From: a virus
Lineage: Duplodnaviria > Caudoviricetes
Virus record (IMG/VR): IMGVR_UViG_638276462_000001
Span: 6,655-70,654 of that record
Direction: 5' to 3' (one strand)
DNA length: 64,000 nt
Shown here: positions 1 to 64,000 of the stretch, in pieces
How positions within the stretch are numbered: the stretch's first letter is position 1
Layout of the letters: each line of letters starts with the position of its first letter
The notes under the pieces: model-generated
Databases searched by the model: none
What the model was told of the DNA's origin: nothing
Seen by the model: the letters and a program-made list of their open reading frames with translations, nothing else
Program-made: the position numbers and the translations under genes

Positions 1-939
1 GAAATCACCGAGGTGGAAATCAAGACGCGCAACGACGCCATTGCGCGCCTGGCCATGGGCCTGGACGTGAGCCCCGAGCGGCTGCTGGGCCTGGGCAGCA
101 ACAGCAACCACTGGAGCGCCTGGCAGATCGGTGACGAGGACGTGCAGCTGCACATCAAGCCCGTCATGGAGGTGCTGTGCGCGGCCATCTACCGCGAGGT
201 GCTGGTGGCCACGCTGCGCGCCGAAGGCATCGACCCCGACAGGTACGTGCTCTGGTACGACGCCAGCGGGCTGACCGTCGACCCCGACAAGACCGACGAG
301 GCCACCGCCGCCAAGGAACAGGGCGCTATCACTCACGAGGCGTACCGCCGCTACCTGGGGCTGGCCGACGAGGACGGGTACGACCTGGAGACCCTGGAAG
401 GTGCCCAGGCATGGGCGCGCGATGCCATCGTGGCCGACCCCAGCCTGATCAAGGTGCTGGCACCGCTGCTCACCGACGAGCTGGCCGAGATCGACTGGCC
501 CGAGCCCCCGGCCGCGCTGCCGCCGGGCGAGGACGACCAGGCCGACGAGGAGCAGGACACCACCGGCAGCGAGCCCAGCACCGAGGACGACGCCGAGGCG
601 GCGGCGCGCATCAGCAGCGTTGCCGACATGGTGCTGGCCGAGCGCCTGCTGACCGTGCGCGCGCTGGGCCTGGCCGGTAAGCGCCGCGTGAACACCAACG
701 ACCGCGCCCAGAAGGCGCGGCTGGCGGGCATCGCGCCGCACGACTACCACCGCGTGATGGGACCAGTGGCCGACGCCGACATCCCACGGCTGATCGCCGG
801 ATGGGACGAGGGCCTGGAAGAGGAGGCGCTGGCACTGCTCGGGGTGGACAGCCGCCGCACCGAGGCGCTGCGCAGCGCCGTACGTGCGCAGATTCGCCGT
901 GAGCTGACCATGCCCGTTGTCGACGCGGAGGTGTGCTGA
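1..939 (+). CDS. Portal protein, C-terminal part (5' end outside window)
   Basis: Open from window start; RLAMGLDVSPERLLG...NHWSAWQI motif typical of actinophage portals; lies before the MuF/protease gene. Confidence 0.85.
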   Translation, partial: EITEVEIKTRNDAIARLAMGLDVSPERLLGLGSNSNHWSAWQIGDEDVQLHIKPVMEVLCAAIYREVLVATLRAEGIDPDRYVLWYDASGLTVDPDKTDEATAAKEQGAITHEAYRRYLGLADEDGYDLETLEGAQAWARDAIVADPSLIKVLAPLLTDELAEIDWPEPPAALPPGEDDQADEEQDTTGSEPSTEDDAEAAARISSVADMVLAERLLTVRALGLAGKRRVNTNDRAQKARLAGIAPHDYHRVMGPVADADIPRLIAGWDEGLEEEALALLGVDSRRTEALRSAVRAQIRRELTMPVVDAEVC

Positions 940-3458
940 TGTGGCCACTGCCTGGTGAGGCCCTGAACCGGACCATCGAGGTGGAAGCCGGTATTGCCGA
1001 CCTGTACGCCGAGGTGCTGAACACCTGGTGCGGTCAGGCCCGCGCTGCTGTTCTTCCCGAGCTGGCCACCAGCGAAAACAACGCTCTCACTGCGGATGGA
1101 AGTTTGCCACCGGAGCCGGGAGGGATAGATGAAACTGCCGGGTTCTGGGATCAACACTCGACTGAGTTGATCCTAGCAGGTATGTCAAATTTGTACGCAT
1201 TGTCGCTGGTAGAGGGAATGGAAGGTATGGATATTCCCTTGCCAGACATCAATTTGTCCGGACGGGAACGGCCGGTCATCCCGGCGGCGGTCGTCCGGTC
1301 GATTACTTCGACAAGCTCGGTAGCTGAGGCCGACATCCAGCTGGCTGCGGACATCGTGGAAAGCGTGCCGGAGCTGCGCCAGGCCCGCGACGACTTCGTG
1401 GCGGCGCAGCGGCCGGACGTGGCAGCGGTGCCCAAGGTGGTGCAGGCCAAGGTCCAGGCGGCGGTGTCGGCGGTGAAGTTCGATCAGGCCCAGTACGACC
1501 CCATGCACACCGACAACGACGTACCCGTGATCGAGGTGTACGTCACCCGCCAGCGGGAGGCAGCGGCGGCGGTGCTCACGCCCGGCAGCCCCGAGCTGCG
1601 CGACGTGGCCCGCAACGAGGGCTACCAGGCGGCGGGCATCCAGAACGCGGCGGTGGTGGTCGCGGCGGCGCAGTCCGAGGACGAGCTGGAGAAGGTGTGG
1701 ATCGCCACCATCGACGGCAAGACGCGGCATACGCACTTCGCCGCCGACGGTCAGCGCGCACCCCTCGCCGGTAAGTTCACGGTCGGTGCTGCACTGCTGG
1801 ACTTCCCAGCGGACCCCGCAGGCCCGGCGGCAGAGGTCAAGAACTGCCGCTGCCGGGTCGGCATCCTGGCACCGGACGAGGAGCTGCCTGATGAGGTCGA
1901 CCGGCACACCGAACGGCTCAACGGCCGGGACAGTGTGCAAGTCAACCGGCAGGGCAGCCAGGCCGACGAAATCAACCGCCGCGCCAAGCAGGGCACGATC
2001 CGCGCCCGAGACGACGAGGACGGCGTAGGTCGCACGGCCAGCGCCGCCCCCAGCGAACAGGAGTACGACATGCCCGCAGGTAAGAGCAACAAGTTCCAGC
2101 ACGACGGGACCGAGGCAGCGGCAACCACCACGACCCTGGCCGACGACAGCGACGAGGGCGAGACCTTCCGCACGTTCACCGACCAGCCCATCGCCTTCGT
2201 CGGCATCGAGACCAGCGACGGCCGGATGTTGGCCACCGACATCGAGTTCAGCGTGCGCACCCCGCCGCTGCCGATGATGTGGACCAAGCAGACCGGATAC
2301 GGCCATGAGGACGCCTTCACCGTCGGCGTGCTGGAAAGCGCCCGTGTCGACGGCGACAAGGTGCTGGGGTCCGGCTACTGGCTGAACACCACCGAGGCCG
2401 ACGAGGCGTACGGGGAGGCCAGCCACAAGGTGAGCCGCCCCAGCGTCGACCTGGCCAAGACCGAGTGGATGCTGACCGACGAGGACGGCAACGAAATCAC
2501 CGAGGAGCAGTGGTGGGACATGCCCATCGACGCCAAGGTGATCCAGACGATTACCGCCGCCGAGCTGATCGGCACGACCATGGTGGCCACGCCTGCGTTC
2601 GGCGACACCATGATCGAGTTCAACAGCGAGCGCGAAAGCCGCGACGTTGCCCTGGTGGCCAGCGCCGCCGAGGCGTTCCGGCCGCGCACGTATGCCGCCG
2701 CGCACTTCGCCGACCCCAAGCTGACCGGCCCCACGCTGCCCACCATGACCGACGACGGGCACATCTTCGGTCACCTGGCGTGCTTCGGTGCGTGCCACCG
2801 CAGCATCCAGGCTGAGTGCGTGGTGGCCCCGCGCAGCCGCACCGGCTACAGCATGTTCCACACCAGCCCGGCCGTGCGCCTGGACGACGGCACCAGCCTG
2901 CCGGTGGGACGGCTCACTGTGGGCAGTGGCCATGCGCCCGACCACGTGAGCGGTCAGGTGGCGGCGGCGCACTACGACACCGCCGGTACCTGCTTCGCCC
3001 TGGTGCGCGTGGGTGAGGACGCACACGGCATCTGGTTCAGCGGCGTGGCCGCGCCCTGGGCCACCGCCGAACAGATCGAGATGGGCCTGGCCTCGCCGCT
3101 GTCCGGTGACTGGCGCGACTTCGGCCAGGGCCTGGAGCTGGTGGCGGCGCTGGCCGTGAACACGCCTGGCTTCGCTGTGCGTGGCCGCGAGGGCGACCAG
3201 GGCCAGCCGCTGGCGCTGGTGGCCAGCCTGGGGCCGAACCCGCGTGGTGCGGCGACCCGTGGCGGTAACACGCTGAGCGCCAACGCCATTGCCGACATCG
3301 TGAAGAACGCGGTGTCCACTGCCCTGGCCCAGCGCGACACCGACGCCGAGCTGGCCGCGCTGCTGGCCAAGGCCGACGAGAAGCTGGGGCCGATGCCTAC
3401 GCCGAACGACGAGGTGGCCGAACTGCTGGCCGAGGCCGACGCGAAGGCCGGTGCCTGA
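939..3458 (+). CDS. MuF-like protein fused to capsid maturation protease
   Basis: MuF motif KVWIATIDGKTRHTH...DGQ...FPADP...NCRC, then protease-like ETSDGR...SVD...VATPAF; ATG 939 overlaps portal TGA, SD GGAGG at 927-931. Confidence 0.85.
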   Translation: MWPLPGEALNRTIEVEAGIADLYAEVLNTWCGQARAAVLPELATSENNALTADGSLPPEPGGIDETAGFWDQHSTELILAGMSNLYALSLVEGMEGMDIPLPDINLSGRERPVIPAAVVRSITSTSSVAEADIQLAADIVESVPELRQARDDFVAAQRPDVAAVPKVVQAKVQAAVSAVKFDQAQYDPMHTDNDVPVIEVYVTRQREAAAAVLTPGSPELRDVARNEGYQAAGIQNAAVVVAAAQSEDELEKVWIATIDGKTRHTHFAADGQRAPLAGKFTVGAALLDFPADPAGPAAEVKNCRCRVGILAPDEELPDEVDRHTERLNGRDSVQVNRQGSQADEINRRAKQGTIRARDDEDGVGRTASAAPSEQEYDMPAGKSNKFQHDGTEAAATTTTLADDSDEGETFRTFTDQPIAFVGIETSDGRMLATDIEFSVRTPPLPMMWTKQTGYGHEDAFTVGVLESARVDGDKVLGSGYWLNTTEADEAYGEASHKVSRPSVDLAKTEWMLTDEDGNEITEEQWWDMPIDAKVIQTITAAELIGTTMVATPAFGDTMIEFNSERESRDVALVASAAEAFRPRTYAAAHFADPKLTGPTLPTMTDDGHIFGHLACFGACHRSIQAECVVAPRSRTGYSMFHTSPAVRLDDGTSLPVGRLTVGSGHAPDHVSGQVAAAHYDTAGTCFALVRVGEDAHGIWFSGVAAPWATAEQIEMGLASPLSGDWRDFGQGLELVAALAVNTPGFAVRGREGDQGQPLALVASLGPNPRGAATRGGNTLSANAIADIVKNAVSTALAQRDTDAELAALLAKADEKLGPMPTPNDEVAELLAEADAKAGA

Positions 3459-3682
3459 TGGGGTGCGGGTGCGGCGGCGGTGCCGGTAGCAACCGCAGCG
3501 ACACCATCGGCTACTACGTGGTGCTCCCCAACGGGGGCGGCACGTTGCCTGTCGGCGTGAACCCGGCCGACCCCGACGCCGGGGAGCCGCCGTACGCCTT
3601 CTACCAGGAGGCGCACAACCAGGTGGTTCTGAACGGTGGCGGCACCGTGCGTCGGCTGCGTAAGCAGCCGGTCACCACGTGA
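3458..3682 (+). CDS. Small MGCGC-type head-associated protein
   Basis: TGATG overlap; MGCGC start; between protease and capsid. Confidence 0.7.
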   Translation: MGCGCGGGAGSNRSDTIGYYVVLPNGGGTLPVGVNPADPDAGEPPYAFYQEAHNQVVLNGGGTVRRLRKQPVTT

Positions 3683-3698
3683 TTGCACGCCCGTCGTC

Positions 3699-3704
3699 TA
3701 CGTT
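3699..3704 (+). promoter_or_regulatory. Putative -10 (TACGTT) for capsid transcript
   Basis: TANNNT at start of 110-nt intergenic gap before capsid gene. Confidence 0.4.
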
Positions 3705-3792
3705 TGGCCAGCAGAGAGTTCCCGCCCGAGTTATGTACCGGGGGACGATCACCGAGAACCATATTGGCGCTGCTTGAGACAAGGAGTTCGCA

Positions 3793-5601
3793 GTGTTCGT
3801 CTCCCCTGCTCCGCACTACGGCGTGAGCACCCGTAAGGTCGGCCAGTTTGCGCACCAGATGCCGCAGACCCTGCCCACGGCAGCGGCCGAACTGGCTGCG
3901 CTGCTGGAAAGCGCGCAGGCCGACATCAACGACATCCGCACCCGCCACGCAGCCGGTGAGACCCTGACCGGCGCTGACGCCGTACGGCTCAAGGCGCTGC
4001 TCGGTGACGTGGACACCATCACCGCCGCGCACGCCGCAGCGGTGCTGGCCGAGCCCGCCGACGCCGACGAGGTGGCGGGGCTGCTCAGCCAGGCCGACGG
4101 CGGCACCGCCGCGCCGGAAGCCCCCGAGGCCCCGGCTGACGAGGCACCGGCAGACGAGGCCCCCGAGGGCGGTGCCGGTGGCGCTGCACCCGAGGCCCCG
4201 GCCGACGCCCCGCAGGTGCCGGTCGCTGCCAGCGCCACGCCGCCCGCTGCCACCAACGGCAACCGCCCGGTGTCGTTCGGCGCTGCGGTTACCGGTGCGC
4301 CGCCCGAGGCTGCGCCTTCCGATGGCCCGACGCCAGGCTGGGTCATGCAGCCAGGAGTACCGGGCTACAAGGCGGGCATGGAGCCGGTGGGCTTCGCACA
4401 GCTGGCCAAGCAGCTCGACACCATCCGGCCGGGCAGCCGGTCGGTGCGGGCCAACCGGCCCGACAAGCACATGGACGGGCAGTCGTTCAGTGCTCAGGTG
4501 GTGTCGGCCCTGACCCGCGATATGCCGGTCGTTGACGACCCGCACGCCCTGGTCGCGGCCATCAACGAGGCCACCAGCCAGGTCAACGGCCAGCGCGTCA
4601 CCGCTGCCAGCCTCACGGCTGCCGGTGGCTGGTGCGCCCCGTCCGAGCAGCTGTACGACTTATGCGACGTGCCGGACGCCACCGACTTGCTCAGCCTGCC
4701 GGAAATCACCATCAACCGTGGTGGTATCCGCTGGCCGCGCGAACCTGATCTGTCCGGCATCTTCGAGGACTTCGAGTGGTTCTTCACCGAGCCCGAGCTG
4801 GAGGCCACCGACCCGGTGACCGGCGCTCCCACTGCGATCAAGCAGTGCGTCGAAATCCCCTGCCCCGAGGACTTTGACGAAATCCGGCTCAACGCTGTTG
4901 GCTGGTGCGTCGAGGCGGGCATCCTCCAGGAGCAGGGCTGGCCGGAGCTGATCGAGTGGTTCATGCGCTCGCTCACTCAGGAGCACCTGCGGGCGCTGTC
5001 CCGCCGGTCCATCCTGAACATCGTGGCGGGCTCCGGTGCCGCCAAGGTGATCCCGCCGACCAGCGTCATGGGTTCGGTCGCGTCGGTGCTCAACAGCCTT
5101 GCGCTGATGGCCACCAACATCCGGCTCAAGCGGGGCCTGTCGCGCACTGCCACCATCGAGGGCATCGCCCCGAGCTGGTTCTTCGAGGTGCTGCGCGCCG
5201 ACCTGGCGTTCCGCGAGGGCACGGACACCTTCGCGGTGACCGACGCCCAGATCCTCGGATGGCTGACCGCGCGCAACATCGCGCTCCAGTTCGTCGGTGA
5301 CTGGCAGACCCGTGCTGCTGGCCTGCCCGGCAACCTGGACACGCTGGTGTGGCCGAGCACGGTCCAGCTGGTGCTGTACCCGGCCGGTACCTGGTTCCGT
5401 TCGATGTCCAACGTCATCGAGCTGGGCGTCATGTACCCCAAGGAACAGCTCCAGGTGAACCGCTTCACCCGCATGTTCACGGAGGACGCCATCGCCGTCG
5501 GCAAGCGCTGCGGCGAGTCGGTCCTGGTGACCATCCCGCTCGACGTGACGGGCGCGATCGGTCAGCGCGAGTACCTGGCCGCGAACCAGCCCGCACCGTA
5601 G
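3793..5601 (+). CDS. Major capsid (hexamer) protein with N-terminal scaffold-like region
   Basis: SD AAGGAG; helical N-terminus, A/P/E linker, then TAAGGWCAPSE...RGGIRWP capsid motif. Confidence 0.85.
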   Translation: MFVSPAPHYGVSTRKVGQFAHQMPQTLPTAAAELAALLESAQADINDIRTRHAAGETLTGADAVRLKALLGDVDTITAAHAAAVLAEPADADEVAGLLSQADGGTAAPEAPEAPADEAPADEAPEGGAGGAAPEAPADAPQVPVAASATPPAATNGNRPVSFGAAVTGAPPEAAPSDGPTPGWVMQPGVPGYKAGMEPVGFAQLAKQLDTIRPGSRSVRANRPDKHMDGQSFSAQVVSALTRDMPVVDDPHALVAAINEATSQVNGQRVTAASLTAAGGWCAPSEQLYDLCDVPDATDLLSLPEITINRGGIRWPREPDLSGIFEDFEWFFTEPELEATDPVTGAPTAIKQCVEIPCPEDFDEIRLNAVGWCVEAGILQEQGWPELIEWFMRSLTQEHLRALSRRSILNIVAGSGAAKVIPPTSVMGSVASVLNSLALMATNIRLKRGLSRTATIEGIAPSWFFEVLRADLAFREGTDTFAVTDAQILGWLTARNIALQFVGDWQTRAAGLPGNLDTLVWPSTVQLVLYPAGTWFRSMSNVIELGVMYPKEQLQVNRFTRMFTEDAIAVGKRCGESVLVTIPLDVTGAIGQREYLAANQPAP

Positions 5602-5623
5602 GGCTGGCAGCTACGTCAAGACT

Positions 5624-5680
5624 GAAGGCGGGCAGAGTGGACAACCCGAGGCCGTCCGCTCAGCCCGCCTTCTCTCGTCT
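5624..5680 (+). terminator. Long intergenic hairpin with weak pyrimidine tail
   Basis: GAAGGCGGGC/GCCCGCCTTC plus GAGTGGAC/GTCCGCTC, followed by TCTCGTCT. Confidence 0.55.
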
Positions 5681-5695
5681 CACCAGGAGGAATAG

Positions 5696-6487
5696 ATGAC
5701 CGCCCCCGTGATCGACGTGGTTCACTTCACGCCGCCCCCGCTCAACCCGACCACCTATGGCCTGTACGGCGCGGTGGGCACCTGGCAGAACGACCCCGAG
5801 AACCGCTGGCATCACGGCGTGGAGTTCCGCTCCGGCGGCAACTACGGCGGCGAGGACAGCTTCGGTGTCTGGAACGCGCCCTGGTGCGGCGATCCCGTGC
5901 CGCCCGACCAGCTCAAGACGGGCGAGCGGCCGGACAACCTGGACCCGTTCTACCCCGTGACGGTCTGGGCGTACGACGAGTGCGACCTGACCGCCCCCAG
6001 CCGCGCCGAGGTGGAAGCCCGCGCCGCCCAGGTGCTGCGCCTGGAGGAGCAGGTGGCTGTGGAGCGCGAGTTCGCCGCGCGCCTGCTGCTGGACGCTGCC
6101 GACCTGGAGACCCCGATCCCCACCGCCGCCAGCCTGCACCTGGCGGTCGGCGCGCTGGAAGGCGCGGCGGCGCTGACGAACACGCAGGTGTATTTCCACG
6201 TCGGCGCGCAGTGGGTGTCGCAAGACCCCACCGGCAGTCTGTTCAAGAAGTCCGGCACCACCTGGACCAGCCCCTTGGGCAATATCTGGGTGGTCGGTGG
6301 CGGCTACGTGGACGGGCTGGAGGACACCATCGTGGCGACCAGCCAGCCCTTCGGCTGGCGCGACGAGGCCACCGTGCGCACGGCCATCGACCAGAAGAAC
6401 AACCTGTTCGCTGCCGTCGCGGAGCGTAGCGTCCTGGTTGGATACGAGGCGGTCATTGCCGCTGTGACCATCACCCCGGCCCCGTAA
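5696..6487 (+). CDS. Second capsid protein (pentamer type)
   Basis: SD AGGAGG; 263 aa directly after the main capsid gene, as in Cluster B; AVAERSVLVGYE C-terminus. Confidence 0.7.
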   Translation: MTAPVIDVVHFTPPPLNPTTYGLYGAVGTWQNDPENRWHHGVEFRSGGNYGGEDSFGVWNAPWCGDPVPPDQLKTGERPDNLDPFYPVTVWAYDECDLTAPSRAEVEARAAQVLRLEEQVAVEREFAARLLLDAADLETPIPTAASLHLAVGALEGAAALTNTQVYFHVGAQWVSQDPTGSLFKKSGTTWTSPLGNIWVVGGGYVDGLEDTIVATSQPFGWRDEATVRTAIDQKNNLFAAVAERSVLVGYEAVIAAVTITPAP

Positions 6488-6498
6488 GGAGACCTGAC

Positions 6499-7362
6499 AT
6501 GCCTGCCGGAATCATCGCCACCGTCGACAACGGGTTCGCCACGCTCGACTTCGTGGACAAGAGCCTGCGTGGCCCCGCCCTGGCCGAACTGGTCGAAATC
6601 GGCGGGCCTGCCAGCATCGAGACCATCACCCGCGATGGCCCGCGCCGCAAGTACCGCGTGCCCGAGGGCAATGCCCAGGCGGCTGGGCTGCTCGACGGTG
6701 ACGAGGTGGGCGACAAGTGGTCTGCCGGGCGCGACACCGGGGCGGCGGCAGCCACCAAGGCCAGCGACCCGAACGTCAACGCTGGGGCCGACAATGCCAA
6801 TTGGCATACCCCGGTGGACCAGTACACCAGCGCCAACGCATACGTCGGCAAGGTGCCGAACGCCACGGTGCTGCACAACCGGGGCCAGGTGTACACCGGG
6901 GACGCCGACAGCGTGGGCGGCGACCTGGCGCACCCGCCGACGCACGCCGAGGTCATCCAGAACGTCAAGGACGCCAAGAACCCGCCGACCGAGGGCTTCG
7001 CGGCACCGATGGCCCGCGCGGCTGTGGTGGCGGGCAGCCTGGCCGAGCAGGACAGCGCCCTGGGCAGCGACCCCGGCGGCTGGGGTCCACAGCCCGGCGA
7101 CGGCGGCGATACCGGCACCGAGGCGGTGGAAGCGCCCGCAGAGGCCGACGCTTCGGCCCCCAGCGAGCCGCAGGGCGGCGAAACGCCGGACCCCGAGGTA
7201 ACCACACTGGCCGAGCCCCAGGAATACCCTGACGGCGAGCCCACGACGGAGTGGACCCGCAAGCAGCTGGACGCCTACGCGGCAGCTGTGAAGGGCCTGG
7301 ACACCACCAAGCTCGACAGTAAGGCGGCTGTGCTGGCCGCGATCAACGCACCCAAGGAGTAG
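6499..7362 (+). CDS. Virion-associated protein with C-terminal HeH/Rho_N-like helical domain
   Basis: SD AAGGAG; C-terminal YPDGEPTTEWTRKQLDAYA...KAAVLAAI. Confidence 0.6.
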   Translation: MPAGIIATVDNGFATLDFVDKSLRGPALAELVEIGGPASIETITRDGPRRKYRVPEGNAQAAGLLDGDEVGDKWSAGRDTGAAAATKASDPNVNAGADNANWHTPVDQYTSANAYVGKVPNATVLHNRGQVYTGDADSVGGDLAHPPTHAEVIQNVKDAKNPPTEGFAAPMARAAVVAGSLAEQDSALGSDPGGWGPQPGDGGDTGTEAVEAPAEADASAPSEPQGGETPDPEVTTLAEPQEYPDGEPTTEWTRKQLDAYAAAVKGLDTTKLDSKAAVLAAINAPKE

Positions 7363-7365
7363 CTG

Positions 7366-7767
7366 ATGACCGGTCATCAGACCGCACTCAGCGTTCGCGC
7401 ATGGCTCCAGGCCCGTATCCCGGCCAGCTGGCGGGAGGGCTGGTACCGACTGGCGTCGGGCCTGGTCATGTTCCTGTTTGCCTTCGGGCTGCTGACGGCC
7501 GACGCGGTGACGCTCTGGCTCCAGCTGGCCGTGGCCACCGTGACGCTGCTGTTCGCGTTGCTGTACGCCACCGGCCCCTGGCGTGTGGCGCTGTATGCCA
7601 TCGTGGCCCCGGTGGGCGCGGTGCTGCTGTTCTACGGCGTGGTGGACGACGTGCGCTGGGCACTGATCAGCGCAGCCGTGGCCCAGGTATTCGGCATCAC
7701 CACGGCGGCGGCTAAGACCATCACCGTCGACCCCGACGGGCGAGTGGTTGGCCTGACGGTACGGTGA
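7366..7767 (+). CDS. Holin-like protein (4 TM segments)
   Basis: 133 aa with four hydrophobic stretches. Confidence 0.7.
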   Translation: MTGHQTALSVRAWLQARIPASWREGWYRLASGLVMFLFAFGLLTADAVTLWLQLAVATVTLLFALLYATGPWRVALYAIVAPVGAVLLFYGVVDDVRWALISAAVAQVFGITTAAAKTITVDPDGRVVGLTVR

Positions 7768-8138
7768 CGAACCCGTGGGACGGCCCCCGTCACCGTTCGT
7801 GGGCATCGAACACGATGCTCACGTTCGTGCTGCTGGTCGTACTCATCATCGCCACGGTGGCCAGTGACTACTGGGGTGAGCCGCCGAACTACCTGGTCGG
7901 CCTGCTGGGCACTGCGGCCGGTGCATTCTTCGCCGCCATTGGCAGCGACAAGCAGAAGAAGGACGCCGAGGTCCGCGAGACGGCCGAACGTGCCGAGGCC
8001 AAGGCTGACGCAGTGGGGCGCATCACCGCCGCCGCCGAGCACCCCGAAGTGGTCACCAAGATCACGCCGCCGTTCACTCCCGAGGACGTTGGCGGAAGTA
8101 AGGGGGACGAGGATGGTGGGGGCGGTGGGCCACGGTGA
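7764..8138 (+). CDS. Membrane protein (2 TM), probably lysis-associated
   Basis: GTGA overlap; two hydrophobic helices then charged tail. Confidence 0.65.
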   Translation: MTNPWDGPRHRSWASNTMLTFVLLVVLIIATVASDYWGEPPNYLVGLLGTAAGAFFAAIGSDKQKKDAEVRETAERAEAKADAVGRITAAAEHPEVVTKITPPFTPEDVGGSKGDEDGGGGGPR

Positions 8139-8743
8139 CGCCGGTACTTGAGCTGATCTACAGCTTCCCGTTTGTGACGGGGCTGCTGGTGGGCATTGCA
8201 GCTCAGCGGGTGTATGCCCATGCCATGTGTCGATACGAGAACGCGCATCATCCGTTGCCGGGCGGGCGGCGTCATCGCGTGGTAGGCATCAATCGCATGT
8301 GGCTGGCCGGGCTGGTGCTGGTGGCCACCCTGGGCTACGTGTTGCTCCAGACGGGGCAGACCGAGGCCAAGTACCGGGGCCTGGCCCGCGACGTGGCCAA
8401 GTGCCAAACGGAGTTCAACACGGCGCTCAAGGTGCGCAGCCAGATCACCGCTGAGAATGACGCGCTTAGCGTCAAGCAGCGCGACCTCCTCACGGAGCTG
8501 GCCGACGCCGCCAGCGTGCTGGTGGACCGGCAGCTGAACCCGCCGGATGCCATCGCGGCGCTGGAGATTGACGATCCCCGGCGGCTGGCCTGGAACGAGG
8601 ACGTGACCCGCGTGTACTTCCAGCGGGTGACAAAGTTGCGCGAGGAAATCAACAAGGTGCACGACGAGCAGACGCAGCTCCAGAAGGACCGGGCCAAGAA
8701 CCCGCTGCCCGAACCGACGTGCGGCGGTGTGCTGCCCCGGTAG
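8135..8743 (+). CDS. Membrane protein with coiled-coil domain
   Basis: GTGA overlap; N-terminal TM segments, long amphipathic helix, PLPEPTC end. Confidence 0.65.
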   Translation: MTPVLELIYSFPFVTGLLVGIAAQRVYAHAMCRYENAHHPLPGGRRHRVVGINRMWLAGLVLVATLGYVLLQTGQTEAKYRGLARDVAKCQTEFNTALKVRSQITAENDALSVKQRDLLTELADAASVLVDRQLNPPDAIAALEIDDPRRLAWNEDVTRVYFQRVTKLREEINKVHDEQTQLQKDRAKNPLPEPTCGGVLPR

Positions 8744-8759
8744 CTGCACCGTCGCCGCC

Positions 8760-8765
8760 TAGTGT
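8760..8765 (+). promoter_or_regulatory. Putative -10 (TAGTGT) for tail tube transcript
   Basis: TANNNT in intergenic gap, upstream of a hairpin leader and SD. Confidence 0.45.
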
Positions 8766-8826
8766 TTGAGCCAGCCTCGGAGACCGACCTGGCGCGCTGC
8801 GCCTGACACCAGGAGGAATACCAGAC

Positions 8827-9633
8827 ATGCCTGGCATCCAGCCCGTCAAGGGCACGCGGCTCCGCGCCACGAAGATCAACGGCTGCGGTATGCCGATTGC
8901 CGGTCCCCGCAACCGCCTCGTCACGTCCGGCTACGTCAGCCTGACCCTTACCGCAGTGATGCGGGAGGCCCAGGACTTGACGCAGGACAACGCCGAGGGC
9001 AAGGAATGCTTCACCGACCGGACGCCGCCCGAGCGCCGCTGGTACACCCCGGCCCTGGAGCTGTGCAACGTGAACACCGGTCTGCTGACCATGTTCACCG
9101 GCTGGGAGTCGGTGCTTGACGCCAACGACCTGCCCGTTGGCTACCGCGACCAGAAGGAAATCGAGACCGACTACGGCATCGCGCTGGAGCTGTGGACGGC
9201 CGGTAAGTCCGACGAGGACTGCGACGACATCCCCACCAGTGACGCGGTGTTCGCCGCTGCCGGGTCGGGCCGGAGCTACGGCTACTTCCTGTTCGGCGGC
9301 ACCGAGTGGACCCCTGGCGACATCACCATCGGTGCCACGGTGTCGACCTTCACCCTGACCGGCCGCACCATCGCGCTGCCGTACTGGGGCAAGGGTCCGT
9401 ACAACGTCCAGGAGGACGAGAACGGCGACCCCGGCCGTCTGGTGACGCCCACCAGCAAGAAGGAGCACCTGACCGTGTTCCGCACCATGGTGCCGCCGCC
9501 GGAGCCGACGCCGGGCACCGAGCCCGTGGCGCTGGCCACCAGCTCGATCTTCGTTGCGCCGGATTACTACTACGGAGGCCCGGCCAGCGAGCCCGCCGCC
9601 GCCACCGCACCGGACCAGCCCGCGATCCCGTAA
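8827..9633 (+). CDS. Major tail (tube) protein
   Basis: SD AGGAGG; KGTRLRATKINGCG...NAEGKEC...LELCNVN...WGKGPYNV; followed by terminator. Confidence 0.85.
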   Translation: MPGIQPVKGTRLRATKINGCGMPIAGPRNRLVTSGYVSLTLTAVMREAQDLTQDNAEGKECFTDRTPPERRWYTPALELCNVNTGLLTMFTGWESVLDANDLPVGYRDQKEIETDYGIALELWTAGKSDEDCDDIPTSDAVFAAAGSGRSYGYFLFGGTEWTPGDITIGATVSTFTLTGRTIALPYWGKGPYNVQEDENGDPGRLVTPTSKKEHLTVFRTMVPPPEPTPGTEPVALATSSIFVAPDYYYGGPASEPAAATAPDQPAIP

Positions 9634-9653
9634 GCTGGCCCGCATCAGCGAAG

Positions 9654-9693
9654 CAACAAACCGCCCCGACCTTATGGCCGGGGCGGTTTGTTG
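9654..9693. terminator. Bidirectional intrinsic terminator
   Basis: CAACAAACCGCCCCG...CGGGGCGGTTTGTTG between convergent genes. Confidence 0.85.
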
Positions 9694-9701
9694 TCTGGGG
9701 C

Positions 9702-9989
9702 TTAGCGGGCAGCGGCAACCGCCTCGTTGACCAGGTCGTAGGTGCCGTGGCCGTTGCCGTAGAGGCGGCGAACCTGGCTGGGCTGGAGGGTGAGGCGGGC
9801 GGCGGCACCGAGGGCGGTGGTCACGGCGGCGGTGATGTCGCGGTGGTAGGTGCTGGTGACCTCAACGGCGTGAACGTCGAACAGGGCGCGGGCCAGGCGA
9901 ACCTCGTCGGAGGTGGCGGCACCGTGGGCAATGGCGGTGCGGAACTCGCGGTCGATGGCCTGGGCGGTGAACGGGGCGATGGTGGACAT
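9702..9989 (-). CDS. Hypothetical protein in antisense cassette (MSTIAPFT...)
   Basis: SD AAGGGAG downstream of repeat promoter; ends at terminator. Confidence 0.75.
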   Translation of the reverse strand: MSTIAPFTAQAIDREFRTAIAHGAATSDEVRLARALFDVHAVEVTSTYHRDITAAVTTALGAAARLTLQPSQVRRLYGNGHGTYDLVNEAVAAAR

Positions 9990-10011
9990 TTGTGGCTCCC
10001 TTACCTGCGGC

Positions 10012-10072
10012 GGCGGGGCGGTCCCGCCTTGCTGATGTGAACACACTAACCCGCCTTAGTCGGGTAAGTCAA
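10012..10072 (-). repeat. Promoter-operator-hairpin cassette, copy 1
   Basis: Minus strand: TTGACT-TACCCGACTAAGGCGGGT-TAGTGT-GTTCACATCAGCAA-GGCGGG ACCGC CCCGCC. Confidence 0.9.
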
Positions 10073-10111
10073 GATGACCGATACCGCACCGCCACCGGAT
10101 ACCCTGGCGTC

Positions 10112-10852
10112 GTGGCTTTCACGTGGCCGGTCGACCGGTCTGAGTTCCCGGCACTGCCGGACGAGGCCGACCCTGGCTATGCGCAGGCGGTCCTGGAGCA
10201 GCGTGCAGCGGCTGACCTGGCGGTCGGGGTGATGTGGGCGCTGGCGGGGCGGCAGTTCGGTCTGCTCGACGTGACCTCCCGGCCGTGCCCCGAGTACGCC
10301 AGCGTGCTCTACCGTGACCACGGCCAGGTCACCAGCTACGTCGTCAGCTGGGAGGGTTACGGGTGGATCAACCTGGGCTGTGGCTGTAGCGGTGGTTGCC
10401 GCTACGGTGGCCCCCGCGCGGTGCACCTGCCCGGCCCCGTGCACGCCGTGACCGAGGTCAAGCTGGCGGGCGCGGTGCTGGCCCCGGCCGGATACCAGCT
10501 GGAGAACAACGTGCTTTACCGGGTCGGTGCCCGGTGGCCGCACCAAGACCTTGGCCGTCCGCTGGGCGAGGCCCGCACCTGGAGCGTGACCTACCAGCGC
10601 GGTATCCCGGTGCCCGAGAGCTACGCGGCGCTCACCGGCCTGCTGGCCAAGGAGTTCCTGGACGCGCTCGACAACGAGGGCCGGTGCCGCCTGCCGCGCA
10701 CCGTGACCACCGCCAGCCGCCAGGGCGTGACGTACCGGGCCTACGACCCGCAGGCCATCTATGCCAACGGCAAGACGGGCCTGCCCGAAATCGACCTGGT
10801 GCTGGCAGCGGTGAACCCACACGCGCTGATGGCAGCGCCTACGGTGCTCTGA
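10112..10852 (+). CDS. Head-to-tail adaptor
   Basis: ALAGRQFG...RPC...RLPRTVTTASRQGVT...GKTGLPEID; GTG lies 6 nt after TACCCT (leaderless). Confidence 0.75.
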   Translation: MAFTWPVDRSEFPALPDEADPGYAQAVLEQRAAADLAVGVMWALAGRQFGLLDVTSRPCPEYASVLYRDHGQVTSYVVSWEGYGWINLGCGCSGGCRYGGPRAVHLPGPVHAVTEVKLAGAVLAPAGYQLENNVLYRVGARWPHQDLGRPLGEARTWSVTYQRGIPVPESYAALTGLLAKEFLDALDNEGRCRLPRTVTTASRQGVTYRAYDPQAIYANGKTGLPEIDLVLAAVNPHALMAAPTVL

Positions 10853-11382
10853 TGACCAGCCCCTGCCGCACCGACCCCGCCATGGAGGTCGTCGGTGCCG
10901 TTACCACCACGCTCACCGAGTTCTTCCGGCCGGACCAGCAGTGCCCGCCCATGATCGGCAGCACCACCAACGTCCGGTTCTTCGCGGGCGACGGCGCGCC
11001 GCTGGCCGCGTGGGACAGCCACGTCAGCCAGGGCTGTGACGAGCCGTTCGTATGGGTGCGGGCACAGCGCCGCTACCGCAGCAAGACGTTCCCGAACCCC
11101 ACGGTGGAGGTGGGGAACTGCAAGCTGCTCAAGGTGATGCCGGTGGAGGTCGGCGTGGCCTGGTGCGCGGTGGTCGACCAGGAGCCCCGCTGGTCCGACT
11201 ACGCCAAGGAGGCGGCGGTCAGCATGGACACCGCCTGGCGAATGGAGGAGGCGATGTGCGCCGCCGCCCGCCAGCTGGTGGCCGACGACAGCGAGCGCCT
11301 GGTGGGCAGCGACATCCTCAACCCGTATGGTCCAGAGGGCGGTGTCATCGCGTGGATTGGCACCTTGTACGCCAGCTACTAG
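10852..11382 (+). CDS. Head-tail connector / tail terminator-like protein
   Basis: TGATG overlap; PYGPEGG C-terminal motif; neck-gene position. Confidence 0.6.
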   Translation: MTSPCRTDPAMEVVGAVTTTLTEFFRPDQQCPPMIGSTTNVRFFAGDGAPLAAWDSHVSQGCDEPFVWVRAQRRYRSKTFPNPTVEVGNCKLLKVMPVEVGVAWCAVVDQEPRWSDYAKEAAVSMDTAWRMEEAMCAAARQLVADDSERLVGSDILNPYGPEGGVIAWIGTLYASY

Positions 11383-11392
11383 GAGGAACACC

Positions 11393-11752
11393 ATGGCCGG
11401 AGTGACTATCGAGGGCAGCCGCCTTTCGCCCAGCACGTTCCTGGCTGCGGGCGAGCGCGTCACCGTGCAGCGCACCGACCGGATCGACCGCCTGATCAAG
11501 GCCGGGTTCGTGGACGTGGTGGACGAACGCACCACTACCGAGCGCGAGGCCGACGAGCAGGCCGAGCAGTCGCGCGCCGACCTGACCCCATACACCCTGG
11601 ACAACCCGCCCAAGCGCAACGCCAGCCGCGAGGACTGGTCGGAGTTCCTGGCCGCGCACAGCGAACTTGGCATCGTCACCGAGGGCAAGGACCGCGACGA
11701 GCTGATCGCCGCCTGGGACGCTTACCTGGCCGGGCGCGTCACGCAGGAGTAG
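11393..11752 (+). CDS. Hypothetical virion protein with HeH-like C-terminus
   Basis: SD AGGAGG; PKRNASREDWSEFL...KDRDELIAAW. Confidence 0.65.
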   Translation: MAGVTIEGSRLSPSTFLAAGERVTVQRTDRIDRLIKAGFVDVVDERTTTEREADEQAEQSRADLTPYTLDNPPKRNASREDWSEFLAAHSELGIVTEGKDRDELIAAWDAYLAGRVTQE

Positions 11753-11755
11753 CCC

Positions 11756-12169
11756 GTGCCGGTAACCGCGCGCATCCACATCAACGAGCCGGAGCTGGAG
11801 CGCCAGACCGGCGCGATATTCCGTGGCAAGCACCGCAGCATCACGCGGCGCATTGCCACGCAGGCCCGCGCCGACGTGCCCGTGCGCACCGGCAACCTGG
11901 GGCGCGGTATCCAGGAGATGCCCCAGACGTACCGGCCGTTCCACGTGGGCGGCGGCGTAGAGGACAACGTGGACTATGCCGCCCCGGTGCACGAAGGCAG
12001 CCGCCCGCATCGCATCACCGCCCGGCACGCCAACGCGCTGCACTTCTTCTGGCACGGGCGCGAGGTGTTCCGCAAGAGCGTCTGGCACCCTGGCGTCCGG
12101 CCCCGGCCGTTCCTGCGCAACGCGGCGCGGCGCGTGGTAGCTGCGGACCCCGACATCCACATGACGTGA
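11756..12169 (+). CDS. HK97 gp10-like neck/tail completion protein
   Basis: PVRTGNL...YAAPVHEG...HPGVRPRPFL. Confidence 0.75.
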   Translation: MPVTARIHINEPELERQTGAIFRGKHRSITRRIATQARADVPVRTGNLGRGIQEMPQTYRPFHVGGGVEDNVDYAAPVHEGSRPHRITARHANALHFFWHGREVFRKSVWHPGVRPRPFLRNAARRVVAADPDIHMT

Positions 12170-12199
12170 CTATCCCGACATCGGTGGTAGTCTCGCGGC

Positions 12200-12300
12200 T
12201 GATCGGGTACCGGCGCAGACCGCAAGGTGGTTAGTTCTCCAAAGTGCTGACGGCAACCAGCAACTGGAGGCAAGCGGGTTCGACTCCCGCCGCTCGGTCA
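12200..12300 (+). ncRNA. tRNA-like element 1 (extended arm in place of anticodon loop)
   Basis: T-arm GCGGG-TTCGACT-CCCGC at 12274-12290; D-like arm GACC-GCAAGGT-GGTT; acceptor-like pairing; -10 TAGTCT at 12188-12193. Confidence 0.6.
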
Positions 12301-12326
12301 CTGACCTTGACGCCTCGGGAGGGCCA

Positions 12327-12887
12327 ATGACCACGTTCGGATCGCAAGGCAAGATCGTCGCGCGGGCAGACGCTGCACCGCCGGAGGAGCAGCTGGTGCC
12401 ACCGACCGACTACTGCGCACCGGACGACCTGGCACCCCAGGGCGACGACGCCGCGCCCGACGTGGAGCAGGTGCTGGCCGAGGTCGAGAAGGCCAATGAG
12501 GTCATCGACGCGCCCGCCGCTGCCGAGCCCGAGCCGGTCGAGGAGGTCGGCAACGCGGTGGTGCTGGCGCAGCGCTTCGACGTGACCACCACCGGGGAGA
12601 CCTGGGACTACGACTATCTGGAGTTCGAAGGCGACAAGCTGGGCATCCGGCTGCCGACCCGCCAGGCGCTGGCGGCGTTCTCGCTGGCGTCCAGCAAGTA
12701 CGTGTCCATGGGCGTGAAGAACGACCTAACGGGCCTGTTCATTGCCCGGCACCTGAGCCCCGAAAGCTACGGCCGGGTGTTCTCCCGCCTGATGGACCCC
12801 GACGACGCCGCCTACGACGTGGACACCGTGGGCGAACTGTTCAATGCAATCGTTACCGCCAGCATCGAGGCAGACGAGCAGGAATAG
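12327..12887 (+). CDS. Tail assembly chaperone (G-like, no frameshift extension)
   Basis: Directly before tape measure gene; SD GGGAGG. Confidence 0.75.
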   Translation: MTTFGSQGKIVARADAAPPEEQLVPPTDYCAPDDLAPQGDDAAPDVEQVLAEVEKANEVIDAPAAAEPEPVEEVGNAVVLAQRFDVTTTGETWDYDYLEFEGDKLGIRLPTRQALAAFSLASSKYVSMGVKNDLTGLFIARHLSPESYGRVFSRLMDPDDAAYDVDTVGELFNAIVTASIEADEQE

Positions 12888-12912
12888 CCACCTGCTGGGA
12901 TAGCCTGACCGG

Positions 12913-15900
12913 GTGACCGATGTCGGCAAGATCAGTCTTGGCGTAGAGCTACACGCCGACGACCTGGCAAACCGGCTCGGTGAAGCCGTACGGCGGGCAG
13001 TGCTGCCCGCGCTCGACAAGCTGAACCGCAAGCTCAACGAGGTACAGCGAGAGTACCGAAACACGGGCAACGCGGCCGAGCGCAGCGCCGACAAGCAGGT
13101 GCGCCAGCTGCGCCGCGTGGCAGTCGAGGCCACCGCCACCACCGCCGCGCTCAACGCCATGAACGCCGCCTACGGGCGCACCAACAGCGGGCCACGGCTG
13201 CCCCGCCCGGCCGACACCGAACGCGCCCGCCGGTCGACGGACGGGCTGGCCAACAGCACCCGCAGCGTGTCCGAGGCACAGCGCGAGCTGAACGAGGCCA
13301 TCAACATCTTCGGGCGGCGCAGCCCCGTGGTGGAGGCGGCACAGCGCCGCCTGGCCCGCGCCGAGGCCACCCATACCGCCGAGCTGGTGCGTGCCGCTGC
13401 CCGTAGCCGCGCCAGCACCGACAGCCAGGTCAACGATTACGAGCGCCTGGCGCGCGAGGCTGAACGGTCGGCAGCCCGGCAGGCAGCGGCGGCGCGTGCG
13501 GCCGGTGGCGGCGGTGGCCGAGGCGGTGGAGGCGGGGGCCGTCGCGGCGGCGTGATGGGGTTCCTCACCGGCCCCGTGGGGCTGAACTCCATCGCACTGG
13601 GCGCGTCGGCGCTGCCAGCGGTGGCAACGGGCGTTGTCAACATCGTCGGGGCGGTGCAGCAGCTGGCCCAGGCGGGCGCGGTGCTGCCCGGTGTGTTCGC
13701 TGGCGCGGCGTCGTCCATCGGCATCGCGGTGGTGGGCTTCAAGGGCATGGGCGATGCCGTCAAGGCGCTCATGGACGCCGCCGACGACCCGGCCAAGCTG
13801 GAGGAGGCGAACAAGCAGCTGGAGAAGATGGCTCCGGCTGCCGCTGCGGTGGCGCGCGAGGTGGCCAAGCTGGCTGCCCCGAACGGGCCACTGCGCCAGT
13901 TCCAGAAGGACATCGCTCAGCCGATGTTCGAGGGCATCGACCAGCAGCTGGACGACTTCGCAAACAAGGCGCTGCCGCGCGTCAAGCCCGGCGCGCAGAA
14001 GATCGCCGGGGCCTGGAACAACACGCTCAGCGAGGCGCTGCGTGTCGGCGGCAGCGACAAGACGCTGGGCTTCATCGACCGCATTTTCGGCAACACGGCC
14101 GAGGGCCAGAACCGTGCGAACAAGGCCATCGCGCCGCTGACCAGTGCGCTGGGCCAGCTGGCCGCAACCGGCAGTGACTTCCTGCCGCGCCTGGGCGATG
14201 CCATTACCAGCGTGAGCGAGCGGCTGGACCGCTTCATCAGCAAGAACGCGGCGAACGGCAACCTGTTCCGGTGGATTGACGAGGGCCTGAACGGTATGCG
14301 GGCCTTCGGGAACGCGGTGCTCAACGTCTTCAAGATCATCACCAACCTGACCAAGGCGGCGGGCGCGCTCGACGGCAGCCTGTCCGGCGACGGCGGGTTC
14401 CTGGGCTGGCTGGAGCGCAGCACCGGGGCACTGGAGAAGCTGACCGGCAGCGCCGCCGGTCAGGCCCGGCTCACGGCGTTCTTCAAGGACGGCCGGGAGG
14501 ACTTGGCCCGGTGGGGCGACCTGCTCAAGGAAATCTGGCCCGCCATCCGCGAGGTGATCAAGGGCTTCCAGGCATGGGGCGACATCATGTTCCCCATCAT
14601 CAAGGCGGTCGGCAGCCTGGCCGGATCGCTGGGCGAGGTGCCGGGCCTGCTCCAGGCCATCCTGGTGGGGTTCTTGGCGTGGCGCACCATCGGCGGCATC
14701 GTCGGCGGTATCACCGGCAAGATCAAGGGCATGAACACCGCCGCAGCGGCGGGCGGTGGTGCGGCCGGTGGCCGGTTCGGCAAGGGGCAGAGCGCCCTGC
14801 TGGGTGGCAGCCTGCTGCTCAGCGGCACCACCATGCAGCAGAACGCGGGCACCAGCACCACCAGCGGCGTGCTCGGGGCCTTGCAGACCATCGGCGGCGG
14901 CGCGGTGCTGGGCGGCACCATCGGCAGCGTAATTCCCGGCGTCGGCACGGGCATCGGGGCGCTGGTGGGCGGTGGCCTGGGCGCGGCGCTGGCCGGGTAC
15001 AACGCGCTGGTCAACCAGAACAAGATCGCCACCGAGGCGGCGGCTGCCGCTGCCGAGAAGTGGGCAGCCACCAACGAGCGCAGCCACCAGGCCATGCTGC
15101 TGAACAGCCAGGCCATCAAGTCGATGAACGACGCGCTGGCCGAGAGCGGTGGCCAGATCGACGCCGCCACGCTGGCGGCGGTGGGCGAGCAGGTCAGCGC
15201 CATCCCCGAGAAGCTGGCCGGGGCCTACGACGAAAACACGCTCAAGGGCATTGCCACCGCCCTGGGCGACGTGGGTATGTCGACGGAGCAGATGGCTGCC
15301 ACCATCACCGGCAGTCAGGGCCAGTTCGACGCGCTGATCGCACGGCTCCAGGGCATGGGTCCGGCCGGGCAGATCGCCGCGACACAGCTGGCCTCCATCC
15401 GTGACAACACGCTGGGCGCTGCCCAGAACGCCACCGTGGCCGCGCCGCTGCTCCAGCAGCTGGCCGACAACTTCGGCGGCGTGGCTGCGGCCGGTGTCGC
15501 GGTGGAGAACGCATTCAGCGCGGTGCCAAAGGACGTGCCGATCAACATCAACATGCCCGGCGGGCAGGCGGTGTTCGACATCCTCAAGGACATCGGCGCG
15601 CAGATTCAGACGAACAAGGACGGGACGATCAACGTCACCGCCCCGCTGGCCCCGGCGGTGCTGGACCAGCTGCGTGCGCTGGGCATCCAGGTGCAGCAGA
15701 ACAAGGACGGCACCATCAATGTCCAGGTGGACCCGGCCAAGTACGCCGACACCCTGGCGAAGCTGGGCACCTTGGGCTCCATGCTGCGCGATCTGCACGG
15801 CCAGTCCCTGGGCCTGCCGCCAGTGCCCGGCCCGGCGAACCCGAACACGCAGGCGGCTGACCCGTTCCAGATTCCGCGCCCGCCTGGCGGTGCCGACGGC

Positions 15901-18900
15901 ATGGTGGTGCCGGGCTACGCGCCCGGCCACGACATCGTGAACGCGGTGCTGGCCCCCGGCGAGGGCGTGCTGATCCCCGAGGCGGTGCGCGGCATCGGTG
16001 GCCCGGCCGGGGTGTACGCGCTCAACAGCCGGTTCCGCAGTGGGCTGAGCAAGCGCTTCTACGCCGACGGCGGCGTGCACACCGGTAGCGGGGCGCTGCC
16101 CGGCCCGGCCGGTTCCGAGACAGAGCTGGGCGTGCTCATCCAGATTCGTGACCTGCTGGCAGGCAAGGGCGGCATCGGTGCGGTGGCCCAGACCGCCCAG
16201 GCCACCGACACCATCGCCAAGGCCAGCGCGGGCACCACCGGCCAGACCATGGGTCCGTTCGGTACGCCGATCAAGGCCCGCAACCGTGGCTACGAGGCAG
16301 CCGCTGCGGCCATCCAGGCGCTCGGTGGCGACCCTGAGAAGTGGATCGGTGCTGATCCCACTACCTACGTCGCCCCGACCACCAGCGGGGCGTACAGCGG
16401 CACTGCGGGCCTGCCTGGGCTGCCGGGCACCGTCGACATTGCCGCGCTCCAGAAGTTCGCCATGACCGGCAACACTGCCGACCTGCCGCCGGGCATCGGA
16501 CTGAACGACCCGGTGGTCACAGCCATCACGGGCGCTCGGAACAAGAAGAAGGGCCTGGGCGACCAGGCCATCAGCGACCTGATCGGCCAGGCGCTGGCCC
16601 CCGGTGGCTTCACCGGCACGCTCGACAGCGACAACACCAGCCTCGTCAAGGCGCTGGAGCGGCTGCGCACCAAGGGCGTGAAGGTGCCCACGGGCGGCAC
16701 GGCAGCGGTGGCCGGATCCACCGGTGTGCCCATGTACGGCATCCCCGGCGCGGCGCTGGACCCGATCAGCGCCTACGCCCAGGCCCACAGCGGCGGTCAG
16801 TACAGCTGGGGCGCGAGCGACCTGGCCAGTGGCCTGTCCGACTGCTCGGGTGCGGTGTCCGACCTGGTGGAAATCATCACGCAGGGCCAGGCCACCAGCA
16901 AGCGCCTGTTCTCCACAGCCGACGCGGGCAGTGTGCTCCAGTCGCTGGGCGCGGTGTCCGGCGCGGTGCCTGGTGCCCTCCAGATCGGCTGGTCGGCCGA
17001 ACACATGCGGGCCACGCTGCCCAACGGCGTGAACTTCGAGTCCGGCGGCGGCACCGGCCAGGGCGCGACCTACGGCGGCAACGCCAAGGGCGCGGCGGGC
17101 CTGCCGAACATCATGTCGCTGCCGGTCAACGGCGTGCCGCTGGGCGCGGGCATGTCCGGCGCATTGCCGGGCGGCGGCGCGGCCGGTGGCGGCACCCCGG
17201 TGTTCGTCACGAACTGGCCTGGCGGTGGCCAGGTGCCACCGGGCGTGAACCAGCTGCTCGGGGGCCTCACGCAGGGCGGGGGCCAGGCGGCGCAGAACGT
17301 GCTCGGTGACGTGATGGGTGCGGTGGCCGGTGTCGGGCAGGAGGGCTGGGCCACCAAGGGCGCGAGCTATGCCCAGCTGAACACGTTGGTCCAGGAGGGC
17401 AACCCGCTGGCGCTGGCCAAGGCATTCGGCCTCAACGTGGAGGACTTCACCCGCCAGGGCGGCGCGGGCACCAACGTAGAGAAGAACGACCAGGCGTACG
17501 ACGCCAGTGGGCGGCTGTTCTCGGACACGTCGGCCCTGTTCGATCGCACACTGACCAGCCTGAACGCGCAGCTCCAGGCCATGCGCGAGCAGATGGTGGA
17601 CGTAATCGAGCAGGTCAGCCAGAAGCTCAACGACGAGGCCCTGGAGCCGGTCGTGAAGGCCGGTGTACAGAACGCGCTGGAGGGCTTGAAGGACAGCGTG
17701 TCCAACGCCATTGGCACCGCTATGGGCAACGCAGCCGCGCCGCCCATTGCCGACGCGGTGAGTAGTGCGGTGTCCAGCCTGCCCATCGACAACACGGGCA
17801 GCGGCAACGTCGGCGGCAACCTGGCCGGGGCGGCGACCGGTGTGCTCGGTATGGCAGGCGGCGGGCCTGTCAGCGGCGGCATCGCCGGTAAGGACAGCGT
17901 GCCCGCGCTGCTGATGCCCGGCGAGTTCGTGCTGAACACGATGGACGTGGCCAAGATGGGCGGCACCCACGGCGTGGAGGCTGCCCGGCGCAAGGGCTTC
18001 CGGCACTTCGCCACGGGCGGCGGCGTCATCGGTAACGACACCGTGGGCGCGGACTTCTTCGGCGTGTCCGAGGTGCCCATTATCGGGGCCATTGTGAACC
18101 TGCTGGTGCGGGTATTGCTCCAGGTCATTGGTGTGCAAATTGAAGTGCGCGACACCATGAACGAAATGACCAATGACTTCCGGCAATTCCGTGGTGACGC
18201 ATTTAAGGCGTTCGACGCTCAGGGCCGGTTGCTGAATGACACCAGCGGTCTTATCGAGCGCACGCAGTCGAGCGAGGAAACTGCCGCCGAGGAGCGCATT
18301 CGCATTCTCAAGATCGTTATCCAGGCGCTCATCAAGTACATCATCGAGAAGGTGATTGTGCCCATTACCAAGGCGGTGGCGAACGCGGCAATCCAGGCCG
18401 GTGCCAGCGCTGCGGGCGCGGCGGTGAATACGCAGGCACCCGGTGCCGGTGGAATTGTCAGCTCGCTTATTTCCAGCGCGGGCCAGGCCGGTGTCGATAT
18501 TGCGGCCGAGGTCGGTACGGACTTCGCGCTGGCCATCAGCGAAACGCTGATCGACATGGTGGGCGACCAGCTCCAGTCGTCGTTCCCCGACCTGGTGGCC
18601 GGGGTGTTCGGCGGCGGCGCGCTGGCCAGCATCTTCGACCCGGCGGGCGGCATCCTGGGCACGATCATCGGTGGCCTGCTGGGCAGCCTCACGGCCATCT
18701 TCGGCGGGCTGTTCGGCGGGGCCAGCACGCTGATCCCCGGCCAGTCGTTCGATGAGGGCGGGCTGGCCTACGGCAAGGGCTACCTGCCCAAGGCCACCGC
18801 CGAGCCGGAGCTGGTGCTGAGCCCGACCGAGACCAGCCTGTTCTCCCGGTTCGTCGCGGCGCTGGAGCGCGGCGGGTTCGGTGGCGGTGGCAGTCGAACC

Positions 18901-18984
18901 GTCCATGCTCCCATTACTGTGATCGGTGGCGGCACCGAGACCGCAGACGTGATTGAGCAGCGCCTGCTCAAGCTGATGCCGTAG
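12913..18984 (+). CDS. Tape measure protein
   Basis: 2023 aa, Ala/Gly-rich; repeated GG..G...D.V.A.L.PGE motifs; DCSG...H peptidase-like motif; GTG 6 nt after TAGCCT. Confidence 0.95.
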   Translation: MTDVGKISLGVELHADDLANRLGEAVRRAVLPALDKLNRKLNEVQREYRNTGNAAERSADKQVRQLRRVAVEATATTAALNAMNAAYGRTNSGPRLPRPADTERARRSTDGLANSTRSVSEAQRELNEAINIFGRRSPVVEAAQRRLARAEATHTAELVRAAARSRASTDSQVNDYERLAREAERSAARQAAAARAAGGGGGRGGGGGGRRGGVMGFLTGPVGLNSIALGASALPAVATGVVNIVGAVQQLAQAGAVLPGVFAGAASSIGIAVVGFKGMGDAVKALMDAADDPAKLEEANKQLEKMAPAAAAVAREVAKLAAPNGPLRQFQKDIAQPMFEGIDQQLDDFANKALPRVKPGAQKIAGAWNNTLSEALRVGGSDKTLGFIDRIFGNTAEGQNRANKAIAPLTSALGQLAATGSDFLPRLGDAITSVSERLDRFISKNAANGNLFRWIDEGLNGMRAFGNAVLNVFKIITNLTKAAGALDGSLSGDGGFLGWLERSTGALEKLTGSAAGQARLTAFFKDGREDLARWGDLLKEIWPAIREVIKGFQAWGDIMFPIIKAVGSLAGSLGEVPGLLQAILVGFLAWRTIGGIVGGITGKIKGMNTAAAAGGGAAGGRFGKGQSALLGGSLLLSGTTMQQNAGTSTTSGVLGALQTIGGGAVLGGTIGSVIPGVGTGIGALVGGGLGAALAGYNALVNQNKIATEAAAAAAEKWAATNERSHQAMLLNSQAIKSMNDALAESGGQIDAATLAAVGEQVSAIPEKLAGAYDENTLKGIATALGDVGMSTEQMAATITGSQGQFDALIARLQGMGPAGQIAATQLASIRDNTLGAAQNATVAAPLLQQLADNFGGVAAAGVAVENAFSAVPKDVPININMPGGQAVFDILKDIGAQIQTNKDGTINVTAPLAPAVLDQLRALGIQVQQNKDGTINVQVDPAKYADTLAKLGTLGSMLRDLHGQSLGLPPVPGPANPNTQAADPFQIPRPPGGADGMVVPGYAPGHDIVNAVLAPGEGVLIPEAVRGIGGPAGVYALNSRFRSGLSKRFYADGGVHTGSGALPGPAGSETELGVLIQIRDLLAGKGGIGAVAQTAQATDTIAKASAGTTGQTMGPFGTPIKARNRGYEAAAAAIQALGGDPEKWIGADPTTYVAPTTSGAYSGTAGLPGLPGTVDIAALQKFAMTGNTADLPPGIGLNDPVVTAITGARNKKKGLGDQAISDLIGQALAPGGFTGTLDSDNTSLVKALERLRTKGVKVPTGGTAAVAGSTGVPMYGIPGAALDPISAYAQAHSGGQYSWGASDLASGLSDCSGAVSDLVEIITQGQATSKRLFSTADAGSVLQSLGAVSGAVPGALQIGWSAEHMRATLPNGVNFESGGGTGQGATYGGNAKGAAGLPNIMSLPVNGVPLGAGMSGALPGGGAAGGGTPVFVTNWPGGGQVPPGVNQLLGGLTQGGGQAAQNVLGDVMGAVAGVGQEGWATKGASYAQLNTLVQEGNPLALAKAFGLNVEDFTRQGGAGTNVEKNDQAYDASGRLFSDTSALFDRTLTSLNAQLQAMREQMVDVIEQVSQKLNDEALEPVVKAGVQNALEGLKDSVSNAIGTAMGNAAAPPIADAVSSAVSSLPIDNTGSGNVGGNLAGAATGVLGMAGGGPVSGGIAGKDSVPALLMPGEFVLNTMDVAKMGGTHGVEAARRKGFRHFATGGGVIGNDTVGADFFGVSEVPIIGAIVNLLVRVLLQVIGVQIEVRDTMNEMTNDFRQFRGDAFKAFDAQGRLLNDTSGLIERTQSSEETAAEERIRILKIVIQALIKYIIEKVIVPITKAVANAAIQAGASAAGAAVNTQAPGAGGIVSSLISSAGQAGVDIAAEVGTDFALAISETLIDMVGDQLQSSFPDLVAGVFGGGALASIFDPAGGILGTIIGGLLGSLTAIFGGLFGGASTLIPGQSFDEGGLAYGKGYLPKATAEPELVLSPTETSLFSRFVAALERGGFGGGGSRTVHAPITVIGGGTETADVIEQRLLKLMP

Positions 18985-18992
18985 GAGGACAC

Positions 18993-20426
18993 GTGGCGTT
19001 CCGTGGCTACTTCGCTCTGGACGGGGTGGAGTTTGCCAACAGCAGCCGCGTGGTGGCCCACATCGGGGCCAACACCCCCACCATGGACCTGGGCCTGCTG
19101 GGCGACCCCGGCGACTGCACACTGACGCCCGTGGCCGGTAGCCCGCTGCTGGCCGAACTGCCCGCCAGCACAGTGCCCATCGGGCCGGGGCGGCTGCTCG
19201 GTACCGTGCCCGACGGCACGCGGCTGTACGGGCCAGGGCTGGGCCTGGTGGGCGACTGCTGGACGCCGGACAATTTGTGCTTCGGCTGCCGGGACAGCAT
19301 CGGCTACGACGACAGCTGGCCGGGCCTGGCCAGCCTGCTGGACCACAGCCTCTACCGGCCGGAGCTGGCACCCTGGTACACCACGCGCGTGCCCGAGAGC
19401 GCCGAGTTCGGCGGCGTGTGGGTGCTTGACGTGAAGGGCCTGGACACCACGCCCGTGCAGCGCGACGTGACCGAGGTGGCCGGTGCCGGTGGCGCGCCCG
19501 GCCCCGTGCGCAACCCCAGCCGCCAGGTCACGTTCGACACGCTGCTGATCGCGTGCAGTAACGCGGGCCTCACCTACGGGCTCCAGTGGCTGACCTGCCT
19601 GCTGCGGGCCACCGACGCCGACGACGGGTCCACGCTGCGCTACCTGGCCGCGCATCCCGGCGGCAGCACCGCCGACCCCGTGACGCTCATCCGCGAGGTG
19701 CACGGTGTGGTGCTCAGTCAGGAGCCCCAGGTGCAGGACGCGCAGAACCTGGCGCGCGGCCAGCACAGCCAGGCCACCGTTTACCGGGTGCAGTGGACCA
19801 TGACCGTCACCCGGCCGTACGCCTACAGCCCGCCGGTCGACGTGGCGGTGGACTGGGACGAGACCGTTCTGGACCCCATCAGTTGGATCCACGGCGCGGA
19901 CTGCAAGACCCCGGCCAGCTGCGCCGACATGCCGGTGTTCTTCGCCGAGGGCTGCGACGTGGAGCGCATCGAGGTCGTGAGCACGCCGCCACCCACCTGC
20001 GGCGGGTGTATGCCCGTCTGCGCGGTCCAGACCCGTGTGTTCCAGCTGCCGGTGTTCGATACCCCATACCGGTGCCGCCAGACCGCCGTGACGCTGCGGG
20101 TGCGCAACAACAGCGAGGACAACCTGACCCTCCAGGCGTTCTACCGGCAGCGCAATACCCGCGAGCAGTGCGGCGACCAGCTGTGGCCGGTGCAGCTCAC
20201 CGGGGTGCCCAGCCAGGGCGAGGTCGTGCTGGATGGCATCAGCGGCCGGTTCTGGCTCCAGTGGGCTGGCCGCAAGCGCCGCCCGTTCAACATGGTCAGC
20301 ACGCCCAGCGGTGTGCCATGGCGTCCGGCCGTCATCGACCGCGACCGGGACTGGGAGCTGGTGGTGATCAGCGACGGGGCGGCTGCCTTCGACGTAAGCA
20401 TGAGCCTGGCCGACCGGGAGGTGTGA
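18993..20426 (+). CDS. Minor tail protein (distal tail-like)
   Basis: SD AGGAGG; first gene after tape measure. Confidence 0.8.
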   Translation: MAFRGYFALDGVEFANSSRVVAHIGANTPTMDLGLLGDPGDCTLTPVAGSPLLAELPASTVPIGPGRLLGTVPDGTRLYGPGLGLVGDCWTPDNLCFGCRDSIGYDDSWPGLASLLDHSLYRPELAPWYTTRVPESAEFGGVWVLDVKGLDTTPVQRDVTEVAGAGGAPGPVRNPSRQVTFDTLLIACSNAGLTYGLQWLTCLLRATDADDGSTLRYLAAHPGGSTADPVTLIREVHGVVLSQEPQVQDAQNLARGQHSQATVYRVQWTMTVTRPYAYSPPVDVAVDWDETVLDPISWIHGADCKTPASCADMPVFFAEGCDVERIEVVSTPPPTCGGCMPVCAVQTRVFQLPVFDTPYRCRQTAVTLRVRNNSEDNLTLQAFYRQRNTREQCGDQLWPVQLTGVPSQGEVVLDGISGRFWLQWAGRKRRPFNMVSTPSGVPWRPAVIDRDRDWELVVISDGAAAFDVSMSLADREV

Positions 20427-20427
20427 C

Positions 20428-21504
20428 GTGCCGGTCGTTACCGACGATCTGCTGGTAAGCCTCCACACAGCGCGCGGGGCCACCCTGTTCCAGTTCACGC
20501 CCGACGACTACAGCGACCTCACCTGGGGCCGGGCCAGCCGCGACGGCAGCCAGTGCAACCTGACCGTGCCGCCGCTGCCCGGTGTCGACCGCTTCGCCGA
20601 CATTGTGTACTGGCACCACTGGCTCACCGTGTGGGACGGCACCCGCCAGGGCGCGGAGGCGGTGCTGTGGACAGGCCCCATCAAGAAAATCCGCGACAAC
20701 CGTGCCGGGCTCCAGCTCCAGGCGGTGGACCACAGCGCCTACCTGAGTCGCACCCGCAACCCGACCACCAAGCGGTGGGACGCCGCCGACCCGTCCACGG
20801 TGGCCGGTGAGCTGTGGGCGTCCATGATCGAGGCCCAGGGCCTGGGCACGCGGCCGGTGGTTCGGCCGGACCCCGAGGGCGACCGGTACGACTTCCAGGT
20901 CATCACCGACGAGCAGATGCTGGACCAGACCCTGGGCCAGCTGGTGGACTACGGGCTCCGGTGGACCGTGGTGGCGGGCACGCCCATCCTGGGACCACTG
21001 CCGCTGGAGCCCATCGCCACCCTGGGCGAAGAACACTTCCTGGGCGACGGTATCGACTTCGTACGCGACGGCACCGCCACCGTGAACGACGTGCTGGTGC
21101 GCGGCCAGGACAACCTGGCCCGCGAGCGCGTCGACTTCTACGGCCAGAACCTGCAATCCATCGTCAACCTGGACAGCATGTCCGGCGTCAGCAACGTGAC
21201 GCGGGCGGCGCAGAAGTACGTACGCACCACGGGCGCGGTGAAAACCACGCTGGAGCTGCCCAGCGGCACTGTGCTGCACCCCGACGCCCCGGTGACGATT
21301 GACCAGCTGATGCCCAGCGTCCGGTTTGTGATCGAGGCGCGCGGCGTGCGACAGCTGATGTTGCTTACCGGCTGTGAAGTCAACCGGCGGGCCGGAGCAG
21401 CTACCGTGACGGTCAGCATGGAGACCGTGGACGAAAAGCTGGAGCTGACCAGCGACAAGGCCGGGCCGTCGCTGAGCCTAAGCGCCGGGGCGGCGGGCCG
21501 ATGA
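20428..21504 (+). CDS. Minor tail protein (hub/Tal-like)
   Basis: Second gene after tape measure. Confidence 0.75.
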   Translation: MPVVTDDLLVSLHTARGATLFQFTPDDYSDLTWGRASRDGSQCNLTVPPLPGVDRFADIVYWHHWLTVWDGTRQGAEAVLWTGPIKKIRDNRAGLQLQAVDHSAYLSRTRNPTTKRWDAADPSTVAGELWASMIEAQGLGTRPVVRPDPEGDRYDFQVITDEQMLDQTLGQLVDYGLRWTVVAGTPILGPLPLEPIATLGEEHFLGDGIDFVRDGTATVNDVLVRGQDNLARERVDFYGQNLQSIVNLDSMSGVSNVTRAAQKYVRTTGAVKTTLELPSGTVLHPDAPVTIDQLMPSVRFVIEARGVRQLMLLTGCEVNRRAGAATVTVSMETVDEKLELTSDKAGPSLSLSAGAAGR

Positions 21505-23789
21505 GCGCACTGCTGGCACCGGGGCGCACCCCGCAGAACGACGCCGAGCTGGCCCGCAGCTTCCACGACCGGTTGCGCAAGCTGGAGACCGCCAGCACCG
21601 TGCGCGTCGGCCCGTGGGTGCTGTCCAACGACCCGGCCACCGGCAACCTGCTGGCGACCCGGCCGGGGCAGACAGTCCTCATTGACGACCAGGGCGCGAC
21701 CGAGACCCTGGACCCTGCCAGCCTGAACCTGTCCGGCTACGTCACGGACAAAGAGCTGGTAGACGCCCTGAGCCAGATCGACACGGGCGGCTCGCTGGAG
21801 TCGATGTGGTCGGACCTGTACACCGCGCTGACGGGCCTGCTGAACCCGGTCAACGCGCTGAGCGCCCTGGCCAACTTCTTCAAGGTGGAGCTGGGCAGCC
21901 CCATCACCAGCAACCGCCTGCCGCTCATCCCGCTGTCGCATATCCGGCCGGTGAACCCGAACCTGCTGCTCGACGGCAGTTTCGATGACGAGGCCACGCT
22001 GTCGGGCTTCCCCGATTGGGATTACGACGAGGCCGACGGCCGCACCCGGCCGGGCAGCGCCTACACCATGGCCGACGGCAACACGCACACCATCCGCAGC
22101 AACGCGGTGGAGGTCGAGGCCGACGACAAGCTGGACGCCGAGGTCTATGCCAAGTGGGTCGGCCTGGTGGTCAGCGCCGCCACGCCCATCAAGCTGGCCA
22201 TCGCCAGCTACGACGAGGACGACGTACTGATCGGTGGCGCGCCTGCCGTGGTGGCCAGCACCGGGGCTGCGGGCAACAGTGGCGGGACGAGCGGCTGGGG
22301 CACCAAGCTGAGCGTGACGGACTGGTCACCACCAGCGAACGCCAAGTACGTCGTTGTCGAGCTGACCGTGACCACGGGCGCAACCGGCGGCACCGTCAAG
22401 TACGACGACGCCGCACTGCGCAAGACCGGCACCCTGCCGCAGAGCTACATCAACGGGCTGGTCGACGCGCTCCAGGGGCTGTGGAACGGCGTGCAGGCCC
22501 GTATTGACGACTTCATGGACCTGCTCGATGCGTTCGGCGGGTTCATCATCGGCAGCGGCCAGGGCCAGCTCACCGACGTGATTACCCGGCTCCAGGCCCT
22601 GAACCCGCTGACCGGTGTGTTCGACGCCAGCAAGCTGGGCAACCTGGCCAACATCCCGGCCATCGGCCAGGACAAGATCATCGGCCTGGTGGACGACCTG
22701 GCCGACGCGGTGGCCAACGGCGGGCAGACCGTGCGCGATGCGATCGTGCAGGCGCTCACGGGTGCGGTGCCGCCGGGCGGCGCGACCGACGCCAACGTCA
22801 TCGCCGCGCTGACCAGCATTCCGGCCACCCTGGTCCAGAGCGCCGTGGAGGGCGCGAGCAGCATTGACGACGCCATCCAGCAGGCGCTGAATGCGGTGGT
22901 GCAAGGCGCGAGCGGTGTGCTGTCCGCGCCGGGCACGTTCGTGGACATCATCAACCAGCTGGCCGGTATGCGTAACAGCACCGCAGGCGCGAACGCGGCG
23001 GTGGTCAACCTCCAGGCGCAGGTGGCGGGGCTGGACCCGGCGGCATCGTCCGAGGTGATCAACTTCGGCGAGTTCTCCGACGCGCCCGCGCCGCCCAGCA
23101 TGTTCACGAAGTTCTCCGACAACGGCAGCGGATCGCTGATCACCAGCGGCGGTGAACTCAAGTGGGACAGCGCCAGCGCCGGGCGCGAGCTGTACCTGTT
23201 CAACGGTGGCCCGCTCCAGACCGACCTGTTCGAGGTATCGGTGGTGCTGCCGCAGGTGCCGACGCACGGCTGGTTCGGCGCGGACAGCTCGAACTACATC
23301 TGGCTCATCGGCCGGGCCAACGCGGGGGCCAGCGCCCTGGTGGCGGCGCGCGTGACCTGGGACGAAATTCGACTGTACAACCTGGCGGCGGGCAGCTTTA
23401 CGCAGTTCGGCCCCACCATCAGCGAAAGTGACCTGCTGACCGCTGGCTGCACGGTGTCGTTCAAGGGCGGCACCGTGGCCGAGCCCCGCTACTTCCACGT
23501 CGCGGTGAACGGCACCAAGAAGCTCATCCACACCGAGACCACGCCCATCACGGCCATCGGGTCGGATTACCGCAACTGCGGCGTCGGCGTGGAGAAGGGC
23601 AGCAGCTACCTCACGGGCACGATCAGCACCTGGTCCATGTTCGACGGCGGCAGCAGCGCCGGGTCCGGCGTGGTGGCCGGTTACACCGCCGCTGGCCTGA
23701 CCAACCTGAACCTCTGGAAGGGCACCGCCGCCCAGTACGCGGCCATCACCACCAAGAACGCGAACACCATCTACGTGGTGAAGAACTGA
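21501..23789 (+). CDS. Minor tail protein with carbohydrate-binding-like domains
   Basis: ATGA overlap; NLLLDGSFD CBM-like start; C-terminal TAAQYAAITTKNANTIY adaptor motif. Confidence 0.8.
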   Translation: MSALLAPGRTPQNDAELARSFHDRLRKLETASTVRVGPWVLSNDPATGNLLATRPGQTVLIDDQGATETLDPASLNLSGYVTDKELVDALSQIDTGGSLESMWSDLYTALTGLLNPVNALSALANFFKVELGSPITSNRLPLIPLSHIRPVNPNLLLDGSFDDEATLSGFPDWDYDEADGRTRPGSAYTMADGNTHTIRSNAVEVEADDKLDAEVYAKWVGLVVSAATPIKLAIASYDEDDVLIGGAPAVVASTGAAGNSGGTSGWGTKLSVTDWSPPANAKYVVVELTVTTGATGGTVKYDDAALRKTGTLPQSYINGLVDALQGLWNGVQARIDDFMDLLDAFGGFIIGSGQGQLTDVITRLQALNPLTGVFDASKLGNLANIPAIGQDKIIGLVDDLADAVANGGQTVRDAIVQALTGAVPPGGATDANVIAALTSIPATLVQSAVEGASSIDDAIQQALNAVVQGASGVLSAPGTFVDIINQLAGMRNSTAGANAAVVNLQAQVAGLDPAASSEVINFGEFSDAPAPPSMFTKFSDNGSGSLITSGGELKWDSASAGRELYLFNGGPLQTDLFEVSVVLPQVPTHGWFGADSSNYIWLIGRANAGASALVAARVTWDEIRLYNLAAGSFTQFGPTISESDLLTAGCTVSFKGGTVAEPRYFHVAVNGTKKLIHTETTPITAIGSDYRNCGVGVEKGSSYLTGTISTWSMFDGGSSAGSGVVAGYTAAGLTNLNLWKGTAAQYAAITTKNANTIYVVKN

Positions 23790-25132
23790 TGCCGGTCTTC
23801 ATCGGTGACGAGACCATCGACGTTCTGCTGGACCAGCTGGGCGACGACTACGACGCGGTGTACATCGGCAGCGACAAGGTGTGGCCGGACATTTCGTTCC
23901 CGTACTCGTTCGTCAACACCAACGTCACCGCCGCCACCGTGCCCGCCGGGGCGACCGGATGCTGGGTCCACCTCTGGGGCAAGGGCACCAACGGCGGCAA
24001 CGGTGGCCATGAGGACAGCACCACCGCGACCGGCTCGGGGCCGGGCGGCAGCGGTGGTGGCGGCGGTGGGCACGTGCACAAAATCTTCCTCTACCTGGAG
24101 GATCTGGGGCCGGACTGGTCACTGTTCTACGGCGGCGGCACGGCAGGCGCGCCCAACCGGTTCCTCTCCGGCGGCATCGACCTGATCGCCAATTCCGCCA
24201 GCGGCGTGAACGGCGGCACCGCGTCGGTCGCAGGGCTGACGGCCGACTACTACAGCCCGCGCGCATCCAACGGCGGCAACCGGGGCCAGGACTCCGACGG
24301 CGGCGGTGCTGGTGGTGCCAACGGCGGTAGCGCCAGCTGGACAGGCGACAACGCGCCGAACACCACGTCGCCGGGTACGCGGGGCCTGGGCACCAACGGC
24401 GGCACCAACGGCGGCACGGGCGGCACCGCGCACGGCTCCGGCAACGCGCACCACTACGCCTCCGGTGGCGGTGGCGGTGGTGGCGGCGGGTACACCGCCG
24501 GGCAGAACGGCACCGCTGGCACGCAGAACACTGGCGGCACGGGCGGCAGCGGCGGCGTGGCCCGCGCCGAGGTCATCTGGACGAACGAGGTCGTGCCCAA
24601 GGACAAGACGTGGGAGTTTGGCCCCGGTGCGTGGAGCTGGACGATGCCCGCCTGGGCGCAGACCGGCTGGGCGGTCGACCTGATCGAGTACGGCGGCGGC
24701 AAGGGCGGCAACAACGGCGGCAGCACCAGCGCGGGCAACGGCGGTCTGGGCAGCACGCCAGCGGGCCAGACGCTCATCATCGGCACCGACATCGCCCTGG
24801 GCGGCACGCTGAGCGGCAACGTGGGCGCAGCCGGGGCGTCCAACGGCGGCAACGGTGGGAACACCACCTGCACGCAGACCGGCCTCACCAGCAACGGTGC
24901 GACGGGCACCAACAGCGCCCAGGTGGGCACCAGCGCGGGCAGCATCACCGTGGGCGGGCGGTTGTACCCCGGCGGTGTCGGCGGTAGCACCGGCAGCACC
25001 ACCAGCGCCGGGCAGGCCGGTGGCACGCCTGGCGGCGGTGGCCAGGGCGGCGGGTCCATCTTCTTCATCGGCCAGGCTGGCGGCGTCGGCGGCGAGGGCC
25101 GGGTGTACGTGCGGCTGCGACAGGTCATCTGA
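23789..25132 (+). CDS. Glycine-rich minor tail / receptor-binding protein
   Basis: TGATG overlap; N-terminal AVYIGSDKVW; two Gly-rich domains. Confidence 0.8.
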   Translation: MPVFIGDETIDVLLDQLGDDYDAVYIGSDKVWPDISFPYSFVNTNVTAATVPAGATGCWVHLWGKGTNGGNGGHEDSTTATGSGPGGSGGGGGGHVHKIFLYLEDLGPDWSLFYGGGTAGAPNRFLSGGIDLIANSASGVNGGTASVAGLTADYYSPRASNGGNRGQDSDGGGAGGANGGSASWTGDNAPNTTSPGTRGLGTNGGTNGGTGGTAHGSGNAHHYASGGGGGGGGGYTAGQNGTAGTQNTGGTGGSGGVARAEVIWTNEVVPKDKTWEFGPGAWSWTMPAWAQTGWAVDLIEYGGGKGGNNGGSTSAGNGGLGSTPAGQTLIIGTDIALGGTLSGNVGAAGASNGGNGGNTTCTQTGLTSNGATGTNSAQVGTSAGSITVGGRLYPGGVGGSTGSTTSAGQAGGTPGGGGQGGGSIFFIGQAGGVGGEGRVYVRLRQVI

Positions 25133-26292
25133 TGCCGGGCTGGTTCCAGGCCCCGGCACCGCCCGCACTGCCGCCACCTGGCTGGTTCGACAGCACTGCC
25201 AGCCCGCAGCCGCCGGAGCCCGACATCGCCTGGTGGGCGGTGCTCACCGTCGATATGGCGCACACCGTGGCGGCGGTGAACACCATGGAGCTGGGCGCGT
25301 TCAAGGCCATGGGAATCGTCCACAGCGTGCACGCCACGCAGACGCTGGCGCTGCAAGCGCTGCTCCAGCTGAACGTCAACCACGGCGTCAGCGCACAGAA
25401 CACGCTGGCCTTCCAGGGCCTCTACATGCTGGATATGGCCTTGGCGCTGAGCGTGCAGCACAGCCTGACCCTGGCCCGCGTGAAGGACATTGCGGTGCCG
25501 ATGCCGGTGGTGGCAGGCATCAGCGGGATGACGCTGGCCCGCGTGCTGGACCTGGGGCTGGAGCACGCCCTGGCCAGCAGCCAGGTGCTGACGCTCCAGA
25601 AGTACCGCACCCTGGCCGTGACGCAGAACCTGGCGGTCGGCCAGTCGCTGGACTTGGCCAAAATCCGCACCCTGGCCATGGCGCACAGCCTGGGCGTCAC
25701 GCACCAGATGGCCATGGGCTTTCCGACCACGGGTCTGCCCGCCCCGGCCAGTTTCACCGCCGCCGGGGCCTACAGCTACGTGTTCCCGCGCAACTGCGAC
25801 TTCATCGACGCAGTGATGCTCGGGGCCGGGGGCGGCGGGGCCAGCTCGGGCACGTTCTACACGCTTAAGGGCTACCCCGGCGAGGCGGGCGTCTGGGCCA
25901 CCGCCACGCTCCAGCGCGGGCTGACCATCGCCTGGACGGTCACGCAGATCACCGGCCAGGTGGGCACGGGCGGCGCTCGCGGTAGCGGTGGCTTCACGGG
26001 CACCGCCGGGCAGGCCGGTACCGCCACCACGTCGGCCGCGACCGGCTGGGGCGGGCTCAGCGGTGCGGGCGGCGCAGGCGGCATCGCCAACGCAACGGGC
26101 ACCAGCGACAACGTAGGCCGGTCACCGGGGAACATCACGTACAACGGCGTGCCGTACACGGGCGGCGGCACACAGAGCACCAACGGCGCAGCCGGTAACC
26201 CGCCAGGTGGCGGCGGCGCTGGCGGGTCCAACTTCGGCGGTGCTGGCGGCGTCGGCGCTGCGGGGGCGGCTCGTTACAGGGCCTACCAGTAG
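25132..26292 (+). CDS. Glycine-rich minor tail protein
   Basis: TGATG overlap; LGAGGGGA...PPGGGGAGG...ARYRAYQ. Confidence 0.8.
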   Translation: MPGWFQAPAPPALPPPGWFDSTASPQPPEPDIAWWAVLTVDMAHTVAAVNTMELGAFKAMGIVHSVHATQTLALQALLQLNVNHGVSAQNTLAFQGLYMLDMALALSVQHSLTLARVKDIAVPMPVVAGISGMTLARVLDLGLEHALASSQVLTLQKYRTLAVTQNLAVGQSLDLAKIRTLAMAHSLGVTHQMAMGFPTTGLPAPASFTAAGAYSYVFPRNCDFIDAVMLGAGGGGASSGTFYTLKGYPGEAGVWATATLQRGLTIAWTVTQITGQVGTGGARGSGGFTGTAGQAGTATTSAATGWGGLSGAGGAGGIANATGTSDNVGRSPGNITYNGVPYTGGGTQSTNGAAGNPPGGGGAGGSNFGGAGGVGAAGAARYRAYQ

Positions 26293-26302
26293 GATCACGA
26301 AC

Positions 26303-26698
26303 GTGACCGTGGGGATGACCGCCTATCTGGCGAACAAGTTGCTGGACCACACGTTCCGCAACGTGGTCTACACCCCGCCCGCCGTGGTGTACTTCCGACC
26401 GCATACCGGTGACCCCGGCGCACTGGGCACGAACAACGGGTCGGCGAACACCACGCGGTACGCGATGAGCTTCGGCGTGGCCGGGGCCAGCACCGCCGGG
26501 CAGATCGCCCTGACCAACTTCCCCGAGCACACCCTGAACGCTTCCGAGACGATCACCCATGGTTCGATCTGGGACGCTGCCAGCGGTGGCAACTGTCTGA
26601 TCACCGGCCAGGCCACCGTCAGCAAGGGCGGTGTCAGCGGTGACATCATCCGGCTCGCGTCCGACATCGTGGGCATCACGCCCATCGCCGCCAACTAG
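26303..26698 (+). CDS. Minor tail protein
   Basis: YLANKLLDH...HTGDPG...ITHGSIWDAASGGN; GTG 7 nt after TAGGAT. Confidence 0.75.
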   Translation: MTVGMTAYLANKLLDHTFRNVVYTPPAVVYFRPHTGDPGALGTNNGSANTTRYAMSFGVAGASTAGQIALTNFPEHTLNASETITHGSIWDAASGGNCLITGQATVSKGGVSGDIIRLASDIVGITPIAAN

Positions 26699-26706
26699 GA
26701 GATACC

Positions 26707-27057
26707 GTGCCCGAAGTTACCTGGTCGGTGGCCTGGGAGGTCGCCACGCCGCCCGTGGAGCTGCTGCCCAGCCAGCCCATCCCGCCGACGCCGCCCACCG
26801 ACGAGAGTGAGGAGGCGGCGCAGCAGTACAGCGACGACTATGCCGCCTACGAGGTCGCGCTGGACGAGGCGTACCACCAGACACAGACCGTGCTGGCCGA
26901 CGAGCAGTGGTGGTCGACCACGCGGCTGGAGTTCGCCGACGAGGCCGAGGCCCGCGCCACGCTGCCCGCCATGGTCCGCGCCAATGCCAGCAGTCCCTAC
27001 GCGCGCAATTTCCGTCTGGAGACATCCCCGCCCCGAGTGTGGTCGGCCGTAAGCTGA
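26707..27057 (+). CDS. Hypothetical (tail-associated) protein
   Basis: SD AGGAG; fills the gap in the operon. Confidence 0.7.
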   Translation: MPEVTWSVAWEVATPPVELLPSQPIPPTPPTDESEEAAQQYSDDYAAYEVALDEAYHQTQTVLADEQWWSTTRLEFADEAEARATLPAMVRANASSPYARNFRLETSPPRVWSAVS

Positions 27058-27061
27058 CCCC

Positions 27062-27709
27062 GTGACCAACGCCAGCGTCTGCGTATCTGAGCACCTGGTC
27101 GTCGGTGACGACGGCAAGCTACGGCTTGCCCCGTGGTCGGTGCCCCGGCTGGTGGCCGACGAGATTGCTCACAGCGGTGCCGACACCACCAAGCTGCTGG
27201 AGACCAGCACGCTGCCCGGCCGCTTGCTGATCGACAAGCCCGGCGTCATGTGGACCAACCTCACCCCGGTGGACCACATGGTGCGCGTGATGGTTACCCG
27301 GCGGTGGAAGCGGTGGATCACCAGCAACCCGAACGCGGTGCAGTTCCGTGACCGGTGGTCGTCGGCCATCACGCCCGTGGGCAGCGCCGACGTACTGCCC
27401 GCCGAGCCGGTGGTCAGCGGCATCTTCAACAGCCAGTGCGGCAGCGCGGGCGACCTTGGATCCAACACGGTGGCCGAGCCGGTGCCGGGCAAGTTCTGGG
27501 CCTGGTGGGGCACCAATACCAGCGAGGAGTGGCTGGGGCCGGTGCAGCCCGGCGAGACGCTGCGCGTGGCGTACCGCTGCTACGTGTGGACGCCGCCGCC
27601 CTTCTCGGACAACGCGAACAAGAACGCGCCCGCCCACGAGGCCGAGGCCGGGTTCGCGCGTATCCAGCTGATGGCATTTCCGCAGCAGGGCAAGGTCGTG
27701 ACCGGATGA
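27062..27709 (+). CDS. Minor tail/baseplate protein, paralog 1 of 3
   Basis: C..EHL...PW and WTNLTP..MVRVMVTR; GTG 6 nt after TAAGCT. Confidence 0.7.
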   Translation: MTNASVCVSEHLVVGDDGKLRLAPWSVPRLVADEIAHSGADTTKLLETSTLPGRLLIDKPGVMWTNLTPVDHMVRVMVTRRWKRWITSNPNAVQFRDRWSSAITPVGSADVLPAEPVVSGIFNSQCGSAGDLGSNTVAEPVPGKFWAWWGTNTSEEWLGPVQPGETLRVAYRCYVWTPPPFSDNANKNAPAHEAEAGFARIQLMAFPQQGKVVTG

Positions 27710-28311
27710 GCACCAGCCTGAAAATCTGCACCGCTGAGTACATGATCAGCGACGTTCGCGGCATCGGTGTGCGCCAGACCTGGCTCCCGCACGTGGTGGC
27801 CGAGCAGTTCCTGGAGTCCACCAAGGACGGCGAAATCAAGCTGGCCCCTGACCCGGTGACCATGATCGACGGCGACCTGACCTGGTTCAACAACAGCCCC
27901 GATCCCGTGAAGGTGATGGTGATGGTGCACCGCGCACCGCGCAGCATCGTGGCGCAGAACCCGGCCACCGTGGTCATCCACGACGCCTGGAGCCACCAGG
28001 TCGGCAAGAGCCCCAGCGCCGACTACCCCAGCGTCATCCAGGACACGTTCGGCGGGCGGCTCCAGGTGGACCGCGCCAGCGTGGCCAAAGACCTGCTCCA
28101 GTTCGGCCGGTACTTTCTCGACGGCGACGACAGCCAGACCTACGTCAACCTCGGGGTAGTGCCTGCCAAGCAGTCGTTCCACTTCCGCTACCTGGCCGCT
28201 GTCCAGACACCGGGCGTCTGGACGCAGCCCAGCGAGTTCGAGCCGCGCTGGGAGGCGTATGCGCGGTGGACGCGGCTGGTGGCCATCGGCAGCCCGGTGG
28301 GGGCGCTGTGA
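27706..28311 (+). CDS. Minor tail/baseplate protein, paralog 2 of 3
   Basis: ATGA overlap; WFNNSP..KVMVMVHR. Confidence 0.7.
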   Translation: MSTSLKICTAEYMISDVRGIGVRQTWLPHVVAEQFLESTKDGEIKLAPDPVTMIDGDLTWFNNSPDPVKVMVMVHRAPRSIVAQNPATVVIHDAWSHQVGKSPSADYPSVIQDTFGGRLQVDRASVAKDLLQFGRYFLDGDDSQTYVNLGVVPAKQSFHFRYLAAVQTPGVWTQPSEFEPRWEAYARWTRLVAIGSPVGAL

Positions 28312-29060
28312 GCGACTGCGTAGACGAGAACCACCTGCAAGAGCTGGACGGCGTGATCAGTCCACAGCCGTGGATGCAGTGGCGGCACATCGGCGGCGTG
28401 GAGGCCCCCAGCAAGACGGGCAACTACGGCGTCACGCTCACCAGCGGGGGCCTGGGAACAGTCGACGTGTTCGGCACCCTGGGCAGCCTGTTCGGCAGCC
28501 TGTTCGGGTCCATCCCGCTGCTGTTTGGCAAGTCGAGCCCGCTGGCCGGGCTGCTGGCGAGTGCCAGCGCGGGCGGTAACAAGAACGATCTGCTGCACCG
28601 GCTCCAGTACAGCTGGACCAACGGCAGCCCCGTCGCTCAGGACGTGTACGGGCTCATCACGCGCGGCGGCGCACGGGTCAGCTTGCAGCCCCGCAGCCGT
28701 GGCGGGCTGGTGCTGCGCAGCGGTTACGCCAAGCACGCCAGCGACCCCGGCCCGCTGGCCGACAGCTCCATGTTCGGCGTCGGTGCCGACCTGGGGCGCG
28801 GCGGCACACTGAGCCTGGGCACCACGTTCGGCATCGCGGAGCAGCGGATGAACAGCTGCACCATCCCGCTGGCACCGGAGCGCACCGGCTGGCTGCGGCT
28901 GGCACCCGGTGAATCCATCACCGCCGCGCTGGAGCTGCGCTTCATCAGCGAGTTCTGGGAGAACACCACCATCGACGGCGGCGACACCGGCAGCGAAAGC
29001 AGCTACACCACGGGCGCGACCCGCCTTGATCTGTTCGCGGTGCCGGTAATCTCGGGCTGA
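28308..29060 (+). CDS. Minor tail/baseplate protein, paralog 3 of 3
   Basis: GTGA overlap; WTNGSP..DVYGLITR. Confidence 0.7.
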   Translation: MSDCVDENHLQELDGVISPQPWMQWRHIGGVEAPSKTGNYGVTLTSGGLGTVDVFGTLGSLFGSLFGSIPLLFGKSSPLAGLLASASAGGNKNDLLHRLQYSWTNGSPVAQDVYGLITRGGARVSLQPRSRGGLVLRSGYAKHASDPGPLADSSMFGVGADLGRGGTLSLGTTFGIAEQRMNSCTIPLAPERTGWLRLAPGESITAALELRFISEFWENTTIDGGDTGSESSYTTGATRLDLFAVPVISG

Positions 29061-29088
29061 CAACCCCTCCGGCCTCGGGAGACTGCCC

Positions 29089-29457
29089 ATGTATGACCCG
29101 CCACCTGGCTACGAAGATTGCGAGGCCGACGCCGACGCGCACCCGACGCCGCCAGGCTGGCCGTACCGCGAGCTGGAGGTGGAAGGGGTCGGCACGCTGC
29201 ACGCCCGGCGTCCGCTGCCCAATGCGATCCCGGCGCTGGCCGGGGCGGCGCGGAGCAAGATCAGCCCCGAGAGCCGTATCGACCACCTGGACATCTTCGT
29301 CCAGAACCACCTGGCCGACGGCGAGTTCGAGCAGCTGCTGGCCAGCATGATGGACCCCGACCAGGACATGCCACCCGACACCATGCTGCGCGTGAGCCGC
29401 GCGATTGCCACGGCGGGCAGTGCGCGCCCTACACGGCGGTCATCAACCTCGCGTTGA
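29089..29457 (+). CDS. Second tail assembly chaperone paralog (G')
   Basis: Aligns by eye with 12327..12887 (LE.EG..L..R.P...A..A...F...HL...MDPD...DT...AI.TA). Confidence 0.75.
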   Translation: MYDPPPGYEDCEADADAHPTPPGWPYRELEVEGVGTLHARRPLPNAIPALAGAARSKISPESRIDHLDIFVQNHLADGEFEQLLASMMDPDQDMPPDTMLRVSRAIATAGSARPTRRSSTSR

Positions 29458-29768
29458 TGGCCGCGCACAACTGGCGGGCGCTGCGCACCAAGGCCCTGGA
29501 GAACGGGCACAGCGACATGATGGCCTGGCCGAACATGCACGTGGTGCTCGACGCGATGGAGCAGCTGGGCCTGGAGTCGGCGGTGGCCGGTGCCAAGACG
29601 CAGGTCGAGGCCAAGACCGAGATGACCCGCTACTACGACAAGCTCTACAAGCCCGACATCACCGCCATGGTGATCAACGGCGACGGGTACCTGCCGCCCC
29701 CGCCGGGGTTCAGCGACGAGGAGATGGAAGCGTCGTTCGATGCGTTCTTGTCGAGCGGGACGAGGTAG
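29427..29768 (+). CDS. T-like ORF in -1 frame; probable G'T frameshift extension (alternative start ATG 29457)
   Basis: CCCTAC junction, codon-usage switch, 12-bp hairpin at 29436-29464. Confidence 0.65.
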   Translation, partial: PYTAVINLALMAAHNWRALRTKALENGHSDMMAWPNMHVVLDAMEQLGLESAVAGAKTQVEAKTEMTRYYDKLYKPDITAMVINGDGYLPPPPGFSDEEMEASFDAFLSSGTR

Positions 29769-29786
29769 GCCAGCTATCCTGCACCC

Positions 29787-30206
29787 ATGGCAACTACGGC
29801 GGTGCTGTTCGACACAGCTGCACCCGCCGGTTCCAAGCTGGACCCCGCTGTCGCCGCCGAGGTCGCGGCAGTAGCGCCGGGCAACCTGGAGCCCGGCGAG
29901 GTCGACACCCTTCACCTGGCCGACGAGTCGGTCACCACGCCCAAGATCGCGCCGGGTGCCGTAGGTAGCCCCCAGATCGCCACTGGCGGCGTAGAAGCGG
30001 TAAACCTTGCCGGGGGCTCGGTGGGCACCGCTGCGCTCGCTGGCGGGGCTGTGACAGCCGAAAAAACAGGGACTGGCGTCGTCACCGCCTACGACGCCGC
30101 CGGTAACCCGGTGCCACGCCGCGAGGTCGAGCTGACGAACGCGCAGTACCAGGCGCTGGTCACGGCGGGCACCGTCGACCCGAACACGCGGTACTTCGTC
30201 AGCTGA
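29787..30206 (+). CDS. Short fibre/adaptor protein
   Basis: Repeats of V.T.KIA.GAV type; C-terminal LTNAQYQAL...DPNTRYF; ATG 6 nt after TATCCT. Confidence 0.7.
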   Translation: MATTAVLFDTAAPAGSKLDPAVAAEVAAVAPGNLEPGEVDTLHLADESVTTPKIAPGAVGSPQIATGGVEAVNLAGGSVGTAALAGGAVTAEKTGTGVVTAYDAAGNPVPRREVELTNAQYQALVTAGTVDPNTRYFVS

Positions 30207-31342
30207 TGCCGATCTACCAGGGTGCGGCGAACCATCCGGCGTTCAGCAAGTGCTACGTCGGCACACAGCGGTACCGCAAAATCTACGACGGCACCAGCCT
30301 GGTCTGGTCGGACACCCTGATCCACGACGGGTTCGACTGGGACGGCTGGCTCCAGGGGTGGATCAACGAGCTGTGTGCGGCCGACGACCTGGGCGAACTG
30401 ATCAGCGACGGCTACGGCATGATCGTGGACGGGCTGGGCAACGTGGTCGGATCCACGGTGGCCTACATCCAGGACGGCGTAAACGAGACCGGCAAGCTGG
30501 TGGCCAACGCGGGCACCAGCCTGGTCGACGCCTACTGCGGCGCGTGGGGCGGCAGCGCACCGCCGGACGGGCTCATCGGCCTGGTGAACGGCATCCCGAT
30601 CATCGGCGGCATCCTGGCTGACTGGCTGGCCGGTGACATCGACATCGAAAGCATCATCGGCAGCCTGCCGGTCATCGGCAATATCGCCAAGCAGATCGGT
30701 CTGCTGCCCGACAGCGCCGGGCACCTGCTGGACCCGCTGAACTACGTGATTGACGAGCTGGGCAACGTGGTCGGGACGATCACCTGCGGCAAGTACACCA
30801 ACATCGGCGGCGGCATCGGGGAGAACATCTGCTACGTCATCGGCGTGGTGGAGCAGGCGGCGCGCATGTTGGTGCCCGACGGGCTCATGTCGCTGGACCG
30901 GCAGGTCAGCCAGGTGCGGCATCCCACGGTGCTCACCACCGACGACGGCTGGCTGGAGACGCAGATCGCCAACGTGGGTAGCCCTGGCTTCGCCACGCAG
31001 CTGTTCCGGCGCTACGCCAACGACGGCACCGGGGCGCGCGGCGTCGGCATGGACCTGCGCGACAGCATGGTGTCGATCGTGCGCAAGGTCGGCGGTACGG
31101 AAACGATGGTCGCGCCCAACCTGGCGCGCTTCACCGAGGGCGACGTGCTGCACCTGGACCAGGCCGGTAACACTCACACGCTGCTGCTCAACGGCACCGA
31201 CGTGGGCGTCTGGCCCGACGTGGGCGGCACGGCAGCGTCAGGCTCCGCGAACCGCTCGGTGGGGATGATCATGGAAGGTGCCAAGGAGTTCCTTGGCTCG
31301 CGTCGGTTCAGCCCGGCGCTGAATTACCTTGACGCTGGCTAG
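30206..31342 (+). CDS. Minor tail / receptor-binding protein
   Basis: TGATG overlap; N-terminal KCYVGT...KIYDGTSLVWS; C-terminal beta-sandwich-like region. Confidence 0.75.
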   Translation: MPIYQGAANHPAFSKCYVGTQRYRKIYDGTSLVWSDTLIHDGFDWDGWLQGWINELCAADDLGELISDGYGMIVDGLGNVVGSTVAYIQDGVNETGKLVANAGTSLVDAYCGAWGGSAPPDGLIGLVNGIPIIGGILADWLAGDIDIESIIGSLPVIGNIAKQIGLLPDSAGHLLDPLNYVIDELGNVVGTITCGKYTNIGGGIGENICYVIGVVEQAARMLVPDGLMSLDRQVSQVRHPTVLTTDDGWLETQIANVGSPGFATQLFRRYANDGTGARGVGMDLRDSMVSIVRKVGGTETMVAPNLARFTEGDVLHLDQAGNTHTLLLNGTDVGVWPDVGGTAASGSANRSVGMIMEGAKEFLGSRRFSPALNYLDAG

Positions 31343-31522
31343 TTCTCGATTGTCGCGGTAGCGCAGCCACGACCAGCCCCCGATCAGCGCCGCGCCAATG
31401 GCGGCGCTGATGCCGGGGTGCGGGTTCGTGTTGAAGAACGACGCAGCGAGCAGCAGCACACCTGTTCCACCCATGAGGGCGACAGTAACGGGTCGGCTGC
31501 ACCGCCGCGCGTGGCGCGTCAT
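31238..31522 (-). CDS. Small membrane protein
   Basis: TAATG overlap; two TM segments; 3' end overlaps the convergent gene by ~105 nt. Confidence 0.5.
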   Translation of the reverse strand: MTRHARRCSRPVTVALMGGTGVLLLAASFFNTNPHPGISAAIGAALIGGWSWLRYRDNRELASVKVIQRRAEPTRAKELLGTFHDHPHRAVRGA

Positions 31523-31728
31523 TACCGACCGCCCCACCAGCCACGGCCGGGGCGCTCGGCGTGCCAAGCGTCGATGGTCTCCGGCAGCCAGCCCTTGTGA
31601 CGGCCCACCTCCACATCATGCGGCGGCAGGTCGATACCGGACAAGCTGCGGACGGACTTCATGCCCAGGCGCTTGGCCACGTCCTGGCGGCTAAGGTACT
31701 TCTGCACCTGGCGCTCGGTGGTGGTCAC
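31522..31728 (-). CDS. AlpA/excisionase/MerR-like HTH protein
   Basis: YLSRQDVAKRLGMK...GWLPETIDAW. Confidence 0.8.
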   Translation of the reverse strand: MTTTERQVQKYLSRQDVAKRLGMKSVRSLSGIDLPPHDVEVGRHKGWLPETIDAWHAERPGRGWWGGR

Positions 31729-32153
31729 CTGATGCTCCTTTCACGGGCGGTGGAGTTCCCCGACATCGTAAGGTCAATACGAGGCAGCGTGGGGTCACCG
31801 GCAACGATCACGGCGGCGCGTCCGGCCACCAAACGCTCCCACTCCCACTGACCGCCTGTCTCCACAGCAATGTTGACGTGCCGGTCGGGGTCGGCCTCGG
31901 CGGCTTCGATCACGCGGGCAACGTTGTCATCGAACTCGTCAACCAGGTTCTCCACGGCGGTGAGCATCCCCGGCGGGCACTTGTCCGCGCCGCTCTCGAT
32001 GCGCTGGTAGTCGCGCCGTGGCTTGCCCAGCTTGAGCGCCATGCTGCGCTGGTCCAGCCCGATGTACAGCCGGAAGTTCCTGATCAGCTCGCCCAGCCCG
32101 TAGACGTGCTCCGTGGGCTGCGGGGCTGCGGGCAGCTCGGTAACGGTGGTCAT
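31725..32153 (-). CDS. XRE-family HTH protein
   Basis: LGELIRNFRLYIGLDQRSMALKLG...YQRIESG; SD AAAGGA. Confidence 0.8.
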   Translation of the reverse strand: MTTVTELPAAPQPTEHVYGLGELIRNFRLYIGLDQRSMALKLGKPRRDYQRIESGADKCPPGMLTAVENLVDEFDDNVARVIEAAEADPDRHVNIAVETGGQWEWERLVAGRAAVIVAGDPTLPRIDLTMSGNSTARERSIR

Positions 32154-32173
32154 CTGTGTGTCCTTTCGTGGTG

Positions 32174-32208
32174 CCGACCCCGGCACCGAGGGGCGGTGCC
32201 GGGGTCGG
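32174..32208. other. Perfect 15-bp GC hairpin without U-tract
   Basis: CCGACCCCGGCACCG-AGGGG-CGGTGCCGGGGTCGG. Confidence 0.75.
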
Positions 32209-32223
32209 GTAGGTGGCTGGTGG

Positions 32224-32961
32224 TCACCATCCGGCCTTGGCGGCGCAGACGGGGCCGATGCCGCGTGCGCGGCTGTCGTCGTTGGTGAGCTGGCGACCGC
32301 AGATACCGCACTCGCCAATTTCGTGGCCGTAGCGGGCGCTGGCTGCCTCGGCACCGACGGCGGCGATGCGGGCCAGGATCGCCCGGCCCTGCTTCATGCT
32401 CAGCTTCTGCTCGTCGCTGCCGATGATCTGCTTGACGAACACGTAGCCCGCCCAGCGGCCGGTCTCGGGGCGGTCGACCTTGTAGAACGCGGTGCCGTTG
32501 ACCGCGTGCACCTGCGTGTCGATGGCGTAGCGCCCGGCGGGCACCTCCACGGTGGCGTCCTCGTAGCGGCGGTCGTCAATGCGCACGTTGGCCTTGGTGG
32601 GCAGGGCCTTGAGCCATTGGATCAGGTTGGTTGCGCCGTGCTTGTACAGCGGTGCCCAGGCGTAGGCGTGCTCGCGGCTGATGCCGTCCGCGCCGTGCGC
32701 CAGCACCTGGTTCAGGCGCTCGCCCAGGGTGCTGCCGGTGGCCACGTCCTCCAGATTGGCGGCGAAGAAACGGGCCTCGTCGGTGAGGATGTCGAGCATG
32801 GTTGCCAGGCTGGCCACGCGGGCGACGAACTTGTCCTGGCCCTGCACGCTGGACCAGTCGCGGGCGCGGATCAGGTCTTGGATGAACGACAGCTGGTTCT
32901 CGGTGGCCGGGGCGGTGATGGTGCTGGCCGGGGCGGCTGCGGTGGCGAACGGTGAACCCAT
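32224..32961 (-). CDS. Hypothetical protein with C-terminal DUF6011-like Zn motif
   Basis: CGICGRQLTNDDSRARGIGPVC; SD AAGGAG after repeat cassette. Confidence 0.8.
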   Translation of the reverse strand: MGSPFATAAAPASTITAPATENQLSFIQDLIRARDWSSVQGQDKFVARVASLATMLDILTDEARFFAANLEDVATGSTLGERLNQVLAHGADGISREHAYAWAPLYKHGATNLIQWLKALPTKANVRIDDRRYEDATVEVPAGRYAIDTQVHAVNGTAFYKVDRPETGRWAGYVFVKQIIGSDEQKLSMKQGRAILARIAAVGAEAASARYGHEIGECGICGRQLTNDDSRARGIGPVCAAKAGW

Positions 32962-32982
32962 GATGTACTCCTTGGTCGCGGC

Positions 32983-33043
32983 GGCGGGGCTGTCCCGCCT
33001 GGCTGATACGTACACACTAACCCGCCTTAGTCGGGTAAGTCAA
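32983..33043 (-). repeat. Promoter-operator-hairpin cassette, copy 2
   Basis: TTGACT-TACCCGACTAAGGCGGGT-TAGTGT...GGCGGG ACAGC CCCGCC. Confidence 0.9.
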
Positions 33044-33089
33044 CCCCGACATTAACGGGCATGTCACGCGGACGGTCTACCATCGCCCC

Positions 33090-34802
33090 GTGAGCTTCAT
33101 CCGGTCGAAATTCGCACCCCGTGCCCTGCTGACCGTCGACCAGTGGATCGCCATTTTCGCCGCCGTAGCCGACGAGCTGGACATGCCGGACAAGCGCGGC
33201 GCGGTGATCTGCGCCGCCATGTGCGCCTTCCAGGAGGCCGGTGCCGATCTGGAGGACGGCAACGGGCGGCAAATCTGGATCCCTGGCAACATGGCCGACC
33301 CGTGCTACGCCGACGACCCCGACGCCTACCCGCACGACAGCGAAGGCGACGACGGGCAGTCCACCGGCCCGTTCCAGCAGCAGATGAACGAGCCGGGGAA
33401 AGCGCCCTGGGGCTGGGGCGGCAACTATGGCGACTGCGCCGGTACCCGCAAGCGCATGGACCCGTGGGACAGCACGCGCATGTTCTTCGGCTGGCCGGGC
33501 AGCGGGCTCAAGGCCAAGGGCTACGACGCCAGCAGCGCCCAGGCAGCCAACGACAGCATTCAGCGGGTGCAGGGCAGCGGCGTGCCGTGGGCTTATGCGC
33601 AGTGGTGGGGCTTGGCGAACGCCGCCTATGACCGGTACCTGGGCAACCCGATCCCGGCACCGCCCAGCCCCGGCGGTGGCAGTGGCCCAGCTCCGGCGCT
33701 GGTGCCGAACCCGGCCTGGCGTGGCGACCCGCTGTTCCTGCCCCAGGTGCTGCGGGCCTTCGGCGTGAACGTGAGCACCTACACCGACGCCGACGGCATC
33801 CGGTGGGACCAGCGCGGGCATGGCGACTTCGGGAAAATCTCGTGGGTGCTATGGCACCACACGGGCAGCGTCAACGAGACGGACGAGGGCATCGCGCATC
33901 ACCCGGCGCTCGGGCTGGCCGCGAACATGCTCATCCACCCCGACGGGCACGTGGTGCTCACCGGCAGCGGCATCGCCTGGCACGGCGGCATCGGCATCTA
34001 TCCCGGCATCCCCGAGGACGGCATCAACCAGGTCAGCATCGGTATCGAGTGCAGCTACGGGCCGGATGAGAACGGCCAGTACACCCTGCCCTGGCCTACC
34101 GCGCAGATGAACGCCATGATCGCCGTGGGCGCAGCCATCAGCTGGTTCCTGGGCGACACGCTGCCCGTCGACCACCAGATCAGTCACAAGGCGTGGGCGG
34201 GCGCAGATAACCCGCTCGGCATCAATAAGCAGGGCAAGCCGGACCCCGGCAACCTGGACATGAACTGGTTCCGTGCGCAGATCGCAGCGCGCACGGCCCT
34301 TGGCCCCACAACCGGAGGAGATGACTGGATGGCCGACCCCACCGCGCTGGAACTGCTGCGCGACATTCACCGCGAGACCGTGACGCAGAAGTCCCCGAGC
34401 CGGTCGTTCATGGCCGAGGACGGCAAGCTGATCGACAGCCCGCTGGGCATCGAGTGGAACACCGACGGCAATGCCTGGACCCTGGTACTCACCGAGGGGT
34501 ATTGGAACGACGTGCCGCTGGCCATCGCCGTGGTCGAGGACATCGCCGCCAACGGCGTGCGGCAGACCAGCTGGGCGGGCAGCGCCGACAAGGACAGTGC
34601 CGTCAAGTTCAACCAGTGGCTCCGCGACTTCGGCCAGGCGTATTGCCAGGGCCTGGTTCGGCGTAAGGCGCAGTGGAACGCTCTGGTGGCTGCCGTGGCC
34701 AGCCTGAGCGCTGCGCAGGCGGCAGGGGCCACCACAGCCGTGAAAGCGGCACCACGCAAGCGCGCCGCGAAGAAGGCCCCCGCGCCCAAGGACGCAGAAT
34801 GA
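33090..34802 (+). CDS. lysA: Lysin A (lysozyme-like N-terminal domain, Amidase_2, C-terminal domain)
   Basis: STGPFQQ..WG..RMDP..QRVQGS; WHHTG..AWHGG..GIEC..HK..DPG; GTG 6 nt after TACCAT. Confidence 0.9.
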   Translation: MSFIRSKFAPRALLTVDQWIAIFAAVADELDMPDKRGAVICAAMCAFQEAGADLEDGNGRQIWIPGNMADPCYADDPDAYPHDSEGDDGQSTGPFQQQMNEPGKAPWGWGGNYGDCAGTRKRMDPWDSTRMFFGWPGSGLKAKGYDASSAQAANDSIQRVQGSGVPWAYAQWWGLANAAYDRYLGNPIPAPPSPGGGSGPAPALVPNPAWRGDPLFLPQVLRAFGVNVSTYTDADGIRWDQRGHGDFGKISWVLWHHTGSVNETDEGIAHHPALGLAANMLIHPDGHVVLTGSGIAWHGGIGIYPGIPEDGINQVSIGIECSYGPDENGQYTLPWPTAQMNAMIAVGAAISWFLGDTLPVDHQISHKAWAGADNPLGINKQGKPDPGNLDMNWFRAQIAARTALGPTTGGDDWMADPTALELLRDIHRETVTQKSPSRSFMAEDGKLIDSPLGIEWNTDGNAWTLVLTEGYWNDVPLAIAVVEDIAANGVRQTSWAGSADKDSAVKFNQWLRDFGQAYCQGLVRRKAQWNALVAAVASLSAAQAAGATTAVKAAPRKRAAKKAPAPKDAE

Positions 34803-36145
34803 CCGCCCCGGCCCCAGCCTGGCACCCGCCGAACTCCGTCGGTGACGTTGACCCGAACATCGTGCTGGCGAAGCAGAAGCTGGCCAGGTACAGCTACGGC
34901 AAGCCCGCCAACGACGGCACCCCGGTGTACACCGCCGAGTTCGGCATGGCGCTGGCCGAATACCAGCGCCGCCGCAATGTCGAAATTGATCAGGGCAAGT
35001 ACCCCGGCCCCAAGATGACAGCGCCCGGCACGCTGGACTACAACACCAAGGTTCAGCTGGAGATTGTGCCGCGCGCTGGCGGCGGCGCGAACCCACCACC
35101 GGCCACCATCATCACCGACGTGCATTTCCTGTCCAGCCCTGGCAGCGGCGCGGACTGGTGGGTCGGCCCCAGCTTCGAGGTCGGCGAATGGCTCAAGAAC
35201 AACGCGGGCGTCCGGCACTGGCCGCTCGGGTATCCCAAGGGCGGTTACCTGGGGCTGATGGGCGGCGACAGCGCCCAGAGCTACCTGGACACCATCGCGC
35301 TGGAGGGCGCGGAGCTGGAACGCCGCATCCGTGAGGACATCCTGCCGCTGTACGGCATCAAGCTGGCCCCCGGTGAGGCCATCAGCATGGAGGACACCGA
35401 CCAGCTTCCGGCCGGGTTCAAGCTGATCCTGTCCGGCTACAGCCAGAGCGCCGACGGCATCATCCGCGCAGCGGAGCGCCTGTTCGGTGACGGCGGCGTG
35501 TTCGTGGCGCTGCGCCGGTTCGTGAAGGGCATCCTGGTGTTCGGCAACCCTGCCCGGCAGGGCGGTGCCACCAGGTACGGACGCAGCCCGCGCGGCAAGG
35601 GCATCAGCGGCTACGTGGCCCCGAGCTGGCTGGCGGCGCTGATCATCGACGTGGTGACCGAGACGCCCACCGCGCCGGACTTCTACGCCTGCAATGTCAG
35701 CCCCATTGCCACGGCGGTCTACGAGGTGGTTATCCACGCCGAGACCGAGCTGCCGTTCGTGGTGTACCTGGCCCAGCTGGCTATCCCGGCCATCCTGAAC
35801 CTGGTCAGCGGCGGCATCTTCGGCATGGGGACCGGTGGTGCGGGCATCGGCGGGCTGCTGGGCAGCGCGGCCACCGTGCCAATCCTGGCCGGGCTCACCG
35901 GCATGAGCGGTACGCAGCTGGTGCCGTTCGTCAACATGGCCCAGCAGGGCGACGATGCGCTGCTCCAGCCGCTGCGGGACGCGCTCACGCCGACCGGCCT
36001 GCTGCTGAGCCTGCCGCAGCTCATCGGCCTGCTGCTGGCGCTGCCCGGCATCCAGACACATGGGGAGTACCACCTGCCCAAGCCGGAGTTCGGCGGGCGC
36101 ACGGGCATCCAGGTGGGAATCGACCTGGTCAGGCCACTGCTGTAA
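34799..36145 (+). CDS. lysB: Lysin B (cutinase-like esterase)
   Basis: ATGA overlap; GYSQSA nucleophile motif, FGNPARQ, D..Y, HGEYH. Confidence 0.9.
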   Translation: MTAPAPAWHPPNSVGDVDPNIVLAKQKLARYSYGKPANDGTPVYTAEFGMALAEYQRRRNVEIDQGKYPGPKMTAPGTLDYNTKVQLEIVPRAGGGANPPPATIITDVHFLSSPGSGADWWVGPSFEVGEWLKNNAGVRHWPLGYPKGGYLGLMGGDSAQSYLDTIALEGAELERRIREDILPLYGIKLAPGEAISMEDTDQLPAGFKLILSGYSQSADGIIRAAERLFGDGGVFVALRRFVKGILVFGNPARQGGATRYGRSPRGKGISGYVAPSWLAALIIDVVTETPTAPDFYACNVSPIATAVYEVVIHAETELPFVVYLAQLAIPAILNLVSGGIFGMGTGGAGIGGLLGSAATVPILAGLTGMSGTQLVPFVNMAQQGDDALLQPLRDALTPTGLLLSLPQLIGLLLALPGIQTHGEYHLPKPEFGGRTGIQVGIDLVRPLL

Positions 36146-36184
36146 CCTGCGCATAGCGGCTCTCGTGGTTGTGGGTCCAGCGGG

Positions 36185-36226
36185 CGAAGCCCCGACACCT
36201 GGGGAAGGTGCCGGGGCTTCGTTTCG
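36185..36226 (+). terminator. Intrinsic terminator between convergent operons
   Basis: CGAAGCCCCG-A-CACCT-GGGGA-AGGTG-C-CGGGGCTTCG-TTTCG. Confidence 0.8.
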
Positions 36227-36233
36227 TACGGGA

Positions 36234-36848
36234 CTAGCTGGAGATGGACTTGCGCCACTCCTGGTAGAGCGCCTTGTCCTCGTCGGACCCGGCAGCCAGG
36301 ATGTACGGCGCGGACTGGTTGGGCTTCTTGTTGCCCTTCACGATCCGGCCCAGCAGCCAGGCGGTGCCCTTGTCGAGCGCCCGCTTACCCTCGCGGACCA
36401 GCGCCTTGTTGAAGATCATCACGTCGTCCAGCCGCTCGCCCACCTCGTAGGGCTCGCAGGTCTCGACCTCGCCGTCACGGTTGAGGAAGGCGTACCCCTC
36501 GTCCGTGGCAACGGTGACGTTGGCGTTCGGCGTGCCCGCCTCCGGCAACGTCAGCGGGATGATGTCGGCGCGGATGAACTCCTGCTCCTCGTCCTTCTTG
36601 GAGACGCTGGTGCTCATGCTGCCGTGCTCGGTCGGGTGCATGAGGACGAGCTGGCCCAGGAAGAACGCGGGCTTGTAACCGCTGATGCCCGTGGGGTCGC
36701 TGGCGGCGAACGGGTCGCCCTTGCCCAGCGTGGTGGCCTCACCGACGTTGGCCACGTCGTCGGGGCCGGGCAGCGGTGCCTTCTCGGCGGCTGCGGCGGG
36801 CTTGGCGGCGGTGGCGGTGCCACCCTTCTTATCAAACGGGCTGGGCAT
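36234..36848 (-). CDS. Hypothetical protein, possibly ssDNA-binding/annealing
   Basis: SD AAGGAG; next to exonuclease; LGRIVKG.KK..QSAPYIL. Confidence 0.6.
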   Translation of the reverse strand: MPSPFDKKGGTATAAKPAAAAEKAPLPGPDDVANVGEATTLGKGDPFAASDPTGISGYKPAFFLGQLVLMHPTEHGSMSTSVSKKDEEQEFIRADIIPLTLPEAGTPNANVTVATDEGYAFLNRDGEVETCEPYEVGERLDDVMIFNKALVREGKRALDKGTAWLLGRIVKGNKKPNQSAPYILAAGSDEDKALYQEWRKSISS

Positions 36849-36881
36849 GTTGGTGCTCCTTGGTGTTGGTGTAGTGATGGG

Positions 36882-38231
36882 TTACAGCAGTCCGGCGATG
36901 GTCTCGGCGAACTCCCCCAGGTCGTCGTCCCAGACGTCCTGGTAGGTCTCATAGACAGCCTGGCCCTCTTCCAGGCTGGCAATCTCGCTCAGCGCCAGGC
37001 GCGCGGTGGCGTAGCGCACCGCCTCCTTGCTGGGCACGGGTACAGCGTGCTGGGGTACCAGCTTCTCGGCCTCCTTGCGGCGGCGGCGGGTGTCCAGGCT
37101 GGCCACCATGGTCTCCGCACCCCAGGTGAGGTCGATGGTGATGGCGGCGGCGCGCTCGGGCTGGTTGGACGGCACGTGCAGCAGGATGGCGAAGTCGTCG
37201 CGCATGTCGGGCATGGGCTCCCAGCTCTTGCCGTCGACCGCGAGAATCTTGGTGGCCCAGCCGTACACGCCGCCCACCTGCACGCCGAACGGCAGCCAGC
37301 TGTACTCCAGGCTCTTGCTGGTTTTCACGTCGCCCAGCACCAGCTCCCCGGTGGTGACCAGCTTGAAAATCCGGTCGATCTTGCCCGCCACCGGCTCCTC
37401 GCCACGGTCGTTGAGCACGGTGCGCTCGACGTACTCGGGCAGCGCCACGATGCCCCGGTGGGCCATCACCTTGCGGGCGTAGTGGACGTGTGGCCGCACT
37501 ACCTCGGGCACCTGGTGCAGCAGCACCAGCCCGCAGTCCAGGGCCTCCAGCCAGGCGTGAGCGCATTCGCCCAGCTCGCGGGCGTCGGCCCCGCCCATGC
37601 AATTGTCGATGGTCTCCAGCACGGCGTCCACGCGGGTGACCTTGGGCTGGTTCATGGCCTCGTCCAGCAGGCCGATGAGGTCTCGGGCGGTGACCTTCTC
37701 GGGGCTACCGTCGTCGTAGATCACGGTGGCCGGGTCCATGCGCAGCAGCGCCACGATGCGCTTGACGGTCTCGCGGGTGCTCCACTTGTTCAGCCCGTAG
37801 GTGTCGTCCAGCGTCTTGGCAACGGTGGTGGCGCGCGGGTAGCCGGTGGGCCTGCCGGTGCTGGGGCTGGGCAGCTGGTACCAGCCCCATCCGTTGAACG
37901 TGCTCTCGGCGCGCGGCGGGGCAGGCGGGAGCGGATAGTGCATCCACTGCGTGACGCGCTGCGTGGTGATCAGCTCCCCCTCGGCGTCAATCTCTGTGGG
38001 GCCTGTACGACGCGCCATGGGCTTCTCCTCGGTTGGTGGTGTGGTTGTGTCGGCCGGGGCCTGTTCGTGCGTCTGTGGGGCAGCCAGCGGGGCAGGCGCG
38101 TCGGCTGCGCGGTAGTCGGGATGGGCCTGGGCCAGGTCGCTGGTCCACCCGTCCCCGGTCTCGCCCCGGTACCAGGTGGTGCCGTTGGTGTCGGTGCGTG
38201 CCGGGTACTGCCGGGCCATGCTCTGGGGCAT
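36882..38231 (-). CDS. PD-(D/E)xK exonuclease (RecE/Cas4-like); second start at 38018
   Basis: ELGECAH...YVE...AGKIDRI...GDVKTS...QVGGVY. Confidence 0.8.
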   Translation of the reverse strand: MPQSMARQYPARTDTNGTTWYRGETGDGWTSDLAQAHPDYRAADAPAPLAAPQTHEQAPADTTTPPTEEKPMARRTGPTEIDAEGELITTQRVTQWMHYPLPPAPPRAESTFNGWGWYQLPSPSTGRPTGYPRATTVAKTLDDTYGLNKWSTRETVKRIVALLRMDPATVIYDDGSPEKVTARDLIGLLDEAMNQPKVTRVDAVLETIDNCMGGADARELGECAHAWLEALDCGLVLLHQVPEVVRPHVHYARKVMAHRGIVALPEYVERTVLNDRGEEPVAGKIDRIFKLVTTGELVLGDVKTSKSLEYSWLPFGVQVGGVYGWATKILAVDGKSWEPMPDMRDDFAILLHVPSNQPERAAAITIDLTWGAETMVASLDTRRRRKEAEKLVPQHAVPVPSKEAVRYATARLALSEIASLEEGQAVYETYQDVWDDDLGEFAETIAGLL

Positions 38232-39943
38232 CAGTCCAGGAACCGATCGAGCGCGCGGCTGGTGACCCGAATGGAAATCTCGTCGCTCAGGCGCGCCTTG
38301 GTCATGTCCTCGCACTGCACGATGCCCAGGCTCTTGGCGAACTTGAGCTGCGCGGCGCTGGGCGGCTGGTTGCGCCGCCAGCTGGCTTTCCGCTCGGGCA
38401 GCTGCTGGTCCGATTCAACGATCCACACCTCGGCGTTCTCCAGCGCGGTGGCCAGGTCGGTGAAATCGGGGTGGTCGCCGTCGATGGGGTACCGGCCGCT
38501 GGCGGTGACCCATCCCCCGCGCTTGGTGCGGGTGCCCATCTGGCCAATGGCCCAGCGCACCGTGTCGGCCTGGCCCTTGGGCGGCATGGTGTAGCCCTCG
38601 GGCATGAGGAACACCACCTGGTTGTCCTCCATCAGCGGCAGGAACGGGATGCCGCCCACGGTCTCCATCCACACCAGGTCGCTGCCCGCCAGCAGGTCGA
38701 TGGACACCATGTCCACCGGACCCTGGCGCACCACCTTGAGGTCGGGTTCGCCACCGTCGCCGGGCAGCAGGTCGTCCAGCTCGTCAAGCTCCAGCTCCTC
38801 GCCGAACTCGTCCACCTCGCGCTGCTCGGCCCCGGTGTCGAGCGCGGTCAGGTTGACCAGCTTCATGGCGCGCGTGCTGCCCGCCAGGTCGAGCACCAGG
38901 GCGTCGTCCTTGTTCGGGTACAGGCGCAGCGCCCGGCCGACCATCTGGCTGTAGAGGTTGCGGCTGCGGGTCGGTCGCGCCAGCACCACCGTGTCGCACA
39001 TGGGGAAGTCCGCGCCCTCGGTGAGCACCTGCACCGTGACCAGCGCGCGGGCGGTGCCATCGCGGAACTGTTCGTACACGGGCAGCCGGTCGGTGTAGTT
39101 CATAGCACCGGTCACGGCAACGGCGGGGAAATCGGCGTCGGTGAGCGCGTCCGCGATGTGGTGGGCAGCGTCGACACTGGCCGCGAAGATGATCGGGCGG
39201 CGGTCGGCGGCGTGCAGCTTGATCGCGTCCACGACGTACTGCGTGCACGCCTCCATTACCTCGGCCAGTTCGCCCTGGTGGAAGTCACCGGCAACGCTGC
39301 GCACGTCGTTGAGCGCGTCCAGGCCCTTGATGCGGACGGTCAGGCCACGGGGCTGCACCAGGAAGCCCTTCTTGATGGCCCACTTGATGTCCTTCTCGTA
39401 GCTGATCTTCTGGATAACGTCGCCCAGGCCGATCACGCCGCGCTCGTTGCGGTACATGGTGGCGGTGAACCCGGCCATCAGGGCGTCGTCGTAGCCGCCC
39501 AGCTCGCTGAACGTGGTGTGGAATCCCTCGGCTCCGGCGTGGTGCACCTCGTCCCAGAGGATGACGGCACGCTTGCCCAGGGCCTGGCGGCGGTGGGCGG
39601 TGGCCAGCGTCTGGAGCGTGGCGAACACGATGGGGCAGTGGTGGTCGTCCACCTCAGCGCGCACGATGCCGATGTCGCTGGCAGGGATGGTGGGATCAAC
39701 GGCCAGCAGGTCGCGGCGCATCTGGTCGAGCAGTTCGCCCCGGTGGGCCAGGGCCACCACGGGCTGGCCGCGCCGGTATGCGCGGCGGGCAATCTCACCG
39801 ATGACGCTGGACTTGCCGGAACCCGTGGGGAGGACGACACCTACACGGTTCTTGCCGCTGGCCCAATCGCGCTCTACGGAGTCGGCTGCGGCGACCTGGT
39901 AATCACGGAGCTGGCGCGGGGCCGGTGCTGCGGTGGTGGTCAT
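38231..39943 (-). CDS. SF2 DNA helicase
   Basis: LPTGSGKS, DEVHH, TAT, LTEGADFP, QMVGRALR. Confidence 0.95.
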   Translation of the reverse strand: MTTTAAPAPRQLRDYQVAAADSVERDWASGKNRVGVVLPTGSGKSSVIGEIARRAYRRGQPVVALAHRGELLDQMRRDLLAVDPTIPASDIGIVRAEVDDHHCPIVFATLQTLATAHRRQALGKRAVILWDEVHHAGAEGFHTTFSELGGYDDALMAGFTATMYRNERGVIGLGDVIQKISYEKDIKWAIKKGFLVQPRGLTVRIKGLDALNDVRSVAGDFHQGELAEVMEACTQYVVDAIKLHAADRRPIIFAASVDAAHHIADALTDADFPAVAVTGAMNYTDRLPVYEQFRDGTARALVTVQVLTEGADFPMCDTVVLARPTRSRNLYSQMVGRALRLYPNKDDALVLDLAGSTRAMKLVNLTALDTGAEQREVDEFGEELELDELDDLLPGDGGEPDLKVVRQGPVDMVSIDLLAGSDLVWMETVGGIPFLPLMEDNQVVFLMPEGYTMPPKGQADTVRWAIGQMGTRTKRGGWVTASGRYPIDGDHPDFTDLATALENAEVWIVESDQQLPERKASWRRNQPPSAAQLKFAKSLGIVQCEDMTKARLSDEISIRVTSRALDRFLD

Positions 39944-39992
39944 GTGTTGGCTTTCGTGTGGTTGTGGTGCTGGTGAAGTGTGGTGTGGTGGT

Positions 39993-40034
39993 AGTCGCCC
40001 GGCCCCACGTGGCAGGCCATGGGGCCGCGCGACT
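39993..40034 (-). other. Leader hairpin of helicase transcript
   Basis: AGTCGCGCGGCCCCA.../...TGGGGCCGGGCGACT just downstream of promoter. Confidence 0.6.
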
Positions 40035-40039
40035 CACCT

Positions 40040-40069
40040 AAACTAACCCGACTAGGGCGGGTAAGTCAA
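40040..40069 (-). promoter_or_regulatory. Cassette-type promoter/operator without the small hairpin
   Basis: TTGACT-TACCCGCCCTAGTCGGGT-TAGTTT. Confidence 0.85.
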
Positions 40070-40072
40070 CTA

Positions 40073-40318
40073 CTACTCGTAGCGACCGTCATAGTCGACG
40101 GGGTACCGGCCGCTGTCGGTCTCGAACACGTCCACGTCGCGCAGCTGCTCCACGTCGGACAGCTGGAGCTTGACTTCCACGGCGGTGCGGACGTTGCCCA
40201 CGCTGGCCAGTGCCTGGCGCACCAGGTCGGTCAGCTTCTGCTCGGCCTCGGCCACCGTGGCGGCGTAGTTGGGCGGGATGTCGACCCCGGCGCTGATGCC
40301 AGCGCGGATGACGATCAT
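40073..40318 (-). CDS. Hypothetical protein
   Basis: ATGA overlap; good codon usage. Confidence 0.65.
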   Translation of the reverse strand: MIVIRAGISAGVDIPPNYAATVAEAEQKLTDLVRQALASVGNVRTAVEVKLQLSDVEQLRDVDVFETDSGRYPVDYDGRYE

Positions 40319-40719
40319 GCTGCGATCCAACCAGGCTCGTCCCAGAGCGGCGTGTTCACCGCACCCGGCGCGTCACTGACCTCGTACTGCTCCACCCCGT
40401 TGCTGCTGAACGGGACGAAGCGGGCCGGGTAGAACGTGCAGCTGCTGTAGCCGTACCCGCCCCCGTAGCAGCTCGAATGAGCGTTGATCGTGTACGCAGG
40501 GGTGTAGAACTCCCGGTACCGGGTCCAGCTGCCGTCGGCATGGCGCGGCGTGTCGCAGATGTCGCGCCGGGTGCCCTTGCCCAGCCAAATGCCGCTGGTG
40601 GTCTGGCAGTGCGTGCCCGGCGGCAGCACGTCAGCCTTGGCCTCCACCGTGAAGGCCCCGAACGCCACCACCAGCAGGGCGTTCAGGCTGACAATGGCCA
40701 GCGCGATGCGCCGCTTCAC
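40315..40719 (-). CDS. Secreted CDGP-domain-like protein
   Basis: Signal peptide; RRDICDTPRHADGSWTRYREF. Confidence 0.7.
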   Translation of the reverse strand: MKRRIALAIVSLNALLVVAFGAFTVEAKADVLPPGTHCQTTSGIWLGKGTRRDICDTPRHADGSWTRYREFYTPAYTINAHSSCYGGGYGYSSCTFYPARFVPFSSNGVEQYEVSDAPGAVNTPLWDEPGWIAA

Positions 40720-41204
40720 TTGGCCCCGCCTGCGGTGGCAGCGGCGCGGAACAGGGCCTCCAGGTTGGTGTACCCGAACAGCTTGAGCTGGTTGGCGGTG
40801 ATGGTCTCACCGACGTGGGCCTTGAGCATGGCCACCAGGCCCAGGTAGCTGTCGCGCTGGCTGGGGCTCAGCCATCCGGCCGGGCGGGCGACGTTGTTGC
40901 GTGCATCGCGGTCGTCCACGGGCGTGGTGTACAGGTTGCGCAGGTAGTCGTCGCTGTTGACCGCGTTGCGGAACTTGCGGGCGTCGGCGGCGGTGGGCTC
41001 CCGCTTGGTCCGCAGGAACCGGGACAGCTCATCGCGCAGCGCCACCAGCTGCGGAATCTTGCTGTCGGGCGCGTGGTCGGCCTTGTACTTCTCCAGGTCG
41101 GCCTGGTACACCTCGTCGGCCTTGCCGTGCACCGCCAGCGCGGTCTCGGCGGTCTTGATGAGCGCCTGCTTGTCGAACGTGATGGACGTGGGCAGTGATG
41201 CCAT
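40716..41204 (-). CDS. Hypothetical protein
   Basis: SD AAGGAG with ACAACCAC leader. Confidence 0.75.
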   Translation of the reverse strand: MASLPTSITFDKQALIKTAETALAVHGKADEVYQADLEKYKADHAPDSKIPQLVALRDELSRFLRTKREPTAADARKFRNAVNSDDYLRNLYTTPVDDRDARNNVARPAGWLSPSQRDSYLGLVAMLKAHVGETITANQLKLFGYTNLEALFRAAATAGGAK

Positions 41205-41238
41205 GGTGCGGTTCTCCTTCGTGGTTGTGTACTGCGGG

Positions 41239-44019
41239 TTAGTCCTGGTCGTTGACTTCGGCAGCGGCCAGGTTGCGGGCCTGATCGGCAGTGTTCACGC
41301 TCGGGATGTAGCGCGCCCCCGAAGGGGTACCGGTCAGGGTCTCGATCAGCGAGTACCGAAGGCCCTTGTCGACGGCTTCGGCAATGCGCTGCTTCCAGTA
41401 GACGGGCGTGTCGGCCCGGCTCATGGCGTAGGCGTCCGGCCGCACGGCCAGGACAATCTCGGTGCGCGTGGCACCCTGCTGCGTGAGCCGGTCCACGAAC
41501 TGGCGAATGCGGATCGCGGTCTCAACGATGGGCTCGGGCAGCGCGCGGGCCAGCACGACCTCGCCCTGCATCGGGTCGACGTTGCCGTTCGGCCCGGTGA
41601 TCAACGGCGCTGACACGTCCTGCGGCAACGGATGGTTGATCATCAGCAGCGGGATGGGGTTCTCCAGCTGCTCGGCGTTCTTCTGCTTGCTGGTGGTGAT
41701 CTCGATGCACTTGCCGGGCAGCCGCCCGTTCTCGTCGGCAATCTGGGTCACGTCCCAGGTGGCCATACGCACCAGCAGCTCACTGTCCAGCGCACCGTTC
41801 AGGGCGCTGCTGCCGCGTGCGGTGTCGGGGCTGCCCTTGGCGGTGTGGTGCACCACGCAGACGCCCGCGTTGGTCAGCTCGCGCAGCTTGTCGAACCGGC
41901 GCACCGCCTTGCCCACGTCGGTCGCGCTGTTCTCCTCCAGCCCGGCCGACATACGGGCGAACGTGTCGAACACCACCAGGCCGATGCCCTGCCGCACGAT
42001 GTAGGCGGCGATCTCGCCCCAGGCTTCGTTCTGGGCGCTCACCAGGATGATGCCGTTGCCCAGCAGCAGGTCGTCGGCCAGGTCCACGTCGTGGGCGTCC
42101 TCCCACGCCTTGAGGCGCTGCACCGCGCCGCTCAGGCCCTCACCGGGCAGGTACAGCACGCGCGTCTTGCGGGTCGTGCGCCCCTGCCAGCTCTTGCCGG
42201 TGGCGATGTGGCAGAGCATGTCCAGCACGACGGTCGACTTGCCCACACCGGGCGGGCCGATGACGCTGCTGAGCCCGCCGTGCTCGATCAGCCCGTCGAT
42301 GATGTACTCCGGCGGCGGCATGTCCCGCCAGTGGCTGAACGGCGCGATGCGCGGCACCCCGCTGTGCGTGGAGTCGAACACGTCGGGGTCGGGGTCGTCC
42401 ACCTCGTCGGCGTAGGGGCTGTCGTCGGACTTGCCGAAGTCGGCAGGCAGGTCGGACAGGTCGGCGGCGTAGTCCGACCTGGGGCTTTCCTCCGGCTCGG
42501 CGCTGGCTGAGCTGGCAATATCCTCCGGCGTGGCGGTGGCCAGGTGCGCGCCAACCACCTCGTCATGCAGGTGCCACAGCTCGCCGTCATCGTCATGGGC
42601 GAACTGCCCCTCGGTGGTGTCGCAGGCCCGGCAGTACGCCTTGACCACCTCGGGGTCGTAGCCCGCCTCGGCTTCGTCGGCCAGGGCGTCGGTGTCGGGC
42701 AGGTCGAACTCCCCGTCGCCGTTCATCTTGTGCTCACGGTCGATGCCCTTGGGGTCCAGGCCCGGCTCCACGGACAGGTCCGGCGTCACGTCCATGTCGT
42801 CCATGGCCTTGCCGACGTTGCCGCCGTAGTTGATCAGCGCCACCGCCTGGAGCTTGCTGATGGTGCTGGTGCCCTTCTCGGCAACCCACTGGTCAAACGG
42901 CTCGGCAGGGTTGTCGGTCCAGATGTGCAGCGGCGCGTTCGTCTCGGTGTACCGGCCAGCGGTGCAGCCGGTGTCGTGCGCGGTGGCGCTCTTAGGGCTG
43001 GCGTGCACGCCCGGCGCGGTCCACACGGCACAGCCGCAGCTGTCGGCGCGCGGGGCCGGGGTCCAGCCCAGCGGCTCCAGAATGCTGGCCCAGCTGACGT
43101 TCTCGGCCCAACGGTCGATGTGCGTTGCCAGTTCGGGGTTCTCGGCGGTGTCACCGGCGCTGGCTTCTGCGCGCTGTACGCGGCGCTCACCGGCCTGCAT
43201 GATGGCTTCGCCCAGCCAGTCCGGCAGGTCGTACACGTGGCCCAGCTGTTCGTACGCGCCCTCGGGCCGGGTGCTCGGCGGGATCAGCACGTAGCGGCGG
43301 TCCCACAACACAGCGAACCCGTGGTCCCCGCCCCAGGTCATCGCGCCCAGGTGCCGGGGCAGCACCGGCAGGTACTTGTCCGGCACGGTGAACCAGAAGT
43401 GCCCACCATCGGCGTGCGCCCAGGTGCTGGGGTCGTTGGGGTCGGCGTCGGCACCAAACTGGCCGGGCGTGAGGATGGTGGGCGCGGGGCGCATGTCGTC
43501 GGGAATCTCCGCGACCTCGAACCACCGGTCCACCTGGGCGGCGGTGTCGCAGTCGATGACCACCACGCCGGAGCCGCCCACCTCCACCGCCAGGTTGACG
43601 GCGGCGGGCCTGGCCATGGCGATCTGGCCCGCGTCCTCGGCCTTCTTGGACCAGTCTGTCTCGTCGCCCCAGGTGCCGTCGGCCAGCACTTCCACCCACG
43701 TGCTGAACACCTGGATGTACCGCTTGAGGTACCGCTCCAGCACCGCCTTGTCGTCGGTGGCCAGCGCCAGCCCGGCCGGGCTCTTGACGGTCTGCCAATC
43801 GCGCCGCCCGGCAGCCTGGGCAGCCTCCTGGGCCAGCCGGTCGTCCTTCTTGCGGGCCTGCACGGTGCGCAGGTCAGCGGGCACCTTGCTGTCGGGGTAG
43901 ATAAACAGCAGGTGCAGACCGAGGTCGGCAGCCTGCCGGATGAACGCGCGCACGGCTTCGTGGTCGGTGTTGTCGACACCGGAGCCAAGCACTGCCTCCA
44001 GCGGTTTGGAACCAAGCAT
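41239..44019 (-). CDS. Primase-polymerase fused to RepA-like (AAA_25) helicase
   Basis: VVIDCD...GGHFWF...YVLIPPS; GPPGVGKST, VVFDTFAR, VVHHTAK..RGSSAL. Confidence 0.9.
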   Translation of the reverse strand: MLGSKPLEAVLGSGVDNTDHEAVRAFIRQAADLGLHLLFIYPDSKVPADLRTVQARKKDDRLAQEAAQAAGRRDWQTVKSPAGLALATDDKAVLERYLKRYIQVFSTWVEVLADGTWGDETDWSKKAEDAGQIAMARPAAVNLAVEVGGSGVVVIDCDTAAQVDRWFEVAEIPDDMRPAPTILTPGQFGADADPNDPSTWAHADGGHFWFTVPDKYLPVLPRHLGAMTWGGDHGFAVLWDRRYVLIPPSTRPEGAYEQLGHVYDLPDWLGEAIMQAGERRVQRAEASAGDTAENPELATHIDRWAENVSWASILEPLGWTPAPRADSCGCAVWTAPGVHASPKSATAHDTGCTAGRYTETNAPLHIWTDNPAEPFDQWVAEKGTSTISKLQAVALINYGGNVGKAMDDMDVTPDLSVEPGLDPKGIDREHKMNGDGEFDLPDTDALADEAEAGYDPEVVKAYCRACDTTEGQFAHDDDGELWHLHDEVVGAHLATATPEDIASSASAEPEESPRSDYAADLSDLPADFGKSDDSPYADEVDDPDPDVFDSTHSGVPRIAPFSHWRDMPPPEYIIDGLIEHGGLSSVIGPPGVGKSTVVLDMLCHIATGKSWQGRTTRKTRVLYLPGEGLSGAVQRLKAWEDAHDVDLADDLLLGNGIILVSAQNEAWGEIAAYIVRQGIGLVVFDTFARMSAGLEENSATDVGKAVRRFDKLRELTNAGVCVVHHTAKGSPDTARGSSALNGALDSELLVRMATWDVTQIADENGRLPGKCIEITTSKQKNAEQLENPIPLLMINHPLPQDVSAPLITGPNGNVDPMQGEVVLARALPEPIVETAIRIRQFVDRLTQQGATRTEIVLAVRPDAYAMSRADTPVYWKQRIAEAVDKGLRYSLIETLTGTPSGARYIPSVNTADQARNLAAAEVNDQD

Positions 44020-44051
44020 GAACAGGGCCTTTCGTGGTTGTGGTTGTGCGG

Positions 44052-44717
44052 TTAGACGTAGCGGCCGGGCTTGCTGGCGATGCCGCCACCGAGCGCCAGG
44101 TAACCCACCCCGTCGGTCCAGCTGTCGGCGTGGTTGGGGTTATGGATCAGGCGGGCCACCTTGAGCTGGTTCAAGCAGAGCGCCACCTGCTCGGCGGTGA
44201 CCTCGGGCAGCCCCAGGACGACCGCCCACAACTTGCCGGTCTCGGTGAAGTTCTGCTCGGCGTCACCGTAGCTGGCATTGCGGTCGCCGTTGATCAGATC
44301 GGCGGCGTGCTCGCAGATGGCCCGGCCCCGGCTGCCGGTGGTCATGTTGACCGTGGCCTCGGTGCGGGCCTTGAGGCGCTGGGCCTTGGTGTCGGGGTCC
44401 AGCTCGCCGCGCAGGTCCAGGTACTGCTCGCGGGCGCTCAGGCCGGTGAGCGGTGGAATGTCCACCTGGATGGCCTCACCCTGGTGGCAGTGGCACCCGA
44501 GCGAGTGGCTGTCGTTGGGGCAGGCGGCGGTCAGGGGCAGGTCGGCGTCGGGCATGGTGGGCTCCTCGGTGGTTGTGGTGCGGGCCAGCCTAGCTGCCCG
44601 TTCGGCGGCTTCTGGGGTGTACCAGCGGTGGATAGGGCACGCCTCGTCGTACGGTGCGTTCAGGTTGTCGCGCGGGCAGATGCACTCCTTGGGCGTGCCC
44701 GCTGGCAGGTACGGCAT
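44052..44717 (-). CDS. DUF6378-like all-alpha nucleotide pyrophosphohydrolase with N-terminal extension; second start at 44555
   Basis: AADLINGDRNASYGD..NF...W...LKVAR...DSWTDGVGY. Confidence 0.75.
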   Translation of the reverse strand: MPYLPAGTPKECICPRDNLNAPYDEACPIHRWYTPEAAERAARLARTTTTEEPTMPDADLPLTAACPNDSHSLGCHCHQGEAIQVDIPPLTGLSAREQYLDLRGELDPDTKAQRLKARTEATVNMTTGSRGRAICEHAADLINGDRNASYGDAEQNFTETGKLWAVVLGLPEVTAEQVALCLNQLKVARLIHNPNHADSWTDGVGYLALGGGIASKPGRYV

Positions 44718-44721
44718 GGCG

Positions 44722-46575
44722 CTACACCTTGGCCCAGGCTGAGCCCATGTCGGCGCGGTCGGTGCGCAGCACCGGCACCCGCTCGGCCCAGGTGATCAGG
44801 AACTCCGGCGGTGTGAGCATGATCTGCTGGACCTCCTCGGCCACCTCGGTGTCCACCACCAGTTCGTCGTGCATGGCCAGTTGGAGGTGGTCACCGATGC
44901 CGCGCCGGTCCATCTCCACGATGCTGTGCGCCAGCACGTCGTACGCGCTGCCCTGGATGGCGTAGTTCACCGCCTTGTACTCATAGCCCTGGTCCACCGG
45001 CAGAATGCGCCCGCCAGCGGTGACGACCCGGCCGTAGGTCTCGGCGACGTTCTGCACCTTGCGCATCCACCGCTCGCAGCCCTTCATCGCCTCGAACATC
45101 TGCCGCCTGATCTGCGCGGCCGACTCCTCGGTGTGGCCGATCTGGCGGGCCAGCTTGGCGATGCCCAGCCCGTACATGGTGCCCAGCAGAACCACCTTGG
45201 CTACCGGCCGGTCGATACCGGCGCTGCGCTGGATGGGCTCGTAGAGGTCTTCGCCTGCCTCGAACGGGGCCAGGAACTCGTGGTCCTTGGCCATCAGCGC
45301 CATGGTCACGGGCTCGATCTGCGACCAGTCGATAGACGTGAGGCCCTGTCCGTCGTCGGTGATGATGGCCCGCGCATCGGCGGGGAACTGCTGGAGTTCT
45401 GGACTGCCGTAGGCCATGCGGCCGGTGGCGCTGGCTCCCAGGACGCCCACCTGCGGATGGCACCGGCCGGTCACGCTGGCCTGCCGGTCGACCTTCTCCA
45501 GGTAGCCCATCACCTTGTCGATCTGGGCCAGCTTGCGCTGTGCCGCCGCCAGCGGATGGTCCAGCCCGTCAAGGTCGGCCTTGGTCGCGCGCAGCTTGCG
45601 GGTCGGGGTGCGGGGCCAGTTGGCGGGCAGCTCGCCGCGCTCGGCCAGGTACTCGACCAGCTTCGCGCCCTTGCCGCTGCCGCCTTCCAGCCCGTGCGCG
45701 GCCAGTTCGGCGATGGCCAGGTTGCGGTCGATGTCGACCTGCTCGGCGTAGCGGTCCAGGTAGGCGCGGTCCACCGCCAGGCCGACCGCCGACCGGCGCA
45801 GCATCACGCGGTGCACGGTCTCCTGTGTGGCCAGCAGCTCCTCGGCCTCGGCCTGCGTGGTGGCCCCGTACGTGGCGAACGGATGGTCGGTGGCCCAGTG
45901 CAGTGCCTTGGCGCGCATCAGCGGCTCAACGCGCAGCGTGGCCACCGTGTCGGCCATGGCACCGTAGCGGTACACCGGGCTGGTGATGTCCATGCCCTCG
46001 AATCCGGCCTGCTGCGTCTTGTAGCCCGCCGCCTTGAAGGCCCGCTCCAGCCCGCCCTTGTCGTCGTCCAGGCCCAGGTGCCGCACGCTGAGCGCGGTCA
46101 GGTTCTTGGGCACCATCACGTCCGGCACGGCGAACCTGGTGATCAGCAGCGTGTCCACGATGCGCCGGATGGTGCTGTCGTTGATCAGGCCAGCGTGGTA
46201 CAGCGGCGGCGCGTCGAACGGCACGTTGTGGAAGGCCACCGTGCGGGCGGCGTGCAGCAGCGCCACCGCGACCTCCCAGTGCTCCTCGTCACGGGCCGGG
46301 TCCAGCAGGATGGTCTGCGTGCCACCGTCGGGCCAGTCCCAGGCGGCGGTCACGCAGTTGATCGTGAACACGTTGTCCAGGCCGGGCGTCTCGATGTCGA
46401 ACGCGATGGGTGTGCTGCGGTGCGGCAGCCGATTGCAGAACTGCTCGGCGGCGCACACCGCGTTGGCCCCGGTGTGCATGGTGGCGTCCAGCACGGGGTC
46501 GTACCAGCTGCGTGACGGCACGCGGGGCACGGCGGTGGTGCCCAGCGCGGCGGCGTCGGTGGGTGTCAGCTTCAC
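44722..46575 (-). CDS. polA: DNA polymerase I (family A) with 3'-5' exonuclease
   Basis: FDIET, HNVPFD, TGRM..SPELQQ, DWSQIE, AKVVLLGTMYG, NYAIQGSA, MHDEL. Confidence 0.95.
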   Translation of the reverse strand: MKLTPTDAAALGTTAVPRVPSRSWYDPVLDATMHTGANAVCAAEQFCNRLPHRSTPIAFDIETPGLDNVFTINCVTAAWDWPDGGTQTILLDPARDEEHWEVAVALLHAARTVAFHNVPFDAPPLYHAGLINDSTIRRIVDTLLITRFAVPDVMVPKNLTALSVRHLGLDDDKGGLERAFKAAGYKTQQAGFEGMDITSPVYRYGAMADTVATLRVEPLMRAKALHWATDHPFATYGATTQAEAEELLATQETVHRVMLRRSAVGLAVDRAYLDRYAEQVDIDRNLAIAELAAHGLEGGSGKGAKLVEYLAERGELPANWPRTPTRKLRATKADLDGLDHPLAAAQRKLAQIDKVMGYLEKVDRQASVTGRCHPQVGVLGASATGRMAYGSPELQQFPADARAIITDDGQGLTSIDWSQIEPVTMALMAKDHEFLAPFEAGEDLYEPIQRSAGIDRPVAKVVLLGTMYGLGIAKLARQIGHTEESAAQIRRQMFEAMKGCERWMRKVQNVAETYGRVVTAGGRILPVDQGYEYKAVNYAIQGSAYDVLAHSIVEMDRRGIGDHLQLAMHDELVVDTEVAEEVQQIMLTPPEFLITWAERVPVLRTDRADMGSAWAKV

Positions 46576-47189
46576 GGTGCCACCCTGTTCCACGCGGTGG
46601 CCAGGGCCTCGCGCAGCTCGTCGGCGGTGCAGTCGTCGGCCAGGGCCTGCACCGCATCGCTGATGGACTCGTCCATCTCGGCGAACAGATCCTTCCGGCC
46701 CTGCTCGATGGCGTCGTTGACCTTTGTCTCCACCTCGTCGTCGGGGGTCATCGTCTCGTTGTCGATTTCCTCCTGCTGGGCGCACCCGTCGGCGTGGCCT
46801 TCGTCGTACTTGGTGGCCAGCATGTCGTCGGTGACGCCCGGCCCGGCCATCCTGCCCGCGCTGCCCGGCGGGCAGGTGTACTGGCCGGTCTCGGTGTGGA
46901 TCCATCCCCGGTCAGGCCCATCCGTGGTGTGCACCGGGTGGCTGCACTCGGGGCACGCGCCCCGGTCGGTCAGGTACTCGGTGGCGATGTCCAGAGGGTG
47001 CGGCAGCCCGTTGGCTGGGTCGGCGTGCAGATCGGGGGCCTGGGCCTCCAGCGCGTCGGCCGCGTTGCGCAGGCGCTTGAGCATGGCCTGGCTGACGTTT
47101 CCGGTGATGTCTACCCCGCCGGTCTCCAGCACCAGGATGGTCGTGCGCACCTGGGCGGCGGTCACGCTGGTCTCCAGCTCGATGGTCAC
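46572..47189 (-). CDS. Hypothetical protein with Zn-ribbon-like insert
   Basis: GTGA overlaps; CPEC..H..WIH..C. Confidence 0.7.
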   Translation of the reverse strand: MTIELETSVTAAQVRTTILVLETGGVDITGNVSQAMLKRLRNAADALEAQAPDLHADPANGLPHPLDIATEYLTDRGACPECSHPVHTTDGPDRGWIHTETGQYTCPPGSAGRMAGPGVTDDMLATKYDEGHADGCAQQEEIDNETMTPDDEVETKVNDAIEQGRKDLFAEMDESISDAVQALADDCTADELREALATAWNRVAP

Positions 47190-47791
47190 AGGAAAACCCT
47201 CTCGATCGCGTAGTTCAGTGATTCACGGGTGACGCCTACGTTCTGCCAGCCGCGCAGCACGTCGGCCAGCTCGCCCAGCGACGGGGCCTGGTCCAGCTCG
47301 GGCTCGTCGTCAGGATCAACGGCGTCGGGCTCGGGGTCCAGGTATGCCTCGAACGCGCGGGCCGTCTCGATGATGGCACCGTTGCGGTCGCGGATTGCAG
47401 ACATGCCCTGCCAGGCCCGGCTCGCGCACTCCAGGGCCTTCTCGCGCGCCCAGGTGCCGCCGTGGGTGCAGCTGGTGAGCGTTTCGCCCAGCAGCGGCAA
47501 CTCAGCGCCCAGGTACTGGTCGTGGTGGTACTCGCCAACGCGCACCACCTGGCAGGGGAACGTGACCCCGGCCGACGCGATGGTCATTGGATCCCAGCCG
47601 CCGGGGCTGATCCACACGTCGACCTGGGGCAGGCCCGACTCCGTGGTGACCTCGCGGCGCACGAACGCCACCGCCTCGCTGGTGCGATCGTTGGGGATGC
47701 GCAGCCAGCTGATGACGCTGCCGTCGGGCAGGGTGCGCAGGTGGGCCTCGTCCTTGATGTAGGCGTCCTCGGCCCAGGGTGCGGAGGTCAT
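47186..47791 (-). CDS. Hypothetical protein
   Basis: ATGA overlap chain. Confidence 0.7.
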   Translation of the reverse strand: MTSAPWAEDAYIKDEAHLRTLPDGSVISWLRIPNDRTSEAVAFVRREVTTESGLPQVDVWISPGGWDPMTIASAGVTFPCQVVRVGEYHHDQYLGAELPLLGETLTSCTHGGTWAREKALECASRAWQGMSAIRDRNGAIIETARAFEAYLDPEPDAVDPDDEPELDQAPSLGELADVLRGWQNVGVTRESLNYAIERVFL

Positions 47792-48234
47792 TCGTGGTCA
47801 CCACCGTTGGCGGCGACACCGGCCACCGCCTGCTCGTAGGCGGTGAGGGCTGCGGCCACCGCGCCGGGCAGGTCGCCCTTGTCCAGGTGGTGGTGGCTGC
47901 CGTACTCGCGCCATTCCCGTTTGCGGGTGATCTTGTCGCTGACGCCGCCGTTCTTGAGGCGCAGCGGGCCGGACAGCGTGACGCCCTGGAGGTGCCCGTC
48001 GTCCCACCGGGCCACCATGAACTCCGGCTGGAACGACGCGGTGCGGCTGAACTCGGCGGCGGTGTCGGGCACGCTGCCGGGCTTCACGCCAAAGTTGGCG
48101 CGGTGCTCAACGGTGACATCGGCGTCCTTGGTGGGCACCCGGCGCACCCGCGTGGTGGTGACGCTGGACAGCCAGTCGATGTCGGTGGTGCCGGTAACCG
48201 GCCCTTCGATGAAGCCGATGGTGGGCTCGGGCAT
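47788..48234 (-). CDS. Hypothetical protein
   Basis: SD AAGGAG with ACCACAACCAC leader. Confidence 0.75.
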   Translation of the reverse strand: MPEPTIGFIEGPVTGTTDIDWLSSVTTTRVRRVPTKDADVTVEHRANFGVKPGSVPDTAAEFSRTASFQPEFMVARWDDGHLQGVTLSGPLRLKNGGVSDKITRKREWREYGSHHHLDKGDLPGAVAAALTAYEQAVAGVAANGGDHE

Positions 48235-48267
48235 GGTGGGTTCTCCTTCGTGGTTGTGGTGCGGTGG

Positions 48268-48576
48268 TCAAACGTGCTGGTCGTACAGCGCCAGCGTGGG
48301 AACGTCGTTGTACTGGTCGGTGGGGCGCAGCGTGACGGGCTGGTCGGGGAACAGGGTGGCCTCCACCTCGGCACCGTAGCCGTACACCACGTGCGTCTCG
48401 CTCTCGTTGTGGCTGAGCTGGCGCAGCTCCCCGGTGATCACCGTGGCGGTCTCGCGCTGGGCGTCCCACTGGCGGAACCGGATGGTCTGGCCGATGTCCT
48501 TGCCGGACAGCTCGGACGCCTGCACGAACGTGTTGCGCTTGAACCGGCTCTCCGGCTGGACCTCGTTCTCGCTCAC
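48268..48576 (-). CDS. Hypothetical protein
   Basis: GTGA overlap; 3' part of ORF 48268..49014. Confidence 0.65.
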   Translation of the reverse strand: MSENEVQPESRFKRNTFVQASELSGKDIGQTIRFRQWDAQRETATVITGELRQLSHNESETHVVYGYGAEVEATLFPDQPVTLRPTDQYNDVPTLALYDQHV

Positions 48577-48872
48577 AGTGCGCGTACCTCCACAGTCTCG
48601 AACGGCAACGTGGCCAGGGTGGCGTGGACCTGGGCCTGTGCCCAGATGCCCATGGCCTTCTTGCCGAGTTCGTCCATACGCCGGGTCTGGTCGTTGGTCA
48701 GCTTCTGGAGCACGGCGGTGTCCAGGTGGGGTGCACTGCGCTGGCTGCGGTAACTCTCGCGCAGCTTGGCGGCGCTGCTGATCTTGGCGACCGTGGCCAC
48801 GCCCTCGACCAGCAGCCGCTCGGCCTCGGCGTAGTGCTCCATGGGCGTCATCTGGACCGGCGGGGTGCTCAC
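48573..48872 (-). CDS. Hypothetical protein
   Basis: GTGA overlap; EHYAEAERLL...AQVHATLA. Confidence 0.7.
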   Translation of the reverse strand: MSTPPVQMTPMEHYAEAERLLVEGVATVAKISSAAKLRESYRSQRSAPHLDTAVLQKLTNDQTRRMDELGKKAMGIWAQAQVHATLATLPFETVEVRAL

Positions 48873-49150
48873 CGCGCCGCCACCGTGACCGCGTAGACCG
48901 GCAGGCCGAAGTCCATGGGCGGGGCCTGGCCGGGGCCACAGATGCGGTTGCCCATGGTGGTGCAGTCCCAGCACGGCATGTCCTCCTCGCACTGCTGGCC
49001 GGTGGGCTCAGCAACGTGGGCGGGCGGCACCGTGACGGGCTCGGCGTCCTTGGGCGTGCCGATGGCCAGCCCCACGGGCATACCGAACGCCAGGCCGATG
49101 ATCAGGCCAGCGCCGAAGCACACCGCGCGGTCTGCGTTGGATGTGGGCAT
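48869..49150 (-). CDS. Membrane protein with CEEDMPCWDC..GNRICG motif
   Basis: N-terminal TM helix; SD GGAGG. Confidence 0.75.
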   Translation of the reverse strand: MPTSNADRAVCFGAGLIIGLAFGMPVGLAIGTPKDAEPVTVPPAHVAEPTGQQCEEDMPCWDCTTMGNRICGPGQAPPMDFGLPVYAVTVAAR

Positions 49151-49176
49151 TGTGGTTGTCCTCCCAGGTAAACCGG

Positions 49177-49235
49177 GGCGGGGCTGTCCCGCCGTGGTAA
49201 TGAAGGTTATAGCTTATTGATCCTGGCGCTCGCAA
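49177..49235 (-). promoter_or_regulatory. TTGCGA-class promoter with cassette hairpin
   Basis: TTGCGA-N18-TATAAC then GGCGGG ACAGC CCCGCC. Confidence 0.7.
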
Positions 49236-49267
49236 GCACTTGCCCGACATTGGCAGGGTATCTGCTG

Positions 49268-49555
49268 TTAACGAGGTCTGCGGCCGGTTTGCGACCACTG
49301 CTGGCCGCGCTGCATCTGGTACAGCATGGACACCGCCCCGCCCACCTCCGGCGGCAGGGTGACCATCAGTTCGTCCCAGGCACCACGGCGGCGCAGCTCA
49401 TCGCACAGCGCCACGAACGGGCCGAAGTGGTTGGCGTCCACGCGCTGCGTCACGACGTACCCGAGGGCGAAGCACAGCGCCGGGGTGGGGGTCATGTACA
49501 GCGGGGTGCCGTTGGCGAAGCGCGGCGCTTGGGGCACGGGGAGGTTGTGGGTCAC
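49268..49555 (-). CDS. Hypothetical protein (leaderless candidate)
   Basis: GTG 6 nt after TAGTCT. Confidence 0.65.
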   Translation of the reverse strand: MTHNLPVPQAPRFANGTPLYMTPTPALCFALGYVVTQRVDANHFGPFVALCDELRRRGAWDELMVTLPPEVGGAVSMLYQMQRGQQWSQTGRRPR

Positions 49556-49561
49556 CGCCCC

Positions 49562-49591
49562 AGACTAGCCCGCCCTTGTCGGGTATCACAG
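49562..49591 (-). promoter_or_regulatory. Degenerate cassette operator/-10
   Basis: TACCCGACAAGGGCGGGC-TAGTCT. Confidence 0.7.
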
Positions 49592-49624
49592 CCCGTCGTG
49601 TGCGCGCGTGCGCGCGGGCGCGTC

Positions 49625-49654
49625 AGCGTACCGTATGGCACCCCATTTTGTCAA
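49625..49654 (-). promoter_or_regulatory. SigA-like promoter
   Basis: TTGACA-N18-TACGCT. Confidence 0.75.
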
Positions 49655-49660
49655 ATAGGG

Positions 49661-49690
49661 TTGCTAGGCCCTTGACTTGGGCATTAGGGT
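49661..49690 (+). promoter_or_regulatory. SigA-like promoter (divergent)
   Basis: TTGCTA-N18-TAGGGT. Confidence 0.55.
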
Positions 49691-49696
49691 AGCCAG

Positions 49697-49850
49697 CAGA
49701 GCACCGGCGACCCAATGAGCCCCGTCTGCGTCGGCCAGGTTGAAGGAAGTTCGTTCGGGAAATCGTCATCCTACTTCGGAGTAGGTTCACGTCCTACGGT
49801 TCGTCCGTGGCGCAGCCCTGGGCTCACCCCGCCCTCACTCTGCCGGTCGG
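49697..49850 (+). ncRNA. Putative ~150-nt structured ncRNA
   Basis: ORF-free; nested stems ACCGGC/GCCGGT, TGAGCCC/GGGCTCA, CTGCGTC/GGCGCAG; promoter upstream. Confidence 0.45.
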
Positions 49851-49915
49851 GCTGGCCCTGGCCCCGCCGTTGACCATCTAGCGCAGCAGGTCAATTTAGG
49901 GTTAGTGTGATTGCC

Positions 49916-50674
49916 ATGACCACAACCACACGCAAGAAGTCAGCGGCCAAGGCGCACGTGCGCAGGGAAACGCTGGAGCAGTTCAACCGCGAGCTGATCG
50001 AGTACGCCGGAAGCGATCCAGGGTTCGATCAGATGGTCCGTGACCTGTACCGGGTGCGGGCGCAGAAGGCCCAGCTGGAGGAGGCCCGCACCGTGGTGTT
50101 CAGCCACGTGAAGCAGGCGTATGAGGTGGGGCACCGGGTAGTGCCCGGCACGCCCTACGAGTTGAAGCAGACCAGCCCCAAGGCCGGTGAGCCCTACCTG
50201 GCCGTGAGCAGTGCCGACGTGAAGAAGGCTGACCCGGCCGCGTGGCGGCGCGCGCAGGCACCGACCCGGTTTGTGCAGGTGAAAGCGCCTGCGGGAGCTG
50301 CGGCGGCGGTGCCAGTGCTGGACGCACCCGATGGCAGTGAGTTCATGGACCCGGTGACGGCGGTGCGGACGCACAAGGAGCATCCGGCCTGGGCGGTGCT
50401 GAAGGAGCTGCGGGCCGAGGAACAGGACTTACTCGACCGGCTGGACAAGGTGGCTGCGGACTTCGGGTGGGACGGCGGTGCCGAGGATGGCCCGCTGGTG
50501 TTCGCCGACGGCTGGAGTGTGCAGCTGGTGCGCACGCAGTTCAGCGCCGAGAAGCTGTACGCCGTGGAGCCGCAGTTGTTCGCGCGCCTGGCGGCGACCA
50601 AGACCAAGCAGGCACCGGCCCGCGTGTTCATCGGCAAGGCGGGCATCGGTGAGGATGCCGACGCCGACGAATAG
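49916..50674 (+). CDS. Hypothetical protein (leaderless candidate)
   Basis: ATG 7 nt after TAGTGT; strong codon usage. Confidence 0.75.
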   Translation: MTTTTRKKSAAKAHVRRETLEQFNRELIEYAGSDPGFDQMVRDLYRVRAQKAQLEEARTVVFSHVKQAYEVGHRVVPGTPYELKQTSPKAGEPYLAVSSADVKKADPAAWRRAQAPTRFVQVKAPAGAAAAVPVLDAPDGSEFMDPVTAVRTHKEHPAWAVLKELRAEEQDLLDRLDKVAADFGWDGGAEDGPLVFADGWSVQLVRTQFSAEKLYAVEPQLFARLAATKTKQAPARVFIGKAGIGEDADADE

Positions 50675-50740
50675 CCCCTCTGAGCTGCGGTTATGCGCCG
50701 GTACTGGCGCGCCAGCAAATTAGGGGTTATACATATAACC

Positions 50741-51010
50741 ATGGTACGCATAAAAGGGCGTGGACCCGGTCGTCCACCCGGCCCAGACAAGTTGCTGGTG
50801 CCCGTGAAAATGCTGCCTGAGCAGCGACGACGCTTCAAGGCGATGTGTGCTGCGAAGGACATGACTTACGAGGAACTGATCATCCATTGGATGGATAAAG
50901 ACGACGCAAATGAGCGTCGTAGAGTCGCACAGCAAAAACATCCGCTCCACCAGCCAAAACAGGCCAGTTTCTATCCAGGAGGAGGGCAGCGTGTCCAGCC
51001 CCGACAGTGA
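50741..51010 (+). CDS. Ribbon-helix-helix DNA-binding protein
   Basis: GRPPG..LLVPVKMLPEQRRRFKAMCAAKDMTYEELII; palindrome GGTTATA-CA-TATAACC directly upstream. Confidence 0.7.
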   Translation: MVRIKGRGPGRPPGPDKLLVPVKMLPEQRRRFKAMCAAKDMTYEELIIHWMDKDDANERRRVAQQKHPLHQPKQASFYPGGGQRVQPRQ

Positions 51011-51287
51011 CCCCGACGCCGTGCTTGCCCCAGCCGAATGGACCGGCAAGCCCGTGGTCTGCACCACATGTCAGAACGCAGGGAAGCCCGTGATGGGCCA
51101 GGACGGATGGCAGCTGCCCATCCACGGCCGGGTGGAGCAGTCGTTTCCGTTCCGCATCGTGACGTGCCCCGGCAGCATGGCAGCGGTGACCGCCATGCAG
51201 GTGCCCGCGCCCATGGAGCAGCGGATCGAGGACCACGTGGCCCAGGCCATGCCCGAGCGCATCAATGACGATTGGGACACCCCATGA
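50991..51287 (+). CDS. Small Zn-ribbon-like protein
   Basis: SD GGAGGAGG; CTTC..H..CPGS. Confidence 0.65.
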   Translation: MSSPDSDPDAVLAPAEWTGKPVVCTTCQNAGKPVMGQDGWQLPIHGRVEQSFPFRIVTCPGSMAAVTAMQVPAPMEQRIEDHVAQAMPERINDDWDTP

Positions 51288-51397
51288 AGCCCTGGCACTG
51301 GGCGGTGCTGCGTGAGCTGCTGGCGCACCCCGACCGCAAGGTGGTCGTGACATGCGTGCCGCCCCAGCACCCGCAGACAGGGCAGCGACGTGGATGA
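51284..51397 (+). CDS. 37-aa hypothetical protein (MKPWHWAVLRELL...)
   Basis: ATGA overlap; fills the gap; below ORF-track cutoff. Confidence 0.5.
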   Translation: MKPWHWAVLRELLAHPDRKVVVTCVPPQHPQTGQRRG

Positions 51398-51842
51398 ATG
51401 GCCCGAGCTGGAAACGCTGGCCCGCGCGCTCAGCAGGTGGGAGGACTGGCCGGAGCGGTACGAATACCTCCGGCCCGAGCTGACCGACTTGGTGGACGCC
51501 GTTCGCACGGTGGTGCGCAACTACCGCGACACCAAGGCTCTGGTGGAGCACTACCGCACCATGACGGTGGACCCGGCCGTGGTGCGCCAGGTGATGGGCC
51601 TTCCTCCGCACACTGAGCAGTGCGATGGCCGCGACCATCCCGGCCAGATGTGCCCCACGGGTGAGCCGATCAAGGCGTGCATCGAAATTCCGGTGCCCGA
51701 GGGCTACGACGAGGGCGATGATCCCGTGGTGCGCCATGCCCGCCAGGTGTGGGACGACTTCGGCCAGGCCATGCAGACCGGCCATCCGACAACGCACATG
51801 CCCAGGGAGGAGCCGGGAGGTGATCGACACCGTGACGATTGA
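51390..51842 (+). CDS. Hypothetical protein
   Basis: Operon continuity; codon usage. Confidence 0.65.
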   Translation: MDEWPELETLARALSRWEDWPERYEYLRPELTDLVDAVRTVVRNYRDTKALVEHYRTMTVDPAVVRQVMGLPPHTEQCDGRDHPGQMCPTGEPIKACIEIPVPEGYDEGDDPVVRHARQVWDDFGQAMQTGHPTTHMPREEPGGDRHRDD

Positions 51843-52020
51843 GCACCAGCGCGGCACCAAGCCCGTCATCCGCAGCCGCGTGGACGGGGCCACCGCCTGC
51901 TACTACCCCGACAGCCAGCGCGTGGTCCTCGTCGCGGACAAGGCCGGGTTCAGCGCCGCGCTCGACGCGCTCACGGAGCTGACTCTGGAAGTGCTCGCGC
52001 CCAAGGAGCCCCGCCCATGA
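51832..52020 (+). CDS. Hypothetical protein
   Basis: SD GGAGGTGA; 3' part of ORF 51625..52020. Confidence 0.55.
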   Translation: MTIEHQRGTKPVIRSRVDGATACYYPDSQRVVLVADKAGFSAALDALTELTLEVLAPKEPRP

Positions 52021-52274
52021 CCGTCATCGCGCCCGGCGGCTGGCGGCTGCTGACCGAGTACGTCTACGAGTTCACCGACGTAGAGAACTACTCCGACTTG
52101 TTGACGTCGCCGCTCATCACGCCCGACCCGCTGGCGCTGCCGTACATCACCATCACGCGCGGCGGCATCCGGTACCCCGTGGGGCCGGTGCGGCGCTACC
52201 GCTGGCACGCCCGTACCCGGTGGGGCAGGCGCATCAAGCGCGTGCTGTTCGGCGTGCAGTGGGTGGACCAGTGA
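52017..52274 (+). CDS. Truncated paralog of major capsid protein N-terminal segment
   Basis: SD AAGGAG; APGGW....E..Y...DV....DLL...LP.ITI.RGGIR.P shared with capsid. Confidence 0.7.
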   Translation: MTVIAPGGWRLLTEYVYEFTDVENYSDLLTSPLITPDPLALPYITITRGGIRYPVGPVRRYRWHARTRWGRRIKRVLFGVQWVDQ

Positions 52275-52498
52275 CCCGGCCCGCGCCCATCATGGAGCTG
52301 ACCGAGGCCCACGCTGACGGCACCATCTACGCCGACGGCGAAGGCGACATCTGGCAGCCGTGCCCGTTCGGCTGGACGGTTACCCGGCGCACGCCGTTCA
52401 GCATCGACACGATGCTGGCGGTGCCGCTACCGATCTATGGCCCGTACGTGCCGGTGCTGCCACCACCGCAGCCACGTGAGGGACAATCGCACCCATGA
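52271..52498 (+). CDS. Hypothetical protein
   Basis: GTGA overlap; DGEGDIW...YGPY. Confidence 0.65.
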   Translation: MTRPAPIMELTEAHADGTIYADGEGDIWQPCPFGWTVTRRTPFSIDTMLAVPLPIYGPYVPVLPPPQPREGQSHP

Positions 52499-53088
52499 CG
52501 GTCAGCGACGACGACATCGGCAACCTGCTGGACGAGGAGCTGCTGGCGCGCCGTACCAAGGTGATGTTCCTCCGCAACGCGGGGGCCACCTGGCAGGCCA
52601 TCAGCAAGGAGGTGGGCGTCAGCATTCCCACCTGCCGCAAGGACTACGCGGTGGTGTGCCGCGACATCAACAACGAACAGCCCGCCGACGTGGTGGCCCG
52701 GCACCGCGCGGTCATCTTCGACATCCAGCGGGCCAACTACCCCGCCATGATGCGCGGCGACAAAGACGCTGCCGCCACCATCCTGCGGGCGCTGGACCGC
52801 GAGGCCAAGCTGCTGGGCCTCGACGCACCCACGCGCATCCTGGCCGGGGTCAGCGACGTGGAGTTCGCCAACGAGGCTGCCCGGCTCATCGAACGCATCA
52901 CCGCATTGGATCCCACAACCATGAAGGAGCTTTCCCGTGCCACCAGCAGCGCGCCCCGCATCATCGACGCAGAACCCGCTGACCTTCCCGCTGACCCGGC
53001 GGCTGCTGCGCAGGGTGCGCCGCTGTCTGGGCCAGCGGGCGCTGGTGCCGGTGCCGACGATGACGACGACTGGAGCAACATCGCCTGA
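52495..53088 (+). CDS. HTH protein, terminase small subunit candidate
   Basis: RRTKVMFLRNAGATWQAISKEVGVS...DREAKLLGLDAP; acidic tail. Confidence 0.6.
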   Translation: MTVSDDDIGNLLDEELLARRTKVMFLRNAGATWQAISKEVGVSIPTCRKDYAVVCRDINNEQPADVVARHRAVIFDIQRANYPAMMRGDKDAAATILRALDREAKLLGLDAPTRILAGVSDVEFANEAARLIERITALDPTTMKELSRATSSAPRIIDAEPADLPADPAAAAQGAPLSGPAGAGAGADDDDDWSNIA

Positions 53089-53617
53089 GCCGGAACACGG
53101 GCCGGTGGAGCACCGCTGCCGCCTGGTGGAGCGCCACCAGATCACCACCGTGGTCACCGAGGCCAACGTCGACCGGCTTGACTACGCCGACCTGTATGCC
53201 GCCCTGTTCGACCAGGCCCGCGCCTGGCACGCCGCGCACGGCATCGCGCCGGTCGACCTGGCCCAGATGAGCCCGCGCCCCCACGGACTCAGCGATGCCG
53301 AGGTCGGGGTGGAGTGGACGGTGACCGTCGGCCGGGGCGACATCAGCGAGGACCAGCGCCTGCCGGGCGTCATGGACAGCTGGAAGTGGAGCGCGCGCTT
53401 CCACCACTGGCGCAAGGTGTTCAACCGCATGGACGGACGGCAGGGGCGTCTGCTGGCGCTGCGCGAGGACGGGCGGGCCACGGTCACCACGCTGTTCCCC
53501 GAGACCAGCCGCACAACCACGCTGCGCGCCCGCACGGGCGTGGTGGACGGATGCACCTGCCACATCGGCGGTCCGTTCAAGGACATCTGCCCGGTGCACT
53601 TCGACGCCGACACGTAG
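53060..53617 (+). CDS. Hypothetical protein (start uncertain; GTG 52937 also has an SD)
   Basis: ORF 52937..53617. Confidence 0.55.
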   Translation: MTTTGATSPEPEHGPVEHRCRLVERHQITTVVTEANVDRLDYADLYAALFDQARAWHAAHGIAPVDLAQMSPRPHGLSDAEVGVEWTVTVGRGDISEDQRLPGVMDSWKWSARFHHWRKVFNRMDGRQGRLLALREDGRATVTTLFPETSRTTTLRARTGVVDGCTCHIGGPFKDICPVHFDADT

Positions 53618-53640
53618 GGCGGCGCGGTACCATCGCGCGC

Positions 53641-53877
53641 ATGGGCCTCGCTGACCACCGCCACCACGCCACGCAGCACCTCGTCGCACTGCTGGAGCCG
53701 AACCCCAACCTCCCCGACGCGCTGCACCAGGTGGCCGACGTAGCCGCCTGCCACCGCGACAAGATGCTGGAGCTGCTGGGCGACGGCCCCGAGCTGACCG
53801 CCGGGCTGCGCAAGTTGCTGGAGGCCAAGGACTGTTTCGTGCGCCAGGCCCTGCTCGACCGGGTGGACGACCAGTGA
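53641..53877 (+). CDS. Helical-hairpin protein, Acb2/Tad1-like sponge candidate
   Basis: GPELTAGLRKLLEAKDCFVR; ATG 7 nt after TACCAT. Confidence 0.6.
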   Translation: MGLADHRHHATQHLVALLEPNPNLPDALHQVADVAACHRDKMLELLGDGPELTAGLRKLLEAKDCFVRQALLDRVDDQ

Positions 53878-54092
53878 CCGACATCCACGTCATCGACAAG
53901 CGCGCCCAGCGCCGCCTGGACCAGCAGCTGACCGACCACCTGCGCACCGCACAGCGCGCCCAGGTCGCGGCCAACGTGCGCCAGCTGGCCGGGTCGCTGT
54001 GGTGGCAGGCAGCCGCTGGCGGCAACCCGAAGGCGTTCGACACCAGGGCCGACCTGCTGGCCAAGGCCCGCGCCGAGGGCCTTGACGTATGA
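53874..54092 (+). CDS. Hypothetical protein
   Basis: GTGA overlap. Confidence 0.65.
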   Translation: MTDIHVIDKRAQRRLDQQLTDHLRTAQRAQVAANVRQLAGSLWWQAAAGGNPKAFDTRADLLAKARAEGLDV

Positions 54093-54667
54093 GCGCTGAC
54101 CCCGTGGACGACCCCTGCGAGCTGGACACCGACGAGCCCGACGCCAAGGGCTGGAAGCCGGACTACCTGCTGGTACCGGCCATCCTGGCGGGGTCACCAG
54201 TGACGATGGCCGACCTTGCCCCGGCCGACCGCGCCTGGGCTGTCGCCGGGCTGATGCGCGCCGGGCACACCGCCGAACGCATCCGCGATCGGATGGGTTG
54301 CAGCCTGCGGACGGTGCGCATGGTCAGCGCCTGGGCGGCGACCACCGCGTGCATGTTGCTCCAGGAGGAGTCCGAGCACTTCGCCGACGAGCACCGGATG
54401 CAGGCCAGCGAGATTGCCCGGCTCGGCCGCGAGCTGGCCACCAGCGAGGCCACGGCGGCGCGGTATCAGGACCAGCTGGCCCGCATGATCGACCGTTTGC
54501 AGCTCGACGGGGGCATCCCGTCCTTCCCCAAGTGCGGGCACCCGAAGACCAAGTACAACACCTACACCGCGCCGAAGACCGGCAAGACCAGTTGCCGCAT
54601 GTGCCACTGCGATGCGCAGGCCCGGTACGAAGCCCGCAAGGCTGCCGACGCCACCGCCGAGGCGTAG
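54089..54667 (+). CDS. HTH + coiled coil + Zn-finger protein
   Basis: GHTAERIRDRMGCSLRTVR; CGH...NTY...CRMC. Confidence 0.7.
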   Translation: MSADPVDDPCELDTDEPDAKGWKPDYLLVPAILAGSPVTMADLAPADRAWAVAGLMRAGHTAERIRDRMGCSLRTVRMVSAWAATTACMLLQEESEHFADEHRMQASEIARLGRELATSEATAARYQDQLARMIDRLQLDGGIPSFPKCGHPKTKYNTYTAPKTGKTSCRMCHCDAQARYEARKAADATAEA

Positions 54668-54677
54668 GGTCGGCCCC

Positions 54678-54992
54678 ATGGCCAAGGCACGCAAGGGCAG
54701 CCGCCGGGGCGGTGCTCTGCGCGGTGGCCGCAGCAAGATCGCCCGGTCGCGCGGCCGGGGCACCGTGGCGCTGCACGCCAAGGCCGGGGGCATCGCCACG
54801 TTCGCCAAGGGCGGCGGTGGCGGGTATCGCGGGTTCAAGTCGAAGAAGCAATGGCGCTGGGCCTGGGCCACGCACCAGCCCTGGGCGCGCAAGAAGTCGC
54901 ACGAAACGGCCGGTGGCCCGAAGGTGCGCTACCGCCGCCTCCCGGCCAGCAAGCACAGCGGGCACAAGGGCAGCCGCGCGCCGAAGTCCTGA
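54678..54992 (+). CDS. Very basic small protein
   Basis: K/R/G-rich; FKSKKQWRWAWAT...WARK; ATG 7 nt after TAGGGT. Confidence 0.7.
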   Translation: MAKARKGSRRGGALRGGRSKIARSRGRGTVALHAKAGGIATFAKGGGGGYRGFKSKKQWRWAWATHQPWARKKSHETAGGPKVRYRRLPASKHSGHKGSRAPKS

Positions 54993-55007
54993 TAACCCGG
55001 TTATCAG
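54989..55007. promoter_or_regulatory. Perfect palindrome at convergent junction
   Basis: CTGATAACC-C-GGTTATCAG. Confidence 0.55.
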
Positions 55008-55019
55008 TGCCGCCAGCGG

Positions 55020-55592
55020 TTACCCCAGCAGCCCGAGCGCGCTGGCCAGGAACACCAATGCCAGCACCGCAGTGAGGGCCACATAGCCCGCCTGCCGCCA
55101 GCTGGCCCACGGGTAGGCACTTACCTCGGGCTCGGTGCGCGCCCACGCTGGCGGGCACCACAGCGCCGGTACGCCGACACCCTGGCCCAGGCACACCCGG
55201 CACCGGTACGTGTCGACCAGCCAGCGCATGTCGTGCCGGTAGTAGCACCGGCCGCAGCCCTGGCACCAGTCCGCGCTCCCGTCCATGCAGGTCTGGACGC
55301 CGGGCTCCACCACGGGCTTGCCGTCGGCCACGGGCATGTGCGGTACCGCGCGCAGCTGGCCGTTCTGGTCGGGCAGCATCAGCACGCCAGCGGCGTCGTT
55401 GGCCAGGCGCGGCAGCGCGACACCCGAAGGGCCGGGCGGTGGCAGCGGCGTGAAGCTGAACCCGTCGCCCTCCTTGCGCACAGTGCCGCCGCCAGCGGCG
55501 TGCATCTCGGCCACCGCCTGGCCCAGGCGCTCGAACTTGCGGTCCTCGTCGCGGAAGCCCTTCGCGGCCATGCGGGGAATCCTGCCGCCCAT
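55020..55592 (-). CDS. Hypothetical protein with Zn ribbon and C-terminal TM helix
   Basis: TGATG overlap; CQGC...CRVC. Confidence 0.65.
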   Translation of the reverse strand: MGGRIPRMAAKGFRDEDRKFERLGQAVAEMHAAGGGTVRKEGDGFSFTPLPPPGPSGVALPRLANDAAGVLMLPDQNGQLRAVPHMPVADGKPVVEPGVQTCMDGSADWCQGCGRCYYRHDMRWLVDTYRCRVCLGQGVGVPALWCPPAWARTEPEVSAYPWASWRQAGYVALTAVLALVFLASALGLLG

Positions 55593-55978
55593 CACCACAC
55601 CTCCAGGGGTACGTCGCAGTCGTCGGCGTGCTGCGCCAGGTAGTGCGCACCGCACGTCTTGCAGTGGTCGTCCTCGCCGTAGGGGTCGCTGGCGGCGCGC
55701 AGCGCGGCGGTCATCCGCGCGCCCTGGCGGCAGCTGCACCCTGGGCAGTGCGGACCCCGTATGTTGCTGCGCCGGTACGTGCCGCCCTCGCTGCCCGGCA
55801 CCAGGCGGTCGGCTATCACCTCGTCCTCGGTGACCAACCGGCCGCACTCCCAGCACGGCACCTTCACCCCGTCGCCGCCGAACCCGGCCTCGGGGCTCAC
55901 CAGCCAGCGGCGGCGGGCGCGCCGGTCGTAGCTGCTGCCGCGTTCGTTGCGGTTGCTTCGCCCGCAGATGCTGCTCAC
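55592..55978 (-). CDS. HNH-fold protein (degenerate)
   Basis: CWECG..ADRLVPGSEGG..SNIRGPHCPGC. Confidence 0.7.
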   Translation of the reverse strand: MSSICGRSNRNERGSSYDRRARRRWLVSPEAGFGGDGVKVPCWECGRLVTEDEVIADRLVPGSEGGTYRRSNIRGPHCPGCSCRQGARMTAALRAASDPYGEDDHCKTCGAHYLAQHADDCDVPLEVW

Positions 55979-56121
55979 TTGGCCACCACGCTGGGCGGAT
56001 CGAACACCAGCCGCCACCGGTCACCGACCCAGAGCAGGATCCACCAGTGCCGCAGCCGGTGCCGGTCGCCGTCGAACAGGCGCTCCACGTCGGCACGGCT
56101 GGGCACCCCGCTGCCGGTCAC
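55975..56121 (-). CDS. Hypothetical protein
   Basis: GTGA overlap chain. Confidence 0.5.
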   Translation of the reverse strand: MTGSGVPSRADVERLFDGDRHRLRHWWILLWVGDRWRLVFDPPSVVAK

Positions 56122-56372
56122 CTCGGGTCGACCCTCGGATGCTTGCCGCTGGCCAGCAGCTTGATGCCCTCCACGGACAGGCCCACGCGGTGCCGCCCCG
56201 GCCCGGTCTGGTCCTTGATCATCAGCACCCACCAATCGGCGGTCGGCGTCGAGCGCGACGACCAGCGCACGTGCCTGCCCTCCTCGCGGGGTGGCGGCAC
56301 GATCTGCGACAGGGTCGACGGCTCACCGACCCGCACACCTACCCGGCACTCCATGGCCTGCTGGTGGTTCAC
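56118..56372 (-). CDS. Hypothetical protein
   Basis: GTGA overlap chain. Confidence 0.55.
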   Translation of the reverse strand: MNHQQAMECRVGVRVGEPSTLSQIVPPPREEGRHVRWSSRSTPTADWWVLMIKDQTGPGRHRVGLSVEGIKLLASGKHPRVDPR

Positions 56373-56524
56373 CTCTGGGCCTCCTCGTCGCGTTCCCAGT
56401 CGTCCAGGATCGCGGTCAGCCGGTTCAGCGGCACCACCAGCGCGCTGCCGTATTCGGCGCACAGCTCGCGGATACGGCGCAGCGCCAGGTCACGCGGCGA
56501 CAGCGCGAACGGGTCGGTGATCAC
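56369..56524 (-). CDS. 51-aa hypothetical protein (MITDPFALSPRDLALRRIRE...)
   Basis: GTGA overlaps at both ends; SD GAGGAG. Confidence 0.55.
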   Translation of the reverse strand: MITDPFALSPRDLALRRIRELCAEYGSALVVPLNRLTAILDDWERDEEAQR

Positions 56525-56733
56525 AGGTCGAACTCCTCGTCGTACATGGGCAGGAACTCACTGGCCGGGCGCGGCTGCCCGGCGGCAACGCTGGCGTCGA
56601 ACAGGCCCAGCAGGTGCTCCAGGTACCGCACGTGCGGGCTGGGCTCCAGCCCGTTGTCCGGCGCGTCGACAATGCGCTGGATGAACTTGCGGCGTTGGCG
56701 GGGCACGTCCATCCCGTGGCTGACGGTTTTCAC
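56521..56733 (-). CDS. Hypothetical protein
   Basis: GTGA overlap; SD AGGAG. Confidence 0.6.
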   Translation of the reverse strand: MKTVSHGMDVPRQRRKFIQRIVDAPDNGLEPSPHVRYLEHLLGLFDASVAAGQPRPASEFLPMYDEEFDL

Positions 56734-56978
56734 GGGCACTCCTGGCCAGGTCGGTGGATCAGGTGGCATTGCGCGCAGATAACCTCCCGCGCGCCCAGGG
56801 TGAACTCCTTCATGTCGATGGCGTCCTCACTGCCCGGCCCGCGCACCGTTGGCCAGTGCTCGGGCTGCTCGGGTGCTGGCCCGCAGTCGATGCCCGGCAG
56901 GCAGCTGTCGCAGCCCAGCACCTCGCTGTGCCCACGGTGGCCGCACTTGCGGCACGGCACCCGGTAGTCGAACGTCAT
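56730..56978 (-). CDS. Cys-rich hypothetical protein
   Basis: CRKCGH..H..C..C; ATGA overlap. Confidence 0.6.
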   Translation of the reverse strand: MTFDYRVPCRKCGHRGHSEVLGCDSCLPGIDCGPAPEQPEHWPTVRGPGSEDAIDMKEFTLGAREVICAQCHLIHRPGQECP

Positions 56979-57133
56979 GGCCGGTCGTCCCATCCGTTGC
57001 GCAGGCCACTGGTCAGGCAGGGCGCGTTCGCCGTGTTGGTGTGCTCGGCGAAGCAGCGCTTGCCCTCGTCGTCGCGCACCACGTCGACCGTCTTGGTGCA
57101 GACCGGGCACCAGTAGGTGCCGTCGGCGGTCAC
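56975..57133 (-). CDS. Small Zn-ribbon protein
   Basis: CPVC...H...C..SG. Confidence 0.55.
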   Translation of the reverse strand: MTADGTYWCPVCTKTVDVVRDDEGKRCFAEHTNTANAPCLTSGLRNGWDDRP

Positions 57134-57612
57134 CGCGTCCTCACTACGGCTGTCAGCTCCCACGGGGCGGCGTCGGGCAGCTGGTCGCGGCCGACGGTCA
57201 GCAGCGTGCCGATGTCGTCGTGCAGCACCAGCGCCCAGGGGCTCACGCCGACGCGCACGTTGCCCGCCAGCGGCCGGTCCAGCGTCACCTCGGCCAGGGT
57301 CACGTGGTCGCGGTGGCAGGGCCTCCACGGTGCCCACCACGGGCGGGCGTCCAGCGCCGCCACCATGGCGACCAGCATGGTGCCGGGCACGACCTCGGTG
57401 GCCGGGTCGATTGCGGCCGGTGCGGTGGCCAGCGTTGCCGCCTGCTGGCCCGCGCGGCGGTGCAGCAGCCACACGCGCAGCACGAACCCCAGGGCCACGC
57501 CCAGGGCGGCGTCACGCCAGCTGAACTGCCAGCCCAGCAGCGTGTCCAGCCACCAGGCCAGCAGCCCGGCCACCGGCACGACCACCAGCCACCAGAACAG
57601 CCAGTCCCTCAT
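57130..57612 (-). CDS. Membrane protein
   Basis: Two N-terminal TM helices. Confidence 0.65.
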   Translation of the reverse strand: MRDWLFWWLVVVPVAGLLAWWLDTLLGWQFSWRDAALGVALGFVLRVWLLHRRAGQQAATLATAPAAIDPATEVVPGTMLVAMVAALDARPWWAPWRPCHRDHVTLAEVTLDRPLAGNVRVGVSPWALVLHDDIGTLLTVGRDQLPDAAPWELTAVVRTR

Positions 57613-57758
57613 GGACGCCATGGCTCGGCCCCCGTTCCGGTGCTGATGTTGTGCGTGAAGCACCAGCCGTACCGCCAGCGGCAGTCCGGCCCGCAGGGCA
57701 GCAGGCCCACTGTCTGCACCAGCTTGGCCAGCTCGGCGTTCGTCATGTTGGCGTCCAT
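57609..57758 (-). CDS. Small Cys/His protein
   Basis: TGATG overlap; SD GGAGG. Confidence 0.5.
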   Translation of the reverse strand: MDANMTNAELAKLVQTVGLLPCGPDCRWRYGWCFTHNISTGTGAEPWRP

Positions 57759-58081
57759 CAGTTGCCCTCCAGCTTCGCGCGCAGTGCGGCCAGGTCGATG
57801 TCGTCCAGGGGCGGCACGATGGGCGGCAGGATCAGGGGCAGCGCCACGTCGTGCGTGTTGCACCACACCGCGACCGGCTCATCGGCCGTGCCGTAGTCAA
57901 ACATCAGGCGGCAGCCCAGCTGGGCGTGGACGCCGACCTCGGGGTTCATGTTGGGCAGCCAGCCGTTGACGGGCTCGGCCGGGCGGGCGGTCACCGCCTG
58001 GGCGATGTCCTCCAGGGCCTGGACCGCGCGCTTGGCCAAGGTCATGGCGTCACGGGTCGGGCCGGGGAGCAGGTTAACCAT
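57758..58081 (-). CDS. Hypothetical protein
   Basis: SD AAAGGA. Confidence 0.65.
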   Translation of the reverse strand: MVNLLPGPTRDAMTLAKRAVQALEDIAQAVTARPAEPVNGWLPNMNPEVGVHAQLGCRLMFDYGTADEPVAVWCNTHDVALPLILPPIVPPLDDIDLAALRAKLEGN

Positions 58082-58337
58082 GGTCGGGTCGTCCTTTCGA
58101 CGTGAGGGGTAGGCCAGCCCGCCGGAGCGTGGCGATGGCGTTCTTGAGGCTGCGGGTGTCGCTGGGCGTACTGGGGAACACGGTGGTCAGCACGCCGCCG
58201 ATGTACACCTTGAAGTGCCCTCGGTGGGCCTTGACCTCGGCACCCACCTCCTGCACCGCACTGACGAGCGCGCGTACCTCGGGGTGCGTACCGCCGCCCC
58301 GTTTTCGGCCGCAGCCTGGTATCGGTTGGTTGGCCAC
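58074..58337 (-). CDS. HicA-like (dsRBD-fold) protein
   Basis: RALVSAVQEVGAEV...RGHFKV...PSTPSD.RSLKN.IA.LRRAG; SD AAAGGAGG. Confidence 0.65.
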   Translation of the reverse strand: MANQPIPGCGRKRGGGTHPEVRALVSAVQEVGAEVKAHRGHFKVYIGGVLTTVFPSTPSDTRSLKNAIATLRRAGLPLTSKGRPDHG

Positions 58338-58355
58338 GATGGGCCTCCTTTCGGT

Positions 58356-58380
58356 GGCGGGCCGGGCCTTCCGGCCCGCC
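58356..58380. other. 10-bp GC hairpin upstream of SD
   Basis: GGCGGGCCGG-GCCTT-CCGGCCCGCC. Confidence 0.65.
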
Positions 58381-58392
58381 GGGTAGGGGCGG

Positions 58393-58689
58393 TTAGCCCA
58401 GGTCAGGGGTGTTGTCGGTGTGGCCGTTGACCCAATTGGTGACGTGGATGACCGCCATGCCGTCGGCCCCGTCGAGGTCGAATACCGCCACGCGGTCCTT
58501 GCCGTTGTCCTCTCCGGCGCGGTCTTGGGCGTAGCCAAACGCCACGTGGTGGCGCAGCTCCAGCCAAACCACCTGACCCTTGTCGGCCTGGGCTTCGATC
58601 ATGCCGTCGAGCATGTCAGCGCCCTTGATGCCGCGATCTTCGAGCAGATCGACAACCTGGCCCTTGGCGACGGTAACGATGGTGGACAT
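58393..58689 (-). CDS. Hypothetical protein (MSTIVTV...)
   Basis: SD AAGGAG after cassette. Confidence 0.75.
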   Translation of the reverse strand: MSTIVTVAKGQVVDLLEDRGIKGADMLDGMIEAQADKGQVVWLELRHHVAFGYAQDRAGEDNGKDRVAVFDLDGADGMAVIHVTNWVNGHTDNTPDLG

Positions 58690-58710
58690 TGCTGGCTCCT
58701 TACCTGCGGC

Positions 58711-58771
58711 GGCGGGGCTGTCCCGCCTGGCTGATGTGAACACACTAACCCGACTAAGGCGGGTAAGTCAA
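58711..58771 (-). repeat. Promoter-operator-hairpin cassette, copy 3
   Basis: TTGACT-TACCCGCCTTAGTCGGGT-TAGTGT...GGCGGG ACAGC CCCGCC. Confidence 0.9.
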
Positions 58772-58941
58772 GAGCTTCTACCAGCGAAAATAGATGGATC
58801 TATGGCGTGGCGGCGCACCATGCCGTCGGCACGCTCGGCCCAGTGCTTGCCGCACACCGCGCAGTACGCATGACCCCGAAAGGTGCGGGCCGGGGCCTTG
58901 CCAGACCCCGGACACCGCACCCGATCAGTTACGCCCGGCAT
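58768..58941 (-). CDS. Small Zn-ribbon protein
   Basis: CPGSG...CAVCG...H; start uncertain. Confidence 0.5.
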   Translation of the reverse strand: MPGVTDRVRCPGSGKAPARTFRGHAYCAVCGKHWAERADGMVRRHAIDPSIFAGRSS

Positions 58942-59113
58942 TCCACGCAGCGGGCAGGAACCCGCCACCAACGATCCACGTGTGAAGCCCCATGAAGCGC
59001 TCGGCCAGGGCTGTCGCGTCCTGCCCCAGGTTGTCGGGGTAGGTGTCGGCCTCGTCGTTGAGCACGGCGTTCGCATAGTCGATCAGCTCGGCCAGCGCGG
59101 CGTTCGGGTCCAT
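58925..59113 (-). CDS. Hypothetical protein (MDPNAAL...GGFLPAAW)
   Basis: TGATG overlap; SD GGAGG. Confidence 0.7.
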   Translation of the reverse strand: MDPNAALAELIDYANAVLNDEADTYPDNLGQDATALAERFMGLHTWIVGGGFLPAAWNAGRN

Positions 59114-59322
59114 CAGCTGACCTCCACCCACTGCATGACGACCGCCAGGGCGGCGTCGTAGCTGTCGGTGTCGGTGACCGCGTTGACGAACTCCGTCACC
59201 TCGGCCACGTGCCCGGCCGCACGCAGCGCCTTGCTGACCTTGCCGATGATGAAGAACACGTTGCCGTCCTGGCCGGTCAGCTGCACGTGGACATCGGGGA
59301 AACGGGGCGCGGCACCGGCCAT
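59113..59322 (-). CDS. Hypothetical protein (LTGQDGNVFFIIGKV type)
   Basis: TGATG overlap; compact conserved-looking domain. Confidence 0.75.
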   Translation of the reverse strand: MAGAAPRFPDVHVQLTGQDGNVFFIIGKVSKALRAAGHVAEVTEFVNAVTDTDSYDAALAVVMQWVEVS

Positions 59323-59942
59323 CAGTAGCCGCCCTCGCGCTCACGGCCAAACGGGCTGCTGCCGCCGAAAACCACGCCACCGGCCGCATACCCTCCGCGC
59401 CCGCCGCCACCGACCCCACCGTGGGCCTGGGGCACCGTAGCGCGGACCAGCGGGTCGACCACGCCGCCGGGGCTGTAGGTGCCCAGCACCCGGCCGAAGG
59501 TGCCCATGCGTTCGGCCACCGGCTCCTCGTCCTCGGGGTCCGGCCCCAGGCGCTCGACACCGGTCAGCCGGTCCAGGCTCGGCCAGTTGGCTTCGCCGAT
59601 GAACTGGAGCAGGCCCGGCCAGTTGAACCGATCAGTGGTCTGGCCCGTGACGGTCCAGCGCACCGCGTTGCCGTAGCGCCAGCCGACGGCGGCGTAGGCG
59701 TACGTCCGACCGCTCTGGTACTTGGTGAACCCGACGACCACGGCACTGCCGGGCTCCACGTCGGGCTGCTTGGGCTTGCGGGCCTCGCGGCGCGCCAGCT
59801 CGGCCTCGGCCACGGCACGGTCGACTTCACCGGCCTGGGCCAGCAGCTCGGCAGCCTTGGCGCGCAGTGCGGCGGCGCTGGCCAGCTGCGGCGGCAGCGA
59901 CTGCGGCTCCGTGGCCTTGGCGTTCTCGTTCTCGTTGGACAT
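59322..59942 (-). CDS. Hypothetical protein
   Basis: SD AGGAGG with ACCACAACCAC leader. Confidence 0.75.
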   Translation of the reverse strand: MSNENENAKATEPQSLPPQLASAAALRAKAAELLAQAGEVDRAVAEAELARREARKPKQPDVEPGSAVVVGFTKYQSGRTYAYAAVGWRYGNAVRWTVTGQTTDRFNWPGLLQFIGEANWPSLDRLTGVERLGPDPEDEEPVAERMGTFGRVLGTYSPGGVVDPLVRATVPQAHGGVGGGGRGGYAAGGVVFGGSSPFGREREGGY

Positions 59943-59974
59943 GGTGGTTGTTCCTCCTGGTGGTTGTGGTGGGA

Positions 59975-60196
59975 CTACGGGGTCTCGGCCGGGCCGGAGC
60001 CGTAGCTGCTGGGGTGCTTGGCGTCCTTGCAGCGGCTGTTCTTGCCCGCCATGCCGATGCCGTGCTTGGCGTTCACGAACGCGGGGTTCATGCACGCTTG
60101 GTCGTAGACCGGGTACTGGCCGGTCTCGGCGCTGGCGGCAGCCGCCCCGAACAGGGCCATGCCTGCGGTCAGTGCGGCGGCGATCAGGTACTTCAT
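59975..60196 (-). CDS. Small secreted protein
   Basis: Signal peptide MKYLIAAAL...ASA; two Cys; SD AAGGAG. Confidence 0.7.
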   Translation of the reverse strand: MKYLIAAALTAGMALFGAAAASAETGQYPVYDQACMNPAFVNAKHGIGMAGKNSRCKDAKHPSSYGSGPAETP

Positions 60197-60231
60197 GGTG
60201 TTCTCCTTGGTTGTGGTGGTTGGGTACTGCG

Positions 60232-60301
60232 CTCCAGGGGCGGGAGTCGAACCCGCGTGGTGACCCGTCGGCCGTGGCGACCCCGTCGCGCCAGCCCTGG
60301 A
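60232..60301 (-). ncRNA. tRNA-like element 2 (4-nt loop in place of anticodon loop)
   Basis: TCCAGGG-CT-GGCG-CGACGGGGT-CGCC-AC-GGCC-GACG-GGTC-ACCAC-GCGGG-TTCGACT-CCCGC-CCCTGGA-G. Confidence 0.75.
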
Positions 60302-60304
60302 AGG

Positions 60305-60356
60305 GGTGCCGGTGGTTCGTGCCCGCACTTGGCTCGGGCGCGTGCCCACCGGCACC
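60305..60356 (-). other. Long hairpin directly 5' of tRNA-like element 2
   Basis: GGTGCCGGTGG/CCACCGGCACC plus GCCCG/CGGGC. Confidence 0.65.
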
Positions 60357-60362
60357 GGTCTA

Positions 60363-61415
60363 CTACACCGGCAGCAGCGCCGTGAACGCCTTGGCCTTCA
60401 TGTTGCCGATGTCGCTGCTCATCAGGGTGCGCTGGGCGCGGCGGATGGCTGCGTCCTCACCCTCGGCACCGGCGACCGGGCGGTGGTGGTCCAGGTACTC
60501 GGTCACCGCGTTGTACACGCCGAACGCCGTGCCACGGAACGGAGCCACCGTGTCGGCGGTGCGGTACAGGTCGACCACCTCGGCGGCGCGCAGCTTGCGG
60601 CTCTCGGCCTGCTTCTCGGTGCTGGCACCGGGCACGTTCCAGATGTCCTCCAGCACCTCCAGCACCTGCACCGGGTTCATCTCCCGCTTGATCAACAGTT
60701 CGCACTGCTCCACGAACGTGTCGCGGTAGGCGAAGGTCAGGCCCAGCAGCTGGCGCACCTCGGCCAGGCGCTTGTCCGGCTCACCCGTGTGGCGCAGGCT
60801 CACGCAGCTGCGGGCGGCGTTCTCGGCCATCCGCTGCGTGTTGGCGCACACGATGCGCACCGGGCTGATGATGGCCCGCAGCGCGTCCTCACCCGTGTGG
60901 TTGTTCAGGATGCTGATGTACAGGTCGGTGATGTCCTTGAGCCCGGTCACGGGGCTGACGAACTCCATGTGGGCGGGCATCTTCATGGTGACGAAGGTGT
61001 CCCGGCCACCGCGCAGCGCGCCAATGGTCTCGATGTGCGCGCCGCCCTCGTCCACGATCTGGCTGAGCAGCGCAGTGGTCTGCTCGTTCTGGAACGGGGT
61101 CCAGCGGTTGCCGACCACGCCCAGGGCCTCGGTGCCCCCGTTGACCGGGTTCGTGCGGACCACCACGTGGCGGTCGGGCACCACCAGGCTGAGCGTTGCG
61201 CCCTCCTCGCCGGACTGGTCCGGCACCTCGGCGGTCAGCGGCACCTTGCGCACGTCCCAGCCGCGCATGTGGGCGGCGTCCAGGGCCTCGTCGGTGGTCA
61301 TCAGGTGGCCGACCGGGGTGCCCAGCTTGTGCCAGGCGTCCACCAGCCCGTTGGCGTCGGTGCGGCTGTCCGCGAAGCTGGTGACGCCGTCGGTAGTGTC
61401 GAGTTCGTGGGCCAT
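60363..61415 (-). CDS. DUF932-family protein
   Basis: AWHKLG...LGVVGNRWTPFQN...G.LRGG...N.HTG..PVRIVCANT...GTAFGVYNAVTEYLDH. Confidence 0.85.
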   Translation of the reverse strand: MAHELDTTDGVTSFADSRTDANGLVDAWHKLGTPVGHLMTTDEALDAAHMRGWDVRKVPLTAEVPDQSGEEGATLSLVVPDRHVVVRTNPVNGGTEALGVVGNRWTPFQNEQTTALLSQIVDEGGAHIETIGALRGGRDTFVTMKMPAHMEFVSPVTGLKDITDLYISILNNHTGEDALRAIISPVRIVCANTQRMAENAARSCVSLRHTGEPDKRLAEVRQLLGLTFAYRDTFVEQCELLIKREMNPVQVLEVLEDIWNVPGASTEKQAESRKLRAAEVVDLYRTADTVAPFRGTAFGVYNAVTEYLDHHRPVAGAEGEDAAIRRAQRTLMSSDIGNMKAKAFTALLPV

Positions 61416-61440
61416 GGTGTTGCTCCTTTGTGGTTGGGGT

Positions 61441-61500
61441 GGCGGGGCGGTCCCGCCTGCTGATGTGAACACAGTAACCCGACTAAGGCGGGTAAGTCAA
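61441..61500 (-). repeat. Promoter-operator-hairpin cassette, copy 4
   Basis: TTGACT-TACCCGCCTTAGTCGGGT-TACTGT...GGCGGG ACCGC CCCGCC. Confidence 0.9.
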
Positions 61501-61522
61501 GCGCTTCTAGCAGGCAATTTAG

Positions 61523-61678
61523 TCAGAAACTGCCCATCAGGTAGCCCACCGGGATGGCCAGCGCGCACGTCACGGTAAGCACCGCGCACACCAGCTCGGT
61601 CATGCTGTCCCGCCGGGAGAAGTGCAGCCCGACGCTGGCCAGCAGGCTGATGGCCACCAGCACCAGCGGGCCGGTCAC
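61523..61678 (-). CDS. Small membrane protein
   Basis: Two TM segments; GTGA overlap; SD GGAGG. Confidence 0.6.
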   Translation of the reverse strand: MTGPLVLVAISLLASVGLHFSRRDSMTELVCAVLTVTCALAIPVGYLMGSF

Positions 61679-62007
61679 CAGGGGCCTCCCTCGGGCAGGT
61701 TGAACCACGTCGACCGGCGCTGGGCGTCGGTGGGCTCGGGCTCCAGCACGGCGATGTTCTCTCCTACCAGCATGTACCAGGGCACCGGGTCCGGCCCGTG
61801 CTCGACCATGGCGGCGAACAGGCCCCCGTCGGTCTCGCGGTACACCTTGTCGGCGCGCTCGCGGCGCACCTCACGGGCCAGGTTCGCCGCCCAGGCGATG
61901 TGTGCGGCGTCCTGAGCCTTGGCCTCGGCGCGGCGACGTTTGCGCGCCCTGCGCCCGAACAGCCCGCAGGCCGGGCACCATACGGCGTGTTCCACGTGAA
62001 ACTTCAC
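61675..62007 (-). CDS. Hypothetical protein with CxxC
   Basis: GTGA overlap. Confidence 0.6.
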   Translation of the reverse strand: MKFHVEHAVWCPACGLFGRRARKRRRAEAKAQDAAHIAWAANLAREVRRERADKVYRETDGGLFAAMVEHGPDPVPWYMLVGENIAVLEPEPTDAQRRSTWFNLPEGGPW

Positions 62008-62360
62008 GGCATTACCACCTTGAACTCGTTGCGGAGCAGGCATTGGCGCTTACCCCTGGGCTTGACGAGGCAGTACAGCGGCGTGCCGTCGGCCGTCGTG
62101 GTGATCATGCTGACCCGGCAGCGCAGGCCCGCGTACTCGGCAACGTCGTTGACCACCGGCACCACCGTGTAGGCATCGCTGATGTCGATGAGCCGGGCGT
62201 GGGCGGCGCGCTGGCAAGCCAGCTGGGCGTCGGCCTTGGTACCGGCCACGGCGGTGAAGTCCGGCCCGCTGGCAGTCCAGATCGGCCGGTGCAGCTCCAG
62301 GCTCATTACGGCGTAGGGGCCTGCGGTGTACAGGCCCGGCCGCTGGCGCGTCCACTTCAT
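62004..62360 (-). CDS. Hypothetical protein
   Basis: ATGA overlap; SD GGAGG. Confidence 0.65.
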   Translation of the reverse strand: MKWTRQRPGLYTAGPYAVMSLELHRPIWTASGPDFTAVAGTKADAQLACQRAAHARLIDISDAYTVVPVVNDVAEYAGLRCRVSMITTTADGTPLYCLVKPRGKRQCLLRNEFKVVMP

Positions 62361-62581
62361 GCGCGGGCCTCCCGCCGGTCGCGCCAGTAGGCGGCGTTCT
62401 CGGTGAGTTCCCACTCCACGATGCGGCTGGCGAGCGCCCACTGGGCGTCCTCACCGGCCAGGTGGTTTTCCAGTGTGCTGGTGATGCCCTGGCCCACCGG
62501 GCAGGCGGGCTCATGGTCGGTGATGTACCCGGCGCAGCTGTCGCAGCTTGGCGGCTCCACCACGTTGGCGGGGTCGTACAT
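62357..62581 (-). CDS. Small Zn-binding protein
   Basis: CDSC...H...C; SD GAGGAGG. Confidence 0.65.
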   Translation of the reverse strand: MYDPANVVEPPSCDSCAGYITDHEPACPVGQGITSTLENHLAGEDAQWALASRIVEWELTENAAYWRDRREARA

Positions 62582-62586
62582 GGTGG

Positions 62587-62916
62587 TTATGCCTCCTCGG
62601 CGTTGATGCGGGCGATGGCTGCGGCGGCGTCCTTGGCGCTGGGCACCGCCTTGACGTAGATGATCGAGCTGCCCGGCGACAGGTCGACCTGGTAGCCGAT
62701 GGCGATCATGTCGTCGGCGAGCAGCTTGGCCTTGCGGACGTTGGCGGTGTCCAGGTCGCTGACGCTGACCCACACGTTGGCGGGCACCGTGCGCCCGTTG
62801 CCCCGGTGCACGGAGTAACCGGCCCGGTGGATCGGTTGCGTGATGATGCCGAAGTCGCGGCGCAGTGCACGGCTGACGACCGGCGCTGCGGGGAACGGGC
62901 TGGCGGGCTTGGACAT
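62587..62916 (-). CDS. Hypothetical protein
   Basis: SD AGGAGG after cassette. Confidence 0.75.
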   Translation of the reverse strand: MSKPASPFPAAPVVSRALRRDFGIITQPIHRAGYSVHRGNGRTVPANVWVSVSDLDTANVRKAKLLADDMIAIGYQVDLSPGSSIIYVKAVPSAKDAAAAIARINAEEA

Positions 62917-62937
62917 TGCGGACCTCCTGGTAGCGGT

Positions 62938-62998
62938 AGCGGGGCTGTCCCGCTTAGCTGATGTGAACACACTAACCCGACTAAGGCGGGTAAGTCAA
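62938..62998 (-). repeat. Promoter-operator-hairpin cassette, copy 5
   Basis: Same promoter; hairpin AGCGGG ACAGC CCCGCT. Confidence 0.9.
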
Positions 62999-63050
62999 GA
63001 CCCTGGCAGGGCCAGGACCAGGCAATTTGCCCGGCCCCGGCCCTGGAGGC

Positions 63051-63764
63051 TTACGCCTCGTCCTTGGCGGCAGCCTTGCGGGCGGCGCGGCGCTCGCGGC
63101 GCTTGGCCAGCCGGTCGGCCTTGTCCTCGGCGGTCTCGTTGGCGCGCTTGGCCTGGCGGCGGGCGGCACGGCGGGCCTTGCGGGCAGCCACCTTGTCGGC
63201 GTCGGCAACCTCGGCCTCGACCTGCTCGATGGTGGCGTCGGCCTCGGGCTCGACCTCGGTGGTGTCCAGCTCGGCCAGGGCCTCCTCCAGGTCACCCTCG
63301 GGGTCGGCTGCCTCGACCGGCTGGGGCTCGGGGTCGGCGGCGACCTCGGGGAACTCAGCCATGATGTCGGCCAGCGCGTCGGCGGCGGTCTCGTAGACCG
63401 TGACGTTGGGCTTCACCACGTGCTTGGTGGCCTTGGCCTTGCTGGCTTTCGGCGCGTTCTTGGCCTCGATCAGCGCGTCGATGGCCTCCTGCTGCCAGCC
63501 CTGGTCGGCGGGGAAGTCACCGAGTGCGACCACGCCCTGCACGCTGGTGGGCACGGCGGGGACCACATCGGACTCCCAGCCCTGCTCGGCGAAGTGTGCG
63601 CCGACCTTGCCGCTGCGGGCCTTCTCGGCGGCGGCGGGGCTCTTGTGCCAGCTGTAAGCGGAGTTGTTGACCATCAGGACGTGGGTGTAGGGCATGGTGC
63701 CGCTGGTGCGGGTGTAGGTCTCGCCGTTGGCGGCGGTGGCGGTGAAGGTGACGGTTGCGGCCAT
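63051..63764 (-). CDS. Hypothetical protein with acidic middle and very basic C-terminus
   Basis: SD AAGGAG after cassette. Confidence 0.8.
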   Translation of the reverse strand: MAATVTFTATAANGETYTRTSGTMPYTHVLMVNNSAYSWHKSPAAAEKARSGKVGAHFAEQGWESDVVPAVPTSVQGVVALGDFPADQGWQQEAIDALIEAKNAPKASKAKATKHVVKPNVTVYETAADALADIMAEFPEVAADPEPQPVEAADPEGDLEEALAELDTTEVEPEADATIEQVEAEVADADKVAARKARRAARRQAKRANETAEDKADRLAKRRERRAARKAAAKDEA

Positions 63765-63789
63765 TTTGGGGCTCCTTGCGGTTTGGCGT

Positions 63790-63850
63790 AGCGGGGCGGT
63801 CCCGCTGTGCTGATGTGAACACACTAACCCGACTAAGGCGGGTAAGTCAA
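63790..63850 (-). repeat. Promoter-operator-hairpin cassette, copy 6
   Basis: Same promoter; hairpin AGCGGG ACCGC CCCGCT. Confidence 0.9.
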
Positions 63851-63937
63851 GACGACCACGAAGACCAGTTTTCGCAGGTCAGGGGCCATCTTTTACGTCC
63901 ACCCCTGGTACCGCCCCCGGTGCCCGGCTCCGAATTT

Positions 63938-63967
63938 AGACTAACCCGGTATCCTCCGCGCTCGCAA
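63938..63967 (-). promoter_or_regulatory. TTGCGA-class promoter with half operator
   Basis: TTGCGA-GCGCGGAGGATACCGGGT-TAGTCT. Confidence 0.65.
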
Positions 63968-64000
63968 CTCCTCCGGTAGTCCCTCCGATATGCTCCGGCC

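Follow-up and report, generated by a model that had tools for sequence, protein, structure and literature searches.

A displaced tail assembly chaperone gene of cluster B mycobacteriophages very probably carries a -1 frameshift, with a minimal slip signal and a conserved hairpin

Introduction

Do the cluster B mycobacteriophages possess a tail assembly chaperone frameshift and, if so, where is it encoded? In the lambda type of arrangement a -1 frameshift in the chaperone gene yields gpG and gpGT (Levin 1993; Xu, Hendrix and Duda 2004, 2013, 2014), as outlined in the relevant part of the review by Atkins et al. (2016, PMC5009743). The available text of two B1 genome announcements (PMC12352053, PMC10793310) reports no tail assembly chaperone frameshift. 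In the available account of the PRFect program, 1203 of 3679 SEA-PHAGES genomes are without an annotated frameshift, and the supplementary predictions of that program could include the pair of reading frames described below.

The question is raised by two overlapping open reading frames in a window of 64,000 nucleotides (positions 6,655 to 70,654 of IMG/VR record IMGVR_UViG_638276462_000001), which is the whole stretch of DNA analysed here and to which all coordinates refer. Its source is a cluster B (B4-like) mycobacteriophage. Both ORFs are labelled "hypothetical" in GenBank records up to 2025. In the literature searched we found no mention of Phage_TAC_16 or DUF7240, the domain families to which the two products belong, no Rosebush frameshift near the tapemeasure gene and no cluster B proteomic or ribosome profiling data. 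An earlier note on this DNA had proposed that a displaced chaperone paralog carries the frameshift that is missing from the usual place, and several of its claims are taken up below.

Results

Two chaperone paralogs

Four genes define the layout.

8827..9633, plus strand: major tail protein gene (268 aa); homologs are so named in phages Vincenzo, Orion, Thonko and others
12327..12887, plus strand: pre-tape-measure tail assembly chaperone paralog (P0001, 186 aa), without a frameshift extension
12913..18984, plus strand: tape measure protein gene (2023 aa), from the ORF layout and from the syntenic Prince gene, which is annotated as tape measure protein
29089..29457, plus strand: distal TAC_16 paralog in frame 0, short product (P0002, 122 aa)

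The gene before the tape measure matches Pfam PF23781, Phage_TAC_16 (E 5.5e-41), and phrog_1118, "tail assembly chaperone" (E 3.1e-80). The distal ORF matches PF23781 with E 2.5e-46 and 156.7 bits, its residues 1-114 covering the entire profile (1-114 of 114). Both genes exceed the curated Pfam cut-off, which is 27 bits for PF23781 and likewise for PF23888, and PF23781 is matched exactly twice across the 70,654-bp genome, once by the distal product. When the two proteins are compared by BLASTP they share 29 identities in 95 positions (E 5e-10), with the HL, MDPD, DT and AI.TA motifs aligned. The paralogy that the earlier note had proposed from a hand alignment (about 25 identities in 82 positions) is thereby borne out, both pairwise and at the level of the family. 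That note had also remarked that the pre-tape-measure chaperone has no T ORF, and this is correct; beyond the end of that gene at 12887, the -1 frame stays open only to 12916 and the +1 frame only to 12903, and the frame that comes next is that of the tape measure. The two-paralog arrangement is retained in all 7 genomes checked.

The putatively recoded pair begins 16.2 kb past the pre-tape-measure paralog, behind minor tail genes. Three phrog_282 paralogs lie upstream of it, and it is closely followed by genes for a tail-fibre-like protein (phrog_892) and a minor tail protein (phrog_1304). Unlike the lambda-type G/GT, the locus is not between the major tail protein and tape measure genes. A position amid distal minor tail and fibre genes, away from the tape measure gene, is unusual.

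A conserved ORF in the -1 frame

29430..29768, plus strand: -1 frame segment, consisting of a 9-codon linker (29430-29456), DUF7240 (29457-29765) and a stop; C-terminal 112 aa of a predicted 226-aa fusion

The -1 frame is open from 29118 to 29768 and overlaps ORF 29089-29457 as had been described, with an ATG at 29457. The difference between 29457 and 29089 leaves a remainder of 2 on division by 3, which establishes the -1 relation. The product of the DUF7240 ORF matches PF23888 with E 4.6e-44 and 149.4 bits, above the cut-off of 27. A fusion of about 226 aa had been predicted, and the coordinates give 114 + 112 = 226 aa.

An unbiased scan of IMG/VR with patterns derived from DUF7240 yielded 56 loci, 52 of them split and 4 fused in frame. 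At every one of the 52 split loci the downstream ORF stands in the -1 relation, and the same is true of the named phages with split genes (8 of 8 inspected), which include Reprobate, with a 17-nt gap, and Rosebush, with a 40-nt overlap. Both frames are intact and conserved across the 51 split loci that possess the octamer considered in the next section; these loci have 31 different 48-nt junctions among them and come from metagenomes and from phages that were sequenced independently. Four environmental contigs bridge the junction, with 4 to 31 differences, of which none among those listed falls within 29374-29500, and none of the four has an indel within that interval; the public sequencing runs offered nothing closer than contigs of relatives, with a word share of at most 0.41.

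In other relatives the two domains are joined in a single ORF. Mycobacterium phage Mao1 gp33, of 232 aa, contains both domains and occupies the same genome position as the distal locus. Within phrog_941 (233 positions), P0002 aligns at 1-117 and P0003 at 127-227. The longer protein clusters have both domains in 25 of 25 cases, 21 with the strict junction motif and 4 with close variants, and fusion is seen in at least 41 of 148 representatives. A protein of 187 aa (P0005), a chimera of an unrelated GTPase-like N-terminus and a DUF7240 C-terminus, was left out. The natural in-frame fusions are colinear with the predicted frameshift product, and the single-ORF homologs continue through the predicted junction with Arg-Pro and then Tyr. 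The junction proposed in the earlier note, a Pro that continues as Y-T-A-V-I-N-L, is therefore the very point that these proteins cross.

No homology was detected between DUF7240 and any T domain of known kind in Pfam, PDB sequence profiles or the Atlas. A PDB sequence-profile search with an alignment of the natural fused homologs gave 0 matches at E up to 1, and the Atlas search returned the DUF7240 cluster to which the protein itself belongs, with Phage_Gp15 (0.87) and DUF5361 (0.83) as sub-threshold leads.

The proposed slip site

29425..29433, plus strand: proposed -1 slip site CGC CCT ACA; CGCCCTAC invariant in 51 of 52 split loci

The sequence CGC CCT ACA lies where the earlier note had placed the slip. 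The octamer CGCCCTAC occupies the slip position in all but one of the split loci from the IMG/VR scan, the exception having CGCCCTTT(C). Across 33 sequences the entropy of CGC CCT is zero, and that of neighbouring four-fold sites is 0.8 to 1.75 bits; the third base of CGC is one that neither translated frame constrains. C_CCT is a shift-prone site of at least the Z_ZZN type, and its nucleotides are conserved beyond what coding needs. The earlier note had suggested looking in relatives for CCCTAC and the hairpin behind it, and each of these is kept in 51 of 52 split loci.

The octamer is not rare, there being 3 copies of CGCCCTAC in the window versus 2.67 expected, and over-representation was dropped as evidence by itself. 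The site is regarded as significant because CGCCCTAC is kept at the same position in relatives, and not on account of its rarity.

A canonical slippery heptamer, X_XXY_YYZ, is absent from the overlap, which instead has C_CCT_ACA. On C_CCU_ACA the first tRNA alone can re-pair and the A-site tRNA cannot. Canonical heptamers do occur at the same codon in Nocardia phage NTR1 (C_CCU_UUU) and in locus L093 (C_CCU_UUC), both without the hairpin. The fused homologs read CGC CCC TAC or AGG CCC TAC at the slip position, and comparison of fused with split DNA reveals one extra C in the C run of the fused form. No description of C_CCU_AC as a slip site was found in the literature searched.

A covarying hairpin

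29436..29464, plus strand: candidate stimulatory hairpin; 12-bp stem, 5-nt loop, 5-nt spacing from the CCT codon upstream

The hairpin consists of a 5' arm (29436-29447), a loop (29448-29452) and a 3' arm (29453-29464), with 12 pairs of which one is G-U. It encloses both the frame-0 TGA (29455-29457) and the ATG (29457-29459), and the earlier description of a 12-bp stem that buries the stop and the alternative ATG is accurate. Folding of 29425-29475 gave a minimum free energy of -23.8 kcal/mol (z = -3.26), and 2 of 200 shuffled sequences were equally stable. When the pairing was examined across the alignment, 96.7% of the cells were paired and 6 of the 12 pairs had changed on both sides, a result that 0 of 500 shuffles equalled; slid controls were at most 61% paired. 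At pair 14-38, for instance, 13 sequences have GC and 10 have CG, and both sites are synonymous in the -1 frame. The stem, starting 5 nt past CCT, is present in 51 of 52 split loci. The short fixed spacing and the covariation are what is looked for in a stimulatory structure. Good folding at this site persists in two of the four fused forms (-19.8 and -17.5 kcal/mol), and the stem may therefore partly reflect protein coding. A search of Rfam returned only a chance match to SNORD17 (E 0.55).

Selection on the -1 frame

Counting from TAC through ATG, every one of the ten -1 codons has G or C as its last base, and in the frame-0 tail the last base is A or T in 4 of the 8 codons (ACA, TCA, TCA, CGT), both as the earlier note had observed. 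From the slip site onward the -1 frame reads Y-x-A-V-I-x-L. In 52 distinct junction segments the 9-codon linker has Y, A and V without exception (52 of 52 each) and I and L in 51 of 52, and in 29 sequences Y1, A3, V4 and L7 are invariant. The codons themselves are free to vary; the linker Ala is written as GCG in 24 segments and as GCC in 28, a base change that in frame 0 turns Arg to Pro, and the linker Leu is encoded by four different codons. The frame-0 tail is variable, with its stop 2, 4, 7, 9 or 10 codons past the Pro. Inspection of the variability along the junction reveals a shift at the slip site: before it the variation falls in the frame-0 third positions (1.09 vs 0.47 and 0.34), and after it in the -1 third positions.

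Among the single-base variants of the linker, whose sites are constrained by both the overlap and the hairpin, 13 are synonymous in the -1 frame only, 6 in frame 0 only, 9 in neither and 2 in both, so that this substitution test favours the -1 frame moderately. The pairwise nonsynonymous fraction in the 9-codon overlap is 0.62 for the -1 frame vs 0.69 for frame 0, a test that separates the frames weakly over 9 codons and is less informative than the per-codon tables. To judge from these alignments, purifying selection acts on the -1 frame beginning at the slip site.

Conservation does not extend to the Met at 29457, which is I, T, L, A or V in relatives. In Taptic and Daisy the first 14 codons of the -1 frame include no ATG, GTG or TTG and, because these phages have no start codon for the domain, their annotated starts cut off 21 to 29 conserved codons. 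In Reprobate-type phages the frame-0 stop is one codon past the slip site, 17 nt upstream of the ATG. Most split loci, including that in the window, have TTG ATG or GTG ATG where the domain begins, with a TGATG overlap. An ordinary stop-start pair would have a conserved start and no upstream conservation in the downstream frame, and neither was seen here.

Discussion

Taken together, these comparisons make it highly likely that ORF 29089-29457 and the DUF7240 ORF ending at 29768 are one recoded gene. Cluster B phages very probably do have a chaperone frameshift, displaced by 16 kb and served by a minimal slip signal and a conserved hairpin. In the proposed mechanism most ribosomes would remain in frame 0, stop at TGA 29455-29457 and produce the 122-aa chaperone with the TAC_16 domain alone, and a minority would slip back one base at C_CCU. 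The tRNA-Pro would come off CCU (29428-29430) and re-pair on CCC (29427-29429), the next codon being TAC (29430-29432), and reading in the -1 frame would yield a 226-aa TAC_16-linker-DUF7240 protein. The 12-bp hairpin, 5 nt downstream, would stimulate the slip. That the slip occurs, its frequency, the tRNA that slips and the ribosomal site in which it does so are what we infer from these features.

If lambda gpG and gpGT are a guide, the task of the TAC_16 part would be to hold the tape measure protein. The DUF7240 part, in a T-like role, would recruit a further component of the tail, for which the major tail protein is the most plausible candidate. Work would presumably be divided between the two loci, with the paralog immediately ahead of the tape measure gene as the source of the chaperone-only form. 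We ascribe this probable G function to that paralog because the fused-gene phages, which are without the short distal form, still keep the first paralog. The earlier note had suggested that G and GT are split across two loci. The displaced recoded paralog, on which that suggestion rested, is upheld; the split itself is not required, as the distal locus alone would be a complete G/GT-like unit, with a 122-aa and a long product.

Could the two ORFs instead be separate genes, with re-initiation at ATG 29457 by TGATG coupling and a free 103-aa DUF7240 protein rather than a fusion? This is how they are annotated in all the GenBank records inspected, an ATG, or else TTG/GTG, is available at the domain start in the window and in most split loci, and a one-base stop-start overlap such as TGATG is a common coupling arrangement. 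We nevertheless find this improbable, since the nine -1 codons ahead of the ATG are conserved as protein, with Y, A and V invariant in 52 segments, and the Met itself is not. Moreover, Taptic and Daisy offer no start codon, the Reprobate-type frame-0 stop falls 17 nt ahead of the ATG, the ATG sits within the covarying stem, and the invariance of the octamer would be left without a reason. Still harder to credit is a split that arose as a fixed frameshift mutation (a decaying pseudogene), as a sequencing error or by RNA polymerase slippage. The fused and split forms are indeed one C apart in a short C run, but the same split is found in 51 loci with 31 distinct junctions, both frames being intact and conserved, and the four environmental contigs agree, with no indel. 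As for RNA slippage, the homopolymers known to support it are far longer than the run of three C present here.

A different reading grants the frameshift and holds that the recoded chaperone is specialised for fibre or distal minor tail proteins, the pre-tape-measure paralog alone serving the tape measure. The locus does follow three phrog_282 paralogs and immediately precede the phrog_892 and phrog_1304 genes, the canonical place is already occupied by a paralog, and DUF7240 has no detectable similarity to anything of known function. Nothing direct speaks against such a specialisation, which we consider unlikely but deserving of weight; the combination of a short and a long TAC product is, however, the architecture of tape measure and tube assembly, as treated in the pertinent section of Atkins et al. 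(2016, PMC5009743). The presence of two paralogs in 7 of 7 genomes is compatible with either role.

The predicted recoded gene resembles lambda G/GT in that a chaperone ORF is overlapped by a -1 ORF within a siphovirus tail module, the family of the N-terminal part is one of tail assembly chaperones, and the predicted output is a short protein together with smaller amounts of a C-terminally extended form. It is unlike lambda in that the cluster B gene is 16 kb downstream of, and not directly upstream of, the tape measure gene, the canonical place being held by a second, frameshift-free paralog. The cluster B site is a minimal Z_ZZN tetranucleotide (C_CCU) rather than an X_XXY_YYZ heptamer, a strong covarying hairpin lies behind it, and the family alternates between the frameshift form and an in-frame fusion. 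A parallel for the site is CGA_AAG of Bacillus subtilis cdd, a Z_ZZN site of single-tRNA -1 shifting. As in such systems, one tRNA only would be able to re-pair (CCU to CCC here) and an extra stimulator is predicted, but here a Pro codon would shift, in a high-GC actinophage, and the stimulator would be a downstream hairpin. Single-tRNA -1 frameshifting at Z_ZZN tetranucleotides, for example A_AAG, is covered in the corresponding part of Atkins et al. (2016, PMC5009743).

Mao1 gp33 and the Mycolicibacterium prophage "DUF7240 domain-containing proteins" also consist of TAC_16 followed by DUF7240, with an identical Arg-Pro-Tyr junction; these differ in being single ORFs (CGC CCC TAC), from which the long form alone is expected. 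The fused-gene relatives (Mao1, with gp22 and gp33, and records G001-G003) encode the chaperone-only and chaperone-plus-extension forms separately, with no recoding. In this they are like the T4-like phages, whose tail assembly chaperones Vladimirov, Gautam and Davidson are said to have proposed in 2022 to be made without a frameshift. The T4-like chaperones belong to another protein family, and it is in the present family that both strategies are found among close relatives.

Cluster B is one of the largest sequenced actinophage groups. The 2.1-kb region is matched by 353 phage records, and a DUF7240 homolog is encoded in 515. Should the slip prove real, a joined CDS would be needed in hundreds of records, and two "hypothetical proteins" would acquire a role. 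It would also add a well-supported natural case in which a covarying stimulator accompanies a minimal Z_ZZN site, one that frameshift predictors trained on annotated chaperone frameshifts could not learn from current annotation. A broader proposal, which we offer tentatively and would put at slightly less than an even chance, is that G/GT has been rearranged in cluster B and in its Gordonia, Nocardia and prophage relatives, into a frameshift-free G paralog and a displaced GT made by a C_CCU slip with a covarying hairpin, and that lineages have repeatedly switched among recoded, canonical-heptamer and fused forms. With these three versions present in one family, the need for a short-to-long ratio becomes directly testable and, if the proposal is true, the switching of forms would constitute a natural experiment on whether recoding must set the G:GT ratio.

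Two chaperone paralogs and a downstream ORF

In a nucleotide search the 2.1 kb around the pair of ORFs considered here matched 353 phage records, 352 of them from Mycobacterium phages, with phage Adawi as the best match (95.7% identity); next came cluster B phages including Nigel and Prince. The genome that contains the window is a virus record of 70,654 bp. The ORFs of the pair, their overlap, the CGC CCT ACA site and the hairpin all lie where the earlier note had placed them:

8827-9633, major tail protein
12327-12887, P0001, chaperone paralog preceding the tape measure gene
27062-27709, 27706-28311 and 28266-29060, three tandem paralogs directly 5' of the pair, function unassigned
29089-29457, P0002, distal chaperone paralog (frame 0)
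29425-29433, CGC CCT ACA, proposed slip site
29430-29456, linker, nine -1 codons
29436-29464, hairpin, 12 pairs
29455-29459, TGATG overlap
to 29768, P0003, downstream ORF (-1 frame)

That P0001 and P0002 are paralogs, as a hand alignment had suggested, is borne out by 29 identities in 95 aligned positions (E 5e-10), and both belong to Phage_TAC_16 (PF23781), with 139.5 bits for P0001 and 156.7 bits for P0002 against a curated cut-off of 27. The whole 70,654-bp genome holds exactly two matches to this family. There is no T ORF at the pre-tape-measure locus, which leaves no room for an extension ORF. P0003 is DUF7240 (PF23888), for which Pfam, PDB sequence-profile and Atlas searches returned no detectable relative of known function.

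Several observations concern the surroundings. Residues 1-85 of P0001 (12327-12580) form an acidic, Ala/Pro/Glu-rich N-terminal extension of about 85 aa that is absent from the distal paralog; in Mao1 gp22 and Wooper gp25 the TAC_16 profile is matched only from about residue 40-55 on. The major tail protein is about 268 aa long, but many of its homologs measure about 355-380 aa, so that in some relatives the tube protein is extended at its C-terminus by about 90-100 aa. The three tandem paralogs all match phrog_282, the third also matching DUF7172 below threshold. Prince has the same trio of ~200-aa genes ahead of the pair, and the shorter stretches viewed from Reprobate, Prann and Wooper show two genes of this kind.

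In the Prince record (a 2024-series accession) syntenic genes 36 and 37, like gene 24 immediately 5' of the tape measure gene, carry the label 'hypothetical protein', and the annotation has no joined CDS for a chaperone. Among the named phages inspected, only Prann's record calls the upstream ORF a 'tail assembly chaperone'. Two B1 genome announcements (PMC12352053 and PMC10793310) describe their phages as having no frameshift in the chaperone. A 2022 announcement (PMC9584339) names a tail assembly chaperone, and the word 'frameshift' is absent from its text. The PRFect report (PMC10885494) gives 1203 of 3679 SEA-PHAGES genomes as having no annotated frameshift; its supplementary predicted cases might include the P0002/P0003 pair. 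We found no paper under the names Phage_TAC_16 or DUF7240.

Natural fusions and the split arrangement

Comparative data (the conserved -1 layout, slip motif, linker, hairpin and natural fusions) strongly support the frameshift interpretation of the earlier note, and on these sequence grounds we predict with considerable confidence that P0002 and P0003 are one gene joined by a programmed -1 frameshift. The 233-position family phrog_941 is matched by P0002 at positions 1-117 and by P0003 at positions 127-227, and the gap of nine positions equals the number of -1 codons from the proposed slip to the ATG. When longer P0003 homologs were sought, two single-ORF proteins were recovered (P0004 and P0006) in which Arg-Pro-Tyr runs continuously into the linker and DUF7240, and gp33 of the cultured phage Mao1 (232 aa) is the same single ORF with both Pfam domains. 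Longer proteins from a profile search formed 25 clusters of 210-244 aa, some of them prophage copies in Mycolicibacterium; both domains are present in all 25, with the strict junction motif in 21 and close variants in 4. When 1.84 billion representatives were searched with a profile and no filter, 148 proteins matched: 41 fused with the strict motif, 75 short and 32 others above 130 aa, the last being by eye mostly fused with variant junction residues, apart from one chimera and one unrelated repeat protein. P0005 (187 aa), in which the final ~60 residues of DUF7240 follow an unrelated GTPase-like N-terminus, probably represents an assembly chimera from a public metagenome.

Two collections of loci, which share some contigs, were assembled: 26 IMG/VR loci with P0004 as query, and 56 from DUF7240-alignment patterns, independent of the slip site.

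Junctions among the 56 loci collected independently of the slip site
Arrangement; junction; loci
split, -1; CGCCCTAC; 51/56
split, -1; CGC CCT TTC (canonical C_CCU_UUC); 1/56
fused; CGC CCC TAC; 3/56
fused; AGG CCC TAC; 1/56

Fused genes thus read CGC CCC TAC, with one C more than the split form, or AGG CCC TAC, which locates the switch of frame between Pro and Tyr. Nine named phages were inspected (Rosebush B2, Reprobate B5, Prann B1, Daisy B3, Taptic, the M. abscessus prophage prophiT36-1, Gordonia phage Wooper, Nocardia phage NTR1 and Mao1). Mao1 carries the fused form; each of the other eight is split, with its downstream ORF in the -1 frame. ATGA or TGATG overlaps impose this relation trivially, but it also holds in Reprobate (17-nt gap) and Rosebush (40-nt overlap), where the overlap does not force it. 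Seven of the eight share the octamer; NTR1 has CGC CCT TTT, the canonical C_CCU_UUU, at the same codon.

In the fused genes (Mao1 gp33, L033/L037; L086, L090, L091, L058) ribosomes slipping +1 on the CCC_C run would pass into the former frame-0 tail and stop after 3 to 8 codons (e.g. TSR*, TSL*). Such an opposite slip could thus still yield a short, chaperone-only product from these genes, which is pure speculation.

The proposed slip site and the frame under selection

Across 33 sequences the entropy of CGC CCT is zero, and adjacent four-fold sites reach 0.8 to 1.75 bits. The third base of CGC is free of constraint from the Arg codon and from any translated -1 codon; it would serve as the first base of the CCC landing codon for tRNA-Pro. 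In such a move, at a ribosomal site that is likewise conjectural, tRNA-Pro would exchange a wobble pair on CCU for a full match on CCC. C_CCU conforms to the minimal Z_ZZN tetranucleotide given for -1 shifting by Atkins et al. (2016; PMC5009743), and the 5-nt distance to the stem is that of canonical signals if CCU were the A-site codon.

Beyond the slip site, we compared 52 distinct 153-nt junction segments. The frame-0 tail is variable: its second codon is Arg, Val, Leu, Gln, Pro, Ser, Trp or stop, its third Arg or Pro, and termination falls 2, 4, 7, 9 or 10 codons past Pro. The -1 frame is conserved (Tyr, Ala and Val in 52/52, Ile and Leu in 51/52), with Ala encoded by GCG 24 times and GCC 28 times and Leu by four different codons. 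Upstream of the slip site variability is highest at frame-0 third positions (1.09 bits versus 0.47 and 0.34), and exactly at the slip site this peak shifts to -1 third positions. Protein alignments of 29 sequences show linker residues Y1, A3, V4 and L7 to be invariant. Substitution counts are a weaker test: 13 single-base linker variants are synonymous in the -1 frame only, 6 in frame 0 only, 9 in neither and 2 in both. The pairwise nonsynonymous fraction, also a weak test, is 0.62 in the -1 frame versus 0.69 in frame 0. Such a weak contrast is expected, because the overlap is nine codons long and the stem must also form.

A free DUF7240 product may also be made from ATG 29457 in the window's phage. 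In relatives, this Met is exchanged for Ile, Thr, Leu, Ala or Val, and the first 14 codons after the slip in Taptic and Daisy include no ATG, GTG or TTG. The annotated downstream starts of Daisy gp40 (L036), Taptic gp35 (L034) and NTR1 Orf56 (L035) fall 21 to 29 codons into the conserved part of DUF7240, since the sequence 5' of them offers no start codon, and they are probably artefacts of a missed frameshift.

A conserved stem beyond the proposed slip site

The hairpin described in the earlier note is present (-23.8 kcal/mol, z = -3.26). When its 12-pair stem was tested for covariation in 23 distinct sequences, 96.7% of cells were paired, with two-sided changes in 6 of 12 pairs (22 cells). 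None of 500 shuffles matched any of these values (paired cells, covarying pairs, covarying cells), and in slid controls pairing did not exceed 61%. At pair 14-38, 13 sequences have G-C, the other 10 have C-G and none has a mismatch; since both sites are synonymous third positions of Ala codons in the -1 frame, selection on the protein offers no explanation.

Conservation of CCCTAC with a hairpin in relatives had been proposed as a check, and both hold: the octamer occurs in 51 of 52 split loci, and a stem of at least 9 pairs, -15 kcal/mol or better, starting 3 to 7 nt past CCT, also in 51 of 52. The sole locus without such a stem is the canonical-heptamer one (C_CCU_UUC), and NTR1, with canonical C_CCU_UUU, also lacks it (-5.1 kcal/mol). 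The four fused forms fold at -19.8, -17.5, -14.5 and -7.9 kcal/mol, and the 37 distinct split junctions average -19.9; these contrasts rest on few cases, two canonical-heptamer and four fused. In NTR1 (L035, about 1466-1475) and L093 (about 1496-1504) C_CCT_ACN is replaced at the same codon by C_CCT_TTT and C_CCT_TTC, both without hairpin, two cases that hint at a trade-off between slip-site quality and the need for a stimulator.

Roles of the two loci

Every genome checked (the window's, Mao1, Wooper, three fused-type records and the canonical-heptamer record) has a TAC_16 gene before the tape measure and a second 15 to 17 kb downstream. In a tree built from the linker and DUF7240, fused forms are interspersed among split ones; the fused label requires 3 changes, at least 2 forced by well-supported branches, so fusion and recoding have been exchanged more than once. 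In the lambda model, as outlined by Atkins et al. (2016; PMC5009743), the ratio is 30:1, G binds the tape measure and T the major tail protein. Phages of the fused type cannot make a short distal product yet retain the first paralog, from which we infer that it is the chaperone-only partner. Alternatively, the distal locus may serve an adjacent fibre or minor tail protein and not the tail tube. The reading of P0002 and P0003 as a single frameshifted gene is of clear practical and mechanistic interest for phage genomics and recoding.
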